From an uncultured Candidatus Saccharimonas sp. (lineage in GTDB: Bacteria > Patescibacteriota > Saccharimonadia > Saccharimonadales > AQU-01): DNA of 64,000 bases. Made by a program: the position numbers and the translations under genes. Where the stretch lies: positions 82,842 to 146,841 of the forward strand of contig CALRGT010000001.1 of the NCBI GenBank assembly GCA_943358095.1, written 5' to 3'. The notes below the pieces were generated by a model. That model saw only the letters and a list, made by a program, of their open reading frames with translations, made no database searches and had not been told where the DNA came from. Each line of letters starts with the position of its first letter. Positions within the stretch are counted from its first letter, which is position 1. Shown in pieces: positions 1 through 64,000 of the stretch.

Positions 1-2
1 AG

Positions 3-25
3 CACCCCTGCAAAGGGGTGTTTTT
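3..25 (+). terminator. Rho-independent terminator of a gene upstream of the window
   Basis: 7-bp stem CACCCCT/AGGGGTG with GCAA loop, followed by TTTTT. Confidence 0.7.
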
Positions 26-53
26 CTTTGGCTCGCTCGGTCCAGCCCCGAAC

Positions 54-390
54 GGCAACCCCAACGACTTTAGTCGGTGGAAGGTTGCCAGTTCGCTAAT
101 TTTGGAAAAAGTAATTTTCTTTTTACAAAATTATATCCTGAGACCGAGTCGCATAATGCGACGCGGCACGAGGGAGTATTCTGGCCTCCCAACTTGTTGG
201 CAGAGGTTGCCAGTTCGGTCGCTAGTCTAATGCCCGAGATTAATCTCGGCGCGTAGATTAGCGTGCGCTAGCTGGCCTCCCGAGCCAAAATTAAATACCC
301 TACCTTGCGTGGGGTATTTAATTTTGCTACCAGCGAAGCTGGTTTTGAACCAGCGACCCGCCAACTTGTTGGCGGTAGGTCGCGCCGTTC
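54..390 (+). other. Three related nested stem-loop modules (54-95, 181-217, 353-390) in an ORF-free region; class unknown
   Basis: Each module is an outer stem (GGCAACC/GGTTGCC; CTGGCCTC/GAGG..CCAG; GCGACC/GGTCGC) around a CCAAC..GTTGG hairpin, followed by AGGTTGCCAGTTCG (identical 14-mer at 82-95 and 204-217; AGGTCGCGCCGTTCG at 377-391). Confidence 0.4.
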
Positions 391-492
391 GATAATTGGC
401 ACGATTAGTGACAATTATATGCCGAAGCCAAGAAAGACAAATCCTATTAAAATTAAAGTCTTTCATGGCCTGAAGCTATAATCCAGTTCCCG

Positions 493-567
493 GAGCCAAG
501 CTGGAATAGATAAAGTCAGAACTGTAAAAAGGTTCTGACTTTTTGTTACCCAGACTGGAACTGAAAC
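493..567 (+). repeat. Copy A of a ~75-bp direct repeat flanking the DHH gene
   Basis: GAGCCAAGCTGGAATAGATAAAGTCAGAACTGTAAAAAGGTTCTGACTTTTTGTTACCCAGACTGGAACTGAAAC aligns by eye with 1522-1597, with only scattered substitutions. Confidence 0.8.
514..547 (+). terminator. Intrinsic terminator (or attenuator) inside repeat copy A
   Basis: 9-bp stem AGTCAGAAC/GTTCTGACT, 9-nt loop, then TTTTGTT. Confidence 0.6.
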
Positions 568-581
568 TAAGGGACTCTGGT

Positions 582-1499
582 ATGATAAATATAATGAAAA
601 TTGTAACCGCCGGCTCCGCCTATATGGATATTGACGCTTATGCAGGGTGTATTGCCGAAGCAGAACTGTTGAGGCTCAATGGCGAAGATGCTTATGCAGC
701 AAGTAGCGCCCCACTCAACGAAAGTATTCCCAGAAGTCTGAGAGTGTTGGGGATAAGCCTTAAAGAGTATCAACAAGGTGAGAGTGATGAATTTATTCTT
801 GTAGATGTCTCAAAAGAAGATTTTTTTGATCCGATAGTTAAGAATGGAACTGTAGTTGAGGTAATAGATCATCACCCAGGACAGGAAAAGTATTGGCAAG
901 AAAAAATTGGAGATAAAGCGGATATTGAATTTATAGGGGCTTCCTGTACACAAATCTTTGAACGCTGGCAAGCTGGTAATAGATTACAAGAAATGAAACC
1001 AGAAATTGCACGTCTATTGGCGGCAGGGATACTAGACAATACTCTGAACTTTAATGCCGATGTGACAACTCAACGAGACAGAAATGCGTACGCAACTCTG
1101 AAACAAGTTGGTCATTTACCTGACGATTTCGCCGCTCAATACTTTACTGAATGCCAAGCATCAATCGAAGATAACTTTGAACAAGCAGTTTCAAACGATA
1201 TAAAAACAATGGAAGAAGCACCAAAATTACCACATACATTTGGGCAGCTAACTGTCTGGGACGCAAGAGCTTTTGCACTCGACAAAAAGGACTTAATAGC
1301 CCAGATATTAAATAATCGTAATTCTGATTGGGCGTTAAACCTAATAAGTATTAGTGAAGGTCGGAGCTATTTACTGAGTGATAGCGAGAGTGGTCAGACT
1401 AAGCTTAAGGCTTTAATTGGTTCAGATTTTAATGAAGGTATTGCCGAAGCAGATAGGCTCTGGCTCAGGAAAGAACTATTGAATCTCGCTTTATCATAG
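582..1499 (+). CDS. DHH/DHHA2-family phosphoesterase (family II pyrophosphatase/exopolyphosphatase-like)
   Basis: Motifs MDIDAYAG, LVDVS, VIDHHPG and GILDNT, plus a DHHA2-like C-terminal half ending ADRLWLRKE. ATG at 582 follows AAGGGA at good spacing. The ORF-track start at 543 is a TTG inside the upstream terminator. Confidence 0.75.
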   Translation: MINIMKIVTAGSAYMDIDAYAGCIAEAELLRLNGEDAYAASSAPLNESIPRSLRVLGISLKEYQQGESDEFILVDVSKEDFFDPIVKNGTVVEVIDHHPGQEKYWQEKIGDKADIEFIGASCTQIFERWQAGNRLQEMKPEIARLLAAGILDNTLNFNADVTTQRDRNAYATLKQVGHLPDDFAAQYFTECQASIEDNFEQAVSNDIKTMEEAPKLPHTFGQLTVWDARAFALDKKDLIAQILNNRNSDWALNLISISEGRSYLLSDSESGQTKLKALIGSDFNEGIAEADRLWLRKELLNLALS

Positions 1500-1521
1500 T
1501 TATAACTTCCTCTATCGTGGT

Positions 1522-1597
1522 GAGCCAAGCTGGAACAGATAAAGTCAGAACTGTGAAAATGGTTCTGACATTTTGTATACCCAGAATGGAATTGAAC
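1522..1597 (+). repeat. Copy B of the ~75-bp direct repeat flanking the DHH gene
   Basis: Aligns with 493-567 and begins 23 nt after the DHH stop codon. Confidence 0.8.
1543..1574 (+). terminator. Intrinsic terminator of the DHH gene (inside repeat copy B)
   Basis: Stem AGTCAGAAC/GTTCTGAC followed by ATTTTG. Confidence 0.6.
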
Positions 1598-1718
1598 CCG
1601 ATTTCACACTAATAATCATAAAAGCCTACGAGTACCAAAGCAAAACTCCAACGCCATTTTTTAGTATCCGTTGATCTGACACTTTGGCGTAAACATGCAC
1701 ACTTTTGCTCAGAAAAGT

Positions 1719-1934
1719 CTAAGAACTTGTCAGGTCAGATAGCTTGACCTTTAAGGCTTTGGCTAGTTTCTCAAGCGTTAGCAGAGATGGGTTGCGTAGT
1801 CCGTTCTCAATTTCTGAAATATAGCTTCGGTCTACTTTGGCGGTAAAGCCAAGCTGTTCTTGAGATAGTCCCTGACTTTTTCGTAAATCGTGTAGTTGCT
1901 TACCGATCTTTTGCTTTGAACTTGTTCTGCCCAT
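1719..1934 (-). CDS. XRE-family helix-turn-helix transcriptional regulator
   Basis: LRKSQGLSQEQLGFTAKVDRSYISEIENGLRNPSLLTLEKLAKAL is a classic Cro/C1-type HTH. Confidence 0.85.
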   Translation of the reverse strand: MGRTSSKQKIGKQLHDLRKSQGLSQEQLGFTAKVDRSYISEIENGLRNPSLLTLEKLAKALKVKLSDLTSS

Positions 1935-1968
1935 GCAGAAAGAATGGCATTGTGGACGTTATATCTCA

Positions 1969-1997
1969 GTAGGCTATTGCCTACAATTTACTTGTAG
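1969..1997. promoter_or_regulatory. Two overlapping palindromes in the divergent XRE / small-ORF promoter region (candidate operators)
   Basis: GTAGGC-TATT-GCCTAC (1969-1984) and CTACAA-TTTAC-TTGTAG (1981-1997). Confidence 0.4.
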
Positions 1998-2069
1998 TGT
2001 AACTGTATGTATGCAAAAATAACAATATAGACGATAATCCACAGAATAGAAGTAATTAAGGAGGTAAGT

Positions 2070-2306
2070 ATGGTCGGAAAAGTAGGAAAAATAGTTATAG
2101 ACACAGTTTTATCATTTATGTTTTTCATAGTGGCAGCGATTATACTCGAAGCGATTGCACAGATGATTTTTGGGAAAAAGAGTGGCGGTGGTGCTGATGT
2201 TAATGGTCACGTAATGCTTGCAATAGATTGCTTGCTTACATTAGCTTTTGCTGTTTGTTTCTATAAGTTCGTTCATCTTGGTAAGAATAGCAAAGAAAAA
2301 GAATAA
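2070..2306 (+). CDS. Small two-TM membrane protein, function unknown
   Basis: Strong SD TAAGGAGG upstream of the ATG; two hydrophobic helices (FMFFIVAAIILEAIAQMIF, LAIDCLLTLAFAVCFY). Confidence 0.6.
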   Translation: MVGKVGKIVIDTVLSFMFFIVAAIILEAIAQMIFGKKSGGGADVNGHVMLAIDCLLTLAFAVCFYKFVHLGKNSKEKE

Positions 2307-2473
2307 TGATCGAGGCACTCGTTGGAGGTCTTTTTGTTGGTTGGATTACCCGTAGAGTTATTAAAAGTTACGAAAAGGACAGCACGAAAACAAAACCAAA
2401 AAACAAAAGGCGTAAAGAAATCGACGAAGAACTGATCACAGCGATTCTTCCTGTTATTAACAGCAAAAAATGA
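2306..2473 (+). CDS. 55-aa single-TM, Lys-rich protein (below the ORF-track cut-off)
   Basis: TAATG stop/start overlap with the preceding ORF. My translation is MIEALVGGLFVGWITRRVIKSYEKDSTKTKPKNKRRKEIDEELITAILPVINSKK. Confidence 0.45.
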   Translation: MIEALVGGLFVGWITRRVIKSYEKDSTKTKPKNKRRKEIDEELITAILPVINSKK

Positions 2474-2483
2474 CGTTGAGTGG

Positions 2484-2837
2484 TCAAAATTTGGGGAAAA
2501 AATTTGGGGGGATTTCGTCCTTAATATTATCTAGTGTTGAAGCCTCCGGTATAGACTGCAAGACGACATCATGGCGAAAAGTCGGAGCTGGGCTAGATTG
2601 TTCGTGCAAAGCACTAATAGACAAACTACCAATTGATTTAATAAATAAATCTTGCGGCTTATACGGCAATTCACTTATGTTTTCTGCCTGATAATAGACA
2701 GCAGCCTCGACCCTTTGCTGCGTATGCTGGGGCTCTGACTCAAACATTGGTATTGTTGCTGCCAAAGCGACGCCAATAGACGCGGCCTTAACTAATCTTA
2801 ATTTTTCTGACATTGCTGACCTCACTTTAGTGCGCAC
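2484..2837 (-). CDS. Hypothetical secreted or anchored protein
   Basis: N-terminal hydrophobic segment AASIGVALAATIPMF. The start is more likely the ATG at 2813 (GTGAGG upstream) than the GTG at 2837. Confidence 0.5.
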   Translation of the reverse strand: MRTKVRSAMSEKLRLVKAASIGVALAATIPMFESEPQHTQQRVEAAVYYQAENISELPYKPQDLFIKSIGSLSISALHEQSSPAPTFRHDVVLQSIPEASTLDNIKDEIPPNFFPKF

Positions 2838-3134
2838 GCAAACATAGACTCGACAAAATTCGAGCGCGACGTAATAGCGTTTTTAATAACTTCTTTTTGT
2901 CAGTGGTTTGGCTATATTAGTTTTTGACTGAAACACGGTCTGGTTCCACGCTTAGCGTCTCTGTCAAAATAGTCAAATGTTTCACCAACAAAAGTAATCT
3001 TATTTTAACATAATATTCATATTAAGCCAAAATTCACCAAGCACCATCATGTATCTTCAGCCCAATAACCGATACTATGTCGTCATGATAGTTGATATAA
3101 TAGAACTATAAGTAGTAGCGAGGGGACGAAGAAG

Positions 3135-3815
3135 GTGTTAAAAAGGATACTCAAAAAAGTTCGAGCCAATAGTAGGCTAGATTGGCTTTCATATTCGGCT
3201 ATGGCCTTGAGTATATTGTTAATTATTTTTGGATCAGTAGGGCAGGCGGACAAGTACAAAACGACACACAGTACTACAAAGTTACAATCAGTTGTCGAAA
3301 GTCCGACAACTAATACTAGTGAAGCGCCGGTAGATGTAAATGACAAATCTTATATCGTCGCTCCAGACAAACCAAGAGCGCTGATCATGCCAAGTATTGG
3401 AGTTCATGGCTTTGTTCAACAAGTCGGAGAAACTACAGACAGTGCAATAGATGTCCCTAATAACATAAACCTAGCAGGTTGGTACAAAAACAGTGCCAAG
3501 CCAGGCGACGCGGGTCTTAGCATCATTGACGGGCATGTGTCGGGCAAGTATAACCCGGCGATCTTCAAGAACTTACAAAACCTCAAAACAAACGATATCT
3601 TTACCATAGAGTTTGGTGACGGGCATCGCAAAGAGTTCAAGGTTGCGAGCATCGGCAATTTTACATTAAACGACGCCAATCAAGAACTATTTAAGCAAAA
3701 TCCCAAAATAACTAATCAACTAAACCTAGTTACTTGTAGCGGCAAATACGACAATTCTAATCAGTCCTACGACAAGCGCCTAATCGTTGTTGCCCAGCTA
3801 GTATCCTACCTATAG
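3135..3815 (+). CDS. Sortase-family transpeptidase
   Basis: N-terminal TM, catalytic-type His (IDGHVSG), LVTCSG Cys motif and a downstream Arg (KRLIVVAQ). Confidence 0.8.
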   Translation: MLKRILKKVRANSRLDWLSYSAMALSILLIIFGSVGQADKYKTTHSTTKLQSVVESPTTNTSEAPVDVNDKSYIVAPDKPRALIMPSIGVHGFVQQVGETTDSAIDVPNNINLAGWYKNSAKPGDAGLSIIDGHVSGKYNPAIFKNLQNLKTNDIFTIEFGDGHRKEFKVASIGNFTLNDANQELFKQNPKITNQLNLVTCSGKYDNSNQSYDKRLIVVAQLVSYL

Positions 3816-3848
3816 CAGGGGGATGAATAATATATAAAATATCAGTTG

Positions 3849-4340
3849 CTAGACGGCCACTGAAAGCAGTTTCTTAATATCACTTGCTATCTCTGAAGGC
3901 TCAACAGCAGGGGCGTATCGCTTAACGACGACACCGTTTCGATCAACTAAAAATTTCGTAAAGTTCCACTTAATCCTTCCGCCAAACAAGCCAGATTGCT
4001 GCTTCTTTAAATATTTATAGAGCGGGGCAGCCTTGATGCCGTTTACATTAATTTTGGCAAAAGTCTCAAAAGTAACACCGAAATTTACCTGACAAAAACT
4101 AACATTCGCCTCGTCGCTATCTGGTGCTTGATTAGCAAATTGATTGCAAGGGAAGTCCAATATCTCTAGTCCGTCGCTTTGATAATTTTTATAAAGCTCC
4201 TGTAAACCGGCATACTGTGGCGCAAAACCACACTTTGGAGCAGTATTAACTATCAACATAACCTTGCCTTTATATTTATCCAAAGTGACCGTGTCGCCAC
4301 CTACTTGCTTAATCTTGAAATCATAAATTGTCATATTCAC
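3849..4340 (-). CDS. Glutathione peroxidase-family thiol peroxidase
   Basis: NTAPKCGFAPQYAGLQELY and WNFTKFLVDRNG motifs. Confidence 0.85.
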   Translation of the reverse strand: MNMTIYDFKIKQVGGDTVTLDKYKGKVMLIVNTAPKCGFAPQYAGLQELYKNYQSDGLEILDFPCNQFANQAPDSDEANVSFCQVNFGVTFETFAKINVNGIKAAPLYKYLKKQQSGLFGGRIKWNFTKFLVDRNGVVVKRYAPAVEPSEIASDIKKLLSVAV

Positions 4341-4393
4341 CCCTATAATTAGTACCTATACATACTACCTGAATATGGGGAACGTGACTACGC

Positions 4394-5083
4394 TTAAGAT
4401 TTAACTATTGAAGCAAATATGACGGTATTCTTGGTGTAATGTCCTGTTGAACGGTCAAAGGACCCACCACAAGTGATAAGACGCAGGCCGGGGTGGTCGA
4501 TGGCCCCATAAACCTCTTGAGTGCCAAAATTATCTTGGCTGTATTCTTGTAGAGCCTCAACAGCGAAGGTAACGATACTGCCGTCCGCTCTAGTTATGAT
4601 AATTTTATCTTCTGGGAGTAGCTCTTTTAAACGCCAGAAAACTGACTTTGAAGCATAAGTCACAAGATGAGCATCTATCACTGACGGACCGATTTCACCC
4701 GGCGAGGGACCTCCAACGTACCAACCAGCCACCTCACTAAGAACAGGTGGAGTAGCCAGGGAACCGTCAGCTAACAAGCCTACAGGAATCACATCTGTAT
4801 CGACTCCTATTCTAGGAATAACTATGCGAATGGGTTGCGAGCGCGGCATGCCGATAGCGGCAGTAGGCTTGATAGGGGAATAATAAGTGGTCGCGGGCTT
4901 AAGTCTAGGAGTAGATAAAGCGCAGTAACTAAGTAGCAACACATTGGCGATAATTAATACCGCAAATAATCTAAGAATAGACAAAGATGGCCGACCAACC
5001 GCCGACCATCTACTACCAACACTTTTATTTACGATTTTAGTCGCAAATTTTCTTTTGGTTATTGGGCGAATTTTCTTAAACAT
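4394..5083 (-). CDS. Sortase (class F-like)
   Basis: N-terminal TM, VIDAHLV His region, LRLITCGGSFD Cys motif. Confidence 0.8.
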   Translation of the reverse strand: MFKKIRPITKRKFATKIVNKSVGSRWSAVGRPSLSILRLFAVLIIANVLLLSYCALSTPRLKPATTYYSPIKPTAAIGMPRSQPIRIVIPRIGVDTDVIPVGLLADGSLATPPVLSEVAGWYVGGPSPGEIGPSVIDAHLVTYASKSVFWRLKELLPEDKIIITRADGSIVTFAVEALQEYSQDNFGTQEVYGAIDHPGLRLITCGGSFDRSTGHYTKNTVIFASIVKS

Positions 5084-5625
5084 AAACCTAAGGCAAGGAT
5101 TACGGTTGAACCAATAATACCTAATGCTTGAACATCAGAGCTATGAGCTACGCCGGCCTTTACGCCACCTTTTGGAATAGTACTAGATGCGTGAGGAACG
5201 GTGGTGATAGGCGTTGCAGGTTTTGTTGGTACCACAGGAATTACAGGTGTTTTTATTGGAGTAACGCAGTGTTCGTGTTCGTGTTCGTGTTCGTGTTCAT
5301 CATTGTCGTCATGAGATGAATGATCACTATCATCTTTATGAGGCTTATCGTCACCATCATTGTCATGATTCGTATGATCGCTGTGAGTATTAGTATCTTC
5401 TTTCTTTGTTGAAGAATGCTCGATCTCTGAACTGTTAGATTTCTTTGTGTGCTCGGTCTTTGAATGATCTGAGTCACGTGAATCTTCAGTAGTACGTGAA
5501 TGAGTAGTCTCGCTATCTTCACTTCTAGAATGAGCCATAGCTGAACTCGGCATAGCAACAGTAGTAGTCAAAACTATCGAAGCTAAAACAATAATAAAGT
5601 TCTTAATTGATTTCATGGATAACAC
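5059..5625 (-). CDS. Secreted His/Asp/Glu-rich protein with a C-terminal hydrophobic anchor and basic tail
   Basis: Signal peptide MLSMKSIKNFIIVLASIVLTTTVAMPSSAMA, (EH)x5 and many HS/HD runs, C-terminus ALGIIGSTVILALGLCLRKFAQ. The 3' end overlaps the sortase start by 25 nt. Confidence 0.7.
   Translation of the reverse strand: MLSMKSIKNFIIVLASIVLTTTVAMPSSAMAHSRSEDSETTHSRTTEDSRDSDHSKTEHTKKSNSSEIEHSSTKKEDTNTHSDHTNHDNDGDDKPHKDDSDHSSHDDNDEHEHEHEHEHCVTPIKTPVIPVVPTKPATPITTVPHASSTIPKGGVKAGVAHSSDVQALGIIGSTVILALGLCLRKFAQ
5269..5298. repeat. Hexanucleotide tandem repeat (GTGTTC)x5, encoding (EH)x5 on the minus strand
   Basis: Five perfect tandem copies read directly from the sequence. Confidence 0.9.
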
Positions 5626-5761
5626 CTTGCCTTCCTTAAATAAAACTATACTAAACCATATTATCTGTCATTATAGTTAATTTGTCAATAATGTTTTAAT
5701 AAATGCATGCGGACCTAGCATGATTCAATCCCAATAAGTGCATACATGATAAGATACAATA

Positions 5762-6172
5762 ATGAGAAAAATTGCTAAAGCACTAATAATAGATACCGAG
5801 GGCAAGGTCCTTGTACTATACCGTAGCGACAGCCACCCACATTTCGCTAGACACCTAGACTTTCCTGGTGGAATTGTCGAGCCCGATGAATTAGCAGTAG
5901 AAGCCGTAGCACGCGAAATATACGAAGAAGCGGGCATAACAATAAAAAAGACAGATCTCAAACTCATACACGAAGAGACCATGCCAAGCGGCAAAATTTG
6001 CATGCTTTACTCGTGCGCCCTTAAGTCAGAAAGACCAGTCGTCAAAATAAGCTGGGAGCACGGACACTCAGAATGGCTAACTACAGATCAAATAATCGAC
6101 ATTCCTATGCCAGAAAAAGTAGACGATTACTTTGAAATGGTCGTCCGCTACTTACGCTCAACAATAGCCTAG
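5762..6172 (+). CDS. NUDIX hydrolase
   Basis: Nudix box GGIVEPDELAVEAVAREIYEEAGI. Confidence 0.85.
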   Translation: MRKIAKALIIDTEGKVLVLYRSDSHPHFARHLDFPGGIVEPDELAVEAVAREIYEEAGITIKKTDLKLIHEETMPSGKICMLYSCALKSERPVVKISWEHGHSEWLTTDQIIDIPMPEKVDDYFEMVVRYLRSTIA

Positions 6173-6174
6173 TA

Positions 6175-6720
6175 TTGACTATTTATAGTTCTTATGCTAT
6201 TATATACCTAATGCACGAAATATTGTGTCGAGAATTGAAATACGAAGAAGGCAACAACGAACTACAGGCCTATCTAAAAGATTCTCCTGGATCGGACTTT
6301 TCTGGAGAGTTAGTAGACAATTCTGACGGAATAAAGTCTTTTACATACTTATCTCTTCATGTTAAGCCTGAAATGCGTCGCCAAGGAATCGCAAGTAAAT
6401 TAGTTAGTAATCTTGCCGCCGCTGCTATACATTACAGAGCGAATAGTTTTGAGGGCAGCGTAAGCTCAGAACATACTCTAAAAATATTTGATAAACTTTT
6501 TGGTGAGAATAACATCGAATACTACGACTATGACAATGAAAATAACAGAGTATACCTCCCTATGACCAACTCTCAAGCAATATCATCTCTAGAAAGAGCT
6601 GCTAATTTTGAATCTAATCAAGAATGGCGCGATCACAACATAGAAGTTGACGTTAATCTATCTGATCCTAAATTAAGTCTACCAACACCGGTATTTGAAG
6701 ATCACACAAACAGAAAATAA
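6175..6720 (+). CDS. GNAT-like acetyltransferase domain protein (weak)
   Basis: VKPEMRRQGIASKLVSNLAAAA resembles GNAT motif A. The start is ambiguous (TTG 6175 or ATG 6211). Confidence 0.5.
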   Translation: MTIYSSYAIIYLMHEILCRELKYEEGNNELQAYLKDSPGSDFSGELVDNSDGIKSFTYLSLHVKPEMRRQGIASKLVSNLAAAAIHYRANSFEGSVSSEHTLKIFDKLFGENNIEYYDYDNENNRVYLPMTNSQAISSLERAANFESNQEWRDHNIEVDVNLSDPKLSLPTPVFEDHTNRK

Positions 6721-6874
6721 GCTCAGCGGCATCTTATACAAAAAACCGACCCCAGATAATTTGTAGTAAAACTACTTATTTCTAAGGGTCGGTATTCTAA
6801 AGGCGCTCTTTATTAGCGTACTTTAGGGGTTGCTAATAATTGCAGCCTTTTATACAAGTACTGATTATATCGAA

Positions 6875-7081
6875 CTATTCACCTAGTTGAGTTGCGGCAA
6901 TAACAGCACTAATCAAAATGAATGCGCCGCCAAAACCGTAAAGAGTATATGCTGCAGTTCCGCCAGCAATCCAGCCAATAGCAACTAGAGCTAGTCCTGC
7001 CAATATTAGAAATGTCGAACTAACAATAATTCTACCGCCCAATTCGTATGCTTTGTTTGTTGATTTTGTTTTCTTAGCCAT
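6875..7081 (-). CDS. Small two-TM membrane protein
   Basis: 68 aa, Gly/Ala-rich hydrophobic helices, Lys-rich N-terminus. Confidence 0.55.
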   Translation of the reverse strand: MAKKTKSTNKAYELGGRIIVSSTFLILAGLALVAIGWIAGGTAAYTLYGFGGAFILISAVIAATQLGE

Positions 7082-7304
7082 TTTTTTACCCCTAATAAAA
7101 TTTAATATACCGTCAGTATACTAAGCATAAGCAGTTAATGCAATAGCTAGCTCTTGCTACTTACTGAAGTCAATTCGTAGCAATGATTACAACCCTGTTT
7201 GATTCTGTCATTTGTTCATTAATCACTGTAATCTTGCATGCAAATACTCAGCCGTACTCCTGAGATATGAGGTTTCTGTACCTAGGTTTGATACAATAAC
7301 CTGA

Positions 7305-8192
7305 ATGGAAAATAAATCTCGACCCCGTTTTAGCGTAGTTATACCGGCCTATAATGAAGCACCGTACCTACCACAAACTCTAGCCTCACTAAAAAAGCAA
7401 AACTTCGCAGGCGAAGTTGAAATAATAGTAGTAGACAATAACAGCACAGATCTCACCGCCGACATAGCTAGAAGCCTGGGAGCGAAAGTGGTTGAAGAGA
7501 AGCGTCCCGGCGTATGTTTTGCACGACAAAAAGGCACAGAAGTTGCCAGAGGGGAAATCGTGGTATCAACAGATGCTGACACTCAATTTCACGTTGATTG
7601 GTTGTCTAAAATAGATGGTATGTTTCAAAAGGACGAAGAGGCGGTAGCTGTAGTTGGATCGTGTCATTATACTGATGGTCCTATTTGGGGAACATTATAT
7701 CCTTACGCTTTATTTGGTGTAATAAGCACTATTTATCGTATAACTGGCAAAACCTATTATGCTACAGCAACTAACATTGCCTTCAAAAAGGAGCATTGGA
7801 TTGGATATGACACCAACCTTACTCAGGGGGGAGATGAGGTAGATCTTATCCGTAATTTACGCAGCAAGGGCAAGGTGGTGTTTGTTAACGGCAACCCCAC
7901 ACTAACTTCTGCCAGACGCCTAGCCAGAGGCTTCATTTACAATTTTTTTGTCACATTTTGGATATATTACTTTCTCGAATACAACCTAAGTCGTAGATTT
8001 AAAAGATCGATAATTGGTACTGCACCTCATTTCCGCAACGACTATAGTCCAAAAATACTGTCGGTCATCAACGCCTTAATTGTCGCAGCTCTAGCTATAG
8101 CACTAATCACACAGCAAAATGCTCGACATTATGTCGTTAGAGAGACAACTCAAGTCATCAAAAAGACAACTCAAGTCATAGACAGGCGTTAA
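7305..8192 (+). CDS. Family 2 glycosyltransferase
   Basis: FSVVIPAYNEAPYL, VVDNNSTD and STDADT motifs. Confidence 0.85.
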   Translation: MENKSRPRFSVVIPAYNEAPYLPQTLASLKKQNFAGEVEIIVVDNNSTDLTADIARSLGAKVVEEKRPGVCFARQKGTEVARGEIVVSTDADTQFHVDWLSKIDGMFQKDEEAVAVVGSCHYTDGPIWGTLYPYALFGVISTIYRITGKTYYATATNIAFKKEHWIGYDTNLTQGGDEVDLIRNLRSKGKVVFVNGNPTLTSARRLARGFIYNFFVTFWIYYFLEYNLSRRFKRSIIGTAPHFRNDYSPKILSVINALIVAALAIALITQQNARHYVVRETTQVIKKTTQVIDRR

Positions 8193-8194
8193 AT

Positions 8195-8902
8195 ATGATA
8201 ACTACTGGAGCGATTCTATTAATAATAGTCGGACTTTACTGGATATTTATGTCGTCCTACTCTCAAATTTTTGGTAATTTTCCATTTCGTGGCAAGACTA
8301 ATGCGAAGCTGATAGCCCTTACTTTTGATGATGGACCAAACGAACCATTCACAACTGATATACTCGATTATCTCGATAGTAAGAATATAAAGGCTACATT
8401 TTTTCAGGTAGGTAATTGTATTAATAAGTACCCCGAGGTCACACTTCGTGCATATAAGGCGGGTCATGTCATCGCCAACCATTCTTTATCCCATAAATTC
8501 ACAAAATACTTTAGCGAACCAAGTTTTACTAATGAGATCAGCGCTAATCAAACCATTATTAAAAATATAATCGGCCAAACGCCTGCGTTATTTCGACCTC
8601 CTTGGCTATTTAGAAACCCATTACTGCTAAGAACCGTCAGGAGACTAGGCATGACACCAATTTCTGGAGTGTTTGGACATAACCTAGAAATATTCCAGCC
8701 ATCAGCCAAAAAAATGGCCAAACAAGTCGTCAAGATAGCGAAACCTGGTTCAGTGATAATTTTTCATGATGGCTACGACTCAAAGGGAGGCAATCGCACC
8801 GAAACAGTAAACTCAATCAAGATCATCGTCGAGGAACTATCCACTAAAGGCTATGAATTCGTGACCGTCGACAAACTTTATGGCATAAAAGCGTATCAAT
8901 AA
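8195..8902 (+). CDS. Polysaccharide deacetylase (NodB homology domain)
   Basis: LTFDDGPN, HVIANHSLSH and FRPPW motifs. Confidence 0.85.
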   Translation: MITTGAILLIIVGLYWIFMSSYSQIFGNFPFRGKTNAKLIALTFDDGPNEPFTTDILDYLDSKNIKATFFQVGNCINKYPEVTLRAYKAGHVIANHSLSHKFTKYFSEPSFTNEISANQTIIKNIIGQTPALFRPPWLFRNPLLLRTVRRLGMTPISGVFGHNLEIFQPSAKKMAKQVVKIAKPGSVIIFHDGYDSKGGNRTETVNSIKIIVEELSTKGYEFVTVDKLYGIKAYQ

Positions 8903-8949
8903 TAACGATCAAACTGCTACCATATATAGGATATTGAATAGCCAGGAAA

Positions 8950-9351
8950 GTGAAAGAATATATGAAGAATATTACCAAAAAATACACTATAAAAGCGCCA
9001 ATCTCATCTGTCTGGCGAGCCCTTACTGATCCGTCGGTAATACAAGAATGGAGTGGTGTACCAGCGATCATGACTACCCAACTCGTCAAATTTAGCCTAT
9101 GGGGTGGTGATATTCACGGCATTAATACTGAGGTAGCTGAGAATGAATTATTAAAACAGGACTGGTATAGCGAGGATTGGGCTCAACCGTCAAAAGTCAC
9201 CTTTACGCTTGAAGTCAAAAAGAACAATACCGTACTGACTCTACTGCACGAGGGTTTCCCGGAAGCTGAAGCAAAAGATCTAGAGCATGGCTGGGAAGAA
9301 TTCTACCTAAAGCCTATTAAGCAGCTTCTAGAGGAACAATACTCCAATTAA
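8950..9351 (+). CDS. SRPBCC/AHSA1-family protein
   Basis: TIKAPISSVWRALTDPSVIQEWSG N-terminus and a size typical of START-like AHSA1 proteins. Confidence 0.7.
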   Translation: MKEYMKNITKKYTIKAPISSVWRALTDPSVIQEWSGVPAIMTTQLVKFSLWGGDIHGINTEVAENELLKQDWYSEDWAQPSKVTFTLEVKKNNTVLTLLHEGFPEAEAKDLEHGWEEFYLKPIKQLLEEQYSN

Positions 9352-9435
9352 GCTCTAGATAGCTTATTGTGATTAAGCTCACAGACCACTAACAGATTAG
9401 TCTGTATGCTTAGTATGTAAAAAGAGGAGCAGGTT

Positions 9436-9573
9436 ATGAGCAATGACACAGAAGGCACCTATATCTCGAGAAAACTATTTACATTAAACGAAGGAATCAT
9501 AATCATAGCTAGCAAACTATTACGGCCGCTAATGTTTCCTGCCTACGCACTAATCCCTATAATATTGATATAA
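9436..9573 (+). CDS. 45-aa hydrophobic peptide (below the ORF-track cut-off)
   Basis: Strong SD AGAGGAG 6 nt upstream of the ATG. My translation is MSNDTEGTYISRKLFTLNEGIIIIASKLLRPLMFPAYALIPIILI. Confidence 0.35.
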   Translation: MSNDTEGTYISRKLFTLNEGIIIIASKLLRPLMFPAYALIPIILI

Positions 9574-9592
9574 TAAATTCGAAGGAGCTCAT

Positions 9593-9853
9593 ATGACAAA
9601 AGCTAAGATTAAAGAAGAATTCAAAGTATCTGGCGATGACCTATTAAAAAGAATTAAACAATTGATAGCTGAGGGAAATATCCGCAGAATCACTATTCGC
9701 AACAAGGAAGGCCACAATGTCGTCGAACTACCGCTTACAGTCGGCTTTGTTGGTGCCGTACTTGCACCACCACTAGCTGCTGTAGGTGCCATAGCAGCGT
9801 TACTTAGCGAGTGCACGATAGTAGTCGAGAGAAGGGGTGAGTCCGAGAAATAG
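9593..9853 (+). CDS. DUF4342-like small protein
   Basis: SD GAAGGAG; IRRITIRNKEGHNVVELPLTVG followed by an Ala-rich hydrophobic tail. Confidence 0.5.
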   Translation: MTKAKIKEEFKVSGDDLLKRIKQLIAEGNIRRITIRNKEGHNVVELPLTVGFVGAVLAPPLAAVGAIAALLSECTIVVERRGESEK

Positions 9854-9937
9854 CTAGGAGCTCCTCCTAGCTCTATATGGGATCTGTGTGGCTTTTGAAT
9901 TATTTTACTAGTTCACAATTTATGATAAAATTTAAGC

Positions 9938-10702
9938 ATGAGCAAAACAATTACACTTATCGGTTTGAGAAAATTCAATTATTTTATGGCGGCACTCCAC
10001 GGCCTCCAAGCAGTCGCCTTACTGGCATTAAGCAAAAACTTTACTCTGCCTATCAGCGCAGGCTATCTGAGCTGGGACCAGGCAGCCATGAGAGTAGTGC
10101 CACGAAGTACTGTGCTCTTTAACTTGTCGCTGCCATTACTTATCGCCATGTTCCTAATAATATCGTCGGTAGCTCATATCATAATAGCAACCGTATACAA
10201 CAAAACTTATAACGAAAACCTACAGAAGGGCATCAATAAAGCCCGTTGGTTTGAATACTCTATATCAGCAAGCATTATGATGGTTGCGATTGCATTACTA
10301 GTTGGTGTCTACGACCTTACTAGCCTAGTTATGATCTTTAGTCTTACTGCAATCATGAACTTGCTTGGACTTGTCATGGAAATACACAACCAAACAACTA
10401 CTAAGACTAACTGGGTTAGTTATTGGATAGGCTGCCTAGCAGGAATCATACCTTGGTTAGTTATAGCATTTTACTTCTGGTTGTCAGCAAGCAAGGAAAC
10501 AGCTGCACCAGTATTCGTCTACTTTATTTTTGTATCCCTCTTCATCTTCTTTAACTGCTTTGCAATCAACATGGTTTTGCAATACAAGAAGGTCGGCAAG
10601 TGGAGTAATTACCTATATGGTGAACGTGCCTATATCATCCTGAGCCTAGTTGCTAAATCTCTACTAGCATGGCAGGTATTCGGCGGCACACTTCGTCCAT
10701 AA
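9938..10702 (+). CDS. Heliorhodopsin
   Basis: Seven TM helices. Matches HeR hallmarks as I recall them: LHGLQAVALLAL (His), ARWFEYSISASIM (counter-ion Glu), SVAHIII (His), WSNYLYGERAYIILSLVAKSLLAWQVF (Schiff-base Lys). Confidence 0.9.
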   Translation: MSKTITLIGLRKFNYFMAALHGLQAVALLALSKNFTLPISAGYLSWDQAAMRVVPRSTVLFNLSLPLLIAMFLIISSVAHIIIATVYNKTYNENLQKGINKARWFEYSISASIMMVAIALLVGVYDLTSLVMIFSLTAIMNLLGLVMEIHNQTTTKTNWVSYWIGCLAGIIPWLVIAFYFWLSASKETAAPVFVYFIFVSLFIFFNCFAINMVLQYKKVGKWSNYLYGERAYIILSLVAKSLLAWQVFGGTLRP

Positions 10703-10729
10703 TGGTATTTAAAAGCACTTGCACTATGG

Positions 10730-10737
10730 TGTATAAT
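10730..10737 (+). promoter_or_regulatory. -10 element TGTATAAT of the decayed polymerase cassette
   Basis: GGTGTATAATT is identical to the 11-mer at 31031-31041 upstream of the intact cassette. Confidence 0.5.
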
Positions 10738-10977
10738 TAATTCAGCAATGGGAGCATGAACCGCAATCGCGGTCATAGTTCACGAGCTTTATTTTTCAAC
10801 TCTAGGGCGGCATACTCCGGTCACTACCTCACCCTCACATAGCTAAACCTGTAGATATAGTAACCGAACGGTTTTACTTATATCACTTTATCAGGAAGCT
10901 CACATTTAAAACCCGTTCAGCTGAACCAAATGGTCAGTTGTTCTCTTAAAGTCTACTAAATGTGAGGAGCTAGAGTT

Positions 10978-11238
10978 ATGAATCAAACAATCAACAAGCA
11001 AATTTCGGTATTATCTTATTATTTTTCTAGTGGTAACTGTGCGCGTTTCTTCCCAAAAAAAATTGAATTTGAAGGCAGCGAACTAGACCTGATCGAATCT
11101 GGTCTTAGGTGCTTGGTCAAAAAAGGCCAAAGCTTTATTCAGATATTCAACATGAGTGATGGCAACAACGAATACCGTCTAAGCTTTGAGCCAGATAATC
11201 GTGAATGGACTCTTTTAAGCATGAAAGCTCAGGCCTAG
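10978..11238 (+). CDS. Small protein, paralog 1 of a polymerase-associated family
   Basis: By-eye similarity to 31333..31599 (IN..SV..YY.S, P..I, EYRLSF..DN..W.L); SD GAGGAG. Confidence 0.6.
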   Translation: MNQTINKQISVLSYYFSSGNCARFFPKKIEFEGSELDLIESGLRCLVKKGQSFIQIFNMSDGNNEYRLSFEPDNREWTLLSMKAQA

Positions 11239-11241
11239 ACT

Positions 11242-11463
11242 ATGCAACTCACACTACAACTTGCGTCTAACAATAGCTGGGCATTTGCTAAGTACCGTCA
11301 CTATAACTATTCGATCAAACCATCATCTAATAGAAATATAATCATTACTGCTTGTTCGCGTGAGGCAAAATTACTTGGAATTAAAGCAGGTATGCATTAT
11401 GAAAAAGCCAAGACCTTAATTCCAGAAATTAAAATATTCATAATCGGAGGGACCAATGTATGA
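11242..11463 (+). pseudogene. 73-aa N-terminal remnant of a Y-family DNA polymerase
   Basis: NIIITACSREAKLLGIKAGMHYEKAKTLIPEIKIF aligns with GIIIASSYEAKALGIKLGVSVRDARLLCRDVIVM of 31580..32821. The catalytic-Asp block (MHIDLNSCFA) is degenerate (LQLASNNSWA) and the palm, finger and little-finger regions are missing. Confidence 0.6.
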
Positions 11464-11680
11464 CAAATCAAACACCGAATTGGCAGAAGTACTTAGACAC
11501 TACGGTAAAGACTTCCAAGCTTTCAAAATCAAATGGAAAGGCGTCGATTACCACATCTCGAAAATCGCACTTAAACAATCAAAGGGGATCACAACCAATA
11601 ACTTTTGCGTTCTTGAGGCAACTGACGGATTGGCTATTTTTGAAATAGTCACCCATCAACCTTGGCCAAAATTCCACTAA
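11456..11680 (+). CDS. Small protein, paralog 2 of the polymerase-associated family
   Basis: FKIKWKGVDYHISKIA resembles HLIRWQNREYLVGKIG of 31333..31599. The ATG overlaps the upstream stop (ATGTATGA). Confidence 0.5.
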   Translation: MYDKSNTELAEVLRHYGKDFQAFKIKWKGVDYHISKIALKQSKGITTNNFCVLEATDGLAIFEIVTHQPWPKFH

Positions 11681-11737
11681 TATGAACTATCCACAAAACT
11701 CATTACAAATGATGAGTAATCTGTTATTCTATGTCAT

Positions 11738-12727
11738 ATGAACCTCTTTTCGAGCCTCAATCAAGCCTCAGTACACGATTATCATGTACCGCTTTTTCTA
11801 TATCTAGCCATGCTGGCCGTACTAGCATTTTACGCAGTTATCGAATTTCGTCATTCAAAACACGATCACGTAATTAAGTTCAAAGAGGCTCTAAAGTGGT
11901 CGTTAATATACATATTTATATCCTTAGCTTTTTCGGTTCTAATATTTTTCTTGATCGGCAAACAAGCAGCCGGTGAATATTTAGCTGCTTGGGGAATAGA
12001 GAAGGCGCTAAGCCTCGACAACTTATTTCTTATAGGATTGATCTTTGCTGGTTTTAATGTCAAGCCAGAATACCAAAGACGAATGCTCAACTACGGCATA
12101 GCTGGTGCAATAATCTTCAGACTTATATTTATATTGGCAGGATTCGAGCTTTTAAGGCGTTTTGAGTGGATAAGTGTTGTCTTTGGGCTAATCTTGCTGA
12201 GAGCATCCTGGAAGGCATACAAAGAGGCTCGTGGTGGCCATGATATTGAAGAAGAATTTGAAGCCTTAGAAGGACCAATATTTCGGCTAATGAATAAAGT
12301 GCTGCCTATTTATCCTAAGTTTGACGGTCACAAACTTACAACAAAAGTGAACGGAAAACGCATGTTAACGATGATGGCTGCAGTGATTATTGTAATAGAG
12401 TTCACGGATGTCATATTGGCTGTGGATAGTGTGCCAGCAGTTCTAGCAGTCAGCCCAGACCGTTTTATAGCCTACTCCAGCAATGTTTTTGCTTTACTAG
12501 GCCTAAGAGCGCTATTTTTTGTCTACGAAGCTGTTGCCGACAAGTTCTGGGCAATTAACTGGGCGCTGTCGGCTATCTTAGGCTGGATTAGCTTTAAAAT
12601 GATAACCGGTCCGTTCGGCCTACATATACCAATATTAATCAATCTTGGCGTTCTGTTTGTATTATTTTTCGGAAGCATGATTATTTCTATCGTATGGCAA
12701 CCCAAGCACAAAAAAGCTAAAGCTTAG
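11738..12727 (+). CDS. TerC-family integral membrane protein
   Basis: IEKALSLDNLFLIGLIF and FTDVILAVDSVPAVLAV motifs; many TM helices. Confidence 0.85.
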   Translation: MNLFSSLNQASVHDYHVPLFLYLAMLAVLAFYAVIEFRHSKHDHVIKFKEALKWSLIYIFISLAFSVLIFFLIGKQAAGEYLAAWGIEKALSLDNLFLIGLIFAGFNVKPEYQRRMLNYGIAGAIIFRLIFILAGFELLRRFEWISVVFGLILLRASWKAYKEARGGHDIEEEFEALEGPIFRLMNKVLPIYPKFDGHKLTTKVNGKRMLTMMAAVIIVIEFTDVILAVDSVPAVLAVSPDRFIAYSSNVFALLGLRALFFVYEAVADKFWAINWALSAILGWISFKMITGPFGLHIPILINLGVLFVLFFGSMIISIVWQPKHKKAKA

Positions 12728-12849
12728 CGCGAAATAGCGTTTAAACTATTTGACACTAAATATTTGCGCTATACGCTTGCCGAAAAGTAGCGTCTTGGTG
12801 GATAATGATTAGTGTTCTATTGAAATCGATAAATTAATTAGGGGGCTGT

Positions 12850-13101
12850 ATGTCGAAGATTACAATTTATAGCACTGCAACTTGTGTCTACTGCAAAATG
12901 CTCAAAGACTATCTTACAAAGCATAAAATCAAATACACCGAAAAGCACGTTGACCAAGATCAGAAGTTAGTGCAGGAGCTCATGGATAAGAGTGGGCAAC
13001 TTGGCGTACCATTTACAGTTATCGAAAACGACGACGAAACGTCTAGTACAATTCTAGGATTCGACAAGTCAAAGATCGATCAAATACTCGGTCTGGCATA
13101 A
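12850..13101 (+). CDS. Glutaredoxin/NrdH-like redoxin
   Basis: CVYC active site in KITIYSTATCVYCKMLKDYL; GVPFTVI. Confidence 0.8.
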   Translation: MSKITIYSTATCVYCKMLKDYLTKHKIKYTEKHVDQDQKLVQELMDKSGQLGVPFTVIENDDETSSTILGFDKSKIDQILGLA

Positions 13102-13124
13102 AAAATTAATTCAGGAGGTCAAAA

Positions 13125-13427
13125 ATGAAGGCTATTTGGAACGGAGTAGTTATAGCAGAAGCTCCTAGAGAAGAGTTAATTTATATTGAAGGTACCTTGT
13201 ATTTTCCGCCTTCTGCCGTCAATAAGGACTATTTTACTGCAAATGACTTTCATACAACCTGCCCATGGAAGGGCGAAGCCAGCTATTATAACGTCGAGGT
13301 TAACGGCAGCAAAAACGCCAATGGCGCCTGGTATTATCCGCAACCAAAGTCAGGGGCTATAGAAAAAGTCAAAAAAGACTTTAAGAATTACATAGCTTTC
13401 TGGCAGGGGATAATTGTTGAAGAATAA
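13125..13427 (+). CDS. DUF427-domain protein
   Basis: WNGVVIAEA, YFP, TTCPWKGEASYYNV and AWYYPQP motifs. Confidence 0.7.
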   Translation: MKAIWNGVVIAEAPREELIYIEGTLYFPPSAVNKDYFTANDFHTTCPWKGEASYYNVEVNGSKNANGAWYYPQPKSGAIEKVKKDFKNYIAFWQGIIVEE

Positions 13428-13468
13428 GCCTTATCTATCTTTCTACAAATAAACTATACTAGGCATAA

Positions 13469-14077
13469 ATGACCGATCATAAATTAAACAACCCACAACC
13501 TTTCAGCAACAAACTTGATTTGTGGCTAAAAAGTGACAGCCCAAAAACCTTGGCTGCAATGAACGATGTTTTTGCCGAAAAAAGCTTTGCAATATCTTTT
13601 CTGCTATTAATGTCTATACCTTCTCTGCCAATTCCTACTGGAGGTATCACGCATGTGTTTGAAGCAATAACCATATTACTTGCTATCGAACAAATTATCG
13701 GCTTGCGAACTATATGGACACCTAAATCATTAGGCAAAAGAGAAATCCCAATATCTATAATCAAAAAAGCCCTGCCTTTTTTAATCCGAAGAATAAAATG
13801 GTTCGAGAAGTACTCTCGTCCTAGATTTAGCAAATTCTTGGCCAATCCTATAGTTAATTCAATGTTTGGCATTATAATTCTTGGACTCGCACTAATTGCA
13901 ATAACGGCCGTACCTTTTAGCGGACTAGACACGCTACCTTCGCTAGGAATTGTTTTCATTTCACTAGGACTCATACTTGAGGATATTGTCGGAGCGATAG
14001 TGGGCATACTAATAGGATTAGCCGGCGTTGCAGTAATATTTGGACTAAGTCAGATTATAGTCAATCTAATACACTAA
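13469..14077 (+). CDS. ExoD-like membrane protein
   Basis: SFAISFLLLMSIPSLPIPTGGITHVFE and a size and topology typical of ExoD. Confidence 0.65.
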   Translation: MTDHKLNNPQPFSNKLDLWLKSDSPKTLAAMNDVFAEKSFAISFLLLMSIPSLPIPTGGITHVFEAITILLAIEQIIGLRTIWTPKSLGKREIPISIIKKALPFLIRRIKWFEKYSRPRFSKFLANPIVNSMFGIIILGLALIAITAVPFSGLDTLPSLGIVFISLGLILEDIVGAIVGILIGLAGVAVIFGLSQIIVNLIH

Positions 14078-14610
14078 AACTCGTAAACAAACCAATGATG
14101 TCTTTTAATTATTGGTTTTCGTATAGGCAATTTAAATATATAACTAACAAATTTAGTGCCTGGCTTCAATTCGTTATCAAGTTTAGACTCCAATTTTTCC
14201 ATGAAACGAGGTGTCAAAAAAGTCATAACTACATCAGCATCCGACAAGTCACAACTCCAGAAGTTGCCTAGATAAACGTGAGCCGACTTATATTTATAAT
14301 TCCTGAGCCAAGCGATAAGCCACATCAACGGATTAATCTCGTAACCTATCGCAGTTGCACCCATTTTGGCGGCCTCAGCGACAAATCGTCCATCACCACA
14401 ACCAAGCTCATAAAACACATCGCCTGACTTTAAACGACTATCTTTAATTACTCTTTTTAGATCTTTCTTAAATGCAGGAACCCAAGGTGCACCCAAAGGA
14501 CCTGCTACGGCAAATCCAACTAATATGATAAAGAATACTCCAAAATAGATATAGATTTGCATGAATTTATGTACATTATATAGGCGTCGGTATATGATTG
14601 GAAGTATCAA
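14074..14610 (-). CDS. Class I SAM-dependent methyltransferase with an N-terminal TM segment
   Basis: VFYELGCGDGRFVAEAA (motif I). The start may be the internal MQIYIY Met at 14562. Confidence 0.7.
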   Translation of the reverse strand: MILPIIYRRLYNVHKFMQIYIYFGVFFIILVGFAVAGPLGAPWVPAFKKDLKRVIKDSRLKSGDVFYELGCGDGRFVAEAAKMGATAIGYEINPLMWLIAWLRNYKYKSAHVYLGNFWSCDLSDADVVMTFLTPRFMEKLESKLDNELKPGTKFVSYIFKLPIRKPIIKRHHWFVYEF

Positions 14611-14619
14611 ATCTAGCTT

Positions 14620-15996
14620 ATGTTAAACAAAGACGAAATAACCACTGATGTAAATGAGATAAAAACCAGAGTTGGGGATTCTTTAGCATCTCAAAAAGCT
14701 GTTGGTGCTATGGCTACGGGACAAGTTATCAAGACCGCTCACGAAGTAAAGAGCTACTGGAACAAACTAGGACCAGGACTAACAACCGGTGCCTCAGATG
14801 ACGACCCTTCAGGAATAGCCACTTACTCCCAAGCTGGGGCAAGATATGGCTTCCAGCTGCTGTGGCTAGCTGCCTTTACGTTTCCGTTAATGTCGGTCGT
14901 ACAAGAAATGTGTGCTCGTATCGGACTAGTTACTGGCAGGGGATTAGCCGGCACAATAAGATTACACTTTTCAAAAAAACTACTTTATACGGTTAGCCTA
15001 TTATTATTTGTGGCAAATGCTTTTAACATTGGAGCCGACCTTGGTGCTATGGCTAAAGGTGCGCAGTTAATCAATGCAGGATGGAATTTCTATATGCTAG
15101 TCATAGGATTCTCCGCCATCAGCTTGGCTCTACAGGTTTTTACTCCTTACGACAAATACGCACGATACCTAAAATGGCTAGCTATGGTCTTGCTGGCTTA
15201 CGTAGCGTCGGCAATACTAGCGCACTTAAATTGGGCAGACGTTATGCGTCATGCATTCATACCTCACATCAAATTCGACAAAGATCAACTACTACTCATT
15301 TGCGGCGTACTAGGCACAACTATTTCACCTTATTTATTCTTTTGGCAGACCTCACAGGAAGTAGAAGGCGAAATATCAAAAGGCAAAACATCTTTAGTGT
15401 CACGCCGTGGTGCCACTACGTCTGAAATTAAAAATATGCGTATAGATGTCTGGTCTGGAATGTTTTTGTCTAATGTAGTTATGTTCTTCATAATTGCAGC
15501 TTGCGGTGCTTTACTGTTTGGTAACGGTATAACCAACATAACTACAGCCTCGCAGGCAGCAGAGGCATTAAGACCTTTCGCAGGCGATGCTACCTATTTC
15601 TTATTTGCAGTGGGCATCATAGGCACAGGGCTACTTGCAATACCCGTGCTGGCCGGTTCTAGCTCGTATGCCATCGCAGAAAGCTTTCAGTGGAAGGAAG
15701 GCCTTAGCCGTAAGCTTCGTCAAGCACAGGCTTTCTACGCCACTATATTCTTGTCTATGTTGATAGGACTAGGCATTAACTTTATTGGCATCGATCCTAT
15801 CAAAGCACTTATCTATTCTGCAGTCTTTAACGGCATTATCGCACCACTAATACTTCTGCCAATTGTTTTAATCAGCAGCAATCGCAAAATTATGGGCGAG
15901 TGGACTAACCATAAACTAACGACATTGATTGGCTGGATGGTTGTTGGAATAATGACTATTGCAGGCGTAGCAGCAATTATTGCAATAATGCTTTAA
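14620..15996 (+). CDS. mntH: Nramp-family divalent metal transporter
   Basis: GPGLTTGASDDDPSGIATYSQAGARYGFQLLW and 11-12 TM helices. Confidence 0.85.
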   Translation: MLNKDEITTDVNEIKTRVGDSLASQKAVGAMATGQVIKTAHEVKSYWNKLGPGLTTGASDDDPSGIATYSQAGARYGFQLLWLAAFTFPLMSVVQEMCARIGLVTGRGLAGTIRLHFSKKLLYTVSLLLFVANAFNIGADLGAMAKGAQLINAGWNFYMLVIGFSAISLALQVFTPYDKYARYLKWLAMVLLAYVASAILAHLNWADVMRHAFIPHIKFDKDQLLLICGVLGTTISPYLFFWQTSQEVEGEISKGKTSLVSRRGATTSEIKNMRIDVWSGMFLSNVVMFFIIAACGALLFGNGITNITTASQAAEALRPFAGDATYFLFAVGIIGTGLLAIPVLAGSSSYAIAESFQWKEGLSRKLRQAQAFYATIFLSMLIGLGINFIGIDPIKALIYSAVFNGIIAPLILLPIVLISSNRKIMGEWTNHKLTTLIGWMVVGIMTIAGVAAIIAIML

Positions 15997-17229
15997 CTAT
16001 TCATATCTCAGGGCTTCGATAGGGTCTTTGCGCGCCGCCCTAACAGCTGGAATAACTCCAAAAACAATACCTAAAGCTATAGAAACTCCAGCAGAGATTA
16101 GAACTACTTCTAATGAGATGACTGGATTCAAATGCGTTACTATTCGTAGTACCGCATTAATGACAAAAGCCAGGCCTATACCAATTGCACCACCAGTAGA
16201 ACTAAGTATCGTGGCCTCGACAAAAAACTGCTCTGATATTTGACGATTCGTAGCGCCGATAGCTTTTCTAATTCCAATCTCACGAGTTCTTTCGGTCACA
16301 GAAACAAGCATAATATTCATAATACCAATTCCACCTATTAGCAGAGACATGGCGGCAACTCCAGATATAAACGCCGTAAATACTTTTAGAATATTGCTAA
16401 CAACACTTAGATTTTCGTCCTGTTTCAATACTGTGAAGTCGTTTTGACCGCCATGAGCTAGCGTCATCTTTTTGTTTATTGCAGCTATTACGGCTGTAGT
16501 CTGGTCGACGCTTTCAGGACGAACTAGAACCTGCGCTAATTGATTGTGTCCGGTCAGCTCTTGACCTGCGGCATAAGGCATAGCAATTGCCTGATTCAAA
16601 TCTGTGCCGTAAGCTAGTGGACTATAGTTAAATTCTTCAAATACACCAATTACTACAAATTCAACGCCCCGAATAGTGAGAGTTCGACCTATCGGCACAT
16701 TCTCGGCGAATAAATTCTCGGCAACTCGCTTACCAATTACGACGACATGCTTATTAGAGTCTGTATCGTCAAAAAATACTCCATGATTAATTGTTTGCTT
16801 TAGCATGGCGGGGAACTTATCGTTTGTGGCAATTACCAAGCTTTGATTGTACTGAACGTCGTCCAGCTTAACTCCGCTATTAACTAGGCCTATCGGAACG
16901 ACAGTTTTTACTCCACTAGATGATTTAATCGTCTCAAGATCTGAATCGCTCATACTCCCACTACCAAATGCAAAACTACTAATCTGATTAACTTTCACAA
17001 TATTGCCGTTTTTATCACGAGTAACCAAGTTACCGGGTCGTACCGAGATCAAATCACTGCCAAGTAAGTTAATCTGGCCAACGACTTGTCGTTTTACGCC
17101 CTCACCAATACTGACTATTGTTATCACTGACAGGACGCCAAGAATCACACCTGTCATGGTCATTAAGCTACGCCATTTAGAATATTTAAGACTTTGTGCA
17201 GCAGATCTTATATTGCGTGTGATTGACAT
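15997..17229 (-). CDS. ABC transporter permease, MacB/FtsX type
   Basis: N-terminal TM, large periplasmic domain, C-terminal FtsX module (TERTREIGIRKAIGA). Confidence 0.85.
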   Translation of the reverse strand: MSITRNIRSAAQSLKYSKWRSLMTMTGVILGVLSVITIVSIGEGVKRQVVGQINLLGSDLISVRPGNLVTRDKNGNIVKVNQISSFAFGSGSMSDSDLETIKSSSGVKTVVPIGLVNSGVKLDDVQYNQSLVIATNDKFPAMLKQTINHGVFFDDTDSNKHVVVIGKRVAENLFAENVPIGRTLTIRGVEFVVIGVFEEFNYSPLAYGTDLNQAIAMPYAAGQELTGHNQLAQVLVRPESVDQTTAVIAAINKKMTLAHGGQNDFTVLKQDENLSVVSNILKVFTAFISGVAAMSLLIGGIGIMNIMLVSVTERTREIGIRKAIGATNRQISEQFFVEATILSSTGGAIGIGLAFVINAVLRIVTHLNPVISLEVVLISAGVSIALGIVFGVIPAVRAARKDPIEALRYE

Positions 17230-17230
17230 A

Positions 17231-18163
17231 TTATTTCTTTATCCGTTTCATGCTTTTTGAGCGACTAGTTGGCTTCTTGGCTTTTGCACGAGGCTTTTTG
17301 GTGGTGTGTTTGGTCGGGATAGCCTTCATCAGAGCTGACACGCCAGCCAAATCATCTTCTTCGGTCTTTCGCTGGAATAAGTTCAAAGCTTTTCTTGCCA
17401 GTTTTGGAACTTCGCCAATTGGTGTGTTCTCGTCATGAACTATGACTCCGTCATGCATGTAGACAACTCTATTAACATATCTTGTCAGTTCTGGATTATG
17501 GGTAACTAGCAAAATAGTATTGCCCAGTTTATGAATGTCACTTAATAACTCCATAACAACTCTACTAGATTCGCTGTCAAGGTTACCCGTCGGCTCGTCA
17601 GCAATAATAATATCCGGGCTATTTACTAGGGCCCTGGCAATTGCAGCTCTTTGCGTCTGGCCACCACTTAAATGTTTTGGCAGATAATACTCACGGTCAG
17701 ACAAACCAACTCTTTCCAGTAGGGCAGAAGCAGTCTTTATTCTTTTATTAGCTCCAACACCCTTATATACCAAGGGAAGAGCAACGTTCTCTAAAACATT
17801 AAGCCTTGGTAGAAGGTTAAATGATTGAAAAACATAACCTACGCGGTCACGACGGATTTTTGCCAATTGATTTGTCCTAAGCCTTGAAACATCTTTACCA
17901 CCTAATTTATAACTACCGTAAGTAGGTCGATCCAATAGTCCAATTAGGTTCATTAGTGTCGACTTGCCAGACCCGCTAGGACCCATAATTGCTACGAATT
18001 CACCTTTTTCGATAACCAAATCAATTTCGTCTAAAGCCAAAGTAGTAGCATCGCCAAAACCAAAAATTTTACTAATTTCTTTGAGTTCAATTATTGGCAC
18101 TGAATGCAATCCTTTTATGTTTATCGTTTGGCTTATAAAAGGCGCACTCGTTTTTGCGAGCAC
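17231..18163 (-). CDS. ABC transporter ATP-binding protein (MacB/LolD-like) with a Lys-rich C-terminal tail
   Basis: Walker A GPSGSGKST, signature LSGGQTQR, Walker B IIIADEP. Confidence 0.9.
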   Translation of the reverse strand: MLAKTSAPFISQTINIKGLHSVPIIELKEISKIFGFGDATTLALDEIDLVIEKGEFVAIMGPSGSGKSTLMNLIGLLDRPTYGSYKLGGKDVSRLRTNQLAKIRRDRVGYVFQSFNLLPRLNVLENVALPLVYKGVGANKRIKTASALLERVGLSDREYYLPKHLSGGQTQRAAIARALVNSPDIIIADEPTGNLDSESSRVVMELLSDIHKLGNTILLVTHNPELTRYVNRVVYMHDGVIVHDENTPIGEVPKLARKALNLFQRKTEEDDLAGVSALMKAIPTKHTTKKPRAKAKKPTSRSKSMKRIKK

Positions 18164-18265
18164 ACCTATGTATTACACCTATATGTTACTCTGTTGGGTT
18201 GAATATTCAAGAGTAAAATGGAAATTAAAATATTAGGTCTAATCTGTTACAATATTGACTACAAT

Positions 18266-18355
18266 GGAGAGGTCGCATAGTGGCCTAGTGCGCCGTCTTG
18301 GAAAGGCGGTATGGGGGCAACCTCATCGAGGGTTCAAATCCCTCCCTCTCCGCCA
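18266..18355 (+). tRNA. tRNA-Ser (anticodon GGA)
   Basis: Acceptor GGAGAGG/CCTCTCC, anticodon arm CCGTC-TTGGAAA-GGCGG, long variable arm, T-arm GAGGG-TTCAAAT-CCCTC, encoded CCA. Confidence 0.9.
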
Positions 18356-18453
18356 AAATATAATGCTTGCGCTTAAATTATTGTCGTTGTAAAATACGAG
18401 GGTATTAGCTAAAAAAATATATAGCAAACTAAGAAAGGGTGGGCATTAAAATA

Positions 18454-18912
18454 ATGAAGATTCAAAGAAAAGAACAGGGCTTTACAATCGTCGAGCTCTT
18501 AATCGTAATCGTCGTAATCGGTATCTTGGCCGGTCTCGTCATCACTACCTTTACAGGTATCCAACAAAAAGCTCGTAACACTGAACGCCAGACAGATATC
18601 AAGGCTATCCAGTCGCACCTTGAAGCTTATAACGCACAAAACGGCTTCTATCCAACACTAGCAAACATGAACGACACAGCATTCCGTTCAAGCAACCTAA
18701 AAGGTCTAGATGCCGATGCACTAGCTGATCCAAAGGCACCAACCGTACAAACACTGGCCGCTGCACCTGCTGCAAACGTATATTCATATGCAGTAACCAC
18801 TACAGCTGGTGGCGCATGTACTAACGTTGCAGGCGTAGAGTGTACAGTATGGACACTAACAGCCACAAACGAAGGAACTCCAACTACAACTTTCGAAAAG
18901 AAGAGCCTTTAG
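18454..18912 (+). CDS. Type IV pilin (prepilin with N-terminal methylation motif)
   Basis: MKIQRKEQ-GFTIVELLIVIVVIGILA leader/cleavage motif. The ORF-track GTG at 18439 is less likely. Confidence 0.85.
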   Translation: MKIQRKEQGFTIVELLIVIVVIGILAGLVITTFTGIQQKARNTERQTDIKAIQSHLEAYNAQNGFYPTLANMNDTAFRSSNLKGLDADALADPKAPTVQTLAAAPAANVYSYAVTTTAGGACTNVAGVECTVWTLTATNEGTPTTTFEKKSL

Positions 18913-18931
18913 TTAACAATCAATTGTTATT

Positions 18932-18959
18932 AAAAAAGACCCAGCAATGGGTCTTTTTT
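18932..18959. terminator. Bidirectional terminator between the pilin gene and pyrH
   Basis: AAAAAA-GACCCA-GCAA-TGGGTC-TTTTTT. Confidence 0.8.
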
Positions 18960-19007
18960 AATTGTCATGAAATATACTATTCCAATCAAAGATTTGGGTA
19001 AAATCGT

Positions 19008-19718
19008 TTACTTAATCGTCGTGCCGATGTTCTCGCCACTAACAACTCTTAGGAAATTTCCTGGAGTCATTGCATCAAAAACAATAATAGGCATATGTTG
19101 TTCCATGGCGAGACCTAGAGCAGCCTTATCCATGACTTTAATTTCGGTATTCTCGACAGCTTGCTGGAAAGTAACTTCTGCTAGCCTGACTGCATCTGGA
19201 CTATGAGAAGGGTCCTTGTCGTATACACCGTCTACTTTGGTGGCCTTTAGCACTCGCTCACAATCAAGTTCTAATGCGATAGAAACAGCTGCAGTGTCGT
19301 GCGTGAAGTATGGTCGTCCAAGACCAGCGGCAACTATCAAGACTCTCTTTCTCTCGAGATGCTTTTCTGCTAATCGATAAGAGTATGACTCGGCAATTTG
19401 TTCTGCAAAAATATTGCTAACACATCTAGTCGGTAGGCCGATACTTTCAAAGATGTCGGTAAGTGCCATGGCGTTTATCAAACCACTCAACATGCCCATT
19501 TGGTCGGCCGTGACTCTTTTGATGCCCTGACCGGCCATTTCCGCGCCTCGCACCATATTACCGCCACCGACTACTAAAACGACTTCTACATCGCTATCTA
19601 CGACTTGTTTTATTTCATTTGCAAGATAAAGAGCTATCTTTGGATCAACGCCAAATTCGTGTTCACCGGACAATTGTTCACCTGATAATTTGAGTAAAAT
19701 TCTTTTGTACATTAGCAT
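19008..19718 (-). CDS. pyrH: UMP kinase
   Basis: YKRILLKLSGE, VVGGGN and TKVDGVYDKDP motifs. Confidence 0.9.
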   Translation of the reverse strand: MLMYKRILLKLSGEQLSGEHEFGVDPKIALYLANEIKQVVDSDVEVVLVVGGGNMVRGAEMAGQGIKRVTADQMGMLSGLINAMALTDIFESIGLPTRCVSNIFAEQIAESYSYRLAEKHLERKRVLIVAAGLGRPYFTHDTAAVSIALELDCERVLKATKVDGVYDKDPSHSPDAVRLAEVTFQQAVENTEIKVMDKAALGLAMEQHMPIIVFDAMTPGNFLRVVSGENIGTTIK

Positions 19719-19799
19719 GTAGTTTAACAGATGACCCCAGTTGATGCTATACTTTTCATGAATAACTATTCAACTATGTCTACGCTATAAGGAGCAGTG

Positions 19800-20600
19800 A
19801 TGATCAAAATCTACTCATGGAACGTAAATGGCATTCGTGCAGTCCACAACAAGGGCTTGTTTTTGCCATTCATAGAAAAAGAACAACCCGACATATTATG
19901 CCTACAAGAAACAAAGGCCGCACAACATCAGTCCGAAGTGGACTTACCGGAGTATGAAGAATTCTGGAACTCGGCAGACAAAAAGGGCTATAGCGGCACA
20001 GCAATTTTTACAAAAATTAAACCCTTAAATATTATTAATGGTTTACCTGCTGACATAATCAAAGCATTCGGACTAATTGCAGACGGCTATGGCGACCCAA
20101 ACAGCGAGGGCAGAGTAGTGGCGGCTGAATTCGATAAATTCTACTTAGTTACCGTCTATACACCAAACGCCAAAGACGACTTGTCGCGCATTCCACTGCG
20201 CCACGAACAATGGGACCCGGCATTTTTAGCGTACTGCCAAGAACTGGAAAAGCAAAAACCAGTAATTTTTTGTGGCGATCTAAATGTTGCTCACACAGAG
20301 GACGACCTCGCCAACCCAAAGCCAAATATCGGCAAAAGAGGCTTCACTAGCGAAGAACGCATAGGATTCGAAAATTTCACAAGGGCTGGATTTGTTGACA
20401 CATTTAGAATGTTTACAAAGGGCAACGGTCACTATAGCTGGTGGACTTATTGGGCTAAATCGCGGGAACGAAACGTTGGATGGCGTATTGATTACTTTTT
20501 AGTGTCAAAAATATTAAGCTCAAAAGTTAAAAGCGCAGCAATACATGCTGATGTTATGGGCTCTGACCACTGCCCAGTAAGCATAACGCTGGATATATAG
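19800..20600 (+). CDS. xth: Exodeoxyribonuclease III
   Basis: IYSWNVNGIRA, LCLQETK, GDLNVAH and SDHCPV motifs; AAGGAG 5 nt upstream of the ATG at 19800. Confidence 0.9.
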   Translation: MIKIYSWNVNGIRAVHNKGLFLPFIEKEQPDILCLQETKAAQHQSEVDLPEYEEFWNSADKKGYSGTAIFTKIKPLNIINGLPADIIKAFGLIADGYGDPNSEGRVVAAEFDKFYLVTVYTPNAKDDLSRIPLRHEQWDPAFLAYCQELEKQKPVIFCGDLNVAHTEDDLANPKPNIGKRGFTSEERIGFENFTRAGFVDTFRMFTKGNGHYSWWTYWAKSRERNVGWRIDYFLVSKILSSKVKSAAIHADVMGSDHCPVSITLDI

Positions 20601-20611
20601 AAATACTTATT

Positions 20612-21406
20612 ATGGATAACAGCTACTGGCTAAAACAAAGTAACGCAGAACCGCTCTTTCCTGATTTGATATGGAGCCGACCTGAAAGCAAACAAGCTGC
20701 CGGCAAGTTACTTATCATTGGTGGTAACGCACACGGCTTCTCAGCTCCAGCCGAAGCCTACGTTATAGCTGGAAAATCTGGAATAGGATCAACGAGAGTA
20801 GTAATGCCTAATGCCCTAAAAAAACTTACAGGGGCGTTGCTAGAAAACGTCGAATACACCGCCAGCACACTTAGCGGTAGTTTTAGCAAACTAGCGCTGG
20901 ACGACTTACTTGCAAACGCCGCTTGGTCAGATGGCGTATTGTTTGCTGGTGATTTGGGCAAAAACAGCGAAACAGCAATAACTATCGAAAAATTTATCAA
21001 CAAATATAGCGGACAGGTTACTTTTACCAAGGATGCTACCGACTACTGCCTAACAGATGCAATGGCAGTCATGGCCCGACCTGAAACTTTACTAATAATG
21101 ACAATAGCGCAGCTCCAAAAACTATTTATCGCCACAAAACAAATAACCGCCATAAGTTACGATATGAATATATTGAACTTAACAGCAGCTTTAAATGTTA
21201 TAGGCGAAAAATATCCCGCCACAATAATTGTTAAACACCAAGGGCAGCTGCTGGTCAGTGGGCAAGGCTTTGTATCGTCAACTCGTACAGATCTAGATAA
21301 TGAAGATGCCTGGAGACTTCAAACAGGAACAAAAGCAGCTGTCTGGTGGCTTCAGAATCCTACCAAATCATTCGAAGCGATCACGACGAGCCTACTTGAC
21401 ACCTAG
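20612..21406 (+). CDS. Divergent YjeF_C/carbohydrate-kinase-like protein
   Basis: GKLLIIGGNAHGFSAPAEAY and GVLFAGDLGKN resemble the NAD(P)HX dehydratase fold; the assignment is tentative. Confidence 0.45.
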   Translation: MDNSYWLKQSNAEPLFPDLIWSRPESKQAAGKLLIIGGNAHGFSAPAEAYVIAGKSGIGSTRVVMPNALKKLTGALLENVEYTASTLSGSFSKLALDDLLANAAWSDGVLFAGDLGKNSETAITIEKFINKYSGQVTFTKDATDYCLTDAMAVMARPETLLIMTIAQLQKLFIATKQITAISYDMNILNLTAALNVIGEKYPATIIVKHQGQLLVSGQGFVSSTRTDLDNEDAWRLQTGTKAAVWWLQNPTKSFEAITTSLLDT

Positions 21407-21691
21407 GTCTTTTGGTCTGGGATTTAACTTTACTGGCGGTAGGGCGATGGTAAAGGCCTTGAGTAAATCGAAGGGGATAGTCTCTTGCTCAGTAGGCTTC
21501 GACTCGTCATTAGGCAAGTCAGCCTCTTTGAACTCATTCTTGTGTTGAGAGTCAATATCGTCAATTTCAGGTATAACTAAAGGCTTAAATAATAAACTGC
21601 GAGGAGGAATAGAATACTTAACTGGCTTATCGTCAGGCAATAAATCTCGCCTATTACTGGCTTCCTCGTTAAATGTGTTGAATTCTGACAT
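21392..21691 (-). CDS. Hypothetical acidic protein
   Basis: Uninterrupted ORF, convergent with the previous gene, with a 15-nt 3' overlap; no recognisable motif. Confidence 0.4.
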   Translation of the reverse strand: MSEFNTFNEEASNRRDLLPDDKPVKYSIPPRSLLFKPLVIPEIDDIDSQHKNEFKEADLPNDESKPTEQETIPFDLLKAFTIALPPVKLNPRPKDLGVK

Positions 21692-21780
21692 AGTCTTATA
21701 TTACCAATTACTAGCCTAGATATAATAGACTTTTGTTAAAAATAATCAGGAATTAAAAGATAATAAGATTTATAGGCAAT

Positions 21781-21867
21781 TGGTGCCGCGGGACGGACTT
21801 GAACCGTCACGAACAAAAGTTCACAGGATTTTGAGTCCGGCGTGTCTACCAATTCCACCACCGCGGC
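21781..21867 (-). tRNA. tRNA-Leu (anticodon CAA)
   Basis: Reverse complement reads GCCGCGG..CCGGA-CTCAAAA-TCCTG..long variable arm..GACGG-TTCAAGT-CCGTC-CCGCGGC-A-CCA. Confidence 0.9.
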
Positions 21868-22010
21868 TCCAGCTGACTATATTATTACTAATCTGTTTGA
21901 CTATTAAAGAACAGGGTATATTGTACCATAAAAATTCACTAAATATAGTAGTGTTAGCCAAGCTAATCTTCGTAATATAGAGTATAATTTAGCTAAATAC
22001 GGAACAACAT

Positions 22011-23237
22011 ATGGAACCAGACGAAATACAACAAAACGAGAAAACTGCCGAACAAATCAGAAAACAACTGGGCAAGTTATACGGTGAAGAACCCGCTATA
22101 GAGGAAGAGATAGAAGACGTGTCGGACGAAACCGACGACCTCTCTAAGCACCAAAGGTTCGTCTATAAACTTAGTCATTCTGGTAAAAACCCAGAAGACA
22201 TAGAAGCAGCCTGGCACCAATATTACGCAGGATTGTCGGACAATGATAAACATGAGGTTTGGCGAGAGTTTCAGGAAACTTCAAATACTCAAGAATCAGT
22301 CCATAATGAATCTACCGAAATCAACTCTTCCAAACCAAGCCAGAACCACACGAGAGTAATTGACGAGCCTGTCGTAATTCCAAGAAACCAATTTATCCGC
22401 CCGACATATTACGACGAAGAACCACAACCAAAACATTCCCGAAACCGAAGCACAAAAACAGTATCAGAAATCAAAAGACAATTGATAGGGAATATTGAAT
22501 CCAGACAAAAACTAAAACCTAAACAACATTTAAAATCATTAATTTTTGGTCTTTCTGTAGGATCAATATTTGTATTATTGCTGCTTTTTGGATTCTTCAA
22601 CGAACGATTTATCGCACCCTTTATCACGCCTAGTCGTAGCGTCAGTTCAACTCCTATTATTGTCGACGATTCGGGTATAGCAATAAGCAAAGAACCAAAA
22701 ATAATAATCCCGAAAATCAATGTAGAGGCACCGGTTGTTTATGACGAGACATCCATAGAAGAGAAGGTGCTGCAGACGGCTCTACAACGAGGCACAGTGC
22801 ATTATGCCACCACACCTCTACCAGGAGAAAAGGGAAATGTCGTTATTTTTGGACACTCTAGTAGCAACCTACTAAACCAAGGAAAATATAAATACGCCTT
22901 CGTTTTATTAAGCAGAATGTCTATAGGCGATATATTTTACTTAACTAAGGACGGGCAACGTTTTAGCTATAAAATATACGAGAAAAAGATAGTTAGTCCT
23001 ACAGCTGTCGAAGTAATAGGGACAGCCAGCAAGCCTGAAACAGCAACTCTTATAACTTGCGATCCTCCAGGCTCTTCGCTTAATCGGCTAGTCATAATCG
23101 GTGAGCAAATTAGCCCAGATCCAAACCTAAATATCGCTGCCACCACCCAGACAATTACTCCCGCCAAAACAACTCTGCCAACAATACTTCCAAGTAACTC
23201 ACCAACTCTCTGGAGTCGTATAAAGAACTGGTTCTAA
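22011..23237 (+). CDS. Sortase-domain protein with a ~200-aa N-terminal cytoplasmic extension and one TM
   Basis: GNVVIFGHSS (His), ATLITCDPPGS (Cys), NRLVIIGE (Arg); TM LIFGLSVGSIFVLLLLFGFF. Confidence 0.75.
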   Translation: MEPDEIQQNEKTAEQIRKQLGKLYGEEPAIEEEIEDVSDETDDLSKHQRFVYKLSHSGKNPEDIEAAWHQYYAGLSDNDKHEVWREFQETSNTQESVHNESTEINSSKPSQNHTRVIDEPVVIPRNQFIRPTYYDEEPQPKHSRNRSTKTVSEIKRQLIGNIESRQKLKPKQHLKSLIFGLSVGSIFVLLLLFGFFNERFIAPFITPSRSVSSTPIIVDDSGIAISKEPKIIIPKINVEAPVVYDETSIEEKVLQTALQRGTVHYATTPLPGEKGNVVIFGHSSSNLLNQGKYKYAFVLLSRMSIGDIFYLTKDGQRFSYKIYEKKIVSPTAVEVIGTASKPETATLITCDPPGSSLNRLVIIGEQISPDPNLNIAATTQTITPAKTTLPTILPSNSPTLWSRIKNWF

Positions 23238-23241
23238 TAAA

Positions 23242-24717
23242 CTAGGGTAGGCGTAATTCTGTTCGTGTTAACGCAGAACCTGCAGGACTAGTAGTAGACG
23301 GCGCAATATTAAACAGGGCTGAATAATCTTTATTAAAGAACGGCCGTTGGTTGGAATTACTTGCTGACAATACTTGCTGATTAGATCCGTCAAAATCAAA
23401 TGCCATAGTTTTGCCTTCAGTCACGATTGTGAGTCTGTCGCCATCCATCCAATTAGCAGTCTGATTGGCGGTAACCGGCTGCTTTAAGTCAAAGTAGAAG
23501 TGCCTTTCCGTTTCTATATCATAGCTAGAAAATTTTACGCCATTTTGAGAAATTATATAGCGAGCAGTGTCAGAGAACGAAATTGAGTCGATTTGTTCAG
23601 CTCTTAATACCGTCAGTGGAACTAACGATTTAAGGTTAGCTTGCTTAAAAGAGTCTTGAGGATTTTTATATACATAGACACGGCCTGCAGCATTTTTTGG
23701 CCCGACAACCATATACCAATCGCCGCTATACTGAGCTAGATCTAGCTTAACTTCTGTTTTTGGATCAAAATTCTGCATCAAGTAACTACTGGTTCCGTCC
23801 CAGAGCTTTACGCTTAATGGTCCTTCGGCAAGCCCATTGTCTGTGGAGTACATAACTAGTTTTTCGCCGTGCGTCTTATAGCTCAAAACATTCTGGAGGA
23901 TTCTGTTGACCTGCTTGGTCTTAGCGTCATAAATAGCAAGGCTATGATCAGATGATCTATAAACTGTCATCTTCTCGAACCGCTTATCTACCAAATCAAT
24001 TGTAACGCCGTCTATCTGCAGCTGCTTAGAAACATTGTAAGAGCTAGCCACTGTGTCGCGGTCAATCATTATATATTCATAACTAGTCCCAAATTCGTGC
24101 TTAACCAAAAGATGCTTATTGTCGTTCGACCATTCTACTAATTTAATAGTTTGGGCGGCAGTGCTAGCGGTAAGCAATCCTGCAGGTAGAACTAGCGGAG
24201 TGGGGGTCGGTTTGTCATTATTCATATCGAACATATCGAAGTTAGTCGATGCCGCTGACGACTGGACCAACATCCATCTTTTATCCGGGCTATAAGTCAC
24301 AAAGCTTGGCGTGGTCGCATATTGCTTAATTTCACTCGTTGCAAGTTTCGTAGGAAATAGAAGGGGGTAAATAACTCTCTCAACACTTCCACCATCCAAA
24401 TTAATAATCCGCTTCCAGCTACGATAACCGACACTCCTAAGTTCGAGCAAGTACTCTCCACCAGGTATCGTCAGTTTGGTATCAGTTTTTGCCTTGATTG
24501 AAGTTCCGTTTAGGTATATATCTGCTGCAACCGGCTTGGACGACACAAATAATAGTCCGTTTTGTATGACTTGCCCAGTTTTCCTATTTAAATCATAGCC
24601 ATACGATTGGTATAGAAGAATTGTTGCGGCGGCGATAACGGCTGTTGCCACCAAAAAATAACCAACAAAAAGTCGTGTTAGATGTGCTTTTTTTTGGCTA
24701 GGGTCTTGGTAGTCCAT
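23242..24717 (-). CDS. PEGA-domain membrane-anchored surface protein
   Basis: N-terminal TM, PEGA-like segment VAADIYLNGTSIKAKTDTKLTIPGGEYLLELRSVGY, long beta-rich C-terminal region. Confidence 0.65.
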   Translation of the reverse strand: MDYQDPSQKKAHLTRLFVGYFLVATAVIAAATILLYQSYGYDLNRKTGQVIQNGLLFVSSKPVAADIYLNGTSIKAKTDTKLTIPGGEYLLELRSVGYRSWKRIINLDGGSVERVIYPLLFPTKLATSEIKQYATTPSFVTYSPDKRWMLVQSSAASTNFDMFDMNNDKPTPTPLVLPAGLLTASTAAQTIKLVEWSNDNKHLLVKHEFGTSYEYIMIDRDTVASSYNVSKQLQIDGVTIDLVDKRFEKMTVYRSSDHSLAIYDAKTKQVNRILQNVLSYKTHGEKLVMYSTDNGLAEGPLSVKLWDGTSSYLMQNFDPKTEVKLDLAQYSGDWYMVVGPKNAAGRVYVYKNPQDSFKQANLKSLVPLTVLRAEQIDSISFSDTARYIISQNGVKFSSYDIETERHFYFDLKQPVTANQTANWMDGDRLTIVTEGKTMAFDFDGSNQQVLSASNSNQRPFFNKDYSALFNIAPSTTSPAGSALTRTELRLP

Positions 24718-24855
24718 ATTTACTTTTGTTTTTCTGATTTTATACGCTAGTAATAGTATACAACTATTTATTTTAATATAAAGAGCTCAACTTATTCTAG
24801 TTGTAAAGATATGCGCTTAAGGTTATGATATTAAATAGATAATAATAGATACAAA

Positions 24856-25854
24856 ATGACTGACAAAAACACAATTGAGCTAAACGGTAAAATATATGAC
24901 AGTACTAGTGGTAAGGTTCTGGCGACACAACCTGCCAAAAGCAAGAAGCCTAGTCATAAAGCCAGTGCTAACGCCGGGACGGTCCACCACAAAACACAGC
25001 GTCCAAAAACATTAATGAGATCTGTTGTAAAACGACCTAGATTCACCCAAAAAAGACTTCTACCTGCAAAAACACTAAATAAATCTGGAGTTAAACCTGT
25101 TTTACCTACAAAGATAGACGAAGACAGAGTCAGCAGAGCCAAAGATGTACCCATGAGTAAACTTGTAAGTCGTTTTAACGGCTTGGCCGACAGAGCAACT
25201 CTTGTCAAGAAAACAGCTGTAATTTCCGTCAAAACAGCTCCAGCCGATAACATTAGCTTCCATAATTCTGCTCCTGTAAACATGGAATCAATCCCTAAAG
25301 ATATATTCATGGCGGCCCTCAGCCGAGCCGAAAGCCATAAAGAAAGGCCTTTACCAAAAGCCAAATTGCACCATAAAGCTGCCAAAAAATTAGGAGTCAG
25401 TAATAAAATTTTTGCAGTCAGTAGCGCTACATTCTCAGCAGTATTGCTATTTGCTTTTTTTGCCTATCAAAACATACCTAATACTGCATTCCGACTTGCA
25501 GCTTCTCGAGCGGGAGTGCAGGCATCTCTACCAAGCTATAAACCAGCTGGCTATGCTAAGAGCGGTCAAACCGAATCAGCACCAGGACAAATATCTGTAA
25601 AGTTCGCCTCTAACAGCGATAACAGGAGCTTTACAGTAACCCAGCGCGCCTCTAAATGGAATAGCTCTTCGTTACTAGAAGACTACGTTGCCATCAATCG
25701 ACGCAACTACCAATCATTGCAAATAGGCAGCAAAACTATTTATTTATATGGCGATTCCAACGCCACATGGGTCGACGGCAATACTTGGTACAAGATAGAA
25801 GGCAACTCAAACTTAAGTAGCCAGCAATTGCTCAACATCGCCAAATCAATGTAG
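24856..25854 (+). CDS. Hypothetical single-pass membrane protein
   Basis: Basic N-terminal half, TM IFAVSSATFSAVLLFAFFAY, extracytoplasmic C-terminal domain. Confidence 0.55.
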   Translation: MTDKNTIELNGKIYDSTSGKVLATQPAKSKKPSHKASANAGTVHHKTQRPKTLMRSVVKRPRFTQKRLLPAKTLNKSGVKPVLPTKIDEDRVSRAKDVPMSKLVSRFNGLADRATLVKKTAVISVKTAPADNISFHNSAPVNMESIPKDIFMAALSRAESHKERPLPKAKLHHKAAKKLGVSNKIFAVSSATFSAVLLFAFFAYQNIPNTAFRLAASRAGVQASLPSYKPAGYAKSGQTESAPGQISVKFASNSDNRSFTVTQRASKWNSSSLLEDYVAINRRNYQSLQIGSKTIYLYGDSNATWVDGNTWYKIEGNSNLSSQQLLNIAKSM

Positions 25855-25911
25855 CCAAAACATAGAGCGCTAGTATTAGAAACTGGTCGACACTCTGTTA
25901 TAATTACTTCA

Positions 25912-27339
25912 ATGAAGATAACTCGTACCAGATTTGCGCCTAGTCCGACCGGCTTTATGCACGTTGGCGGCGTTCGCACGGCCTTGTTCGCGTGGCTAGT
26001 AGCTAAACAGGCTAACGGTAAGTTTCTGCTTAGACTTGAAGATACCGACAAGAACCGTGAAGTAGCTGGATCGGCCGAACACATCATGGAATCGCTACGA
26101 TGGCTAGGGCTAGAGTGGGACGAAGGCCCCGACATAGGCGGCTCGCACGCACCTTATCTCCAGAGTGAACGACTCGATATATATAAGCAATGGGCAGAGA
26201 AACTAATTGCTAGCGGTCGAGCATACGCTGACCCTTACACAAAAGAAGAGCTTGAGACTTTTCGTGTTGAAGCTCAAAAAAACAAACAACCCTTTTTGTA
26301 CCGTAATCATCGACCAGAAAATCCACCGGTATGGGATGGCAGCCAAGCGTTAAGATTTAAGTCAGATCCAAAAGTTTATCATTGGGAAGACGCTGTGCTG
26401 GGAGACTTATCGGCCGGAGCTGAAGCCGTTGACGACTTCATACTAATAAAATCAGACGGCTACCCAACCTATAATTTCTGTCATATTGTTGACGACGAAC
26501 TCATGGAAATAACTCACGTTATTCGGTCGCAGGAGTTTATCGCATCAGTCCCACGATTTTTAAATCTTTACGATGCCCTTGGTATTGACTGGCCGATATT
26601 TGCTACACTGCCTTATGTTATGGGTGCGGACGGCAAGAAAAAGCTAGGCAAACGCGACGGCGCAAAAGATATTCTCGACTACAGAAAAGATGGCTACCTG
26701 CCGGAAACTATGATTAATTTTCTTGCCACATTGGGCTGGAACGACGGAAGTGAACAAGAAATATTTAGCGTCAAAGAGTTGATAGAGAAATTCTCGCTAG
26801 CAAGAGTACAACGTAGTGGTGCAGCATTCGATGAGCAAAGACTGTTATGGATGAACGGTAGTCATATTAGAGGCATTAGCCTCGATGACCTGTTCGATAG
26901 AACGAAAAATTATTGGCCGGAGCAATCCAATCAAAAAAGCGCTGATTACAAAAAATCTGTTCTTGGTTTAATTCAAGAAAGGCTAAAATATTTCGCTGAA
27001 ATACCCGAGCTAACAAACTTCTTTTTCGAGGACCTACCAATTAATCTTGAGCTAATCACATCTAATAAACAGCTCAAGAAGCTAGATAACCAACAACTCA
27101 AAACTTACCTACAAAAAGCCTTAGAAGTTCTTACCGACTCTGATTTTAGCGTCAATAATTTATCCGATATTCTTAATAATCTTCTAGAAACAACAGGCGA
27201 AAAACCTGGTATATTATTTAGCTTAATAAGAATTGCTACAACTTGGGCGCCAGCATCGCCTGGACTAGCCGACACATTGTCTGTACTCGGAAAAGAAACT
27301 ACACTTCGTCGCATCAGCGCCAGCATATCTAGCATTTAG
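25912..27339 (+). CDS. gltX: Glutamate--tRNA ligase
   Basis: RTRFAPSPTGFMHVGGVRTALF (HIGH region) and KKLGKRDG (KMSKS-like). Confidence 0.92.
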   Translation: MKITRTRFAPSPTGFMHVGGVRTALFAWLVAKQANGKFLLRLEDTDKNREVAGSAEHIMESLRWLGLEWDEGPDIGGSHAPYLQSERLDIYKQWAEKLIASGRAYADPYTKEELETFRVEAQKNKQPFLYRNHRPENPPVWDGSQALRFKSDPKVYHWEDAVLGDLSAGAEAVDDFILIKSDGYPTYNFCHIVDDELMEITHVIRSQEFIASVPRFLNLYDALGIDWPIFATLPYVMGADGKKKLGKRDGAKDILDYRKDGYLPETMINFLATLGWNDGSEQEIFSVKELIEKFSLARVQRSGAAFDEQRLLWMNGSHIRGISLDDLFDRTKNYWPEQSNQKSADYKKSVLGLIQERLKYFAEIPELTNFFFEDLPINLELITSNKQLKKLDNQQLKTYLQKALEVLTDSDFSVNNLSDILNNLLETTGEKPGILFSLIRIATTWAPASPGLADTLSVLGKETTLRRISASISSI

Positions 27340-27446
27340 ATAAATCGCACAGTCTAGCAACGAGCAATAAGCGGCGTTAAGTAGTGTCCTAGTATTTAGC
27401 TTGTGCCTATAGGCAAATAAGCATTAGCACTGTTACAATGTAGTCT

Positions 27447-28793
27447 ATGGATGATATTTCTTGGCCTAAAAACAAACCAAAAACAAAAATTAAATCAAAG
27501 AAAATTCTTACTGTTAGGGGAGCGCCTATTGAGCTCGATCCTTTAGATTTAGATATCAAATCAGAAGAAGCAGTAACCGAATTACAAACAGAGATGCAAC
27601 CTCTAGAGAATAATGCAGACCCCTTAGTTATTGCCGACGCATCGCCAGCCATTGCTGAGCCAAAAACAAGAAGAATATTCTTTAAGCATACCAACATGAC
27701 CAAGAAAAAGTGGGCAATGCTAATTGTCGTGCTTATAGCGCTTATAGCGGCAGGTGTGTATGGAGGCATGAAATTATACAAACACTATACTGCATCACCT
27801 AAAACAAAAACGTCGACCACAAAAACAACCAAGCCAGTTCCACCACCAATTACAACTGGGCCATCGCCATTGACAGGCGCGGAAGTTGATTTGAGCCTAG
27901 TAGGCAGGCCTGTTACAGGCATTATGATAGAGAATAGCTTTGACGCACGTCCACAATCCGGACTAAAAGACGCCGGCATAGTTTACGAAGCTATCGCCGA
28001 GGGAGGAATAACAAGATTCTTAGCCCTTTACCAAGAGGCGCGACCTGACTACATAGGACCAGTCCGCAGCGTACGACCTTACTATCTAGACTTTTTGATG
28101 CCCTTTAACGCTTCCATCGCTCATGTTGGCGGCGCCCCACAAGCCTTGGCAGAGATCAAAACATTCGGCATACATGATCTTGACCAATTCGCTAACGGCA
28201 ACTCCTACACTAGAATCACTCAAAGATTTGCGCCCCACAATGTCTATACCAGCTTTGACAAAATGGACGCACTTAATGCCGCAAAAGGGTTTAAGTATGT
28301 TGCGTTTACATCCTTCCCAAGAAAGAAGGACGCTCCAACTACTCCAAAACCTGCAACAGCGACCACTACCGCGAGCACCGTAGCAGCAACCACACCAATA
28401 CCGATTGTAAACACAATTGACCTAGCAATATCTGGACCGGACTTTAACGCACACTACGACTACGACGCAACCACAAACACCTATAAACGTAGCGAGGGTG
28501 GCGCTAAACATATTGACGAAAAATCGAGTATTCAACTAGCTCCGAAGGTGGTAGTCGCTTTGGTAATGCAGAGGGGGATTGCTACCGACGGTCAACACAC
28601 CGACTACTCAACTACTGGTAGCGGCCGTATGTTTGTGTTTCAAGACGGCACCATTACAGAGGGCACTTGGACGAAATCCGACAGAACGACTCAGTTCGTA
28701 TTTACAAATGCAGCTGGTCAACCACTCAATCTTAATGCCGGTCAAACATGGATCACTTTAGTAGATAAAACTACGAATGTAACCTATAAATAA
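27447..28793 (+). CDS. DUF3048-domain protein (membrane-anchored)
   Basis: DARPQSGLKDAGIVYEAIAEGGITRFLALY and VRSVRPYY motifs. Confidence 0.7.
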   Translation: MDDISWPKNKPKTKIKSKKILTVRGAPIELDPLDLDIKSEEAVTELQTEMQPLENNADPLVIADASPAIAEPKTRRIFFKHTNMTKKKWAMLIVVLIALIAAGVYGGMKLYKHYTASPKTKTSTTKTTKPVPPPITTGPSPLTGAEVDLSLVGRPVTGIMIENSFDARPQSGLKDAGIVYEAIAEGGITRFLALYQEARPDYIGPVRSVRPYYLDFLMPFNASIAHVGGAPQALAEIKTFGIHDLDQFANGNSYTRITQRFAPHNVYTSFDKMDALNAAKGFKYVAFTSFPRKKDAPTTPKPATATTTASTVAATTPIPIVNTIDLAISGPDFNAHYDYDATTNTYKRSEGGAKHIDEKSSIQLAPKVVVALVMQRGIATDGQHTDYSTTGSGRMFVFQDGTITEGTWTKSDRTTQFVFTNAAGQPLNLNAGQTWITLVDKTTNVTYK

Positions 28794-28801
28794 GCAACAA
28801 A

Positions 28802-30328
28802 ATGAAGTACTTTAAAAGTTTTAAGCGTGGGGTTCAGCTACACTTAGGACTGATTTTACTGATCAATAATCTTTTACTTGTAGCTATATATATAGTTGGG
28901 GCGCAGCTATTAGATCTGCCGTCTTCGATGCTAGCTATTATCCTTGCAGCTACCGCACTATTGTCGATGTTAATAATCACATTTGTATCGACAAACTATC
29001 TTAGTAAACCTATGGATACAATTGGCCGTGCTGTTAACTATGTTTCTCCAGACAAATCTGACTATGCCGCACCAGTTCTTGATGATCTAAGATTAGGGCG
29101 AGAGCTAGTCGCAGAACTTAGCAGGGAAGTTTACTCCATTGCAAGTAGCGTAAAAAACAGTCCCTTAATTAGTTCGGCACCAAACGAAAACGTGTTGATG
29201 AATAGTTTATCAATCCCGATAATTATGATGGATAAATCTCAGAAGATTACATTTATAAATACCGCAGCAAGTAATTTTATTGGCAAGGCAGCTACAGAAA
29301 TAATTAATAAAAATATGTATGACGTTTTTGATTTTTCATTTTCTAGTGACGACACATATGATTCCTGGCTGAATCAAACGCGGACGAACAGCGCTGTGGC
29401 TAGCAAATCATGGAGCCACGTAAGACTGCCATTAGCTGACCCGACAGGGCTCAAACAAATAGACATGACCGCTAGCTATAGTCTTGACAGTGCAACAGGC
29501 ACAGAAGTTACACTGACCTTATACGATAGGACACTAGACTATAGCAAGGATGATGCATCGATAAGTTTTGTGGCAATCGCCGTTCATGAGCTACGCAACC
29601 CAGTAACTCTACTTCGTGGTTATATAGACGTATTCGAAGAAGAACTTTCTGGCAAACTAAATGTTGAACTGGCTGACTTTATGATAAAAATGCAGGTAGC
29701 AGCTGGGCAATTATCGACATTCATAAATAATATCCTAAATGTGTCGCGCGTAGAAAACGATAAATTATCTTTAGAACTTAGTGAGCAAAAATGGCCAGAC
29801 ATAATACAGGGCGCGATTAATGGCATCAGTATGCGTGCAAAAGTACACAACAAGATTATTGAATTTGTAGCGCCTACTAATCTTCCGACAGTAGGGGTGG
29901 ATAGCGTTAGTATCTATGAGGTTCTAAGCAACCTGCTTGATAACGCAATAAAATATAGTGGCGACAACGCTGGCAAAATAGTGGTCAGCACGTTATTAAC
30001 CAAGGACGGTCTAGTTGAAACAAAGATTCAAGATTTTGGTGTAGGTATTTCGTCGAATGTTTTACCAAAACTCTTTGAGAAATTTTACCGCAACCATCGC
30101 ACACAAACTTCGGTCGGCGGGACAGGACTAGGACTATTTCTTAGCAAAGCAATAGTTAACGCTCATGGCGGCAACATCTGGGTAGACTCCAAGGAAGGTC
30201 AGGGATCGACATTTGGTTTCACAGTACTGCCGTATGTTATGGTTGCAAATAAATTAAAGCCCGGCAATGATGGCATAACCCGTAATGCACATGGGTGGAT
30301 CAAAAATCACTCACTTTATAGGCGATAG
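28802..30328 (+). CDS. Sensor histidine kinase (2 TM, PAS-like, HisKA, HATPase_c)
   Basis: H-box FVAIAVHELRNPVT; N-box LLDNAIKYS; G-boxes QDFGVGI and GGTGLGL. Confidence 0.85.
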   Translation: MKYFKSFKRGVQLHLGLILLINNLLLVAIYIVGAQLLDLPSSMLAIILAATALLSMLIITFVSTNYLSKPMDTIGRAVNYVSPDKSDYAAPVLDDLRLGRELVAELSREVYSIASSVKNSPLISSAPNENVLMNSLSIPIIMMDKSQKITFINTAASNFIGKAATEIINKNMYDVFDFSFSSDDTYDSWLNQTRTNSAVASKSWSHVRLPLADPTGLKQIDMTASYSLDSATGTEVTLTLYDRTLDYSKDDASISFVAIAVHELRNPVTLLRGYIDVFEEELSGKLNVELADFMIKMQVAAGQLSTFINNILNVSRVENDKLSLELSEQKWPDIIQGAINGISMRAKVHNKIIEFVAPTNLPTVGVDSVSIYEVLSNLLDNAIKYSGDNAGKIVVSTLLTKDGLVETKIQDFGVGISSNVLPKLFEKFYRNHRTQTSVGGTGLGLFLSKAIVNAHGGNIWVDSKEGQGSTFGFTVLPYVMVANKLKPGNDGITRNAHGWIKNHSLYRR

Positions 30329-30343
30329 ACAACTTATGAATGA

Positions 30344-30763
30344 ATGCTTAAATCTGCTAAAATACCTCTAATGGATACAGCTACCGATAACACCAAAACT
30401 GTACGCAAAGTCCTCTGCGTTGAAGACGAATTCTTTATTAGCGAGCTATACTCGCGCGCCCTTACAAGAGGAGGTTACCAAGTTGAAGTCGTGACAGATG
30501 GACTAAAGGGACTAGCTATGGCTATGACCAACGACTACGACATAATCTTGCTCGATATTATGGTGCCGAACATGACTGGCATAGACATACTCAGACATCT
30601 TAGAGAAGAAAAGGCCGATTTGCGGGCGAAAATTATTATCACGACGAATTTAGACCAGGGTAAAGAGAACCGCACAGATATAGAGAAACACGCTGACGGA
30701 TACATAATCAAAGCCGAGATCACTCCAAGGCAACTTGTTGAATTTTTAGATAACATCAAGTAG
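30344..30763 (+). CDS. Single-domain response regulator (CheY-like receiver)
   Basis: VLCVEDE, DIILLDIMVPNMTG, IIITT and ADGYIIKA motifs. Confidence 0.85.
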   Translation: MLKSAKIPLMDTATDNTKTVRKVLCVEDEFFISELYSRALTRGGYQVEVVTDGLKGLAMAMTNDYDIILLDIMVPNMTGIDILRHLREEKADLRAKIIITTNLDQGKENRTDIEKHADGYIIKAEITPRQLVEFLDNIK

Positions 30764-30772
30764 ATTATTTTT

Positions 30773-30795
30773 GTCCCCTGAAGGGGACTTTTTTT
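30773..30795 (+). terminator. Intrinsic terminator after the response regulator
   Basis: GTCCCC-TGAA-GGGGAC followed by seven T. Confidence 0.8.
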
Positions 30796-30797
30796 AT

Positions 30798-31016
30798 GCC
30801 ACTTTTGTCTCGGCAAAAGATGGCGCAAAACCGAGGGGCGGTGGCGACAACTCGATATAGCTTCCGAACAAGAAGCACAACACAGCCTGCGGAACTTGTC
30901 CTATCGGACTTCAGACAGTCCTCGGCAGGTAGTGTTGTTGTGCTCTTATCGGAAATCTATTTCGGGTCGTCACCAAGCCCCGTAAAAGACCATGGATGCC
31001 CGCTTAAGGCGGGCAT
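30798..31016 (+). ncRNA. Candidate structured RNA: 5' hairpin (30798-30824), long imperfect rod (30831-30983), 3' hairpin (30996-31016)
   Basis: Arms 30831-30889 and 30924-30983 pair almost continuously (GGGGC/GCCCC, GGTG/CACC, GCGAC/GTCGT, TTCCGA/TCGGAA, GCACAACA/TGTTGTGC, CCTGC/GCAGG). The 76-aa ORF here is probably spurious. Confidence 0.45.
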
Positions 31017-31032
31017 TAATTATTAACTTAGG

Positions 31033-31040
31033 TGTATAAT
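31033..31040 (+). promoter_or_regulatory. -10 element TGTATAAT of the Y-family polymerase cassette
   Basis: GGTGTATAATT directly after the 30996-31016 hairpin; the identical 11-mer occurs at 10727-10737. Confidence 0.5.
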
Positions 31041-31332
31041 TGGGTTAGTTATGTGAGTACTTTCATTCACGTGGATTTTTACTCGCAGGCTTTATTAGAT
31101 AGAGAGGCATACTCACTGAACGCCAAATGGCTTCACGTCACTGCTAACCTCAAACACATCTCGTTCAACTGACGCAGCAAGGGCTTTTGCGCTACTTCTG
31201 GTCACACGGATAATTTAAACAATACAGTTTAAATGTCCTCTTTATTATTTGTTTTTAATACATTTTCGGGCACCAAAAATACCTACAAAACACCGTAAAC
31301 TATTCTACTTAATCCTTGAAAGGATCTTAATT

Positions 31333-31599
31333 ATGCGCGAGAAAATCAACGAAGAAGTATCTGTAATTATGTACTATAGCTCGACTAAACGCCTGGCTGT
31401 GCCGCATTTAATCCGCTGGCAAAACCGCGAATATCTGGTCGGCAAGATCGGCTACCACCACACTGTTATGGAAGGCCGAGTACTGCACCACATCTACGAA
31501 TTAGCCGATAAAAATCAAGCTCTGTGGTTTAGATTGAACCTCGATACGAGTAATTTGCACTGGAGACTGGAGGCAGTTAGTGATGGAAACGCCAATTAA
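31333..31599 (+). CDS. Small protein, paralog 3 of the polymerase-associated family (88 aa)
   Basis: ATG preceded by AAAGGA. The 3' end overlaps the polymerase start by 20 nt. The ORF-track start at 31249 (TTG) is probably an over-extension. Confidence 0.6.
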   Translation: MREKINEEVSVIMYYSSTKRLAVPHLIRWQNREYLVGKIGYHHTVMEGRVLHHIYELADKNQALWFRLNLDTSNLHWRLEAVSDGNAN

Positions 31600-32821
31600 C
31601 TACAACCCGCCTATGATGATGCACATCGACCTAAACTCCTGTTTTGCCATAATCGAACAGCAGGCCAACCCTTTAATTCGCAACAAACCAGTAGCGATTG
31701 CGGCCTACGACACGCCCAGGGGTATCATAATCGCTTCTAGCTACGAAGCCAAAGCTTTGGGCATAAAACTTGGCGTTAGCGTTCGTGACGCTCGCTTGTT
31801 GTGCAGGGACGTCATAGTGATGACACCCGACCCAGAAAAATACTTTGATGCACATCGTCGATTCAAGCGAGTATTACAAAACTACACGGACTCGGTAACG
31901 CCAAAATCAGTTGACGAATTTGTTATCGATTTCCGCGGCTCACCAGCAGTAAAGCGAGGCAAAAGTTTGCAAGAAATCGGTTTTGAAATTAAAAGCGACA
32001 TCAAGCAGGCTATCGGTGAATATGTAACGGTTAATGTCGGAATTGGACCTAACCGCTTTTTAGCCAAATTAGCAGCTGGCTTAAATAAACCTGACGGCCT
32101 GGACACTATTAATGGCGATAATCTGCGCGAAACCTACGCAAAACTTCAACTCATCGATTTGCCAGGAATTAACACTCGCTACAGTGCTAGACTAAATGCC
32201 GCCAATATTTACACGCCAATACAGTTTCTTGACGCACCCATGCCACTACTCAAGAAAAGGGTATTCAAAAGTGTCGTTGGATTCTATTGGTATTTGCGGT
32301 TGCGAGGACATGAGATTGATCAGGTTGACTTTGGCCGCAAAAGCTTTGGCCAACAATATGCGCTAGGCGACAAAACTTCTGATCCAGAACAATTATCACG
32401 CCTACTAATGAAGCTCTGTGAAAAAGCTGGCCGGCGTCTACGAAAGGGTGGCTACGTGGCTGGCGGAATACATCTTTGGTTGAATTTCGAGAACCGCACA
32501 TACTACGCTCAAGGCAAAAAACTACATAGAGACATCTACTCAACTCAGGATATTTATTTGGCAGCTCAAAGAATTTTAAGCAACGTCTCTATTCCGGCTC
32601 GCGTCACCAATATTGGCGTCACCGTCATCGACTTACACCCTAGCAATCCTGAACAACTAGGGCTATTCGACGACAGCCGACTAGACACCCGCAGTCTGGC
32701 TCGAGCAGCCGACTTAATCAACGATCGCTACGGCGAGTTCACGCTAGTGCCAGCCATTATGGCTAATATGCAAGACACTGTTTTGAAGCGAGTAGCTTTT
32801 GGTAGCATCCGCGACCTATAG
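31580..32821 (+). CDS. Y-family (translesion) DNA polymerase, DinB/UmuC-like
   Basis: MHIDLNSCFAIIEQ, SYEAKALGIK, SVDEFVIDF, VNVGIGPNRFLAKLAAGLNKPDG and LPGIN motifs. Confidence 0.88.
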   Translation: MMETPINYNPPMMMHIDLNSCFAIIEQQANPLIRNKPVAIAAYDTPRGIIIASSYEAKALGIKLGVSVRDARLLCRDVIVMTPDPEKYFDAHRRFKRVLQNYTDSVTPKSVDEFVIDFRGSPAVKRGKSLQEIGFEIKSDIKQAIGEYVTVNVGIGPNRFLAKLAAGLNKPDGLDTINGDNLRETYAKLQLIDLPGINTRYSARLNAANIYTPIQFLDAPMPLLKKRVFKSVVGFYWYLRLRGHEIDQVDFGRKSFGQQYALGDKTSDPEQLSRLLMKLCEKAGRRLRKGGYVAGGIHLWLNFENRTYYAQGKKLHRDIYSTQDIYLAAQRILSNVSIPARVTNIGVTVIDLHPSNPEQLGLFDDSRLDTRSLARAADLINDRYGEFTLVPAIMANMQDTVLKRVAFGSIRDL

Positions 32822-32835
32822 AAATTAGAGCCACG

Positions 32836-33747
32836 CTACTTACGCGTATACAGGCGCGTATCACGTGGATCATAACCGGTAGCTAGTAGCGCGTCTATAA
32901 TTTCGTCGTCAGTGTCTTCGAAGGTCATAACATTTGCAGAACTAATTCCGTCTTTCATAAATGCACCGTGAGCTTCTCGGATAGTCCTGACTTTATCGTC
33001 AAAATTTTCGGCCTTAATATCATAAAGCCAAGCTTTGCTGCCAGAAGGTATGCGAGCGGTGGCTGCAATAGCCGTTCTAGCGATAACATTATTTACATCC
33101 AAGCCAACAACCAATTTGGAGGTCTCAGACCTAGCAGCGTTAAATAAATAATCATACTCTTCGGCATCGGCATTATCGGCAATAGCATCCATACCGTATC
33201 TGAGATCGTAGACGTCACTAAGAGAAAGATTACTTAAAGTCTTGGCTGATTCCGATGCTTCAATAGTATTATTCTTATAAAGATCTGCTCGCCAGACAGT
33301 TCCGCCCTCGACATAACCCATACTTTCATAAAGATCACCGGCTGGTCCACGACTAGCGGCAGAAGTCAGCCTAATAGTCTCAACATCCTTTTCGTCAAAC
33401 CATTTATGCAGTGAGTTCATTGCGGCGCGACCAAGACCTCGACCAGTAGCTTCTGGCAACGTGACTACATCATCCACCCAGCCCTCCAGGCTAGGGGTCC
33501 AAAGGCGATTAGCTGTGGCTGTGGCCATGATTCTGCCATCATCTCCAGTACTAATAAAAACCGCGGTATCTTCTTTATTCTTCCTGATTTGATCTAGGTT
33601 TTGGTCTATTGAATGATGCTGATCAGAAATAGACTTTGACCTGAATTTTTCACTTAGGTGTGACAATAAAGGCACAAAGTCTTCTATATCGTCATCAAAA
33701 TGACCAATCATTTGCTCGAACTTAGGATTTGAGGCTGATGAATTCAT
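32836..33747 (-). CDS. GNAT-family N-acetyltransferase (two-lobed, 303 aa)
   Basis: VVTLPEATGRGLGRAAMNSLHKWF (motif A), GDLYESMGY. Confidence 0.7.
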   Translation of the reverse strand: MNSSASNPKFEQMIGHFDDDIEDFVPLLSHLSEKFRSKSISDQHHSIDQNLDQIRKNKEDTAVFISTGDDGRIMATATANRLWTPSLEGWVDDVVTLPEATGRGLGRAAMNSLHKWFDEKDVETIRLTSAASRGPAGDLYESMGYVEGGTVWRADLYKNNTIEASESAKTLSNLSLSDVYDLRYGMDAIADNADAEEYDYLFNAARSETSKLVVGLDVNNVIARTAIAATARIPSGSKAWLYDIKAENFDDKVRTIREAHGAFMKDGISSANVMTFEDTDDEIIDALLATGYDPRDTRLYTRK

Positions 33748-33808
33748 AGACTGCCCCTATTTACTTAGTGCTTTAATTATACTAGTAATTTTATCTATTA
33801 ACAAAATT

Positions 33809-34357
33809 GTGTCCCGATTGACGGCTTGTGCAATCCACATTAAAATAAGTAACCTGCTAACCAGCGAAAGGCACACTAAATTGACTCACAAATACCGTAA
33901 TCCACATGATTTTCGAAACTCACAAATGAATGATTTTGGGACCTTTAAAGCCTGGAGCGTGCCACTAGAAATACAAACACCTATAAAAGCCCTACTGCCA
34001 GAACAAATAAATCTAGATGAGGTCAGTCTTGCCATCGACTCCAAAGAGTTAAGGTTAATGAATGGCATCTCAGCGCTTGAACGGTCTTGTCGGTTACCTT
34101 CAGAACGCAACCTATCAAGAATCAGCCAGCTAACAAAGCTAGACACCAAAAAAATATTAGCTAGCGTAATAGATATGGGGCTAGCGGGCATTAGAATAGA
34201 GCGACCGCTTCCAGCCGATCAACAAAATCTTCCCGATGGATCTTTGGCGTACATAAGAGGTTGGGAATTTGACCAAAAAATAACGTGCTATCGACTTAAC
34301 TCAAACGGCTTGGGTTTATTTGCTTTAAAAAACGTAAACACACCAAAAATCACCTAA
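33809..34357 (+). CDS. Hypothetical protein
   Basis: Uninterrupted ORF with no recognisable motif. The start is uncertain (GTG 33809 or ATG 33926). Confidence 0.45.
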   Translation: MSRLTACAIHIKISNLLTSERHTKLTHKYRNPHDFRNSQMNDFGTFKAWSVPLEIQTPIKALLPEQINLDEVSLAIDSKELRLMNGISALERSCRLPSERNLSRISQLTKLDTKKILASVIDMGLAGIRIERPLPADQQNLPDGSLAYIRGWEFDQKITCYRLNSNGLGLFALKNVNTPKIT

Positions 34358-34407
34358 TATCTAATACTTATTTTGCATATAAATATGAGGCATGATATTT
34401 TCAATTA

Positions 34408-35196
34408 ATGTCGACGCCTGCATACCAAGAAAGAGAGAGTTTCTATTTTCATGCCATCAACTCGGCACGCGAAGTATTGAGTCATCCCGACCTGGACACC
34501 ACAGACCACCCCCATGTCGACAAATTACTTGGAATGGTAGATTATGCTGCGTTACTAATTCCAGATAAAGCACATGGAATTTTACATACTGGAGATTTGA
34601 TAATTAAAGGCTCTGTGGCAATTTTGCCGTTACTGGAAAGTGACTTGAACGGGTCAAAACAATACACTTATGACTCTGCCGAGAATCTTAACCGAAATAA
34701 TGGTAATAGCATTGAATACGACTTGCGCCAAGAAAGATCAATCCAAGCCCATTGCAGGCATCAAGACGAAGTGCTCGTGCCGATGATTTCACTGGCGCCT
34801 AAACTTGCAATAAGATCATCAGTTCAAGTTGGGTCAACTATGGCGCACGAATTAGACCATGCTCATAAACTCACTAATCCAAAAGAAAATTTTCGCTACG
34901 GTGTCGATACGCCTACCTCCAATGCTATTTTGGAAATTTCTGCCTACCGTTTAGAAGACGCGGTTTTGCGAGCAAACTATGCAGATGGTTATGAGGAAGA
35001 GCGGAGCAAAATAGAACATCGTTATCGCAACCAAGACTTGCCTAATAAGTATCGAGCTCGTGATGCTGACCCATTAACCAGAAATGTAAGAACAGTGGCA
35101 TTTTTAAACTATTTTTTTGACAGAATAGGCGCTCAAGTAGGCACCCAGCCTTCCTCCAAAGTTATAAAAGGCCTTCAAGCACAGGACATTATCTAA
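34408..35196 (+). CDS. Hypothetical protein with an HExxH motif (possible zinc metallopeptidase)
   Basis: GSTMAHELDHAH, with a Glu (EISAY) about 25 residues downstream. Confidence 0.5.
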   Translation: MSTPAYQERESFYFHAINSAREVLSHPDLDTTDHPHVDKLLGMVDYAALLIPDKAHGILHTGDLIIKGSVAILPLLESDLNGSKQYTYDSAENLNRNNGNSIEYDLRQERSIQAHCRHQDEVLVPMISLAPKLAIRSSVQVGSTMAHELDHAHKLTNPKENFRYGVDTPTSNAILEISAYRLEDAVLRANYADGYEEERSKIEHRYRNQDLPNKYRARDADPLTRNVRTVAFLNYFFDRIGAQVGTQPSSKVIKGLQAQDII

Positions 35197-35227
35197 AAAT
35201 AATCTGACTCAGTGAATCCAACCAAGT

Positions 35228-35257
35228 AAAAAGCCCACACATTATGTTGGGCTTTTT
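35228..35257. terminator. Bidirectional terminator between the HExxH gene and tRNA-Glu
   Basis: AAAAA-GCCCA..TGGGC-TTTTT. Confidence 0.7.
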
Positions 35258-35260
35258 ACT

Positions 35261-35335
35261 TGGTGACCTCACGGAGAATCGAACTCCGATTTCCGGGATG
35301 AGAACCCGATTTCCTAACCGTTAGAAGATGAGGCC
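35261..35335 (-). tRNA. tRNA-Glu (anticodon CTC)
   Basis: Reverse complement reads GGCCTCA..TCGGG-TTCTCAT-CCCGG..CGGAG-TTCGATT-CTCCG-TGAGGTC-A-CCA. Confidence 0.9.
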
Positions 35336-35513
35336 AAATTGTAGCTAATATTTTGTTCTCGGTCATTTGTTAAGACTCTGAGAGTATATCTACTAGCAAC
35401 GAGATACTATCATATCTGTTAGCTCTAGTCCATGCTAGCCATTGCTTAAATTATTAAAACAACAGATAATAAAGCATAAGTAGTTAACAATTTAACGTAC
35501 CGGCAGGTGGGTC

Positions 35514-36758
35514 ATGGACTGGTTCAAAAAAGTAATCAAAGGTAATAGTGGCGGCGACGGATCTTTGGCGTCTCGATTACAGGCCGAAAGATTAAAGTCA
35601 GACATCATACTTAGCGCCATAGAAACTGGTGTGGTGGTGGTAGACGAAAACCAAATCGTGCAACTTATCAATCCTGCAGGAGCAAGAATAGCCGGCTGGA
35701 CGATGGCCGAAGCTGTAGGCCTTGACTACAGATCAATCATACATCTTACTGACGAAAAAGAAGTTGACTATACTGACCCACAAAATCCATTTAAACAAGC
35801 CATGGTAAGCGGCAAAACTATCGTGGACAACAACGCGGTATTATCCACCAAAACAAATCAACACACACCAATAAGCCTCAGCGTATCTCCAGTCTTTGAT
35901 GCAAATAATAAACGCGTGACTGGTGTGGTGGGCGTTTTTAGTGACGTATCCCAACAGCGCCGAGAAGAAAGGCAGCGTGCTGAATTTATCAGTACTGCTA
36001 GCCACGAAATGCGGACACCTGTAGCTGCTATTGAAGGCTACCTTGCACTAGCCATGAACAACAAAGTCGCCAATATAGACTTAAAAGCCAGGGATTACCT
36101 CGAGAAAGCTCACAGCTCAACTCAACATTTAGGTAAATTATTTCAAGATTTGCTTACTAGCGCTAGAGCAGAGGATGGAAGACTAAGTAATCACCCGACT
36201 GCTATAGAAATGGGGAGTTATTTGCAGCAATTAACGGAAGATTTGAGATTTGGTGCAGAAAAGAAAGGTTTGCTAGTAGAATTCGTAGTCGGATCAGAAA
36301 AAACCAACCCAACATCAGCCGCGGGAGTCAAGGTGATTCCACCACTCTATTACATCAGAGCTGATAATGAGAGAATTCGAGAGGTAGTGACTAATTTATT
36401 TGATAACGCAGTAAAGTACTCAGACAAAGGCATGATATCTGTTGGTATCACCGGCAACGATAAGATTGTCCAGATTTACATAAAAGATACTGGCCAAGGA
36501 ATTGCACCCGCAGACATTCCGCATTTATTTCAGAAGTTCTATCGTGTCGATAGCACATCTACTCGTACAATTGGAGGTACTGGTCTTGGCTTATTTATTT
36601 GTAGAAAAATAGTAGAGTTATATGGGGGTCGTATTTGGGTAGAAAGCGCAAAAGATAAGGGAAGCACTTTCTACATTAATGTGCCTCGACTGAGCTCTCA
36701 AATAGCCAGCCAGATACTCTCAAAAGAAGTCCCGACAATTATCTTCCCGGAAACTTAA
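35514..36758 (+). CDS. Cytoplasmic PAS-domain sensor histidine kinase
   Basis: H-box FISTASHEMRTPVA; N-box LFDNAVKYS; KDTGQGI; GGTGLGL. Confidence 0.88.
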   Translation: MDWFKKVIKGNSGGDGSLASRLQAERLKSDIILSAIETGVVVVDENQIVQLINPAGARIAGWTMAEAVGLDYRSIIHLTDEKEVDYTDPQNPFKQAMVSGKTIVDNNAVLSTKTNQHTPISLSVSPVFDANNKRVTGVVGVFSDVSQQRREERQRAEFISTASHEMRTPVAAIEGYLALAMNNKVANIDLKARDYLEKAHSSTQHLGKLFQDLLTSARAEDGRLSNHPTAIEMGSYLQQLTEDLRFGAEKKGLLVEFVVGSEKTNPTSAAGVKVIPPLYYIRADNERIREVVTNLFDNAVKYSDKGMISVGITGNDKIVQIYIKDTGQGIAPADIPHLFQKFYRVDSTSTRTIGGTGLGLFICRKIVELYGGRIWVESAKDKGSTFYINVPRLSSQIASQILSKEVPTIIFPET

Positions 36759-36852
36759 CTTCAGATTTCGATATATTACAATACAGCCTTAAATATGGCG
36801 TGCTACAATATACTTAGCACAAGCTTTATAACGAAAGTACAAGGTAGAATAT

Positions 36853-37860
36853 ATGGCAAAAGTAATGTTAGTCGAGGACGATAATAACCTTAGAGAAATT
36901 TACGAAGCGCGCCTCTTGGCGGAAGGATACGAAATAGTTTCTGCTCGTGATGGAGAAGAGGCCTTAGCATTAGCCGTAAAAGAGCGTCCAGACCTAATAA
37001 TTGCTGACGTTATGATGCCAAAAATTAGTGGCTTTGACATGCTCGACATCTTAAGATCTACACCTGAAACAAAAAACACTAAAGTCATAATAATGACTGC
37101 TCTTAGCCAGGCCGAGGATAAGTCTCGTGCCGACCAATTAGGTGCCGATCGCTATTTAGTGAAATCACAAGTGACCCTAGAAGATGTTGCCAAAGCGGCT
37201 CGAGAAGTTTTACAAGATCAACCGGATTTACCGCCAGCTGCTGAACCCGCCCTTAAAGAACCGCTAGCCCCACTACCAACCGGCGTAGTTGAACCCGCAA
37301 ACACAACTCCAAGCTTTATTGAACCTACTATAGTACCTTCTGACACTGATTTTGTGCCTAGCCTAACACTGGACCCATCACCATTAACTCCAGGAACAAC
37401 AACACCAAGTAACGATACAGAATCTAACACCATCAACCATTCTATGGTCATAGAGCCGACTGAAAACGCAGACATAGATGGCATGAGTAAATTAGATGAT
37501 CTGACGACAAAACAAGACAGACTCGATGAAATAGCGCAAGCTATAGAACCAATCATTAATCAGCCAATAGTACCGGCTGAACCAGTATCAGTGCCGGCTA
37601 TGGCACCTGAACCAGACACCTCAGCACCAGTCCTTCCTATGACATCTGAACCATCAACCACAACAATGCCAATAACGCCAGAACCTGTTGCTGCCACGAT
37701 GCCCGCCATGACTATGCCCGAAGTCATGCCAGTACCGACCCCAACCGAACCTGCCCCAACCTTCGACCCAATTACTCCAGCCCCAACAACAGAGCCTACT
37801 ACACCTCCAGCCCCAAGCAAGACAGATTTGCTAACCGATCCGAATCTTATAGCTCTATAA
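36853..37860 (+). CDS. Response regulator receiver domain fused to a ~215-aa Pro/Thr/Glu-rich tail
   Basis: VMLVEDD, DLIIADVMMPKISG, IIMTAL and GADRYLVKS motifs, then a low-complexity P/T/E-rich C-terminus with no output domain I can recognise. Confidence 0.85.
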   Translation: MAKVMLVEDDNNLREIYEARLLAEGYEIVSARDGEEALALAVKERPDLIIADVMMPKISGFDMLDILRSTPETKNTKVIIMTALSQAEDKSRADQLGADRYLVKSQVTLEDVAKAAREVLQDQPDLPPAAEPALKEPLAPLPTGVVEPANTTPSFIEPTIVPSDTDFVPSLTLDPSPLTPGTTTPSNDTESNTINHSMVIEPTENADIDGMSKLDDLTTKQDRLDEIAQAIEPIINQPIVPAEPVSVPAMAPEPDTSAPVLPMTSEPSTTTMPITPEPVAATMPAMTMPEVMPVPTPTEPAPTFDPITPAPTTEPTTPPAPSKTDLLTDPNLIAL

Positions 37861-37927
37861 CAACCCTTTAAGTCGGTCTATACATTTATAGTAGGCTTGA
37901 GCTCTTTTAATTTGCTATACTTATGTT

Positions 37928-38599
37928 ATGCGTATCAATCGTTACATCGCTCAATCAACAGGAATGTCCCGGCGTGCCGCCGATCGACTCATCTATACAG
38001 GCCAAGTTACTGTCAATGGTCTGACGGCTAGTGCTGGGCAAGATGTTTCCGATGCTGACAAAATATCTATAGATGGCAAGCAGATAGCCAGCAGTGCGGA
38101 CCAAAAATTTATCACAATAGTCATGAATAAACCCGTCGGCTATGTCTGCTCAAGAGATGGACAGGGCAGCAAGACAGTTTACGATTTACTTCCTGAAGAG
38201 CTGCATATTCTTAAACCCGTAGGCAGACTAGACAAAGACTCATCCGGGCTATTAGTCATGACCAACAATGGCAAACTCGCTCACGAATTAAGCCACCCCT
38301 CATACCAAAAACGCAAAGTTTACAATATCAGCCTCAGCCACAACCTGACACCTCTTCATCATCAAATGATATGCGACTACGGCATTATGCTGGAAGATGG
38401 CGTAAGCAAATTTAGCCTAGACAGAATCAGCGAAGGCAACGACAAGGATTGGCGCGTAACAATGACAGAGGGCCGCAATCGTCAAATAAGACGAACTTTT
38501 AGCGCCCTAGATTATAGCGTTAAGCGACTACACAGAATCAAATTCGGTGAATACACATTGGCTAATTTGCGAAATACCGTTTATACAATTGTTAGCTAA
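37928..38599 (+). CDS. RsuA/RluB-family pseudouridine synthase with an S4 domain
   Basis: MRINRYIAQSTGMSRRAADRLI (S4), GRLDKDSSGLLVMTNNG (catalytic Asp). Confidence 0.88.
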   Translation: MRINRYIAQSTGMSRRAADRLIYTGQVTVNGLTASAGQDVSDADKISIDGKQIASSADQKFITIVMNKPVGYVCSRDGQGSKTVYDLLPEELHILKPVGRLDKDSSGLLVMTNNGKLAHELSHPSYQKRKVYNISLSHNLTPLHHQMICDYGIMLEDGVSKFSLDRISEGNDKDWRVTMTEGRNRQIRRTFSALDYSVKRLHRIKFGEYTLANLRNTVYTIVS

Positions 38600-38677
38600 G
38601 CCAATATTTTCTAAAATGCAATTAACAGATCATAAACCTTTAGTTGGTTAGCTATTTTTATGTTATAATATTTTTAT

Positions 38678-39265
38678 ATGTCTCGTTCTAATTTTGCCGA
38701 TATTTCGTCACGCATAGAAAATATCTGTGCCAATCCTCCCTCAGAAGCTTTTTTGGGTGATTCAGCGCGACTCCAAACCGCCAGTTTTATTAATCATTTA
38801 CAGCTCGGCACATTAGCATTAACTGCAAGAGACTCAAGACTAACCGATGCCACGCATAGCGGCCTGGAGGTGATTGGCGGGTTAATACTTCAGACGCCTC
38901 GAATATTCAGAGGCAATTCGGTTGATGATTATTTAGCCACTCTAGCTGACGACAGAACATCGGAAAATATCATGGAGACAATTGGGTCGGGAGTAGGCGA
39001 ACTTCCTGCTCAAATAGAAGCCGAATACGGCTTACGACCAGATTGGTATAAGCTGGACCGGCCAGAAAAAGACATAGTCCACATTGAGCACGGCACAGGT
39101 AGCTTCTTCTCGCTACAACCAGACGATATCGAAAAAACTCGAGCAAGCCGCACAGGCAAAAACTGCCCATACACAAAGTTTATGGGGGCAACGGTTTTGA
39201 ACGTCGCTTTGGCGCTCGAAAAACAATATGTTCTAGACAAACTCATTAATCCAGACCACCAGTAA
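38678..39265 (+). CDS. Hypothetical protein
   Basis: Uninterrupted 195-aa ORF with no recognisable motif. Confidence 0.5.
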   Translation: MSRSNFADISSRIENICANPPSEAFLGDSARLQTASFINHLQLGTLALTARDSRLTDATHSGLEVIGGLILQTPRIFRGNSVDDYLATLADDRTSENIMETIGSGVGELPAQIEAEYGLRPDWYKLDRPEKDIVHIEHGTGSFFSLQPDDIEKTRASRTGKNCPYTKFMGATVLNVALALEKQYVLDKLINPDHQ

Positions 39266-39343
39266 AACTAATCTTTTCAGTTACTCTACGAACACTAATC
39301 CACCCTGTTCAAGACGGTATAAATCTGTTATACTTATCACAAC

Positions 39344-40699
39344 ATGAGTAAACGAAAAGTACCGATCGTAGCTATTGTCGGGCGTGCCAATGTGGGCAAG
39401 TCCAGCTTGTTCAACGCGATTTTAGGTCGTAGAGAAACTATTATAGCTACGGAAGCTGGTACTACCCGTGACAGCATCACCGCAAAAGCTTCTTGGCAAG
39501 ACAAAGATTTCTGGCTTGTTGACACTGCCGGTATGAAGGACGCTTCTGACGATTTTGAGTTCACTATCCAAGAACAAATTATCCAAGCTGCTGACAGCGC
39601 CGATATCATCTGGGTAGTGATCGAAGCTCAAACTATGATTACAGAAGAGGACAGACGCGTCGCCAAGTTAGCTCTTAAATCAAAAAAACCAGTAATTCTA
39701 GTTGTTAACAAGCGAGATAAAGCTCAGACAACTCCACTAACTGACTATTTAAAACTTGGCATAAAACCAATTATCCCTACAAGTGCAATTCACCATACTG
39801 GTATCGACGAACTACTCGACACTACCGTTCAAGAAATGCCAAAAGCTACTATCGATGAAGCTCCTGACCGAGTTCGTATCGCTATTTTGGGCCGTCCAAA
39901 CGTTGGCAAATCACAACTATTCAACACTCTTGCCAAGAAGCAGCAAGCAATAGTAGCAGATCGCGCTGGCACTACCCGCGACATCAACAGAACTATCGTA
40001 AAATTTAACGGACGCGAGATAGAGCTACTCGACACTGCCGGTATTCGTCGTAACGGCAAAATAGAAGTCGGCATCGAGCGCTTCAGCGTTATTCGCAGTC
40101 TTAGTGCCATCGAACAGTCAGACATTTGTCTACTAGTTATGGACGCTAACGAATTGAACGTACAGCTTGACCAAAAAATCGCTGGCCTTATCAAAGAAGC
40201 AGGCAAGGGCTTGATTCTAGTTATTAGTAAATGGGATAGTGTAGAAAAAGACGGTTTCACACACGACGAAATGACACCTGGTATTCGATATAACTTTGAG
40301 TTCGTGCCTTGGGCTACGCTTATTTTTACTAGCAGCATAACAGGTCAAAACGTTACTAAACTATTCGAACTAGCTCTAGAAATCGACCAGAATCGTAAGT
40401 TGCGCATCAAAACACCTGAACTTAACAGGTGGCTAGCTGACACTGTAAACGCTCACCCACCAGCAGGGCTTAAGAACCGATCACCAAAGCTTAACTATAT
40501 GGTTCAAGAGGACGATAACTCTATTCCTAGCTTTAAAATATTTGGCGCACATACAAAGTTTCTTCACTGGAGCTACAAACGCTATATGGAACGTCGCTTA
40601 AGAGAACGTTACGGCTTCGCAGGCTCGGCTATTCAACTCTGGTTCATCGAGAAACACGTCACACACAAACACGGCACCAGACCCTTCCACAACGGCTAA
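39344..40699 (+). CDS. der: Ribosome-associated GTPase Der/EngA
   Basis: Two G domains (GRANVGKSSLFN..DTAG; GRPNVGKSQLFN..DTAG) plus a KH-like C-terminus. Confidence 0.92.
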   Translation: MSKRKVPIVAIVGRANVGKSSLFNAILGRRETIIATEAGTTRDSITAKASWQDKDFWLVDTAGMKDASDDFEFTIQEQIIQAADSADIIWVVIEAQTMITEEDRRVAKLALKSKKPVILVVNKRDKAQTTPLTDYLKLGIKPIIPTSAIHHTGIDELLDTTVQEMPKATIDEAPDRVRIAILGRPNVGKSQLFNTLAKKQQAIVADRAGTTRDINRTIVKFNGREIELLDTAGIRRNGKIEVGIERFSVIRSLSAIEQSDICLLVMDANELNVQLDQKIAGLIKEAGKGLILVISKWDSVEKDGFTHDEMTPGIRYNFEFVPWATLIFTSSITGQNVTKLFELALEIDQNRKLRIKTPELNRWLADTVNAHPPAGLKNRSPKLNYMVQEDDNSIPSFKIFGAHTKFLHWSYKRYMERRLRERYGFAGSAIQLWFIEKHVTHKHGTRPFHNG

Positions 40700-40724
40700 T
40701 CTAGCAGGGAGACTCCCTGCTAGA
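40700..40724 (+). terminator. Hairpin terminator after der
   Basis: 11-bp perfect stem TCTAGCAGGGA/TCCCTGCTAGA with a 3-nt loop; the U-tract is weak (TATTGATT). Confidence 0.55.
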
Positions 40725-40732
40725 TATTGATT

Positions 40733-40764
40733 CATTGATGCATTGACGCATTGATACATTAATT
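40733..40764. repeat. Tandem 8-mer array CATTGATG-CATTGACG-CATTGATA-CATTAATT
   Basis: Four head-to-tail copies. More CATTGA copies lie at 40782 and 40815, and the inverse TCAATG at 40867. Confidence 0.8.
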
Positions 40765-40935
40765 TAACATTTGTCATTTTTCATTGATGCATTTATTTGG
40801 TCATTTGCAATTTATCATTGAAGCTACAATGACCAAATGAAACCTGTCTAAATAAATGACAAATGATCAATGTTAAATAGTAAATTATGTCTTCGGTCTC
40901 TAGACTCTTTGCGCCATACTCTGTACTCTTAAGTC

Positions 40936-41574
40936 ATGGCATTATTTCAGAGAAAACCTATCGTAACCAGCGGGGCTCCGCTATACACACTTGGACTACA
41001 AAAAACTATAGTAATTATAGGCTTGGGTAATCCGGGCAAACAATACGACGGCACAAGACACAACATTGGCTTTAATGCCTTAGATCATTTAGCAAATAAA
41101 CTCGACTTTCCAGATTGGATCGAGAAAAAGGACCTTAAAGCGATAACCACCAGTCAGGTAATTGCCGACACTAGAGTTATATTAATTAAACCTACTACAT
41201 TTATGAATTTAAGCGGGGATGCAATTCAAGTAGTTTCACATTTTTATAAAATTGCATCGGATAAATTTATAGTAGTTTATGACGAGCTGGACATACCTTT
41301 TGGGCAAATAAGAGTTCGAATTGGCGGCTCTGCAGCAGGCCACAACGGCGTTCAGTCAATTATAAATACGCTAGGCGACGGTTTTGGAAGAATTCGCATT
41401 GGTATTCGTAACGAAATAGCCGAAAAGGCCGATAGTGCTAATTTTGTCCTTGGTAAATTTAGCTCCGAAGAGAAAGATCAACTCCCAAACCTACTTCTAG
41501 AAACTAACGCCGTACTTAGCGAAATCATCCATGGCCAACCACTAAACCCCGAAACCCGCACCTTCTTAGTTTGA
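40936..41574 (+). CDS. pth: Peptidyl-tRNA hydrolase
   Basis: IIGLGNPGKQYDGTRHNIGF, GLRVRIGGSAAGHNG-type motif (IRVRIGGSAAGHNGVQS). Confidence 0.9.
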   Translation: MALFQRKPIVTSGAPLYTLGLQKTIVIIGLGNPGKQYDGTRHNIGFNALDHLANKLDFPDWIEKKDLKAITTSQVIADTRVILIKPTTFMNLSGDAIQVVSHFYKIASDKFIVVYDELDIPFGQIRVRIGGSAAGHNGVQSIINTLGDGFGRIRIGIRNEIAEKADSANFVLGKFSSEEKDQLPNLLLETNAVLSEIIHGQPLNPETRTFLV

Positions 41575-41611
41575 CTGAATCGACCACCGACTAGGCGTAT
41601 TTCAAGCTTGA

Positions 41612-42273
41612 GCTAGTTTGGTTATCTCTACGCGGAGCGCAAGCTAGCTGTACTTTATAGTACAGCGGCGCGCACCGTAAGTAGAGAGAACCGAAATAGC
41701 CAAGAGGCTAACTTGTTAGCCGCCGTGAAGTGCGCCAACAAATAAAAGAGCCTCTAGAGGGGGTGGGCACCGCTAGAGGCTCATTACAGGGGACGTATAC
41801 AACGAAGGGACAGCTGTCCACCAACAGCTCCCACCAGAGTACCTCCCCGATGGATCTTATTGAGGCATGAGAACATTTTTCCGTAAGCGAAGATTTTTGT
41901 GGCCAGATTAGATTATAAATTGTGAGGCATATCGACAGATATGTTGAGCAATTTTAATTTGATATGGACCAGAAATAGCGCTTTCGGGAAATGGAATCAT
42001 GTCCCAATAAGATCCTGTATACACCCTTCAACCCACCCGAGCGAAACATCATTGTCTAGATAGTCAATACGGACATGTGTCTTCCCGCCGAGGCGGGGAA
42101 TCTTTGGGACTCGCTTTGATTCGGGGACACAATCTGTCGAAACAGACGGTGTCACTAGTTAAAGGGATTAGTTTGTTTTAGAACGTGTCACTCCCGAAGG
42201 AGCAGACGAACATATAAGTGGAGGGTAACAACTTAGATATTGTCGTTCTAAAACAATCTAACAATTTGTTAGA
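41612..42273 (+). ncRNA. Candidate large structured RNA of unknown class
   Basis: No ORF >=60 aa on either strand. At least eleven helices, including perfect 10-11-bp long-range stems (41748-57/41773-82, 41852-62/42005-15, 42175-85/42244-54). GCAA and CUUG tetraloops and U.G pairs fit a + strand transcript. Confidence 0.5.
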
Positions 42274-42429
42274 AGGTGCTTAAGCATAGGAATACTATAC
42301 TTACAAGTTGCTATACTATCAAATAAGTGTCTATGTGTCAATACTTTTTCATACATTTGTCATTATTCCAAATATGCATCTTTACTATATAATTTCACTG
42401 TAAAAGGCGCTGTAAAAGGAGGAATTGGA

Positions 42430-43290
42430 ATGATAATAAATACCTGTCTACTTGCTGACGATAATTATCCAAATCTACTAAAACAAATACCTGACGCACC
42501 AAAACAGTTTTACTGGACTGGTGGCGACCTAAGTAGCCTTTGCAATCAACCTTGCGTTGCGATAGTAGGCAGTCGCAAGGTGACGCCGTACGGTCGTCTG
42601 GTAACAGCAACTCTGGCTAGCGAGCTTGCTCGACTTGGCGTAACCATAATTAGCGGGCTAGCAATTGGCGTGGACTCTATTGCACACAAGTCTGCATTAG
42701 ACGCCGGCGGCAAAACCATTGCTGTTCTGCCAAGAGGTCTAGATAAAATTTATCCGTCGTGCCATGCAAATCTTGCTAACAGAATTATAGATAGCGGTGG
42801 AGTCTTGATGACCGAATACCCACAAGGATCGGAACTTTATAATTTTCAATTTTTAGCACGCAACAGAATAATCGCTGGCCTTAGTTTGGGAGTAGTCGTA
42901 ACAGAAGCTGCCGAGAGAAGTGGCAGCCTTAACACTGCTAATTTTGCTCTTGAGCAAGGCAGGGAGGTGCTGGCTGTGCCTGGGAATATTACCAGTCCTT
43001 TGTCTAAGGGTACAAATAATCTAATTAAAATTGGAGCAACGCCAATCGACAATGCTCAGGATATTATAGACAATCTAAATCTATCCTTCGATCTATTGAA
43101 AGTAAACCCGGCGGATAATCTAAATGATCTGGAGATAATATTAGTTTCACTTATTGGGGAGGGAATAGCTGATTCGGAGGCACTGTTTGCTCGCAGCGGG
43201 TTAGACACGTCTCAGTTCAGCCAAACATTAACGCTACTAGAATTAAACGGTAGAATTAAAAATATAGGCAATAACAATTGGTCACTCTAA
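42430..43290 (+). CDS. dprA: DNA processing protein DprA
   Basis: VAIVGSRKVTPYG, ISGLAIGVDSIAH and SGSLNTA motifs; strong SD AAAGGAGG. Confidence 0.88.
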   Translation: MIINTCLLADDNYPNLLKQIPDAPKQFYWTGGDLSSLCNQPCVAIVGSRKVTPYGRLVTATLASELARLGVTIISGLAIGVDSIAHKSALDAGGKTIAVLPRGLDKIYPSCHANLANRIIDSGGVLMTEYPQGSELYNFQFLARNRIIAGLSLGVVVTEAAERSGSLNTANFALEQGREVLAVPGNITSPLSKGTNNLIKIGATPIDNAQDIIDNLNLSFDLLKVNPADNLNDLEIILVSLIGEGIADSEALFARSGLDTSQFSQTLTLLELNGRIKNIGNNNWSL

Positions 43291-43315
43291 TTATAAGTCC
43301 GCTATACTTAATAGT

Positions 43316-43486
43316 ATGGAAACTAAATCTCTAGTCTGGATAGGACTGACCATTGGTTCGATAGTTGGCAGTGGACTTGGCAGCCTATTGGACAGTGGTA
43401 ATTATTTTGGAGTCTGGGGCATAGTCCTAGGTGCTCTTGGAGGCATAGCTGGCATCTGGGCTGGCTACAAAATCGGCAACAACTAA
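43316..43486 (+). CDS. 56-aa Gly-rich two-TM peptide (below the ORF-track cut-off)
   Basis: My translation is METKSLVWIGLTIGSIVGSGLGSLLDSGNYFGVWGIVLGALGGIAGIWAGYKIGNN, with a glycine-zipper-like pattern. Confidence 0.45.
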   Translation: METKSLVWIGLTIGSIVGSGLGSLLDSGNYFGVWGIVLGALGGIAGIWAGYKIGNN

Positions 43487-43609
43487 GCTATTAGCTCAAA
43501 TTTTAAATAGTTTGCAATTATATTAATAATCACGTAACCTTGCAGGTTGTTGGTGAAGTCAAAATAAAAGACCCAACTGTTAAAGCGTTTAAGGTATACT
43601 AGAACATAC

Positions 43610-45907
43610 ATGGCAAAAAACTTAGTAATCGTAGAGTCACCGGCTAAAGCCAAAACTATCGAAAAATTCCTCGGTAAAGATTATGTCGTCCGAAGTAGCT
43701 TCGGTCATATTCGTGATTTACCAAAAAAAGGCCTTAACATCGACAAAGACAACAACTTTGCACCTACATACGAGGTCAGCGCCGATAAGAAAAAAGTGGT
43801 CGCAGAGCTCAAAAAATTGGCGGCTGGAGCAGACGTCTGGCTCGCATCAGACGAAGACCGTGAAGGTGAGGCGATTGCTTGGCATTTAACTCAAGCCCTC
43901 AAACTTGACCCTAAAAAAACTAAACGAATAGTCTTTCATGAAATCACAAAACCAGCTATTGAAGAGGCCATAAAGAACCCTAGAACGGTTGATATAAATC
44001 TTGTAGACGCACAACAAGCACGGCGCATTCTCGATCGCTTAGTTGGATACGAATTATCACCAGTACTATGGAAGAAAGTCCGCGCCGGATTATCAGCCGG
44101 AAGAGTCCAGTCTGTTTCTGTAAGACTAATCGTAGAGCGTGAGCGTGAAATACGAGAGTTTACAGCCGTCAGCTCATTTAAAGTTACTGCGATATTTAAC
44201 GTTGACGGCGAAGAATTAAAGGCCGAACTAGATACTAAATTTAAAAGCATTGAAGAGGCGCAATCATTCTTGCAGTCATGTATTGATGCCACATTCACGG
44301 TTTCAGCAGTAGACAAAAAACCTGGCTTTAGGTCACCAAGCGCACCATTTACGACAAGTAGCTTACAGCAAGAGGCAGCTCGTCGATTAGGTTATGGCGT
44401 GAAGCAAACAATGATCTTGGCGCAGAAACTATATGAAAACGGTCACATAACCTATATGCGTACCGATAGCACTATCCTATCGACAATAGCCGTTGATGCA
44501 GCCAAGAATTACATAACATCCAATTTTGGCGAAAACTACAGCAAACTTCAGCAATACAAAACCAAAAACTCTAGTGCACAAGAAGCTCACGAAGCAATTA
44601 GACCTACTAATTTCAACGCATTAGAAGCAGGTGATGATGGTCAGCAAGAAAGATTATACAAACTCATCTGGCAACGAACACTTGCTAGCCAAATGGCTCA
44701 AGCCAAAACAGATAAGACAGAGATTAAAATATCTGCTTCACCTAAATTTAAGAACTTATTTTTAGCTAAAGGCGAAATCTTAACATTTGATGGATTCTTA
44801 AAGGTTTATGGTGGAGGCAAAGACGATACACTATTGCCAAATGTCAGCAATGGACAACAGCTTGAGCGACAACAAATTCTGGCAACCGAGACATTTAGCC
44901 GAGCAGGCGCCAGATACTCTGAAGCAAGTCTTGTAAAGAAGCTAGAAGAACTAGGCATTGGCCGACCAAGTACCTACGCACCAACTATTAGCACCATCCA
45001 GGCCAGGGAATATGTCACCAAGTCAGACCTAGAAGGTGATGAGAGAGAAATTCGTGAATTAGTATTAGAAAAATCTACAGTCGAACAAAGATCATCAACT
45101 GTAATTACAGGCGCAGACAAGAATAAACTAATCCCGACACATCTAGCAGAAGTCGTGACTGACTTCTTGGTGAAATATTTTGGAAGTGTGCTCGACTACG
45201 ACTTCACCGCCAAGGTTGAAGCCGGTTTTGACCTTGTAGCCGAGGGCAAACAAGAATGGCCAAAAATGATCGGTGACTTCTACAAGAACTTCCACCCATT
45301 AGTAGTTGAGTCAGAGGGCGCCAGCAGAAAAGAAACCTCACAAGCTAGACTACTCGGCGAAGACCCTAAGTCAAAACGTCCAATGTACGCGCGTTTTGGA
45401 AGATACGGAGCCATGCTGCAAATCGGTGAAGTAGAAGACGAAGTTAAGCCAGTATTTGCGCCTATGCCAGCAGGAACAGCTATTGAGAGCGTGACATTCG
45501 AGCAAGCACTAGAAATGTTTAAGTTACCACGAACTGTCGGCCTCACCGACGACGGCCAAGAAATGAAGGCTAATATTGGCCGTTTTGGACCTTATGTCGT
45601 AGTTGGCAAAACATTTGTTTCTATCAAACCACTCGACCCTATGACCATTACTCTTGTTGAGGCCAAGGCTTTATATGCTGCAAAATTAGAAAAAGACGCC
45701 AATAAATATATAGCTGAATTTGCTAGTGGCATAAAAATAGTTAACGGGCCCTACGGACCATTTGTTACTGACGGCAAGAAGAACGCCAAGATTGATAAAG
45801 AAACAGACCCTAAGGGCATCACTGAAGCTGTAGCAAAAGAAATGCTAGCTGCTGCACCTGCTAAAGGCAAGGGCAGACGCTTTACAAAACGCAAAGCCAA
45901 GAAATAG
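43610..45907 (+). CDS. topA: DNA topoisomerase I
   Basis: LVIVESPAKAKTIEKFLG (Toprim), DEDREGEAIAWH, YITYMRTDS (active-site Tyr); Lys-rich C-terminus. Confidence 0.93.
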   Translation: MAKNLVIVESPAKAKTIEKFLGKDYVVRSSFGHIRDLPKKGLNIDKDNNFAPTYEVSADKKKVVAELKKLAAGADVWLASDEDREGEAIAWHLTQALKLDPKKTKRIVFHEITKPAIEEAIKNPRTVDINLVDAQQARRILDRLVGYELSPVLWKKVRAGLSAGRVQSVSVRLIVEREREIREFTAVSSFKVTAIFNVDGEELKAELDTKFKSIEEAQSFLQSCIDATFTVSAVDKKPGFRSPSAPFTTSSLQQEAARRLGYGVKQTMILAQKLYENGHITYMRTDSTILSTIAVDAAKNYITSNFGENYSKLQQYKTKNSSAQEAHEAIRPTNFNALEAGDDGQQERLYKLIWQRTLASQMAQAKTDKTEIKISASPKFKNLFLAKGEILTFDGFLKVYGGGKDDTLLPNVSNGQQLERQQILATETFSRAGARYSEASLVKKLEELGIGRPSTYAPTISTIQAREYVTKSDLEGDEREIRELVLEKSTVEQRSSTVITGADKNKLIPTHLAEVVTDFLVKYFGSVLDYDFTAKVEAGFDLVAEGKQEWPKMIGDFYKNFHPLVVESEGASRKETSQARLLGEDPKSKRPMYARFGRYGAMLQIGEVEDEVKPVFAPMPAGTAIESVTFEQALEMFKLPRTVGLTDDGQEMKANIGRFGPYVVVGKTFVSIKPLDPMTITLVEAKALYAAKLEKDANKYIAEFASGIKIVNGPYGPFVTDGKKNAKIDKETDPKGITEAVAKEMLAAAPAKGKGRRFTKRKAKK

Positions 45908-45983
45908 TTTCTCGCTCATTAAGCATCAACGCACTCTTATATATTAGCTAGCGGTAGAATATTACTAGTATTATTCAAGTAAT

Positions 45984-46595
45984 ATGGTAGAATATACGCT
46001 TATGAGTACCGGTGAGACCAACTTCGATTATGAATTATCCTTGCCAGAACAGAGGAACCTTCTTAGACATATGGCGAAAATCGCTATTGATTTATTAGGC
46101 GAGCCAAACCCCGAGTCTGCTCGTGATATCAAGGAGCGACGCCTAAGGGATGGTCAATTTGCCAGAATGACAAGAACCATAATCGAGGTTGATGATAATC
46201 CAGTTGGCATTCATAACGAAATGGATATTTTCGTTCCTGAGAGATTAGTTTATAAAGCTAGTGGTGAGGATGAAGAAGAGTTTTCCCCTGGTTATATGGA
46301 TGAGTCTGACGACGAAAGCACAGAAGATACCTTGAGATACGAAGGCCGCAGTTATACATTATCTACCGACCATTTTAGAAACACCATTTTTAAATCAGAG
46401 GGTATAGGCCAATTATGCGTTAATGCTTTTGGCGACTCTAGAATAGAAATATCAGAATATTATCAAAGCAGAGTAGATGTGGATTTCTCGCAATTAAGCG
46501 AAATCGATGAAATGGTATCTCCGTCATCTAAACCATTTGCTAGTGATTATTTAAGAGTTATCGATGCAACCAAGCTTTTAAGAGGAACTAAGTAG
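45984..46595 (+). CDS. Hypothetical acidic protein
   Basis: Uninterrupted ORF with an acidic stretch GEDEEEFSPGYMDESDDESTED. The start is possibly the ATG at 46002. Confidence 0.5.
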   Translation: MVEYTLMSTGETNFDYELSLPEQRNLLRHMAKIAIDLLGEPNPESARDIKERRLRDGQFARMTRTIIEVDDNPVGIHNEMDIFVPERLVYKASGEDEEEFSPGYMDESDDESTEDTLRYEGRSYTLSTDHFRNTIFKSEGIGQLCVNAFGDSRIEISEYYQSRVDVDFSQLSEIDEMVSPSSKPFASDYLRVIDATKLLRGTK

Positions 46596-46600
46596 ATAAT

Positions 46601-47125
46601 ATGGAAAATATGCCAGAAGATAATTACAGAAGCAACCACAGGCGCTTAATAAACGAGTGTGAAATAGCTATGAAAAAAGAGAAGATGAGCGGTCGCACAA
46701 CTAACCAATATACTACTAGTGATAGCGAGGAAGCGTGCTTTAGATTGGCTGACGACTTTGAGAGACTGCATCAACTACACAGTCAAACAAATGTACTTGA
46801 TGAGCTTGAGGGATTTGAAACTTCTGTGAAGCCTGACAATGATTTAATCCTAGAAAGCCCTTCAATAAATGTTGAATTTGATGACGTGATTTACGGCTTA
46901 GACATGCTAGGACCGGTAAAAGTGCAGTATTTAACTATCACGCCAGACGAAAACCCTACAAGATATAGCACTGAAGATGAGGAAGATACCTATGCCGGAC
47001 CACACCTGATCTTCACTTTCGAAATGCCAGAGAACAGCCACCTTGAATCGGCGATTTACCTTGGCTCAATCGCATTAAATACCGCCGTAGTATCCAATCA
47101 GCATAAGCCACGAATGATGAATTAG
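46601..47125 (+). CDS. Hypothetical acidic protein
   Basis: Uninterrupted ORF 5 nt after the previous stop; no recognisable motif. Confidence 0.5.
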   Translation: MENMPEDNYRSNHRRLINECEIAMKKEKMSGRTTNQYTTSDSEEACFRLADDFERLHQLHSQTNVLDELEGFETSVKPDNDLILESPSINVEFDDVIYGLDMLGPVKVQYLTITPDENPTRYSTEDEEDTYAGPHLIFTFEMPENSHLESAIYLGSIALNTAVVSNQHKPRMMN

Positions 47126-47285
47126 ACGTGGCTCTTGTAGGGCTAATCGTCATAATTATTTAGATTTTTGGGCATTTATCCACTAATTGCACTCTGAGCA
47201 AGAAGATTTCGTTGTGATATTAGGATACCATGTATTGAGCTTATGCATCCAATATGTGCTAGAATAAGTTCAGCAAACCCTATGT

Positions 47286-47314
47286 TTGACTTATAAAAAT
47301 TAAAGTGATATAAT
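47286..47314 (+). promoter_or_regulatory. Near-consensus sigma-70 promoter
   Basis: TTGACT, 17-nt spacer, TATAAT. Confidence 0.65.
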
Positions 47315-47338
47315 CTAGTTTAATACGCAGTTATTAAT

Positions 47339-48412
47339 GTGCTTATATCAGAGAAGGCGACGACTATGACAGACAAGACAGTGACTACTCAAACTTTAGA
47401 CATCGAAGCTATTATTAAAGACGTCCTAGCTACAATTGACCGAGAACGTGAGCGCGAGATTATAAGCCGCCGTTTTGGTCTATACGACCGCAAAGAAACC
47501 CTCGAACAGATAGGCGAGCTTCTTGGTATTACTAGAGAGCGCGTGCGTCAGCTAGAAAAGGCTGTTATGACTAAACTGCGTGCATCTGCTGAAAAAGATC
47601 TACCGCACATCAATCAAGTACAGGCTGAGTTTACCGAAGTACTATTATCAACAGGGAAGGTTGCTCGTATTAGCGAACTCGGCTCTCGCACAACAGATGA
47701 GAACAATCGCCTAGACCAAGCTCGTGTATCCTTCTTGGCACAACTTAGTCCTAAATTAGCAGTTATCGACGACAATGACCACTTCTTCTTGGCAGTAGGG
47801 CAGAAGAGCGAGCACGACGAGAAGTCAATCCGTAACCAAGTAGATAAAATTATCACAGCAATCAAAACAATCGGAGAACCGATAACTATTGATGTAATTG
47901 CCGATAAAGTTAGCGACAAGGATGTTAAGCACGTGCAGGCATTAGCTAGCATATCTAAAGACATAGCTACACTAAACAACCGTTGGGGACTTATCAAATG
48001 GCCAATGGTCAATCCAAAGAACATTCGCGACAAAATATATGTTATTTTGCACGAACATGGCAAACCACTCCACTTTAATGAAATCTCAAAGTCTATTAAA
48101 GATTCTAGCTTTAAGCGTAAAGATGTAACGACTCAGGCTATTCATAACGAGCTAATTAAAGACAAGCGCTTCGTACTAATCGGACGCGGCATATACGCTC
48201 TAAAAGAGTGGGGATACGACAAGGGTACAGTAGCTGATGTTATTGTTAAGGTTCTAAAAAAGGCCGGAGAACCACTTCACAGAGACGAAATCGTTAAGCG
48301 AGTTCTAAAAAGCCGCCACGTTAAAGAAACTACTATTCTGCTTAACCTACAAGGCAAGGCTCAGTTCAAGCGCGTTGCTAAAGCAACTTATACGATCGCC
48401 GACGCTAAGTAA
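47339..48412 (+). CDS. Sigma-70 region-4-like HTH protein with two C-terminal HARE-HTH-like domains
   Basis: ISRRFGLYDRKETLEQIGELLGITRERVRQLEKAVMTKLR (region 4). KIYVILHEHGKPLHFNEISKSI and VADVIVKVLKKAGEPLHRDEIVKRVL (HARE-HTH-like). The start is possibly the ATG at 47366. Confidence 0.7.
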   Translation: MLISEKATTMTDKTVTTQTLDIEAIIKDVLATIDREREREIISRRFGLYDRKETLEQIGELLGITRERVRQLEKAVMTKLRASAEKDLPHINQVQAEFTEVLLSTGKVARISELGSRTTDENNRLDQARVSFLAQLSPKLAVIDDNDHFFLAVGQKSEHDEKSIRNQVDKIITAIKTIGEPITIDVIADKVSDKDVKHVQALASISKDIATLNNRWGLIKWPMVNPKNIRDKIYVILHEHGKPLHFNEISKSIKDSSFKRKDVTTQAIHNELIKDKRFVLIGRGIYALKEWGYDKGTVADVIVKVLKKAGEPLHRDEIVKRVLKSRHVKETTILLNLQGKAQFKRVAKATYTIADAK

Positions 48413-48421
48413 CTAAATATC

Positions 48422-48976
48422 ATGTCAGAACTAGATCCAATTGAAAATCCTGACATATTAATACCAGACCGTGGTACTAGCTCATATATGGGCCTAGAGT
48501 ATGCTGACGGTGGAGAATTGCCAGTACCTGACAAATTACACCGCCTAGTTTTATGGGATGCTGTTAAGCTAAGTGAAAAGAATATTAAGAACTCTATAAA
48601 ACAGGGTGATTTAATAAAACATACATCCAGGTCGCTACGAAATGCCTACCCAGTGAATACTGATCACAACGTGATCGCCAAAAAATCATTGAGTGACTGC
48701 GTGATTGATGGACTAATAGATTACAATGAGTCAGACGATAAGATGTCTCCAGCTTACTACGATAATACATCTGGAAGCTATATTGGACCGTCTCGCGTAC
48801 AATCAAGAGAGTATAAAATAACACCTTTTGGACTATACATAGCTGCTGAAAGCGCTAGAAGAGTAGCAGTAGCCGAAGATACGCACGCTACTACTCGAAG
48901 ATCAGCATTGAACATACACAGAATAGCAGCCGGAAGACTCATTACCTCAGCCATGGAAGATCGATCCAACTCCTAA
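48422..48976 (+). CDS. Hypothetical protein
   Basis: Uninterrupted ORF 9 nt after the previous stop; no recognisable motif. Confidence 0.5.
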   Translation: MSELDPIENPDILIPDRGTSSYMGLEYADGGELPVPDKLHRLVLWDAVKLSEKNIKNSIKQGDLIKHTSRSLRNAYPVNTDHNVIAKKSLSDCVIDGLIDYNESDDKMSPAYYDNTSGSYIGPSRVQSREYKITPFGLYIAAESARRVAVAEDTHATTRRSALNIHRIAAGRLITSAMEDRSNS

Positions 48977-49696
48977 ACCAGCTCAAAAATAAAACGTACA
49001 AAATACGAACATCAAATTAGTAGACGGCAGCAATAGATAAAGCGCCATAATATGTAAATACACGCATTCTTTGTACTAACAGGCAATATAGCAAAAATTA
49101 TAAAATTCGTCATGAATTAGAAGAAAACAAACAGAACAAAGGATCGATACATGGGTCAAAGGCAAGCTATGCACAACGTCGCACAATGTATATTTTGCGA
49201 CTCTAATATAGTATATAGACTTGATAACTCATACGTCCCTAACAGGGAAGTTTTGTGCATAGTACTGCCATAAAGGTATAGTTATGATTCTAAATATAAG
49301 TTAACGCCGTGTCAGCGCCTTACTAATACGTGCATCACACTCTGCCGTTGGGGGCCATTATAATTTTTACGACGTCTCAATAGTTTTCCACAACGTGTAT
49401 ATTTGACTTTTTATCACTTCCATATTGTGTTATATGTTTTTGCTATCTCCCCCACTATCTCGTGTTTTTTCAATTATTTGACATATTTCATTTTCGTTAT
49501 GTTAGTATAGTTTTTTACATTTTCCACTATTATTTGAAATGTGTACATTTTACGAACATCAAGGGGAGAGTGGGGCAAAATAGATACTTTTAGACTATGT
49601 ATATAATTGTAATACATGCTGCTAACTTCTTGTGAATGATTGCTTCAGACCCCCTGACCAAGCCCCTCCCCTGTATACAAAAGAAAATATATTCTA

Positions 49697-50602
49697 TTAA
49701 CGGTAGAATGCCCTGTCTTCTATTCTGACATCCACATATTCAGCGGGTGTAGCACCGTCTTTGGCTAAACGCTTAGAGAGGGCTAGGAATGCGCCTGCCG
49801 AAGTTTTTGGGTCGTTCTGCATATCAAACTTTATATAGTAATTAAAGCCTTTTAGCTTTATCTGAACCTGGTTAATTATTGGGGGTAAGGTCACAGAAGA
49901 TACCTGCTTTTTATTTAGGTTCAACTGAGTAACCAAAACTGAGATAAAATCAACCTGTTGACTGGTGAGCACGCCTTTGCCGATCTCAACAGTCAGACTA
50001 CTTTCGTCGTTAACAATAGGCAGCTTAATGTTATCAAAACCAGTGATGCTTGAAGCTCTGGCCATGACTACGCCATTAGCATCCAGCACATACACTCCTT
50101 GCTGACTCGTCAATGCCATTGCAGGCTGTTTAGCGACAATACTTATCACAGGTTGATTACCAAATATAGGCAGATTAACAGAAACTTGGCCTAATTCAGG
50201 AAATTCAGCCATTATTTCGTTTTCAATATTCACAGTATTTATAGTTATCCTATCTCTGTTAAATATAGACCCTCCTAATATTCTCTCGGCAGACTTCTGA
50301 TAATCAGCTTTGTTTCTATAGAAAGAAAAATCACTTGTACCGTTAACGGATATTAGTTTTGGGGTTGTACTAAGAATGCTTAAATAGCCGACGGTCACTA
50401 AGATAATTAAGGCTATCACTTTTAGTGGCAATTTTCTGAGTAAAGGATACTTTTTCGATACTATACTTCTTGCAGGGTTGCGTACGGCCTGGGCATCTCG
50501 ACCGCCTAGCCGAGACGAATGAAAAGGTACATTACTGCTTGTTGTAACTTTTACTAATGGTGACCTTTCCCTGCCCACATGACGCTTCGATCTAAATTTC
50601 AT
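49697..50602 (-). CDS. ftsQ: Cell division protein FtsQ/DivIB-like
   Basis: Basic N-terminus, single TM, POTRA-like segment, last position in the dcw cluster. Confidence 0.7.
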   Translation of the reverse strand: MKFRSKRHVGRERSPLVKVTTSSNVPFHSSRLGGRDAQAVRNPARSIVSKKYPLLRKLPLKVIALIILVTVGYLSILSTTPKLISVNGTSDFSFYRNKADYQKSAERILGGSIFNRDRITINTVNIENEIMAEFPELGQVSVNLPIFGNQPVISIVAKQPAMALTSQQGVYVLDANGVVMARASSITGFDNIKLPIVNDESSLTVEIGKGVLTSQQVDFISVLVTQLNLNKKQVSSVTLPPIINQVQIKLKGFNYYIKFDMQNDPKTSAGAFLALSKRLAKDGATPAEYVDVRIEDRAFYR

Positions 50603-51764
50603 TTTTTGAAACTTTCAGGAGTATTTCCGCCAAATCTACTGCAGCATTAGGCATATTAAAACTATGTAGCTTTAAACCTAAATCATGCCTAGAGTTCTTG
50701 TTATCTAATAATTCTTTTACTACGAAGCGCAGCATAGATGGGTCTTTTGCGATTTGGTCCTCTGTGACTAATCTTATAGCCCCAGCGTCCGCTAAAAAAC
50801 TAGCATTCTTGGTTTGATGACCGCCAGTTAAATTAGGATTAGGTACGACAACGCATGCTTTTGACTGAGCTGCCATTTCTGCCATATGAGTAGCCCCTGC
50901 CCTAGAAATAACGACATCTGCGACGGCGCTATAGGCATGGAGTTCGGTCGTAAATCCTAGCACTTTAACTCTGTTTCTTAGCTCACTGGGTAAATTACTG
51001 TCGTAGTATTGCTCTACATCTTTTTCTTGAGTGCTTCCACTTACGTGAACGATGGCTAAATCTGGATATTCTTCTAATAGGTCTCTAGATATAAGCTGCA
51101 CTCCATTGTTTAGTCTTAACGCTCCAAGCCCACCACCTGTGACCAATATAACTTTGTCATACTTATCTAGACCAAGCTTCTTGCGATAACTACTTACGAG
51201 ATCCGCTGATAGCTTGGTGTAAAGCGCCGTAATCGGTACGCCAACGTATTTAATCTTTTCCTTGGGATATTTGTACAACTCAGCTGGCATAGCAACTGCG
51301 TGCACGCTTGCCCATTTTGCTATTAAACGATTAGCCAACCCTGGGATCGCATCAGAATCATGGGTCACATACGGTATATGCTTCATGGCGGCGGCTAGAC
51401 CTACTGGCAACCCAACGAATCCTCCTTTTATAAAAACAGCATCTGGTTTGATTTTAGCCAACAGGCTCATGCTCTGAACAAAACCCACCTTAACCTTAAT
51501 CATATCTCTAGCGTTTTTAAATGTAGTTGGCGCGTCTAGTAATTGCTTAATGCCCTCGCCGTGATAACGACGGAATTTGCCTGCGCTAATACTATATACT
51601 TTGTCTATAAAAGGAGAGCTTGCTGGCAGGTCTGCGAACTTGTCACCTTTTTGCCCAATATAAATCAACTTTATGTTCGGCTCGATCTTTTTTAATTGTT
51701 CAGCGACTGCCAGAATTGGGGTGATATGCCCCCCTGAGCCGCCGCCGACTAAAACTATCGTCAT
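50592..51764 (-). CDS. murG: UDP-N-acetylglucosamine--N-acetylmuramyl-(pentapeptide) pyrophosphoryl-undecaprenol GlcNAc transferase
   Basis: VLVGGGSGGHITP, GGGLGA and RAGATHMAE motifs. The ATG at 51764 is preceded by GGAAGGAAA; the ORF-track start is at 51785. Confidence 0.9.
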   Translation of the reverse strand: MTIVLVGGGSGGHITPILAVAEQLKKIEPNIKLIYIGQKGDKFADLPASSPFIDKVYSISAGKFRRYHGEGIKQLLDAPTTFKNARDMIKVKVGFVQSMSLLAKIKPDAVFIKGGFVGLPVGLAAAMKHIPYVTHDSDAIPGLANRLIAKWASVHAVAMPAELYKYPKEKIKYVGVPITALYTKLSADLVSSYRKKLGLDKYDKVILVTGGGLGALRLNNGVQLISRDLLEEYPDLAIVHVSGSTQEKDVEQYYDSNLPSELRNRVKVLGFTTELHAYSAVADVVISRAGATHMAEMAAQSKACVVVPNPNLTGGHQTKNASFLADAGAIRLVTEDQIAKDPSMLRFVVKELLDNKNSRHDLGLKLHSFNMPNAAVDLAEILLKVSKNEI

Positions 51765-52941
51765 TGCGATTTCCTTCCGAGTCATTATTGGTGATTAAGC
51801 CATATGTAGTATAGCGCGAAACTTGAAAGGCTATGCCTATTGCGGCGCTAACAAATATAATACTTGTCCCACCTGAACTGATAAAAGGCAGCGTTATACC
51901 TTTTAGCGGCAACAAACCTATCATCGCACCGATGTTTATTATTGTTTGTGTGCTAAGCCAAGCTAGAATCCCTGTAACTAGGAATCTACTGTATGTGTCC
52001 GTCGAATGTTCGATAATCTTTTTCAGCCTGCTAAAGAATGCAACAAAAAGTGCTATAAGTACCGTCGTGCCGACAAAGCCAAACTTCTCAGCAAATATAG
52101 CAAAAATTGAATCATTGGCAGCCTCTGGCAAATAACCATAGGCCTGAACGCTACGACCAAGACCCAATCCAAACATTCCGCCCGAACCTACAGATATTAA
52201 GGCTTGGCATGCTTGATAGCCAGTAGTTAGGCAATCCTGGTTTGGATTAAGATATGTATTGAGCCTTTCTCTTCTATACCCCGATCCTAGCACCAATACA
52301 ACCACCGCCACACCAACGACTCCTGCGATAACGGCTAATTTCTTAAGAGGTAGCCCGGCTACATATATCATTGTTCCCATTATCGCTATAATTACGCCTG
52401 TAGAACCTAGGTCGCTCTGCACTTTACCCACTACGATCGCTACCAATACGAGAGCAATAATTAGTGGTTTAAATGATTTTTGATAGTCATTAATTTCACC
52501 TGTTCTAATTCTGTCTGAAAGGAACCCTGCAATCCAAATAAGTAAAGCAAACTTAATTAGCTCTGCAGCCTGGAATGATATTCCGCCAACTTGTATCCAT
52601 CTATAGGCACCATTTACTCTTTCACCGATAACTCTAACGGCTAAAGACGCAATACCGGCCGTAATGATCAAAGGCCTTTCAATGTGCCTCCAGGTCTGAA
52701 TAGACATATTGGAAACAACTATAAAAGTGAACACGCCTAAAGCTATAGCTATCAATTGTTTACTGACATAGTAGTTTTCGGTAACGTGTTTTTGAACGCT
52801 TAATCCGGGACTTATGGCGTAGACAACAATTAGTCCAATCATCATTAAAACTATTGAAATAACTAAAAGCCAATAATCTGGATGATGTTTTCGTCTTTTT
52901 GCCTCACCAGAAGCTAATATTGGTCGGCGGCGAGGCCTCAT
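51700..52941 (-). CDS. ftsW: Lipid II flippase / SEDS protein FtsW
   Basis: About ten TM helices; LPEAANDSIFAIFAEKFG and LPLKGITLPFISSGGTS motifs. Confidence 0.88.
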   Translation of the reverse strand: MRPRRRPILASGEAKRRKHHPDYWLLVISIVLMMIGLIVVYAISPGLSVQKHVTENYYVSKQLIAIALGVFTFIVVSNMSIQTWRHIERPLIITAGIASLAVRVIGERVNGAYRWIQVGGISFQAAELIKFALLIWIAGFLSDRIRTGEINDYQKSFKPLIIALVLVAIVVGKVQSDLGSTGVIIAIMGTMIYVAGLPLKKLAVIAGVVGVAVVVLVLGSGYRRERLNTYLNPNQDCLTTGYQACQALISVGSGGMFGLGLGRSVQAYGYLPEAANDSIFAIFAEKFGFVGTTVLIALFVAFFSRLKKIIEHSTDTYSRFLVTGILAWLSTQTIINIGAMIGLLPLKGITLPFISSGGTSIIFVSAAIGIAFQVSRYTTYGLITNNDSEGNRNDDSFSRRRLRGAYHPNSGSR

Positions 52942-52943
52942 TA

Positions 52944-53993
52944 TTATATATACCTACCAATTATGAAGGCGGCTAAGCCTGCAACGGCAGCAACTTGTCC
53001 TATGACCCAAAATCTCATAGTAACCTTGGTTTCAGGCCATCCAGATGCCTCAAAATGATGATGTATTGGCGATATCTTAAATATTTTTTTGCCATTTCGT
53101 AATTTTTTCGATGCTACCTGTAAAATAACTGATCCTGCTTCTCCCACGAACACTATTCCAATAATTGGAAGTATTAGGGCTGTATCTGTTAATAAGGCCA
53201 CTACACCCAGGGCAGTTCCTAGTGCAAACGAACCTACGTCACCCATGAAGAAGCGGGCTGGATATATATTAAACCAGGTATACGACAACAAAGATCCTAC
53301 TATAGTCATACAAAATGCCGCGATACCGTATCTACCCTCTAGAAATGCGATTACAGTATAGGCGGAGAATGCGTTAACTGTTAAGCCGCCTGCTAGTCCA
53401 TCTAAGCCGTCAGATATATTTACGGCATTGGCTGTAGCAACAACTACTAAAACAAATAGTGGCACAATTAACCACCCGATAAATAGTTCAGCCGAGACAA
53501 ATGGTACGTGAATGGAGTCGACTCCTAATTTTACATAGAACCACAGCCCGCCTACTAATGCTATTGCTGTGATGAATCCTAGTTTAATTTTAGACGGCAA
53601 ACCAGCTACACCCTGTCCAGTTCCACGAATATTAATAAAATCGTCAATCAAACCTACGAGTCCTGCTCCTACAAATGCAGCTAAAGGCAGCCAAGTCTCT
53701 GATCTGCTCAAGTTCGTAACGACCGTAATAATCGTAACTGTAACTACAAAGATAATTCCCGCCATAGTAGGGATATTTCTCTTGTGCTTTTCGGCATGAA
53801 GACTATTAAAAACTTTGGCTACTTCACCAGTTATAGTGTTTTGACGCGCCTTCTTCCACCACTGTCGCTTATAAGCTAAGTTAGTGTAGAGCGGAGTTAA
53901 TAACATGCTCAGCGAAAATCCGAGACTTCCGAGAAGTAATATGCGTATTACAGATCCAGTATCAACAGCAAGTATCAGAGTTTGTGTATTCAT
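52944..53993 (-). CDS. mraY: Phospho-N-acetylmuramoyl-pentapeptide transferase
   Basis: IPTMAGI, GLIDDFINI, NAVNISDGLDGLA, FMGDVGS and PIHHHFE motifs. Confidence 0.92.
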   Translation of the reverse strand: MNTQTLILAVDTGSVIRILLLGSLGFSLSMLLTPLYTNLAYKRQWWKKARQNTITGEVAKVFNSLHAEKHKRNIPTMAGIIFVVTVTIITVVTNLSRSETWLPLAAFVGAGLVGLIDDFINIRGTGQGVAGLPSKIKLGFITAIALVGGLWFYVKLGVDSIHVPFVSAELFIGWLIVPLFVLVVVATANAVNISDGLDGLAGGLTVNAFSAYTVIAFLEGRYGIAAFCMTIVGSLLSYTWFNIYPARFFMGDVGSFALGTALGVVALLTDTALILPIIGIVFVGEAGSVILQVASKKLRNGKKIFKISPIHHHFEASGWPETKVTMRFWVIGQVAAVAGLAAFIIGRYI

Positions 53994-54033
53994 TTTATGC
54001 CTTTATATTTGTTTATACTTACCATTATATAAC

Positions 54034-55812
54034 CTATTGCCCTTTTGGTGTTACGCCAAAATTATCAATTAACATATTTGTTACATTGGAGAATATTGGG
54101 GCGGCAGCACGGGCACCAGCATAACCAGATATTTTTGGCTCATTAACACGCACTACTATAACGTACTGAGGCTTGTCCCCTCCAACAAATCCCGTAAACA
54201 TACCATTGAATTTATCGTCATAATAGCCACCTTCGGGCTTATGAATTTGTGCAGTACCAGTTTTTCCTCCAACGCCGTATTGAGTTCTTAGCACTGGCAT
54301 GCCATAAATATTGTGGTTTTTCTCGACCGTGTATTCCATTAGGTTCTGGATGATTCTTGATACTTCTGGCTTGACTACATCAGACCTAATCTTTTCTGAT
54401 TTCTTTGCTGTGAATACACCCGCTCCATCTGTTAAACCATCAACCAACCTTGGCTTATAATAACTGCCACCATTTAACACACTTGATATTGCAGCTGCTA
54501 ATTGCAAAGGAGTCATGGTAACTCCTTGCCCAAAAGCCGTGTTAGCATATTGAAGATTAAGACCAAAACCTTTAATTGGATCGGGCACCACTCCTTCAGA
54601 CTCGTAACCCTGCTCTATGCCCGTCAACCTGCCAAAACGATAATGATCAGCCATATAATCATGCCAAACAGTACGTGCCTTGATATTGATTTCTCCTCCG
54701 CCCATTTGCATTAACAACCAAGTAGCTCCTGTGTTTAGTGACAACTGGAGGATATCCGAAACGCTTCTTACTCCAGCCCCACCATCCTCTTCTATATTAG
54801 TAATCTTATAACCGTCAATATTGTAAAAACTTGGGTCATTGTATGTTGAATCTTTGCTTACTACCCCTTTGTCTAGTGCAGCAGCGGCAGTTAGCACCTT
54901 CATAACCGACCCAACCTCTAAAGGCGAGCTTACAGAATCGTTATTAAAAACGTTACCATCCTCAACCTTAAAGTATTCTGCAGGATTATAGGACGGAAAA
55001 TTTGCCATAGCTTTTATTGCACCATTATTCGGATCCATGACTATCACACTTCCAGACTTAGATTTAGCAGCATCTAATCCTGCTTTAAGTATATCCTCAA
55101 CTTGTTTTTGCATAGAAATATCCAGTGTCAGCAGTACTCTTTTACCTATTTTTGGCTCGGTAATAATATTGTCAGTATTTGTAACTAACGGCACTCCCTG
55201 AGCGTCAGTAATCGCCTTTAGCTCTCCTGGCACTCCCTTAAGATCATTTCCAAGAGCCTGCTCTATTCCATACTTGCCCTCACCATCTTCATTTACAAAT
55301 CCTAATAATTGGGCGGCTAGCTGTCCCTGAGGATATGTCCTATAAGACTCATCCCTTAGACCGATACCTTTATAATCAAGTTTAGATATTTTATCCTTTT
55401 GTTCTTTAGATAACTTTTTGGCTAATACTGAATACCTAGTCTTAAGCTTCATCTTCGTAACATAATCGTTAGCATTGCCTCCGATGATTTGCTGCAGTGC
55501 TATTCCTACCGAGTCGTGATTTGTAATAAATTTTGGATCTGCAAATAATGTAAATTTTGTCTCATTGAGCACTATGGGAATAGTATTTTTGCCTTCATGA
55601 GCAGAAATTATGCCTCTTTCAGCCTTAATCTCGTATTCCTTAAGTTGACCCTGTAAAGCTACCTTTTTATAATAGTCGTGTTTGATAATTTGTAGAAAGA
55701 AAAGCCTGATTATAAATACACCCATCACTAGCAGCAGAACGGCATACCAAAAACGAATACGTATAGTCGTAGACCTTATGTCGCTAGATATTTGCTTATG
55801 AGGTAACCGCAT
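54034..55812 (-). CDS. ftsI: Penicillin-binding protein 2x/FtsI-type transpeptidase
   Basis: N-terminal TM, dimerisation domain, SxxK (GSVMKVLTAAAAL), SLN, KTGTAQ. Confidence 0.88.
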   Translation of the reverse strand: MRLPHKQISSDIRSTTIRIRFWYAVLLLVMGVFIIRLFFLQIIKHDYYKKVALQGQLKEYEIKAERGIISAHEGKNTIPIVLNETKFTLFADPKFITNHDSVGIALQQIIGGNANDYVTKMKLKTRYSVLAKKLSKEQKDKISKLDYKGIGLRDESYRTYPQGQLAAQLLGFVNEDGEGKYGIEQALGNDLKGVPGELKAITDAQGVPLVTNTDNIITEPKIGKRVLLTLDISMQKQVEDILKAGLDAAKSKSGSVIVMDPNNGAIKAMANFPSYNPAEYFKVEDGNVFNNDSVSSPLEVGSVMKVLTAAAALDKGVVSKDSTYNDPSFYNIDGYKITNIEEDGGAGVRSVSDILQLSLNTGATWLLMQMGGGEINIKARTVWHDYMADHYRFGRLTGIEQGYESEGVVPDPIKGFGLNLQYANTAFGQGVTMTPLQLAAAISSVLNGGSYYKPRLVDGLTDGAGVFTAKKSEKIRSDVVKPEVSRIIQNLMEYTVEKNHNIYGMPVLRTQYGVGGKTGTAQIHKPEGGYYDDKFNGMFTGFVGGDKPQYVIVVRVNEPKISGYAGARAAAPIFSNVTNMLIDNFGVTPKGQ

Positions 55813-55827
55813 TAGTTATATTATAGA

Positions 55828-56175
55828 CTAGTTCGTGAGTGTTGCTGAAGGAGCTACAGATACTAAACTTGAAGCAACAGTACTGTTCTTGACTCGATCT
55901 AGAGCCTGCAATCTTGCTGAGGCTACTTCGAGTTGATCATGCTCTTGAGCTAATTTAGTCTGCTGTTCTCGTAAAAAATTAATTCTGTAACCGTATGTAT
56001 TTGCTTTTGTAACTTGTGTGAGATAAAGCAGCCCAAGCACACACATTAGAACTACTAGGATAATTGTGTTACTTATAGGACCCAACTTACTACGAGTGTT
56101 TTTATAACTTGTTGAATTCTGATTTCGCGGTGTAAATTGACGGCGACCTACTGCTAAAGAACTTGAATATGTCAT
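55828..56175 (-). CDS. ftsL: FtsL-like cell division protein
   Basis: Single TM followed by a coiled coil (LREQQTKLAQEHDQLEVASARLQALDRV); lies between rsmH and ftsI. Confidence 0.55.
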   Translation of the reverse strand: MTYSSSLAVGRRQFTPRNQNSTSYKNTRSKLGPISNTIILVVLMCVLGLLYLTQVTKANTYGYRINFLREQQTKLAQEHDQLEVASARLQALDRVKNSTVASSLVSVAPSATLTN

Positions 56176-56335
56176 ATTTTTGTTTTTGTTTCTTTTTATT
56201 TTTGATGACTAAGACCTAGTGCTAGCTATTTTTGCAAGCACTAGGTCGTTATCTGTGAACTAAAGTACTCTTACGTGTACTTTAAAGGCACGGGAAGCAT
56301 TTTTAACCTGGATTGGCATAATACTCTTCCTTTCT

Positions 56336-57265
56336 TTATTTTGTTTTTATTTTAAATACGGCTCGAAGTTTTGCACTTCTTGCTCGTGGATTGGAAACTA
56401 TTTCATCTGGATCACCCACAACAGGTTTTTTGGTAAGTATTTTGATGATCGCATCGTATGTGTCGCTGCCGTATTCGGCAAACGCATTTTTGACTAGCCT
56501 GTCTTCTAAGCTATGGAAGCTTATTATTGCAAGCCGTCCACCGGGTTTAAGCAATTGTATCCATAATGGTATCGCCTGCTCAATTTGTCTAAGCTCATCG
56601 TTAACTTCAATACGTAACGCCTGAAAGACTCTTGTTGCTGGATGTACTTTGCTCTTACTGGGACCTGCGCTTGCGATTACAGCGGCTAAATCTTTTGTTG
56701 TATGCAGAGGTCTATTTTGAACTATATGACGTGCAATTTTGAAAGCTTTTGGTTCTTCACCGTATTGCAATATAACCTTTGCTAAATCTGACTGACTATA
56801 GCTATTAACTATCATGTCTGCTGTCAGCTTTTGACTCTGATTCATTCGCATATCCAGTGGACCATTATTATTAATGGAAAAACCTCGGCTAGCAATGTTA
56901 AGGTGCGGTGACGATACCCCTAAGTCTGCAAGTATTAAGTCAAAACTTTGATTTTGATCTATTAATTCTTTTGTAGAACCTAGAAAGTCGCCGTGACTTA
57001 ATGTCACATTATCGCTCTTAAATTTGTCCTGCAGATAATTTATCGCATTGATGTCGCGATCTACTAATACTGCCGGTCCATTTAATGTGCGTCCAAGTAT
57101 TTGCTCGGCATGTCCGCCGTATCCTGCCGTTAAGTCCAGATAATTATCTCCTGGCTTTGGGTCTAGATACTGAAGAACTTGCTCCATCAATACTGGAATG
57201 TGTTCGCCTGACTCCCCTAAAGGTTCGTCAGTGGTGTTTTGTTTTTTTGGTGTACTTTTTTGCAT
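56336..57265 (-). CDS. rsmH: 16S rRNA (cytosine1402-N4)-methyltransferase
   Basis: HIPVLMEQVLQYL, DLTAGYGGHA, DLGVSSPHL and ISFHSLEDRLVK motifs. Confidence 0.9.
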   Translation of the reverse strand: MQKSTPKKQNTTDEPLGESGEHIPVLMEQVLQYLDPKPGDNYLDLTAGYGGHAEQILGRTLNGPAVLVDRDINAINYLQDKFKSDNVTLSHGDFLGSTKELIDQNQSFDLILADLGVSSPHLNIASRGFSINNNGPLDMRMNQSQKLTADMIVNSYSQSDLAKVILQYGEEPKAFKIARHIVQNRPLHTTKDLAAVIASAGPSKSKVHPATRVFQALRIEVNDELRQIEQAIPLWIQLLKPGGRLAIISFHSLEDRLVKNAFAEYGSDTYDAIIKILTKKPVVGDPDEIVSNPRARSAKLRAVFKIKTK

Positions 57266-57615
57266 ATATTTATTTTAGTTTTTATTTTAGCAAGGTCACC
57301 TAATCAGCAGCCAACTTTTTTGTTTTTTTGTAGTTTTTGTTTTTGTTGTTATGATCTTTGCCTTGTATGTAAGAGACGTCTTGCGGGTATTACCCCTTAA
57401 GATTTCCTTTACTGGTAAAGATCAAAAGTTTGAGAGACTTGTGTGAGGTGGAGTTTTGGGAGGTGTTTTTTTGAGTAAGGTGCGAAGGTTTTTATAGTGG
57501 TTCCTTTTTATTCCCACTTGTTGACTGCCAAATAGCTAACCTTGGAGGTAGATATTTAATGATTGATCTTGTAACTTTTTAATAAATTGTTAAGGAACTG
57601 GCCTGGACCGATTAT

Positions 57616-57981
57616 TTATTTTTCGGATGCCATTATTCGCCAATACTTACCAACACCAACTGCTACGACATCTCGGTCGATGCCTGCGTAATCCAAAAGA
57701 TGTTGTTCGATTGTGATGCGACCCTGCTTGCCGTCTAGAACTGTTTCTACTTTACCCATTCGGAATTGAACATTTAAGTCGGCGATTCTCTCGTCAAGGA
57801 TGTCTCCTTCGAGCTTCGGCTCAACTTGTGCATTCCATACCAATTTTGGATAAAGGTGCAGGTATTTTCCGAAACCTCTGGTCATTACCGCTCCGTCCGC
57901 AAATACAGCTCTTAATTCTGCTGGAATCGTTAAACGCCTTTTGTCGTCTAACTTGCGTTCAAAGTAATCGGTGATTGCCAT
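57616..57981 (-). CDS. mraZ: MraZ-like transcriptional regulator (short, 121 aa)
   Basis: Two SpoVT/AbrB-like repeats with DxxxR motifs (KLDDKRRLTIP; LDGKQGRITI); first gene of the dcw cluster. Confidence 0.75.
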   Translation of the reverse strand: MAITDYFERKLDDKRRLTIPAELRAVFADGAVMTRGFGKYLHLYPKLVWNAQVEPKLEGDILDERIADLNVQFRMGKVETVLDGKQGRITIEQHLLDYAGIDRDVVAVGVGKYWRIMASEK

Positions 57982-58055
57982 TGGTCCCTTTTCTCCGCGA
58001 ACTAGTGGTTTTTATATTTTTGTTTTAGGTAGCTTGTTTTTGTCTACCTACGATT

Positions 58056-58123
58056 ACCCACTGACATGAATATACTACCCACGCTCACCCACTACAAGTA
58101 CTTTATTCACTATTTCTACCCAT
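58056..58123 (-). promoter_or_regulatory. Helically phased GTGGGT direct repeats upstream of mraZ (candidate MraZ boxes)
   Basis: ACCCAC on the + strand at 58056, 58077 and 58087, and ACCCAT at 58118; the spacings are 21, 10 and 31 bp. Confidence 0.55.
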
Positions 58124-58134
58124 TATTCATAAAG

Positions 58135-58160
58135 TTATCCACAGAAGCTGTTTATCCACA
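58135..58160 (+). promoter_or_regulatory. Two perfect DnaA-box consensus 9-mers TTATCCACA
   Basis: 58135-58143 and 58152-58160, same orientation, 17 bp apart. Confidence 0.5.
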
Positions 58161-58288
58161 GAAAAACACTACATATGGTGTACACTACTCATCCCTATTA
58201 CGCTAACGCTAAATTCATTTTAAAAGAATATTTAATGAAAATATTCTTGGTAATACTGCGAATTATAAAAAGAAATAACAGACGAAAA

Positions 58289-59290
58289 CTATAGCTGGCA
58301 AATACGAACTAATTCACGAGCCAAAATGTCATTATTGTGACGAATTAGACTGCGGCTATGTCCAATTGGATCTGCATTTTTAATTTCCTCAGATATTAAG
58401 GTGGTAGCAATCAATGGCAGCCCTATTGCCTTGTATTTTTGATGTGATAATTTTTCAAGATCGAATTCCACCATGAACTCGCCTTCGTTAGAGTATTTTC
58501 TGAGCATTGCCGGCGTAGGTTCGTCTGTATTATAGATAACATAATCAACTACTTGCGCTCCGATGAATCTTTCAATCTCTGATACGTAATCGTGTACAAA
58601 AAAATCATCTGTTTGTAGTGGCTTAGTTACTAAGTTACAGACGTAAATAATAGTAGCTTTTGTATCTGTTAAAGCTTTGCTGACCCCGTCTACTATAAGT
58701 GCTGGAGCAAGACTTCCATATAAGTTTCCTGGAGCAATTACCACCACATCGGCTTCAAGAATAGTCTGCTCTGCAGCAAGAGTAATTTTTGCCTTGGGTT
58801 CAAGCACAATTTTAGGGCGTCTAATTTTGCCAAAATCCATCTGCCCAATCTTAAACTCTCCTTTAGTCTTGGTGCCGTTTTCGTCGTAAATAACTAGATG
58901 GCTCTTGTCTGTAGTTATCGGCAATACCGTACCTTGAATACGTAAAACTTTGCTAGCTAAGTCGATAGAATCTTGGAAATTATTTGTCATTTTTTCTACG
59001 GCACTTAAAAATAGATTTCCAAAACTATGACCTTTAAGTGTCCCCTCGTCGAATCTGTAATTGAACAACTCTCTAAGTTGGGATGCGTCACTTAAAGCGA
59101 CTAAACATTGTCTTATGTCTCCTGGTGGCAATACACCAAGTTCGTCTCTTAGCAAACCACTAGACCCGCCATCGTCCGCCATATTTACTAAGGCGGTAAT
59201 ATTATTGGCATACTGCTTCAAACCACTTAGCAGCGTAAAGCTGCCAGTTCCGCCGCCAATTACTACAATTTTCTGATCAATCTTGTTCAT
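58289..59290 (-). CDS. YvcK/CofD-family (gluconeogenesis factor-like) protein
   Basis: VVIGGGTGSFTLLSGLK, NMADDGGSSGLLRDELGVLPPGDIRQCL. Confidence 0.85.
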   Translation of the reverse strand: MNKIDQKIVVIGGGTGSFTLLSGLKQYANNITALVNMADDGGSSGLLRDELGVLPPGDIRQCLVALSDASQLRELFNYRFDEGTLKGHSFGNLFLSAVEKMTNNFQDSIDLASKVLRIQGTVLPITTDKSHLVIYDENGTKTKGEFKIGQMDFGKIRRPKIVLEPKAKITLAAEQTILEADVVVIAPGNLYGSLAPALIVDGVSKALTDTKATIIYVCNLVTKPLQTDDFFVHDYVSEIERFIGAQVVDYVIYNTDEPTPAMLRKYSNEGEFMVEFDLEKLSHQKYKAIGLPLIATTLISEEIKNADPIGHSRSLIRHNNDILARELVRICQL

Positions 59291-59345
59291 ATCAAACTTA
59301 ATATTAACCGAGGTTCAATCTAATATCAAAGAGTTATTGACTTGT

Positions 59346-60626
59346 TTAGCTTTTCTTTATTATCAAACCGGCATACCATAAGGCGCTACTTCGCAAAGTT
59401 CGCTTCATAGAATTATGCCTATCAACTGAGATTAGACCAAATTTTGGCCACCAACCGTATGCCCATTCAAAGTTATCTAACAGGCTCCAGTGGAAATAAC
59501 CATGTATCTCTACTCCTTCGCTTATTGCTCGCTCCATAGCCATAATAGTTTCTGAGATCCACCACTGTCGGTATATATCGTTCTGATCAGCAGTACCGTT
59601 TTCGGTTATGATAATCGGCGTTTTATACCTAGCCCACACTCTTAATAGTAGCGGATATATTCCTTCAGGCTCCATATACCAACCCATGTCGTTTTTTGGC
59701 GTTTTTGGATTAACGCGGCTAAAACCCTTGTAGTAATCCGTGAAATAATAATTAAAACCTATGAAATCTTGGTACCCATTAATACGATGCAAGAACCACC
59801 AATTCCAGACGTATCTCATAATTTTCGTAACCATTGAATCCAAAATGTTATGCGGGCGCTTGGCTTGAATGTTGGCTAGCTGGGCAGCGATACCAATTTG
59901 TAATTTAGGTTTTTTAGCTTTAAGTATTCTGTATGCTTGTTTGTGAGCTGAGGCAAGATTCCAATATACTCTAGCCATTGCAATAAAGTTCTTTTCTTGC
60001 GGTGGAAATTCTGCGTTTAGATAACTAAAGCTGGCATAAACATTCGGCTCATTTAAAGTAATCACGTATTCTACGCCATCGAGTAATTCGTCGGCCACCT
60101 TCTGAACAAAATTGCGCCAATGTGATAAATTATTTCTGTTTTTGAACCCGCCTTTTTCGCAAAACCAAACTGGAAGCGTCCAATGCCAAATATTCAACAT
60201 TGGCTTAAGTCCTCGCTTCTTCATTTCTAATATATATTGCTTATAATGATTTATCTCTGTCTGATTCCACTCACCCTCATTTGGTTCAATTCTTGACCAC
60301 TCTATTCCGAATCTAAGCGAATTAAGATTGATACTCTTAGCAATATCAAAATCTTCTTGGTATCTACTATAGTGCTCCACTCCCCTTCCCGACACATAGT
60401 TACTGGGTTCGGTGGCTTTGGTTTTTATTGTTTCCCACTCCGGTAACCAACCAAGTCTTCTGTGAGCGGTGCTAGCTAAATGCTTTGCGTTTTCTAATTC
60501 CCAGACCGTCCATTGATTATAATTATTACCCTCAACTTGATGACTAGCAGTGCTAGCGCCCCACATAAAGTCTTTCGGAAAATAACTCGGTTTTTTAGAA
60601 TCCATTAGCATTATTGTATATGACAT
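59346..60626 (-). CDS. Glycoside hydrolase family 1 (beta-glucosidase-like)
   Basis: FPKDFMWGASTASHQVEG, TLNEPN (acid/base Glu), ITENG (nucleophile Glu), WSLLDNFEW. Confidence 0.88.
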   Translation of the reverse strand: MSYTIMLMDSKKPSYFPKDFMWGASTASHQVEGNNYNQWTVWELENAKHLASTAHRRLGWLPEWETIKTKATEPSNYVSGRGVEHYSRYQEDFDIAKSINLNSLRFGIEWSRIEPNEGEWNQTEINHYKQYILEMKKRGLKPMLNIWHWTLPVWFCEKGGFKNRNNLSHWRNFVQKVADELLDGVEYVITLNEPNVYASFSYLNAEFPPQEKNFIAMARVYWNLASAHKQAYRILKAKKPKLQIGIAAQLANIQAKRPHNILDSMVTKIMRYVWNWWFLHRINGYQDFIGFNYYFTDYYKGFSRVNPKTPKNDMGWYMEPEGIYPLLLRVWARYKTPIIITENGTADQNDIYRQWWISETIMAMERAISEGVEIHGYFHWSLLDNFEWAYGWWPKFGLISVDRHNSMKRTLRSSALWYAGLIIKKS

Positions 60627-60682
60627 CTACGGCGAGCGATACCCTAGCCGCAAAATAATGTCGCGCAACATCTACGCCGCAG

Positions 60683-62227
60683 CTATTTTTTGAAGCTAAA
60701 ATCTTCACCGTAATGCTTTTTGAGCCGTGAACGAATTGAACCAGGATGTCGTCCGAAAGTTTCCGTCAATATTTTGAGCTTAGCCCCAGAATCAAATAAA
60801 GTTTGTAATTTCTGATCTTCATCTTCCGACCAGGGCCTATAGGCATTTGGGTAGATTGCGCGCATTTTTTCTAACTTTTCAGACCATGTGCCGGCTACTG
60901 TCTTTTCTTTGGTTTTTTTGATTATTTTCGGCCTAGATTTTTCGGCCTCTTTCCAGTTTGATATCGCTATAGCATTTAGCTGCAAAGCCTGTTCGCTTCT
61001 TTCTCGCAAGTCTATATCAATCTGACGAGCTAAGGAGCTGACTCGTAGAGCCATGCCATTTATACCGTCCAACACTAAATTATCTAATCCTCGAACTCTA
61101 GACAACGCCACGTATCCCATTCCTTCAACAAAGGCTTTACTAAGATCAATTCTGGCAGAGTCCAATGTCATACCTTGACTCTTATGTACTGTAATAGCCC
61201 ACGCTAATCTTAGAGGCAATTGAGTTAATTGCGCTCGACGTTTGTCGCCATCTACCAACTCCCAAGTATCGGGCTTGATAGTTAGTGTTTTACCATTAAT
61301 TAATTTAACAATTGGAAATCCACTGTCGTCGTCAAAATCATGTACAACTCCAAGGCTACCATTAACAAATTTCTTATCCTGGCTATTTTTGATACACATT
61401 ATGACCGCACCAATCTTTAACTCTAGTACCTCAGGGGCAAGACATGATCTTTTTAATTGTTCTACAAATTTTTTTGATCCTGTAGTCGTCATCTCAAATA
61501 TTTTTGAATCCGTATAGAGCTCATTCAAATGCTCAAAATTAATTCCATCCACGTCAGCATTTGTGGTAAGTAGCCGCGTAGTCGAAACCCATGGATCGGC
61601 GACAGCATCGGCTCGCGATTTTAGTACATCAATTTGGCTTTGGCGCAAAACTCCGGCACGAATTCCATTTAGTATGTCCGTGTATTCTTGGTCTGCTTTT
61701 TGTCTATGCTGCTCCATTAAGTAGCACACTGCAAAAGTTTCACCCCTCCATGAATTAGACATAGTCACAAAACTACCTTGGCGAGAATCATAACGATTAA
61801 TTGGCGGTAGCTGGAAGAAATCTCCACTCATAACAACTTGCAAACCACCAAAGGCTCTGTCGTTTTCTCTTATTTTGCGTGTAACCTCTTCTACTAGGTC
61901 TAGACGGAAATCATGCAACATACTAATCTCATCAATAACCAATATGTCAGCTTTGATTATTAAATCTTTTCGTTGTTTGCTCATTCGTTGAAAGAATTGA
62001 TCGGGTAATTCGTCATGCACCCCAATACCTGACCAAGCATGAAGCGTAGTGCCATTTAAGTGCGTGGCGGCAAGTCCTGTCGTAGCCGTCACCGCCACGT
62101 TCTTCCCTCTTTGTCTGGCCCTATGAATAAACTTGTTCAGGGTATGAGTCTTGCCTGACCCTGCCGCACCGGTTAGCAACACAGAATTTCCTGCCTCTAG
62201 TATCGCTAATGCTTCGTCTTGCGTCAT
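60683..62227 (-). CDS. PIF1/RecD-like SF1 DNA helicase with a C-terminal Myb/SANT-like HTH
   Basis: Walker A TGAAGSGKTH, VIDEISML, GDFFQLPPI, TVHKSQG; C-terminal WSEDEDQKLQTLF..GRHPGSIRSRL. Confidence 0.8.
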   Translation of the reverse strand: MTQDEALAILEAGNSVLLTGAAGSGKTHTLNKFIHRARQRGKNVAVTATTGLAATHLNGTTLHAWSGIGVHDELPDQFFQRMSKQRKDLIIKADILVIDEISMLHDFRLDLVEEVTRKIRENDRAFGGLQVVMSGDFFQLPPINRYDSRQGSFVTMSNSWRGETFAVCYLMEQHRQKADQEYTDILNGIRAGVLRQSQIDVLKSRADAVADPWVSTTRLLTTNADVDGINFEHLNELYTDSKIFEMTTTGSKKFVEQLKRSCLAPEVLELKIGAVIMCIKNSQDKKFVNGSLGVVHDFDDDSGFPIVKLINGKTLTIKPDTWELVDGDKRRAQLTQLPLRLAWAITVHKSQGMTLDSARIDLSKAFVEGMGYVALSRVRGLDNLVLDGINGMALRVSSLARQIDIDLRERSEQALQLNAIAISNWKEAEKSRPKIIKKTKEKTVAGTWSEKLEKMRAIYPNAYRPWSEDEDQKLQTLFDSGAKLKILTETFGRHPGSIRSRLKKHYGEDFSFKK

Positions 62228-62349
62228 TTGTTTAGTATTCTTCCCTGTTAAGTACCGATTAGGACATTTATCAACTCCACCACTAGCTGGTACAATATTT
62301 TACCATGGCTGGATAATAATATGACGAACTTTTGCTAAAAATATATATT

Positions 62350-62910
62350 TTAGGGCTTGTTCTTCTGAACCTTTTTCTTGTGCGAGAAATAAGCAAGTTC
62401 ACGCCTCATCTGATCGATGCGTACGATATAATTCTCAAAGGCTTTGAGCAAATTAGAGTATTGCCAGTTTGGAGTCATGATATGTAGTAGCTTATTTTGC
62501 TCTATGAGATATTCTATCAAGCCATAAAAATCACCGTCACCAGAAACGATTATTGCTTTGTCATAATTTGCTATCTCGCGCATCGTCCACAATACTAAGT
62601 CGGCGTCAATATTGCCCTTTATAGGCTTCTTCTCTTCTGGCTCCGCGCCTACATCTGCAGGCTTGTCGGTATTAACTTTATTTAAATTCTGTGTCGGTTT
62701 TAAAACTACTAAAAATCCTAAGTCGTGCATTTGCATATACATGTCTTCAAATTCGGGCATATGTCCGATGAACATATAGGCTTTAGTAACGCCATATTTA
62801 TCCTGAAGCAGCTTGCGAAATTTACGCCAGTCCATCTTCCAGCCCATTTTCTGTGTGCCTAGATTAAGATTCTGACTGTCAATAAATGCGTAATTACCTT
62901 TAGGTTTCAT
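62350..62910 (-). CDS. NYN/LabA-like (PIN-fold) domain protein
   Basis: YAFIDSQNL, GNIDADLVLW and IIVSGDGDFYGLIEYL motifs. Confidence 0.8.
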   Translation of the reverse strand: MKPKGNYAFIDSQNLNLGTQKMGWKMDWRKFRKLLQDKYGVTKAYMFIGHMPEFEDMYMQMHDLGFLVVLKPTQNLNKVNTDKPADVGAEPEEKKPIKGNIDADLVLWTMREIANYDKAIIVSGDGDFYGLIEYLIEQNKLLHIMTPNWQYSNLLKAFENYIVRIDQMRRELAYFSHKKKVQKNKP

Positions 62911-62972
62911 GACTAAATAATACCACGCCGGGACTCAGACATCATCAAGCATAAACAAAATTAATGCCAATC

Positions 62973-63515
62973 TTAACCATACATTATATTATTTCTGGAC
63001 GATGATATTGTGTAATTATGTCGCCTATGCAAACTTCTTATCAGTATTTTGGTTTCAGATATTATCATCAAGATGCCAGGTATGTAGACTCCCACAATTA
63101 GCCCAACTGGGTTGCGTAGCAACTTTACAATTCTTCCAGCTATTGTGGACCTAAGGCGCATAATTCCAGTTATTTGATGCAACCTCAGCGGCGGATCAGT
63201 AGACTGCAGATTATCCCCTTTTGTTACCAAATACCCTTCTGTAATGTTTACAGAATATACGCGGTGAGTAATTGTCTCCTGTTGATTTATCCTACTTTGA
63301 AAGCTAATGACGTCCCCCACCCTCGGCCAATTTGCCAAGGGTGAGACTACAACTAGGTCGCCAACTCTTATTTTAGGTTCCATGCTTCCAGATTCTACTG
63401 TAACCAGTTTAAAGCCCTTCAGCTCTACGACAGCCAGAAATACGCTAACTGTAACTATGCCCATAATCATTACGAGCTTAGAGAACTTAGCAACCCAGTA
63501 GAGTATGTTCTTCAT
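62973..63515 (-). CDS. Signal peptidase I, SipW/archaeal-type (S26B)
   Basis: VESGSMEPKIRVGDLVVV (catalytic Ser) and ITHRV (His); N- and C-terminal TM segments. Confidence 0.8.
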   Translation of the reverse strand: MKNILYWVAKFSKLVMIMGIVTVSVFLAVVELKGFKLVTVESGSMEPKIRVGDLVVVSPLANWPRVGDVISFQSRINQQETITHRVYSVNITEGYLVTKGDNLQSTDPPLRLHQITGIMRLRSTIAGRIVKLLRNPVGLIVGVYIPGILMIISETKILIRSLHRRHNYTISSSRNNIMYG

Positions 63516-63521
63516 ATATGC

Positions 63522-64000
63522 CTAATTTGTTCCAGTGCCAGTAAATACAAGATCCAGGTCGCTGATCTGTGCAGTTTGCCCTATAAAGGCGTCTGCCGAC
63601 ATTATTGCCTGTAGCTTATATTCGGCAACCGCACTACCACTCAATGAATCCGTAAGACTAAGCCCACCATTAATATAACTATCGACTAACGCTTTGACCG
63701 TGAAGGTCTGAACGGTGCTTGTGTCCTGCCTAGTCATAACAAACGAAACTTTAGTTAGATCAACATTGCTAAGATTTACTGGGATGCTACCAATAGAAAT
63801 GTGCAGTCCAAGATTAGCGTTTCCGTAATTCTTCAAATAGAATATGTTACCGTCAACTGGCGCAGCAATACCTCCAGGAATTAAATCTACAAAATTAAAC
63901 CCAATGCGAGTAGATGAAAAACTTGTAGCAGAAGTTCCGATTCTTAAATCGGCGGTGGCACTAGAAATAGTGCTGTTGGTTAGTGTAGCTTGTGGACTTT
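63522..64000 (-). CDS. Secreted beta-rich protein next to the SipW-type peptidase (possibly TasA/camelysin-like); 5' end lies beyond the window
   Basis: The reading frame stays open from 63522 to the window edge by my own translation. The ORF-track TTG start at 63836 is probably internal. Confidence 0.45.
   Translation of the reverse strand, partial: SPQATLTNSTISSATADLRIGTSATSFSSTRIGFNFVDLIPGGIAAPVDGNIFYLKNYGNANLGLHISIGSIPVNLSNVDLTKVSFVMTRQDTSTVQTFTVKALVDSYINGGLSLTDSLSGSAVAEYKLQAIMSADAFIGQTAQISDLDLVFTGTGTN

Follow-up and report, generated by a model that had tools for sequence, protein, structure and literature searches.

A long hairpin upstream of a Y-family polymerase cassette in a Saccharibacteria genome as one copy of a widespread, unannotated family with a near-invariant apical motif

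Judged from sequence comparison, the long hairpin at 30798–31017 of the window (the whole 64-kb stretch of Saccharibacteria DNA analysed in this study) is one 'type a' copy of a widespread, unannotated family of stand-alone elements of about 200–230 nt. Our results show the architecture of the element, its conservation and covariation, its spread at the level of phyla, its independence from the polymerase cassette next to it, the lack of a linked gene, and its variable presence at the orthologous site. We give an about even chance to the reading that the element is a stand-alone structured small RNA presenting an invariant docking motif.

Structure of the element in the window

The first-pass annotation had described a rod-like imperfect hairpin, richer in GC than its surroundings. 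Both points hold, with the coordinates essentially as first given. The GC content of the segment is 0.51–0.52, compared to 0.39–0.43 in the flanks. The RNA fold of 30760–31030 reaches a ΔG of −114.6 kcal/mol, versus a shuffle mean of −75.3 ± 5.0 (z = −7.79), and none of the 200 shuffles folded as well. The 76-aa ORF predicted here, already doubted as a coding sequence, proved spurious: it has no Pfam match, and its sole 'homologue', an ORF of 45 aa, was itself called over a different copy of the element. From 5' to 3', the element consists of a 5' hairpin, an A-rich linker, an irregular rod of about 55 bp, the apical motif and a 3' hairpin, as follows (window coordinates, + strand unless stated otherwise).

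30798–30824: S1, the 5' hairpin of the end module, GCCACUUUUG / CAAAAG(A)UGGC with loop UCUCGG (RNA fold); on the + strand its 5' strand is the pyrimidine-rich GCCACUUUUG and its 3' strand the purine-rich CAAAAGAUGGC
30825–30830: A-rich single-stranded linker, GCAAAA on the + strand and UUUUGC on the − strand
30831–30835: S2 (CCGAG), candidate pseudoknot partner, complementary to the S1 loop bases CUCGG at 30809–30813
30835–30884: 5' arm of the rod (fold and family alignment)
30886–30925: apical region as a whole (RNA fold)
30886–30896: 5' half of the apical motif, CCUGCGGAACU, nearly invariant
30897–30910: variable cap hairpin with flanking bases, GUCC-UAUC-GGAC in the window copy
30911–30925: 3' half of the apical motif, UCAGACAGUCCUCGG, nearly invariant
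30926–30981: 3' arm of the rod (fold and family alignment)
30986–30995: tail AAGACCAUGG, conserved only in the Saccharibacteria/CPR-type subgroup
30995–31017: terminal GC-rich 3' hairpin, AUGCCCGC-UUAA-GGCGGGCAU
31028–31031: synteny breakpoint, where homology to the polymerase-cassette block of loci L001 and L015 starts

The apical core, CCUGYGGAACU and UCARACAGUCCUCGG around a variable hairpin, gave more than 120 exact metagenome matches among the matches listed, with a search pattern that allowed 8–38 nt between the two halves. RNAalifold paired GCCUGCGGAACU with AGUCCUCGGC and left the bulges and UCARAC unpaired. Variants of the 5' half are CCUCCGGAAC in L146A and CCACGGAAC in the L137 partner, and the cap hairpin varies freely between copies in both length and sequence. 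The alternative GUCC/GGAC pairing noticed at the apex does exist in the window copy, but is not a feature of the family: one GUCC is part of the invariant motif, and the remaining GUCC/GGAC pair forms the variable cap hairpin, whose sequence differs between copies. A near-invariant core of about 29 nt, carried by a 55-bp helix with strong covariation, implies that the element has a conserved molecular partner and a function that has yet to be named.

At the other end of the element, S1 was detected in at least 52 of the 125 copies listed, at 56–68 nt from the apical motif, with compensatory changes at 7 of its 10 pairs (14 sequences). The linker is purine-rich in every copy and unpaired in 14/14 folds. 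The S1 loop covaries with bases 3' of the linker (GGCGCA/TGCGCC, GCAGCC/GGCTGC, AGGC/GCCT, TCGCC/GGCGA, CTGAC/GTCAG, GCAG/CTGC), which indicates a pseudoknot, and the sequences thus point to an end module of the type hairpin–linker–pseudoknot. This is reminiscent of H-type groove pseudoknots (SAM-II and preQ1 riboswitches, telomerase RNA, ENE triple helices), where a loop pairs beyond a homopurine or homopyrimidine linker. Here too, the linker mirrors the purine strand of the stem in informative copies; in the mirror-repeat test this was seen only in copies with internal G's. The − strand would allow U.A-U and C+.G-C triples, and hence may form a triple helix. However, the stem of our element is much longer (10–14 bp), and no family model matches it.

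The two hairpins bracketing the rod had been called terminator-type, a label that fits neither of them well. S1 is not terminator-like: no U tract follows it, and its loop bases CUCGG complement CCGAG beyond the linker. The 3' hairpin keeps its position while its sequence covaries (GCCCGC/GCGGGC versus UGAUUG/CAAUCA versus UGAUCGC/GCGAUCA), and is followed in the window copy by AUUAAUUAUU, with a weak U tract. The terminator scan of the window region returned only the RR (response-regulator) terminator at 30773–30788, which abuts the 5' hairpin, and neither of the flanking hairpins. Clear intrinsic terminators or a good U tract occur in some copies (L086, L095, L139), without family-wide enrichment: terminators were found in 10/94 cases on the motif strand versus 18/94 on the opposite strand, so that terminator enrichment was negative as a test of strand. 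The conserved tail AAGACCAUGG is present in the window copy, L020a/b, L033, L102, L139, L077, L095 and L146A/B.

For the window copy, the promoter scan found no promoter entering the element, and neither strand has a convincing one; the strong extended −10 promoter at 31033–31040, TGTATAAT, is that of the polymerase cassette. The flanks are conserved at a fixed distance in the Bacteroidales-type subgroup. A conserved TTTG box upstream of the gut copies was considered as a Bacteroidota promoter, but its spacing to a TAnnTTTG-like box is wrong and we therefore do not rely on this interpretation.

Covariation of the rod and conflicting strand signals

Rod sequences diverge freely while their pairing is kept. 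In total, 88.2% of the aligned cells were paired, compared to 59.6% in shuffles and 34–50% in slid controls. The type-a consensus rod has 54 pairs, with all four Watson–Crick types at most positions and double-sided changes at 49 of the 54. Compensatory cells numbered 814, against 245 ± 15 in shuffles, a level reached by 0/500 shuffles. The architecture recurs, with different rod sequences, in two more copies from an unrelated context. A giant palindrome was also considered, and was rejected because the arms end at ~25–115 nt.

The paired columns contain 83 G.U mismatches versus 93 A.C and 178 other mismatches, and, counted per type, transitions outnumber transversions among the mismatches only about twofold. 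There is no G.U tolerance on either strand. For an RNA helix maintained by selection, it is unusual that G.U does not exceed A.C. One U.G pair is invariant in the five type-a sequences (alignment A4, columns 21/141), and at this position U.G is also the commonest pairing in the wider family (15/32 informative cells).

The initial assignment to a + strand RNA, which was based on G.T pairs, did not survive the family comparison, in which G.U and A.C are about equally frequent and the cap loops favour the − strand. Strand indicators conflict. The − strand of the window is favoured by the cap loops (GNA, GNRA, UUCG) and by folding energy, whereas the + strand is favoured by the conserved U.G and by the occasional terminators. 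On the strand opposite to the motif, the triloops are GNA in 17/21 cases and the tetraloops GNRA or UUCG in 5/22. The sequence GCGAAGC, of the GNA triloop type, is a classic, very stable DNA mini-hairpin. Taken together, this is an odd signature, with no wobble tolerance, DNA-type cap loops on one strand and RNA-type features on both.

Distribution, neighbours and orthologous sites

Carriers of the element belong to at least four phyla: Saccharibacteria, recognised separately, and Bacteroidales (Rikenellaceae), Elusimicrobiota and Deltaproteobacteria, which were assigned from neighbour proteins. The GC content of carrier contigs ranges from 0.34 to 0.64 among the matches listed. Membership of the family is defined by the end module, the rod and the apical core, and the window copy has all of these modules (164.6 bits with model R1; nhmmer E = 3e-52). 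The cmscan search of Rfam proposed in the first-pass annotation gave no family for any copy: with Rfam 15, at gathering and permissive thresholds, the window copy and ~40 others yielded only tRNA and rRNA above threshold, and scattered miRNA-type hairpins and unrelated families below it. A full-text literature search with the core sequence on both strands and with descriptive terms returned unrelated primers only. Resemblances of the element to the hairpin-ribozyme substrate, to segments of E. coli 6S, M1 and tmRNA, and to 16S helix 45 consist of short strings, which we take to be coincidence.

Outside these carriers, a scan of viral contigs with the core pattern gave no matches, and blastn of the minimal core gave no match in E. 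coli genomes. When the window, gut-type and high-GC copies were compared by blastn with plasmids and phages, the only match was on the 962-kb replicon of Ilyobacter polytropus, and covers the 5' module alone. The gut copies might have been FopS sRNAs, a candidate that we rejected because size and architecture are quite different; the FopS/GibS sRNAs of Bacteroides are 65–70 nt long, with a single-stranded 5' seed (R1) and a terminator hairpin (PMC11697453).

Copy number differs between lineages. A copy count had been suggested to tell a multi-copy MITE from a single-copy element. In the lineage of the window the element is single or low copy: the 64-kb window has one, and 19 related loci of 13 kb have none. 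In Bacteroidales it is present in multiple copies. Copies frequently occur in pairs or clusters. Those within one contig are 60–80% identical, with compensatory changes, and within one genome they are old and diverged copies rather than near-identical bursts. The earlier suggestion of a MITE relic does not fit this pattern, as terminal repeats, target duplications and near-identical dispersed copies are all missing. In Saccharibacteria, even distant members retain two paralogous types (a and b) next to each other, and the element is syntenic downstream of an HK-RR operon or upstream of pyrG at 58–83% HK identity. This retention and synteny argue for gene-like vertical inheritance.

The neighbours of the copies are unrelated housekeeping genes, and there is no orientation bias relative to the flanking genes. 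Among 142 non-redundant neighbours we found no recurrent mobile-element enzyme, reverse transcriptase (RT), transposase, HUH nuclease or integrase, and the neighbours of other copies contain no conserved cluster or linked enzyme.

A cis link to the Y-family polymerase cassette had been considered possible. Yet the cassette occurs without the hairpin in L001 (96% nucleotide identity; blastn 95.7% from window position 31028) and in L015 (blastn 80% from 31031), and the hairpin occurs beside pyrG without the cassette in L020 and L146. As far as these loci can tell, a functional link between hairpin and cassette is refuted. The order RR – truncated element – cassette does recur in L145. Across orthologous sites the element is full, truncated (L145), absent (L147) or has its rod cleanly deleted (L143), which indicates from sequence that it is dispensable there. 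Rearrangement junctions coincide with the element (window 31028) or fall within its 5' arm (position 7188 of L145), and no target duplications were seen at the junctions of L145, L146 or the window. The conserved non-coding segment 31031–31330 was considered as a convergent partner and rejected; it is kept only in the closest relatives and folds weakly.

Possible nature and meaning of the element

The idea of an independent sRNA, raised in the first-pass annotation, stood in so far as the element is discrete, conserved, non-coding and structured, and not part of a gene. In the small-RNA reading, the element would be a non-coding RNA gene acting in trans, with transcription from one of the two strands. 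Its irregular helix of ~55 bp would hold out the near-invariant asymmetric internal loop CCUGYGGAACU / UCARACAGUCCUCGG, just below the variable cap hairpin, as a docking site for a conserved partner, which may be a protein or an RNA. The hairpin–linker–pseudoknot module, possibly with base triples, would lock and protect the other end. The adjacent polymerase cassette would not be regulated by the element. The long palindrome would make the locus fragile as DNA, which would explain why junctions lie at or inside the element. An invariant core with covarying stems and a capped hairpin of variable length is the pattern of riboswitch- or ribozyme-type RNAs.

Such a small RNA would resemble orphan structured RNAs that comparative genomics has revealed in bacteria, such as raiA, ROOL, GOLLD, OLE and HEARO, which are also stand-alone and intergenic, with an invariant core amid covarying helices, variable-length capped hairpins, a pseudoknot, spread across phyla and no obvious cis target. 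It differs from them in having no Rfam 15 model, in being a simple rod rather than a multi-junction structure, and in its lack of G.U tolerance. It also shares size and rod shape with 6S RNA and Ms1, which are rod-like RNAs of ~180–300 nt that bind RNA polymerase, are poorly conserved in sequence while their structure is kept, and have two paralogues in some genomes. However, our element has no RF00013 match and only small bulges instead of a large central bubble. Its 5' and 3' ends do not pair to close the rod, and an additional pseudoknot module lies outside it. Moreover, it is multi-copy in Bacteroidales and carries an invariant apical motif, which is absent from 6S.

A less probable but serious alternative is that the element is a quasi-palindrome at the level of DNA, which works or persists as a single-stranded hairpin or cruciform, with its apex read by a DNA enzyme acting in trans. 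Its arms would be kept complementary by template switching or hairpin-templated correction rather than by selection on an RNA, and REP/REPIN elements, integron attC sites and single-strand initiation sites would in principle be its analogues. Arm-to-arm correction, or selection on both strands, predicts what we observed: G.U and A.C are equally rare, and transitions exceed transversions only about twofold. The GNA triloops on one strand (e.g., GCGAAGC), the lack of general promoter or terminator signals, the variable presence with junctions at 31028 and inside the L145 arm, the clean deletion of the rod in L143, and the paired or clustered copies all agree with this explanation as well.

Comparison with the known DNA elements is less favourable to it. 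REP and attC sequences are confined to a lineage or are conserved at no part of the hairpin but its base, whereas a near-invariant asymmetric core of ~29 nt is common to four phyla here. REP/REPIN elements, mobilised by RAYTs, and MITEs are likewise intergenic hairpin repeats amid housekeeping genes, often paired or clustered, tied to rearrangements and not in need of an adjacent enzyme. Yet REPs are species-specific with conserved hairpin ends, in contrast to our element, with its variable arms and an apex that is kept from phylum to phylum; we saw neither conserved ends around a variable spacer nor a high-copy master, and copy number in Saccharibacteria is low. No RAYT (Y1 HUH transposase) recurs among the neighbours of the copies. 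Unlike REPs and MITEs, the element is low-copy in the lineage of the window, its copies are old and divergent, and IS-type terminal inverted repeats, target-site duplications and many near-identical copies are all lacking. Integron attC sites, which act as a folded single strand and sit at gene-cassette junctions, share a conserved structure with a free sequence. Our element is much longer, however, with a conserved apex and a pseudoknot module, and it has neither a recurrent integrase nearby nor the R''/R' core sites (RYYYAAC/GTTRRRY) of attC; at its base, the rod reads GGGGC/GCCCC or varies between copies. Further points against a DNA-level element are the lack of a recurrent transposase, HUH nuclease or integrase nearby, the absence from plasmid and viral collections (apart from the 5'-module match in Ilyobacter polytropus), the syntenic vertical inheritance in Saccharibacteria, and the covarying pseudoknot and the GNRA and UUCG caps, which are typical RNA features.

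The first-pass annotation also speculated about a retron-msd-like role. In a dual-strand version of this idea, or another form of reverse-transcribed element, transcription of the motif strand would give an RNA whose end module recruits an RT from another locus, and this RT would copy the rod into a hairpin of single-stranded DNA. Pairing would then be needed in the RNA template as well as in the cDNA, and the symmetric pairing constraint on the two strands fits this prediction. In its layout, a small structured end module with a long imperfect hairpin behind it, the element resembles msr-msd, and the stable DNA-type GNA caps are found on the complement of the putative transcript, which carries the conserved U.G and the occasional terminators. 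Retron RTs, however, are normally encoded beside msr-msd, and no RT was found near the window copy or recurrently among the 142 neighbours. An RT acting in trans seems unlikely given the small Saccharibacteria genome, and a conserved apex is not a retron feature. A pairing of the a1/a2 type is possible in the window copy, between the U-run before S1 and UAAAAGA after the rod, and is inconsistent in other copies. The idea thus lost its adjacent RT, and survives on its fit with both-strand pairing only as an improbable alternative.

We regard it as more improbable still that the element is a cis-acting part of its neighbours, either as a terminator or insulator of the RR operon or as a leader or promoter of the small-ORF/Y-family polymerase cassette. 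Its position between the RR terminator and the cassette promoter, and the gene order in L145, would suit such a role. Yet the cassette lacks the element not only in L001 and L015 but also at other polymerase loci, and L020, L146 and over 100 further contexts among the matches listed carry the element without the cassette, in either orientation and beside unrelated housekeeping genes. A chance palindrome or functionless lineage-specific relic has next to no probability: although the element is dispensable in L143, L145 and L147, chance is effectively refuted by the fold (z = −7.8), the massive covariation and more than 120 copies among the matches listed with an invariant core in at least four phyla.

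A wider claim, which we hold tentatively and at somewhat below even confidence, is that the family represents a phylum-spanning, previously unrecognised class of functional nucleic acid with its own dedicated and conserved trans-acting partner. Such a class could be a new ribonucleoprotein RNA in which the helix is necessarily perfect Watson–Crick, or it could be an element that uses both strands, for instance as an RNA copied into hairpin DNA or as a single-stranded DNA hairpin recognised by an enzyme. With either option it would make sense that an invariant apex goes together with massive covariation and a lack of G.U tolerance.

For the window itself, our results remove the supposed regulatory link to the polymerase cassette. 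Structured elements that span phyla yet fall outside Rfam are now rare, and the odd pairing and loop signature of this one raises the question whether it acts as an RNA, as a single-stranded DNA structure, or as both. The family also matters to genome annotation, as it accounts for spurious small ORFs and for breaks in assembly or synteny at the loci where the element resides.

The hairpin element and the polymerase cassette

The first-pass annotation described a long, nearly fully paired rod flanked by two shorter hairpins, and this was correct in substance. The region 30760-31030 folds at -114.6 kcal/mol, compared with -75.3 ± 5.0 kcal/mol for dinucleotide shuffles (z = -7.8); the 200 shuffles were all less stable. 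A chance palindrome is excluded. The reported GC excess was borne out (0.51-0.52 vs about 0.40 in flanking DNA), and the overlying 76-aa ORF, doubted from the start, has no Pfam match and is not a real gene. No Rfam 15 family matches the element.

Parts of the window copy, from sequence reading
30798-30824, end-module hairpin
30825-30830, linker GCAAAA
30835-30884 and 30926-30981, rod arms
30886-30925, apical region
30986-30995, tail AAGACCAUGG
30995-31017, GC-rich hairpin

A further proposal, that the hairpin is a cis element of the downstream polymerase cassette, did not survive comparison. None of 19 related loci fetched via the Y-family polymerase carries the hairpin. In two of them, homology with the window begins exactly at 31028 (L001, 95.7% DNA identity) or at 31031 (L015, 80%), and in each case an unrelated coding gene runs as far as GGTGTATAAT, the conserved extended -10 promoter. 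Hence, the cassette exists without the hairpin. An action in cis on the cassette or on the upstream response-regulator (RR) operon is contradicted by the comparison between genomes, and we consider it extremely improbable.

The extended -10 promoter TGTATAAT at 31033-31040 is strong, and ~290 nt of non-coding DNA follow (31031-31330). This stretch is more conserved than coding sequence among the window, L001 and L015, is missing from more distant cassette-bearing relatives, and folds weakly (z about -2 on either strand). Possible identities are a long leader, a decayed gene and a lineage-specific RNA. The small ORF before the polymerase (31333-31599, 88 aa from ATG 31333; polymerase 31580-32821) has no Pfam match, and its equivalent in the related locus L145 (7822-8175) weakly matches Peptidase_S24 (UmuD/LexA-like). 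In the window, the small protein is perhaps an analogue of UmuD, either divergent or truncated, or else a different kind of protein.

A widespread family with a common architecture

The spurious 76-aa ORF served as probe for relatives. L020, a locus found via a 45-aa ORF, holds two further copies, convergent and adjoining pyrG, which share one architecture with the window copy and have wholly different mid-rod sequence. From the apical core common to these three copies we derived the family pattern CCTGYGGAAC-N8-38-ARACARTCCTCGG, which matches the window once (expected 0). In metagenome contigs, more than 120 copies were found among the matches listed, from gut, marine, soil, sediment and digester samples and contigs of 34-64% GC. 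Their neighbouring proteins point to Bacteroidales/Rikenellaceae, Elusimicrobiota and Deltaproteobacteria as carriers, in addition to Saccharibacteria, the group of the window's own genome. A slightly stricter pattern, with one extra base per end, had no match in 2.9 million viral contigs.

The true family is broader than this pattern, because copies with other apices exist. In a 962-kb replicon of Ilyobacter (Fusobacteriota), six places match the hairpin-linker-pseudoknot end module. At the one inspected (L141; Ilyobacter polytropus pILYOP01, NC_014633.1 about 223.9-224.1 kb), the end module leads into a long rod as in the family, but the apex differs, which suggests that the end module defines a superfamily. 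In L137, a Bacteroidales-type locus, the convergent partner copy has the variant apex CCACGGAACUCG...CUCAAACACCGGG. Bacteroidales-type copies, such as those of L137 (8596-8800 and 9130-8900), lie within a larger conserved unit with ~50 nt conserved upstream, including a TTTG box; the consensus of the 23 aligned gut-type copies contains this downstream partner sequence with column identities of 50-80%. In the Saccharibacteria-like L033 (842-1306), the element lies ~90 nt downstream of 5S rRNA, on the strand of the 23S-5S operon. Ends of contigs or stored loci often fall inside or beside the element (e.g., L056, L062, L064, L072, L081, L118, L122, L127), suggesting that the palindrome breaks assemblies and is possibly under-represented in MAGs.

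The end-module hairpin has a pyrimidine-rich 5' strand and a purine-rich 3' strand, and is followed by a 6-10-nt purine linker and then by 4-6 nt that complement its loop. This complementarity covaries (GGCGCA/TGCGCC, GCAGCC/GGCTGC, AGGC/GCCT, TCGCC/GGCGA; in the window, CUCGG/CCGAG), a sign of a pseudoknot. At least 52 of the 125 listed copies have the module, 56-68 nt from the core, and its hairpin shows compensatory changes at 7 of 10 pairs (14 sequences). The linker may mirror the hairpin's purine strand, as it does in those copies whose internal G's are informative; such a mirror would allow U.A-U and C+.G-C triples on the window's - strand.

Rod arms range from 25 to 115 nt. The rod of type a, a Saccharibacteria type that includes the window copy, has 54 pairs, 13 of them compensatory among only 5 sequences, plus an invariant U.G. 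At the apex, GCCUGYGGAACU is predicted to pair with AGUCCUCGGC except at two bulges, a C.U mismatch and an unpaired UCARAC; above it is a cap hairpin unconstrained in length and sequence. In the Saccharibacteria/CPR type, the tail AAGNCCAUGG precedes a hairpin of covarying sequence. In independent folds, all 14 members tested adopt the scheme.

Searched with a covariance model of type a, 100 sources gave 67 matches. Aligned to the model, which inflates pairing, 88.2% of pairing cells are standard pairs, compared with 59.6% in column shuffles and 34-50% with slid partners; the independent folds and a MAFFT-only seed agree with this alignment. It has double-sided changes at 49 of 54 pairs and 814 compensatory cells against 245 ± 15 expected, a value reached by none of 500 shuffles.

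Genomic setting and rearrangements

The element has no linked gene. Its neighbours are housekeeping genes without a recurrent cluster: the 142 non-redundant neighbours span 199 Pfam families, each in at most 3 proteins, with no recurrent reverse transcriptase, transposase or recombinase. Its orientation shows no bias with respect to the genes on either side. Copies are often paired, convergent or tandem, as in L020, L102, L137, L139, L146, L025 and L070, and Saccharibacteria have kept both paralogous types, a and b, alongside one another. The site after the RR gene can be compared across relatives because the block GluRS-DUF3048-HK-RR (HK, histidine kinase) is conserved.

Content of the site after the RR gene
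Window: complete element followed by polymerase block
L146: element A, 164-aa ORF and convergent element B, followed by pyrG
L145: element A cut off after 78 nt, followed by S24-like small ORF and Y-family polymerase block
L143: end module and rod base only
L147: nothing

By this comparison, the element is inherited vertically at the site among deeply diverged relatives (HK identity 58-83%); it is also dispensable and sits at a fragile, recombination-prone point. L145 and L146 encode an identical HK protein and share 99.97% DNA identity up to a break (7189 in both) inside the 5' arm, ~14 nt before the core. Past it, the sequences diverge abruptly: L145 enters the polymerase block, and L146 has the remainder of the element and pyrG. 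The two samples represent a structural polymorphism within one species, and its junction lies in the palindrome.

The 164-aa ORF of L146 (7350-7844) has faint P-loop (AAA_18/AAA_17) similarity, and the two elements around it share ~100 nt upstream at 80% identity, so the layout resembles a cargo gene between inverted repeats. L143 holds a 'mini' derivative (6985-7075) with end module and tail kept and rod and apex cleanly deleted (CTCGGGC-AGTTAAC-GGGCCCC), a form consistent with palindrome excision.

Structured RNA or DNA hairpin

We favour, at about even odds, the reading of the element as a stand-alone structured RNA, whose apical internal loop would be a docking site. This reading draws on the core invariant across phyla, the covarying stems, the variable capped hairpin, the pseudoknot, the lack of a linked gene and the absence from phages and plasmids. 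Orphan structured ncRNAs, among the nearest known kinds, show the same evolutionary pattern. 6S RNA has a similar rod shape, but its central bubble is absent here.

The main rival, a DNA-level hairpin or cruciform, is possible though rather unlikely. Paired columns contain 83 G.U and 93 A.C mismatches, with 178 others (122 vs 147 in a cruder census), and transitions are only about 2x transversions per mismatch type. Since G.U is no commoner than A.C, wobble pairs are not tolerated on either strand. This is atypical for RNA helices, and fits two-strand selection or arm-to-arm DNA quasi-palindrome correction. On chemical nature and strand alike, the evidence conflicts. In favour of the window's - strand, opposite to the strand carrying the core pattern (motif strand), it folds more stably in 101 of 125 listed copies. 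Its triloops are GNA in 17 of 21 cases (e.g., GCGAAGC; P about 1e-17) and its tetraloops GNRA or UUCG in 5 of 22 (P about 9e-4); the motif strand has none of these caps. In favour of the motif strand (the window's +), the conserved U.G is on it, unpaired positions there are slightly A-richer and a few copies (L086, L095, L139) have good intrinsic terminators.

Transcription signals are otherwise lacking: terminators show no overall enrichment (10/94 on the motif strand vs 18/94 on the opposite strand), and, since the RR terminator directly adjoins the end module, no convincing promoter was found for the window copy. The GNA caps, these missing signals, the lack of wobble tolerance and the rearrangements all favour DNA. 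Against it stand the apex invariant across phyla, the old and divergent copies, and the lack of a mobile-element enzyme. REP/REPIN and attC are also hairpin DNA elements, but theirs are conserved at the base and lineage-specific.

A retron-like dual-strand element would explain the symmetric constraint on both strands, and the layout resembles retron msr-msd; we regard it as very unlikely because there is no reverse transcriptase. A possible likeness to triple-helix pseudoknots is limited to the end module. FopS sRNAs are 65-70 nt long and of unrelated architecture, which rules them out for the gut copies (PMC11697453). Text searches with the core sequence of either strand, which figure-only or otherwise unsearched descriptions could escape, returned nothing relevant, and within the literature searched the family is undescribed.

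The element is thus real, conserved and independent of the polymerase cassette, and it belongs to a widespread family that lacks annotation; whether these elements are RNA, ssDNA or both, and which strand is functional, can be tested directly.

Follow-up and report, generated by a model that had tools for sequence, protein, structure and literature searches.

A large structured noncoding RNA gene between pth and dprA, conserved across Saccharibacteria

Introduction

Few large and highly conserved bacterial RNAs without known function have, to our knowledge, been described (OLE, GOLLD, ROOL, raiA and some others), and each has opened new biology. OLE RNA, from Bacillota, is large, single-copy, conserved, multi-helix and lineage-restricted, with invariant junctions and a biochemical function that is not known, and its gene shares an operon with those of its protein partners (oapA and others). 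The raiA motif RNA of Bacillota and Actinomycetota is a stand-alone, pseudoknotted ncRNA of ~200 nt that often adjoins competence genes (comFC). ROOL and GOLLD are ornate large RNAs with a conserved core and a variable periphery, often prophage-associated or near tRNAs, and patchy in distribution. RNase P RNA and tmRNA likewise combine a conserved core with peripheral helices that individual lineages expand or lose and with long-range pairings between invariant strands, while the RsaE/RoxS-type sRNAs of Gram-positives are simple hairpins of ~100 nt with invariant unpaired C-rich motifs, their own promoter and an intrinsic terminator.

Saccharibacteria (TM7) are ultrasmall episymbionts and, like CPR bacteria generally, have tiny genomes with very little noncoding DNA. 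Our search of the literature for a comparable RNA in Saccharibacteria or Patescibacteria returned only the TM7-specific motif lysM-TM7. A complete Nanosynbacter (TM7) genome has only two ncRNAs annotated by NCBI's pipeline (PMC8830319), and a preprint on the TM7x transcriptome states that validated small RNAs are so far lacking (10.1101/2022.03.25.485537). Here, we analyze a 64-kb stretch of DNA (the window) whose gap between pth and dprA, unannotated or mis-called as small ORFs at this locus, is now corrected to include a structured ncRNA gene on the minus strand.

This gene resembles each of the described systems in part. It shares with OLE the large size, single copy, multiple helices, invariant junctions and restriction to one lineage, but it has its own promoter and terminator, has no conserved neighbouring partner gene and gives no match to the Rfam model. 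As with raiA, it stands alone near a competence gene, here dprA, but dprA is missing from 16 of 91 loci, no covariance-model match was obtained, and size, motifs and phylum differ. Its conserved core, variable periphery and self-complementary loops, which could mediate assembly, recall ROOL and GOLLD; unlike them, it is chromosomal and syntenic and seems to be universal in its clade, and their models do not match it. RNase P RNA and tmRNA are similar in size (240–570 nt here), copy number and long-range pairings, yet the elements that define them are all missing. Finally, its CCCUCC, ACCCCC and CCCACCC segments could pair with G-rich Shine-Dalgarno regions in the manner of RsaE/RoxS, but the RNA is two to five times larger than those sRNAs, has a covarying multi-domain core and apparently uses two of its C-rich segments internally.

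Results

The gap between pth and dprA contains three separate things, and both its helices and its ORF-free stretch are real. As the initial annotation had it, no ORF of at least 60 aa lies wholly inside 41575–42394; the longest one has 52 aa (41997–42155, minus strand), and the sole ORF of at least 60 aa reaching into the gap (42395–42610, minus) overlaps the dprA start. The helices were said to exceed chance, and the minimum free energy (MFE) of 41600–42290 agrees, with z-scores of −14.6 (plus) and −13.0 (minus) relative to dinucleotide-preserving shuffles. On recounting, 41612–41631/41681–41700 has the 17 Watson–Crick pairs and one G·U pair out of 20 that were claimed. The helices 41647–41654/41659–41666, 41706–41711/41716–41721, 41748–41757/41773–41782, 41852–41862/42005–42015, 42126–42130/42149–42153, 42133–42137/42142–42146, 42175–42185/42244–42254 and 42257–42263/42267–42273 are perfect. 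Three others needed adjustment: 41789–41797/41840–41848 forms 8 of 9 pairs, 41875–41889/41979–41992 is approximate only, and the hairpin at 42084–42098 was one base out of register. A core richer in G+C than its surroundings is found in part, with 0.49–0.52 at 41500–41900 and 0.40–0.48 at 41800–42300, next to 0.30 in the spacer before dprA and 0.35–0.51 in the neighbouring genes.

On the minus strand, 42310 to 41741 is the stand-alone, single-copy gene of a large structured ncRNA. The profile of 112 homologues matches 42312→41739 on this strand only, once in 64 kb (E = 6.5e-59), and the covariance model of the 5′ domain (R1) matches 42157–42310 (minus) with 135 bits. The gene would span about 41741 to 42306–42310 (~566–570 nt), and its minus-strand fold (z = −9.35) reproduces the consensus helices. 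The RNA is thus antisense to both neighbouring genes and not, as first proposed, on their strand. A single full-length covariance model was not possible, since the alignments exceed 400 columns and at least four non-homologous subtypes of the middle domain occur; we used R1 for the 5′ domain and treated the remainder by anchored counting and subtype alignment.

The signals expected of an independent transcription unit flank the RNA. A predicted sigma-70 promoter at 42313–42341 (minus) comprises a −35 element TTGACA (42341–42336), a 17-nt spacer and a −10 element TAGTAT (42318–42313) with TG just upstream, a near-consensus, extended −10 arrangement that scored 10 of 12 with TG in the consensus scan. 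The box GTATTGACA-N16-18-TAnnnT stands at equal distance in all 18 genome homologues (18/18) and likewise in most metagenome homologues. At the other end, a predicted intrinsic terminator (41740–41782, minus) has a 10-bp stem GAGCCUCUAG/CUAGAGGCUC (41782–41773 with 41757–41748), an invariant loop core UGCCCACCC (41769–41761) and, after the stem, the U-tract UUUUAUUU (41747–41740). Nine positions of this stem are 94–100% paired across 112 sequences, with up to six pair types each, and the positions flanking the 9-nt loop covary too. The terminator escaped our consensus scan, which accepts loops of 3–8 nt only, because its loop (9–15 nt) exceeds that limit. Judging from these signals, transcription would start around 42306; the transcript ends, like the abundance of the RNA, are inferred from the sequence.

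We found at least 127 full-length homologues of 240–570 nt, 112 after clustering at 92% identity, and every taxonomically labelled homologue listed belongs to Saccharibacteria (TM7). There is one copy per locus searched, usually between pth and dprA. The RNA is present in all 23 dprA loci that include the upstream spacer, with DprA identities of 45–99%; 22 of these are labelled Saccharibacteria, Saccharimonas/Saccharimonadales or Patescibacteria and the remaining one "uncultured bacterium". A search of 59 loci from other phyla, three further CPR lineages among them, did not recover it. A metagenome scan with a 22-base pattern returned at least 120 matches, and promoter, core and terminator occur in the right order in 109 of the 120 listed. 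This pattern holds two of the "invariant" motifs, and their invariance is independent only in the set collected by synteny or profile.

The core of ~240 nt consists of P1, P2, a P3 three-way junction with a CCUCC loop, J3/4, the hub and the terminator hairpin; about 60 nucleotides and two long-range pairings are invariant. Relatives retain the spacer, and compensatory substitutions that preserve its helices are abundant. Within the 5′ domain, 93.3% of cells are paired vs. 71.5% in shuffles, double (compensatory) changes occur at 27 of 33 pairs, and the covariation score is 0.534 vs. 0.167 when shuffled (reached in 0 of 500 shuffles), with slid controls at 0.03–0.11. P1 (42281–42303, minus) is a 9-bp 5′ hairpin, UAAGUAUAG/CUAUGCUUA, with compensatory changes at 8 of 8 pairs in 98 sequences. 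It is followed by J1/2 (42273–42279, minus), GCACCUU, whose G, A, C, U and U are invariant in alignments A1, A3 and A4, and which here has no AUACCCCC extension, present in most homologues. The P2 hairpin (42257–42273, minus; UCUAACA-AAU-UGUUAGA) is 98.5% paired yet nearly invariant, and other lineages insert extra hairpins at its tip. Its GUUAG can instead pair with CUAAU of J3/4 (consensus CUAAC), a pairing favoured by RNAalifold, and the C-to-U change of the window's lineage in CUAAC makes a G·U pair with GUUAG; the two pairings are mutually exclusive alternatives.

P3 (42173–42256, minus) is a 12-bp helix (42244–42256 with 42173–42185) closing the three-way junction of P3a and P3b. All 12 of its pairs covary and 98.2% of cells are paired; a separate count over 108 sequences gave 90–99% pairing and up to six pair types per position. 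The P3a hairpin (42215–42236, minus), with compensatory changes at 4 of 5 stem pairs, presents an 11-nt loop, UGUUACCCUCC (42220–42230), carrying the motif UACCCUCC, which includes CCUCC, the core anti-Shine-Dalgarno sequence. This motif is constant in 23 homologues from dprA synteny or profile; as part of the pattern used for the metagenome collection, its constancy there is not independent. P3b (42187–42207, minus), predicted in the MFE fold as GUCUGCUCC-UUCG-GGAGUGAC, is variable: every homologue has a hairpin at this site, differing in sequence and length.

Non-canonical pairs in these helices fix the strand. Read on the minus strand, G·U outnumbers A·C by about 95 to 18 in P3 and by 50 to 5 in the terminator stem, and such an excess (5–10 to 1) places the RNA on the minus strand.

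Two long-range pairings appear to meet at a G-rich hub (42024–42038, minus), GGGUGGGUUGAAGGG, near-invariant in 112 sequences. Its 5′ half is exactly complementary to the terminator loop and its 3′ half to J3/4 (42158–42172, minus), ACUAAUCCCUUUAAC, of which the 3′ part CCCUUUAAC pairs with hub segment GUUGAAGGG at 9 of 9 positions in 21 of 21 sequences. All of these are invariant, so this is complementarity without covariation, apart from U·G vs. U-A at one position between clades, and the J3/4 motif is itself partly in the metagenome search pattern. With each strand invariant, a covariation test of the two pairings is uninformative; the few hub variants seen lack compensation in the terminator loop. 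A contact between GGGTGGG and CCCACCC had already been suggested, and it involves some of the most conserved features of the RNA; the complementarity to 42032–42038 is exact, with GGGTGGG at 41761–41767 and not at 41760–41766. From the exact complementarity of invariant segments, we infer that both pairings form within the fold: the hub would tie it together through the terminator loop (CCCACCC) and J3/4 (CCCUUUAAC). Because the hub would pair with the terminator loop, the 3′ hairpin may double as terminator and as part of a tertiary core.

The core takes lineage-specific expansions at four or five sites. P4 (42126–42153, minus; GACAC-CG-UCUGU-UUCG-ACAGA-UU-GUGUC) is a hairpin with perfect pairing in the window that varies or is missing in other lineages. 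The middle domain is here of "type 1" (42040–42115, minus), closed by P5, AGCGAG (42110–42115) with UUCGCU (42040–42045), and enclosing a 3-bp mini-hairpin (42100–42110), P5a (42083–42099) and P5b (42046–42081). In 21 type-1 sequences, 93.7% of cells are paired vs. 83.8% in shuffles, and covariation is 0.317 vs. 0.134 (0 of 500 shuffles; slid controls 0.06–0.10); P5 shows C-G, U·G and U-A pairs and never C·A. This domain is missing from minimal forms of 240–300 nt and different in other lineages, with at least four subtypes. H6 (41789–41848, minus) is a variable hairpin between hub and terminator; 8 of its 9 outer pairs form in the window, and a hairpin of 25–70 nt occupies this site in about half of the homologues. 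The distance from hub to terminator loop falls into classes of about 32, 60 and 75–100 nt among homologues.

The largest expansion is a hairpin insertion of 164 nt (41852–42015, minus; fold z = −7.7), closed by the 11-bp perfect helix GGAUCUUAUUG/CAAUAAGAUCC. What had been described as a ~140-nt domain of the element is this species-specific insertion. It occurs only in three loci (L001, L002 and L081) that are 98–100% identical to the window there and is missing from L082 and all other homologues, such that hub and terminator loop are 268 nt apart in the window vs. 31–100 nt in homologues without it. No further copy was found in the 64-kb window, the related loci or IMG/VR.

Beyond the terminator, between it and the pth stop, lies a 147-nt rod-like structured element (41592–41738, plus). 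It alone, among the parts of the region, prefers the plus strand (MFE −77.7 kcal/mol, z = −8.85, vs. −62.9 and z = −5.8 on the minus strand). L001 has it, and L002 and L081 have ~60 unrelated nt instead, with DprA and adjoining RNA 98–99% identical. No further copy turned up in the places searched, and Rfam gave no match. The element is a strain-variable spacer structure that is outside the ncRNA and unrelated to it. Neither this hairpin nor the 164-nt insertion recurs in the 64-kb window, in ~1.5 Mb of related loci or in IMG/VR, and a MITE or other repeat was rejected for both.

Discussion

The joint explanation that we favour, with a probability of roughly 0.75, is a minus-strand ncRNA gene with a hub-tied fold and a role in trans, the last a component held much more loosely, next to an unrelated element at 41592–41738. 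The initial interpretation is partly supported: a large structured RNA outside known classes is borne out, and its strand and its unity as one 0.7-kb element are not, since 41592–41738 lies beyond the terminator and is missing from strains that are 98–99% identical.

Our proposal for the function is tentative and of low confidence. The RNA would be abundant and act in trans by binding a conserved partner, as a decoy or scaffold, with C-rich segments that are invariant and single-stranded. Two stretches for which the fold offers no internal partner, the UACCCUCC loop and ACCUU(AUACCCCC), are candidates for this contact; what they bind could be a protein, or else G-rich RNA of the kind found in Shine-Dalgarno regions. 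Searches of the 64-kb window for extended complements to the C-rich loops gave none beyond chance, except the gene's own antisense strand. J1/2 of the window's lineage, which has no AUACCCCC, runs counter to this proposal.

We appear to be dealing with a new class of large ncRNA in bacteria, for which the promoter, the ends, the core structure and the sites of expansion are now precisely defined. That an RNA gene of 240–570 nt with about 60 invariant nucleotides is kept clade-wide in such tiny genomes implies an important role. A stronger reading, to which we give somewhat less than an even chance, is that it represents a new large functional class, universal in and specific to Saccharibacteria, conserved to a degree comparable with RNase P RNA or tmRNA, acting as a ribozyme, an RNP subunit or a self-assembling RNA and tied to episymbiont biology. 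Genetically tractable, naturally competent Saccharibacteria exist (PMC10633639), and the function is therefore directly testable.

Self-assembly, in which the GGGUGGG hub of one molecule pairs with the CCCACCC loop of another to form homo-oligomers, or a ribozyme core would suit the invariant 7-nt complementary segments, the ornate core with its variable periphery and the very high sequence conservation in the junctions. Precedent for RNA-only assembly comes from ROOL, GOLLD and OLE, recently reported to form homo-oligomers (PMC12286853). However, the hub–loop pairing can equally form within one molecule, and the sequence suggests neither a cleavage site nor a substrate; we consider this alternative unlikely.

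It is quite improbable that the RNA is a cis-regulatory leader (riboswitch or attenuator) whose terminator controls a downstream minus-strand gene, or that it regulates dprA as a divergent-promoter element. A terminator loop engaged in a long-range pairing is known from some expression platforms, a same-strand ORF of at least 70 aa begins within 350 nt downstream in 70 of 100 loci, and dprA is divergent upstream in 75 of 91. These downstream ORFs, however, belong to unrelated families (the largest cluster has 4 members, and most are singletons), there is none in 30 of the 100 loci, including the window, and no conserved same-strand gene family was found in these 100 loci, by which we rejected riboswitch or cis-leader membership. 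The RNA is also kept in the 16 of 91 loci without dprA, and in the window pth converges on it. A conserved promoter, a strong terminator, a length of 240–570 nt and peripheral expansions are atypical for leaders. We regard the RNA as stand-alone because it is kept without dprA and because the downstream ORFs are unrelated or missing.

An extremely divergent housekeeping RNA (RNase P RNA, tmRNA, 6S or SRP RNA) would account for housekeeping-grade conservation, single copy and a size near that of RNase P RNA or tmRNA, and the few ncRNAs annotated in TM7 leave room for a "missing" one. Nevertheless, none of the 4227 models of Rfam 15 reached its gathering score in the window or in 12 relatives without insertions; the set includes RNase P, tmRNA, 6S, SRP, OLE, ROOL, GOLLD, HEARO, raiA and lysM-TM7, as well as group I/II introns. 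At E ≤ 10, three representatives with and without insertions (the window, L008 and L012) gave only chance matches to microRNA, snoRNA and small-RNA hairpins, far below gathering and including, in the window region, a Vibrio antisense-RNA model. For tmRNA, the tRNA-like domain and tag reading frame are missing, and ARAGORN found three tRNAs and no tmRNA in the window. RNase P RNA was rejected on its ends, as the 5′ end forms the local covarying hairpin P1 and the 3′ end the covarying terminator, so that the two ends do not pair with each other, and the consensus, as judged by reading it, has no P4-type motif. The multi-branched structure, with its three-way junction and long-range pairings, is not the rod with a central bubble of 6S RNA. 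Altogether, we hold a housekeeping identity to be very improbable. Group I introns, frequent in Patescibacteria (PMC13011429), were also rejected: the RNA is flanked by protein genes, is equipped with a promoter and terminator of its own, has no tRNA halves at its ends and gave no Intron_gpI match at E ≤ 10 in the same three sequences.

The original proposal of a single ~0.7-kb RNA at 41612–42273 on the plus strand, co-oriented with pth and dprA and conceivably the 3′ UTR of pth or the leader of dprA, is barely tenable. Folding of the whole region is slightly better on the plus strand (z = −14.6 vs. −13.0), and 41592–41738 clearly prefers it, but the conserved part favours G·U over A·C on the minus strand, where the conserved promoter and terminator also lie; moreover, the left third is missing from near-identical strains and the RNA is kept where dprA is absent. 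Scarcely credible is nonfunctional DNA, either palindromic debris of a mobile element or a protein gene in decay: 41592–41738 and 41852–42015 are indeed lineage-specific long hairpins with terminal inverted repeats, but both are single-copy wherever searched, the region has no ORF, and for the core this origin is refuted by covariation in the terminator stem, 5′ domain and middle domain, with compensatory changes across genomes whose DprA is only 45–55% identical.

Concerning the neighbourhood, a 237-aa ORF fills the equivalent spacer in L082; it has no tblastn similarity to the window, and no remnant of a protein gene was detected there. ORFs beside the RNA in relatives carry no Pfam domain except one trypsin-like peptidase, and no integrase. 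A second TGCCCACCC site in the window (18446) has no hairpin and is consistent with chance. A mobile or phage-like element (L204, from a 38-kb IMG/VR contig) next to the RNA carries a hairpin bearing the identical 17-nt terminator-loop sequence, a hint that conflicts with mobile elements may also involve the RNA as a target.

Conserved extent and phylogenetic range

The 855 bp that separate pth (40936-41574; Pfam Pept_tRNA_hydro) from dprA (42430-43290; Pfam DNA_processg_A) are, as the initial annotation had it, free of ORFs, the longest one inside reaching 52 aa. The region also folds far better than shuffled sequence (z=-14.6 plus, z=-13.0 minus), so the helices are indeed beyond chance. Nearly all of those first listed match on recount; 41875-41889/41979-41992 is only approximate, the hairpin at 42084-42098 was one base out of register, and the GGGTGGG placed at 41760-41766 lies at 41761-41767. 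A single 0.7-kb element, on the other hand, has to be given up, because conservation in relatives is confined to part of the spacer. In a comparison with species-representative genomes at their dprA loci, conservation covers 41739-41849 and 42016-42389; the rest of this composite is lineage- or strain-specific: 41852-42015 is absent except in three near-identical genomes, and 41575-41739 varies even between strains that are 98-99% identical in DprA and the adjoining RNA.

DprA homologues place the window in the Saccharibacteria (TM7, Patescibacteria). A profile from 112 homologues of the RNA has exactly one match in the 64-kb window (42312 to 41739, minus strand, E=6.5e-59) and likewise matches once in every one of the 23 dprA loci containing the upstream spacer, all labelled Saccharibacteria, Saccharimonas/Saccharimonadales or Patescibacteria except one (L004, "uncultured bacterium"). 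No match was found in 59 loci of other phyla, including Curtissbacteria, Zambryskibacteria and Peribacteria.

A metagenome scan with the pattern TACCCTCC N30-60 ACTAAYCCCTTTAAC (≈22 specified bases) returned at least 120 matches; among the matches listed, 109 of 120 carry promoter, core and CCCACCC-loop terminator in the correct order, with lengths of 240-526 nt. Together with genome copies, this gives at least 127 full-length RNAs, at least 112 of them distinct after clustering at 92% identity. Synteny is usual, not obligatory. Among the matches listed, 75 of the 91 loci with room for it have a divergent dprA upstream, and pth is convergent and downstream in 57 of 77; where dprA does not adjoin the RNA, topA is directly next or dprA is farther off. 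The 16 listed loci (of 91) with no dprA within 500 nt upstream include L086, L097, L150, L163, L185, L189, L190 and L197; in 11 of the 16 dprA was not found anywhere in the locus and the first gene upstream is topA, and in 4 dprA is farther upstream. Judging from these loci, some Saccharibacteria appear to be without the competence gene dprA at the RNA locus.

Strand, helices and covariation

Anchored counting over 112 sequences, which is independent of any model-fitted alignment, finds pairing in 94-100% of sequences at nine positions of the terminator stem, where a single position can show as many as six types of pair, and in 90-99% at twelve positions of helix P3. In the minus-strand sense, the terminator has 50 G.U pairs against 5 A.C, and P3 ≈95 against 18. 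Since an A.C on one strand is a G.U on the opposite strand, this asymmetry puts the RNA on the window's minus strand; the plus-strand argument made initially holds only for 41592-41738. The same helices appear in the minimum-free-energy fold predicted for the minus-strand RNA of the window (z=-9.35).

For the 5′ domain, covariance model R1, built from alignment A4, gave a single match per locus and aligned 98 sequences. In this alignment, which favours structure because it was fitted to the model but with which the anchored count agrees, 93.3% of cells are paired (71.5% in shuffles) and covariation is 0.534 against 0.167, a value reached by 0/500 shuffles; slid-partner controls gave 0.03-0.11. 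The compensatory substitutions looked for are present: 27 of 33 pairs changed on both sides, with P1 contributing 8/8, P3 12/12 and P3a 4/5. For the middle-domain subtype found in the window (alignment A6, 21 sequences), paired cells make up 93.7% (shuffles, 83.8%) and covariation reaches 0.317 versus 0.134 (0/500 shuffles). The base of P5b exchanges A-U for G-C (12 and 8 sequences, one exception), while P5 shows C-G, U.G and U-A, never C.A.

Invariant segments and modular periphery

Approximately 60 positions are invariant in an 18-genome alignment, clustered in junction J1/2 (GCACCUUAUACCCCC), in GUUAGAUUG, in the P3a loop (UACCCUCC), in J3/4 (ACUAACCCCUUUAAC), in the G-rich hub (GGGUGGGUUGAAGGGU) and in the 9-nt terminator loop (UGCCCACCC). 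As UACCCUCC and part of J3/4 belong to the metagenome search pattern, only the synteny-derived set gives independent evidence that they do not vary. One half of the hub is exactly complementary to the terminator loop (7 bp) and the other to J3/4 (9 bp). The first agrees with the tertiary contact proposed between GGGTGGG and CCCACCC; covariation, however, neither supports nor refutes the hub pairings, since both strands are invariant, and the few hub variants show no compensation in the loop. No G-rich partner remains within the RNA for UACCCUCC and ACCUU(AUACCCCC). The window's lineage (42273-42279) and L082 lack the near-universal J1/2 segment AUACCCCC(N)AU, so this C-rich stretch is dispensable. 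Four loci (L019-L021 and L090) lack the 5′ strand of P2.

The core of ≈240 nt is seen bare in L012 and other minimal forms. Expansions occur at the tip of P2, at P3b, between J3/4 and the hub (the middle domain, of at least four subtypes or absent) and between hub and terminator (hub-to-loop classes of ≈32, 60 and 75-100 nt). The window has the longest RNA among the homologues found; at its hub-terminator site sits a 164-nt hairpin insertion (41852-42015, z=-7.7) confined to its species, of which no further copies were found in the 64-kb window, related loci or IMG/VR.

Gene signals, proposed function and novelty

Read on the strand opposite dprA, every relative has the same order of signals: promoter, conserved RNA of 256-526 nt, G+C-rich hairpin, T-run. 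The promoters are near-consensus (GTATTGACA, 16-18 nt, TAnnnT), often with an extended -10 TG. In the window, TTGACA-17-TAGTAT (42341-42313, minus) was flagged by a consensus scan. The terminator (41782-41740, minus; GAGCCTCTAG[CGGTGCCCACCCCCT]CTAGAGGCTC-TTTTATTT) went unlisted because the scan takes loops of 3-8 nt only.

The consensus promoter, the terminator built into the fold, conservation of housekeeping grade, a single copy per locus and the core-plus-expansion architecture suggest an abundant, trans-acting RNA that would work with conserved cellular machinery, as RNase P RNA, tmRNA and OLE do. We give a chance of roughly 30% to the reading that it serves as a scaffold or decoy offering its unpaired C-rich loops, one of which contains CCUCC, the anti-Shine-Dalgarno core; as no complementary target for these loops was found in the 64-kb window, this is a conjecture. 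A ribozyme or self-assembling RNA seems unlikely. We consider a cis-regulator quite improbable: among the matches listed, 30 of 100 loci have no ORF directly 3′ on the RNA's strand, and where present such ORFs are mutually unrelated; the ones scanned for domains contained neither an integrase nor anything else informative. The RNA is thus a gene in its own right rather than a leader. Slightly less credit still goes to a divergent form of a known housekeeping RNA, since no Rfam 15 family matches. The Rfam search proposed in the initial annotation found no family at gathering score in the region, and at E<=10 only chance hairpins (microRNA, snoRNA and a Vibrio antisense-RNA model).

With no matching Rfam family and no description of such an RNA in the openly searchable literature, we rate it as a new RNA class. 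A TM7x transcriptome preprint states that no small RNAs have been validated in TM7x (10.1101/2022.03.25.485537). For a complete Nanosynbacter genome, only 2 ncRNAs are reported from NCBI's annotation pipeline (PMC8830319); Saccharibacteria annotations have thus missed at least one class of RNA gene, the one described here.

DNA beyond the terminator and other observations

Between terminator and pth lies a 147-nt rod-like fold (41592-41738) that prefers the plus strand (-77.7 kcal/mol versus -62.9 minus). It is not conserved: the near-identical strain L001 keeps it, and two others, L002 and L081, have ≈60 unrelated nt in its place. No resemblance to it was found in Rfam (E<=10), the window or related loci. 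Across loci L003-L203 the whole stretch from terminator to pth is hypervariable, with unrelated ORFs of 70-540 aa differing by genome, in which Pfam recognised no domain except one trypsin-like peptidase. This variability suggests an insertion hot spot for novel DNA just beyond the terminator, similar to those adjoining tRNA and tmRNA genes, but no integrase was seen.

A single IMG/VR contig (L204) carries the RNA with no dprA, pth or topA adjoining; its neighbours are RecT-like, FtsK/PD-(D/E)XK and two DNA-methylase genes. About 1.1 kb upstream of the RNA, inverted, an 8-bp hairpin bears the identical 17-nt terminator-loop sequence GCGGTGCCCACCCCCTC (L204 positions 6850-6890, minus strand, and 7975-8380; chance expectation ≈2e-4). 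It may be a relict attachment site or a mobile element's mimic of the loop.

Elsewhere in the window, five stretches of 0.7-1.6 kb (1500-3134, 10703-11737, 12728-13468, 30764-31579 and 48977-49696) have no ORF of at least 120 aa and no Rfam match. Between dprA and topA, a 56-aa ORF (43316-43486) may encode a real small protein, since a 56-aa gene is called at the same place in L082.
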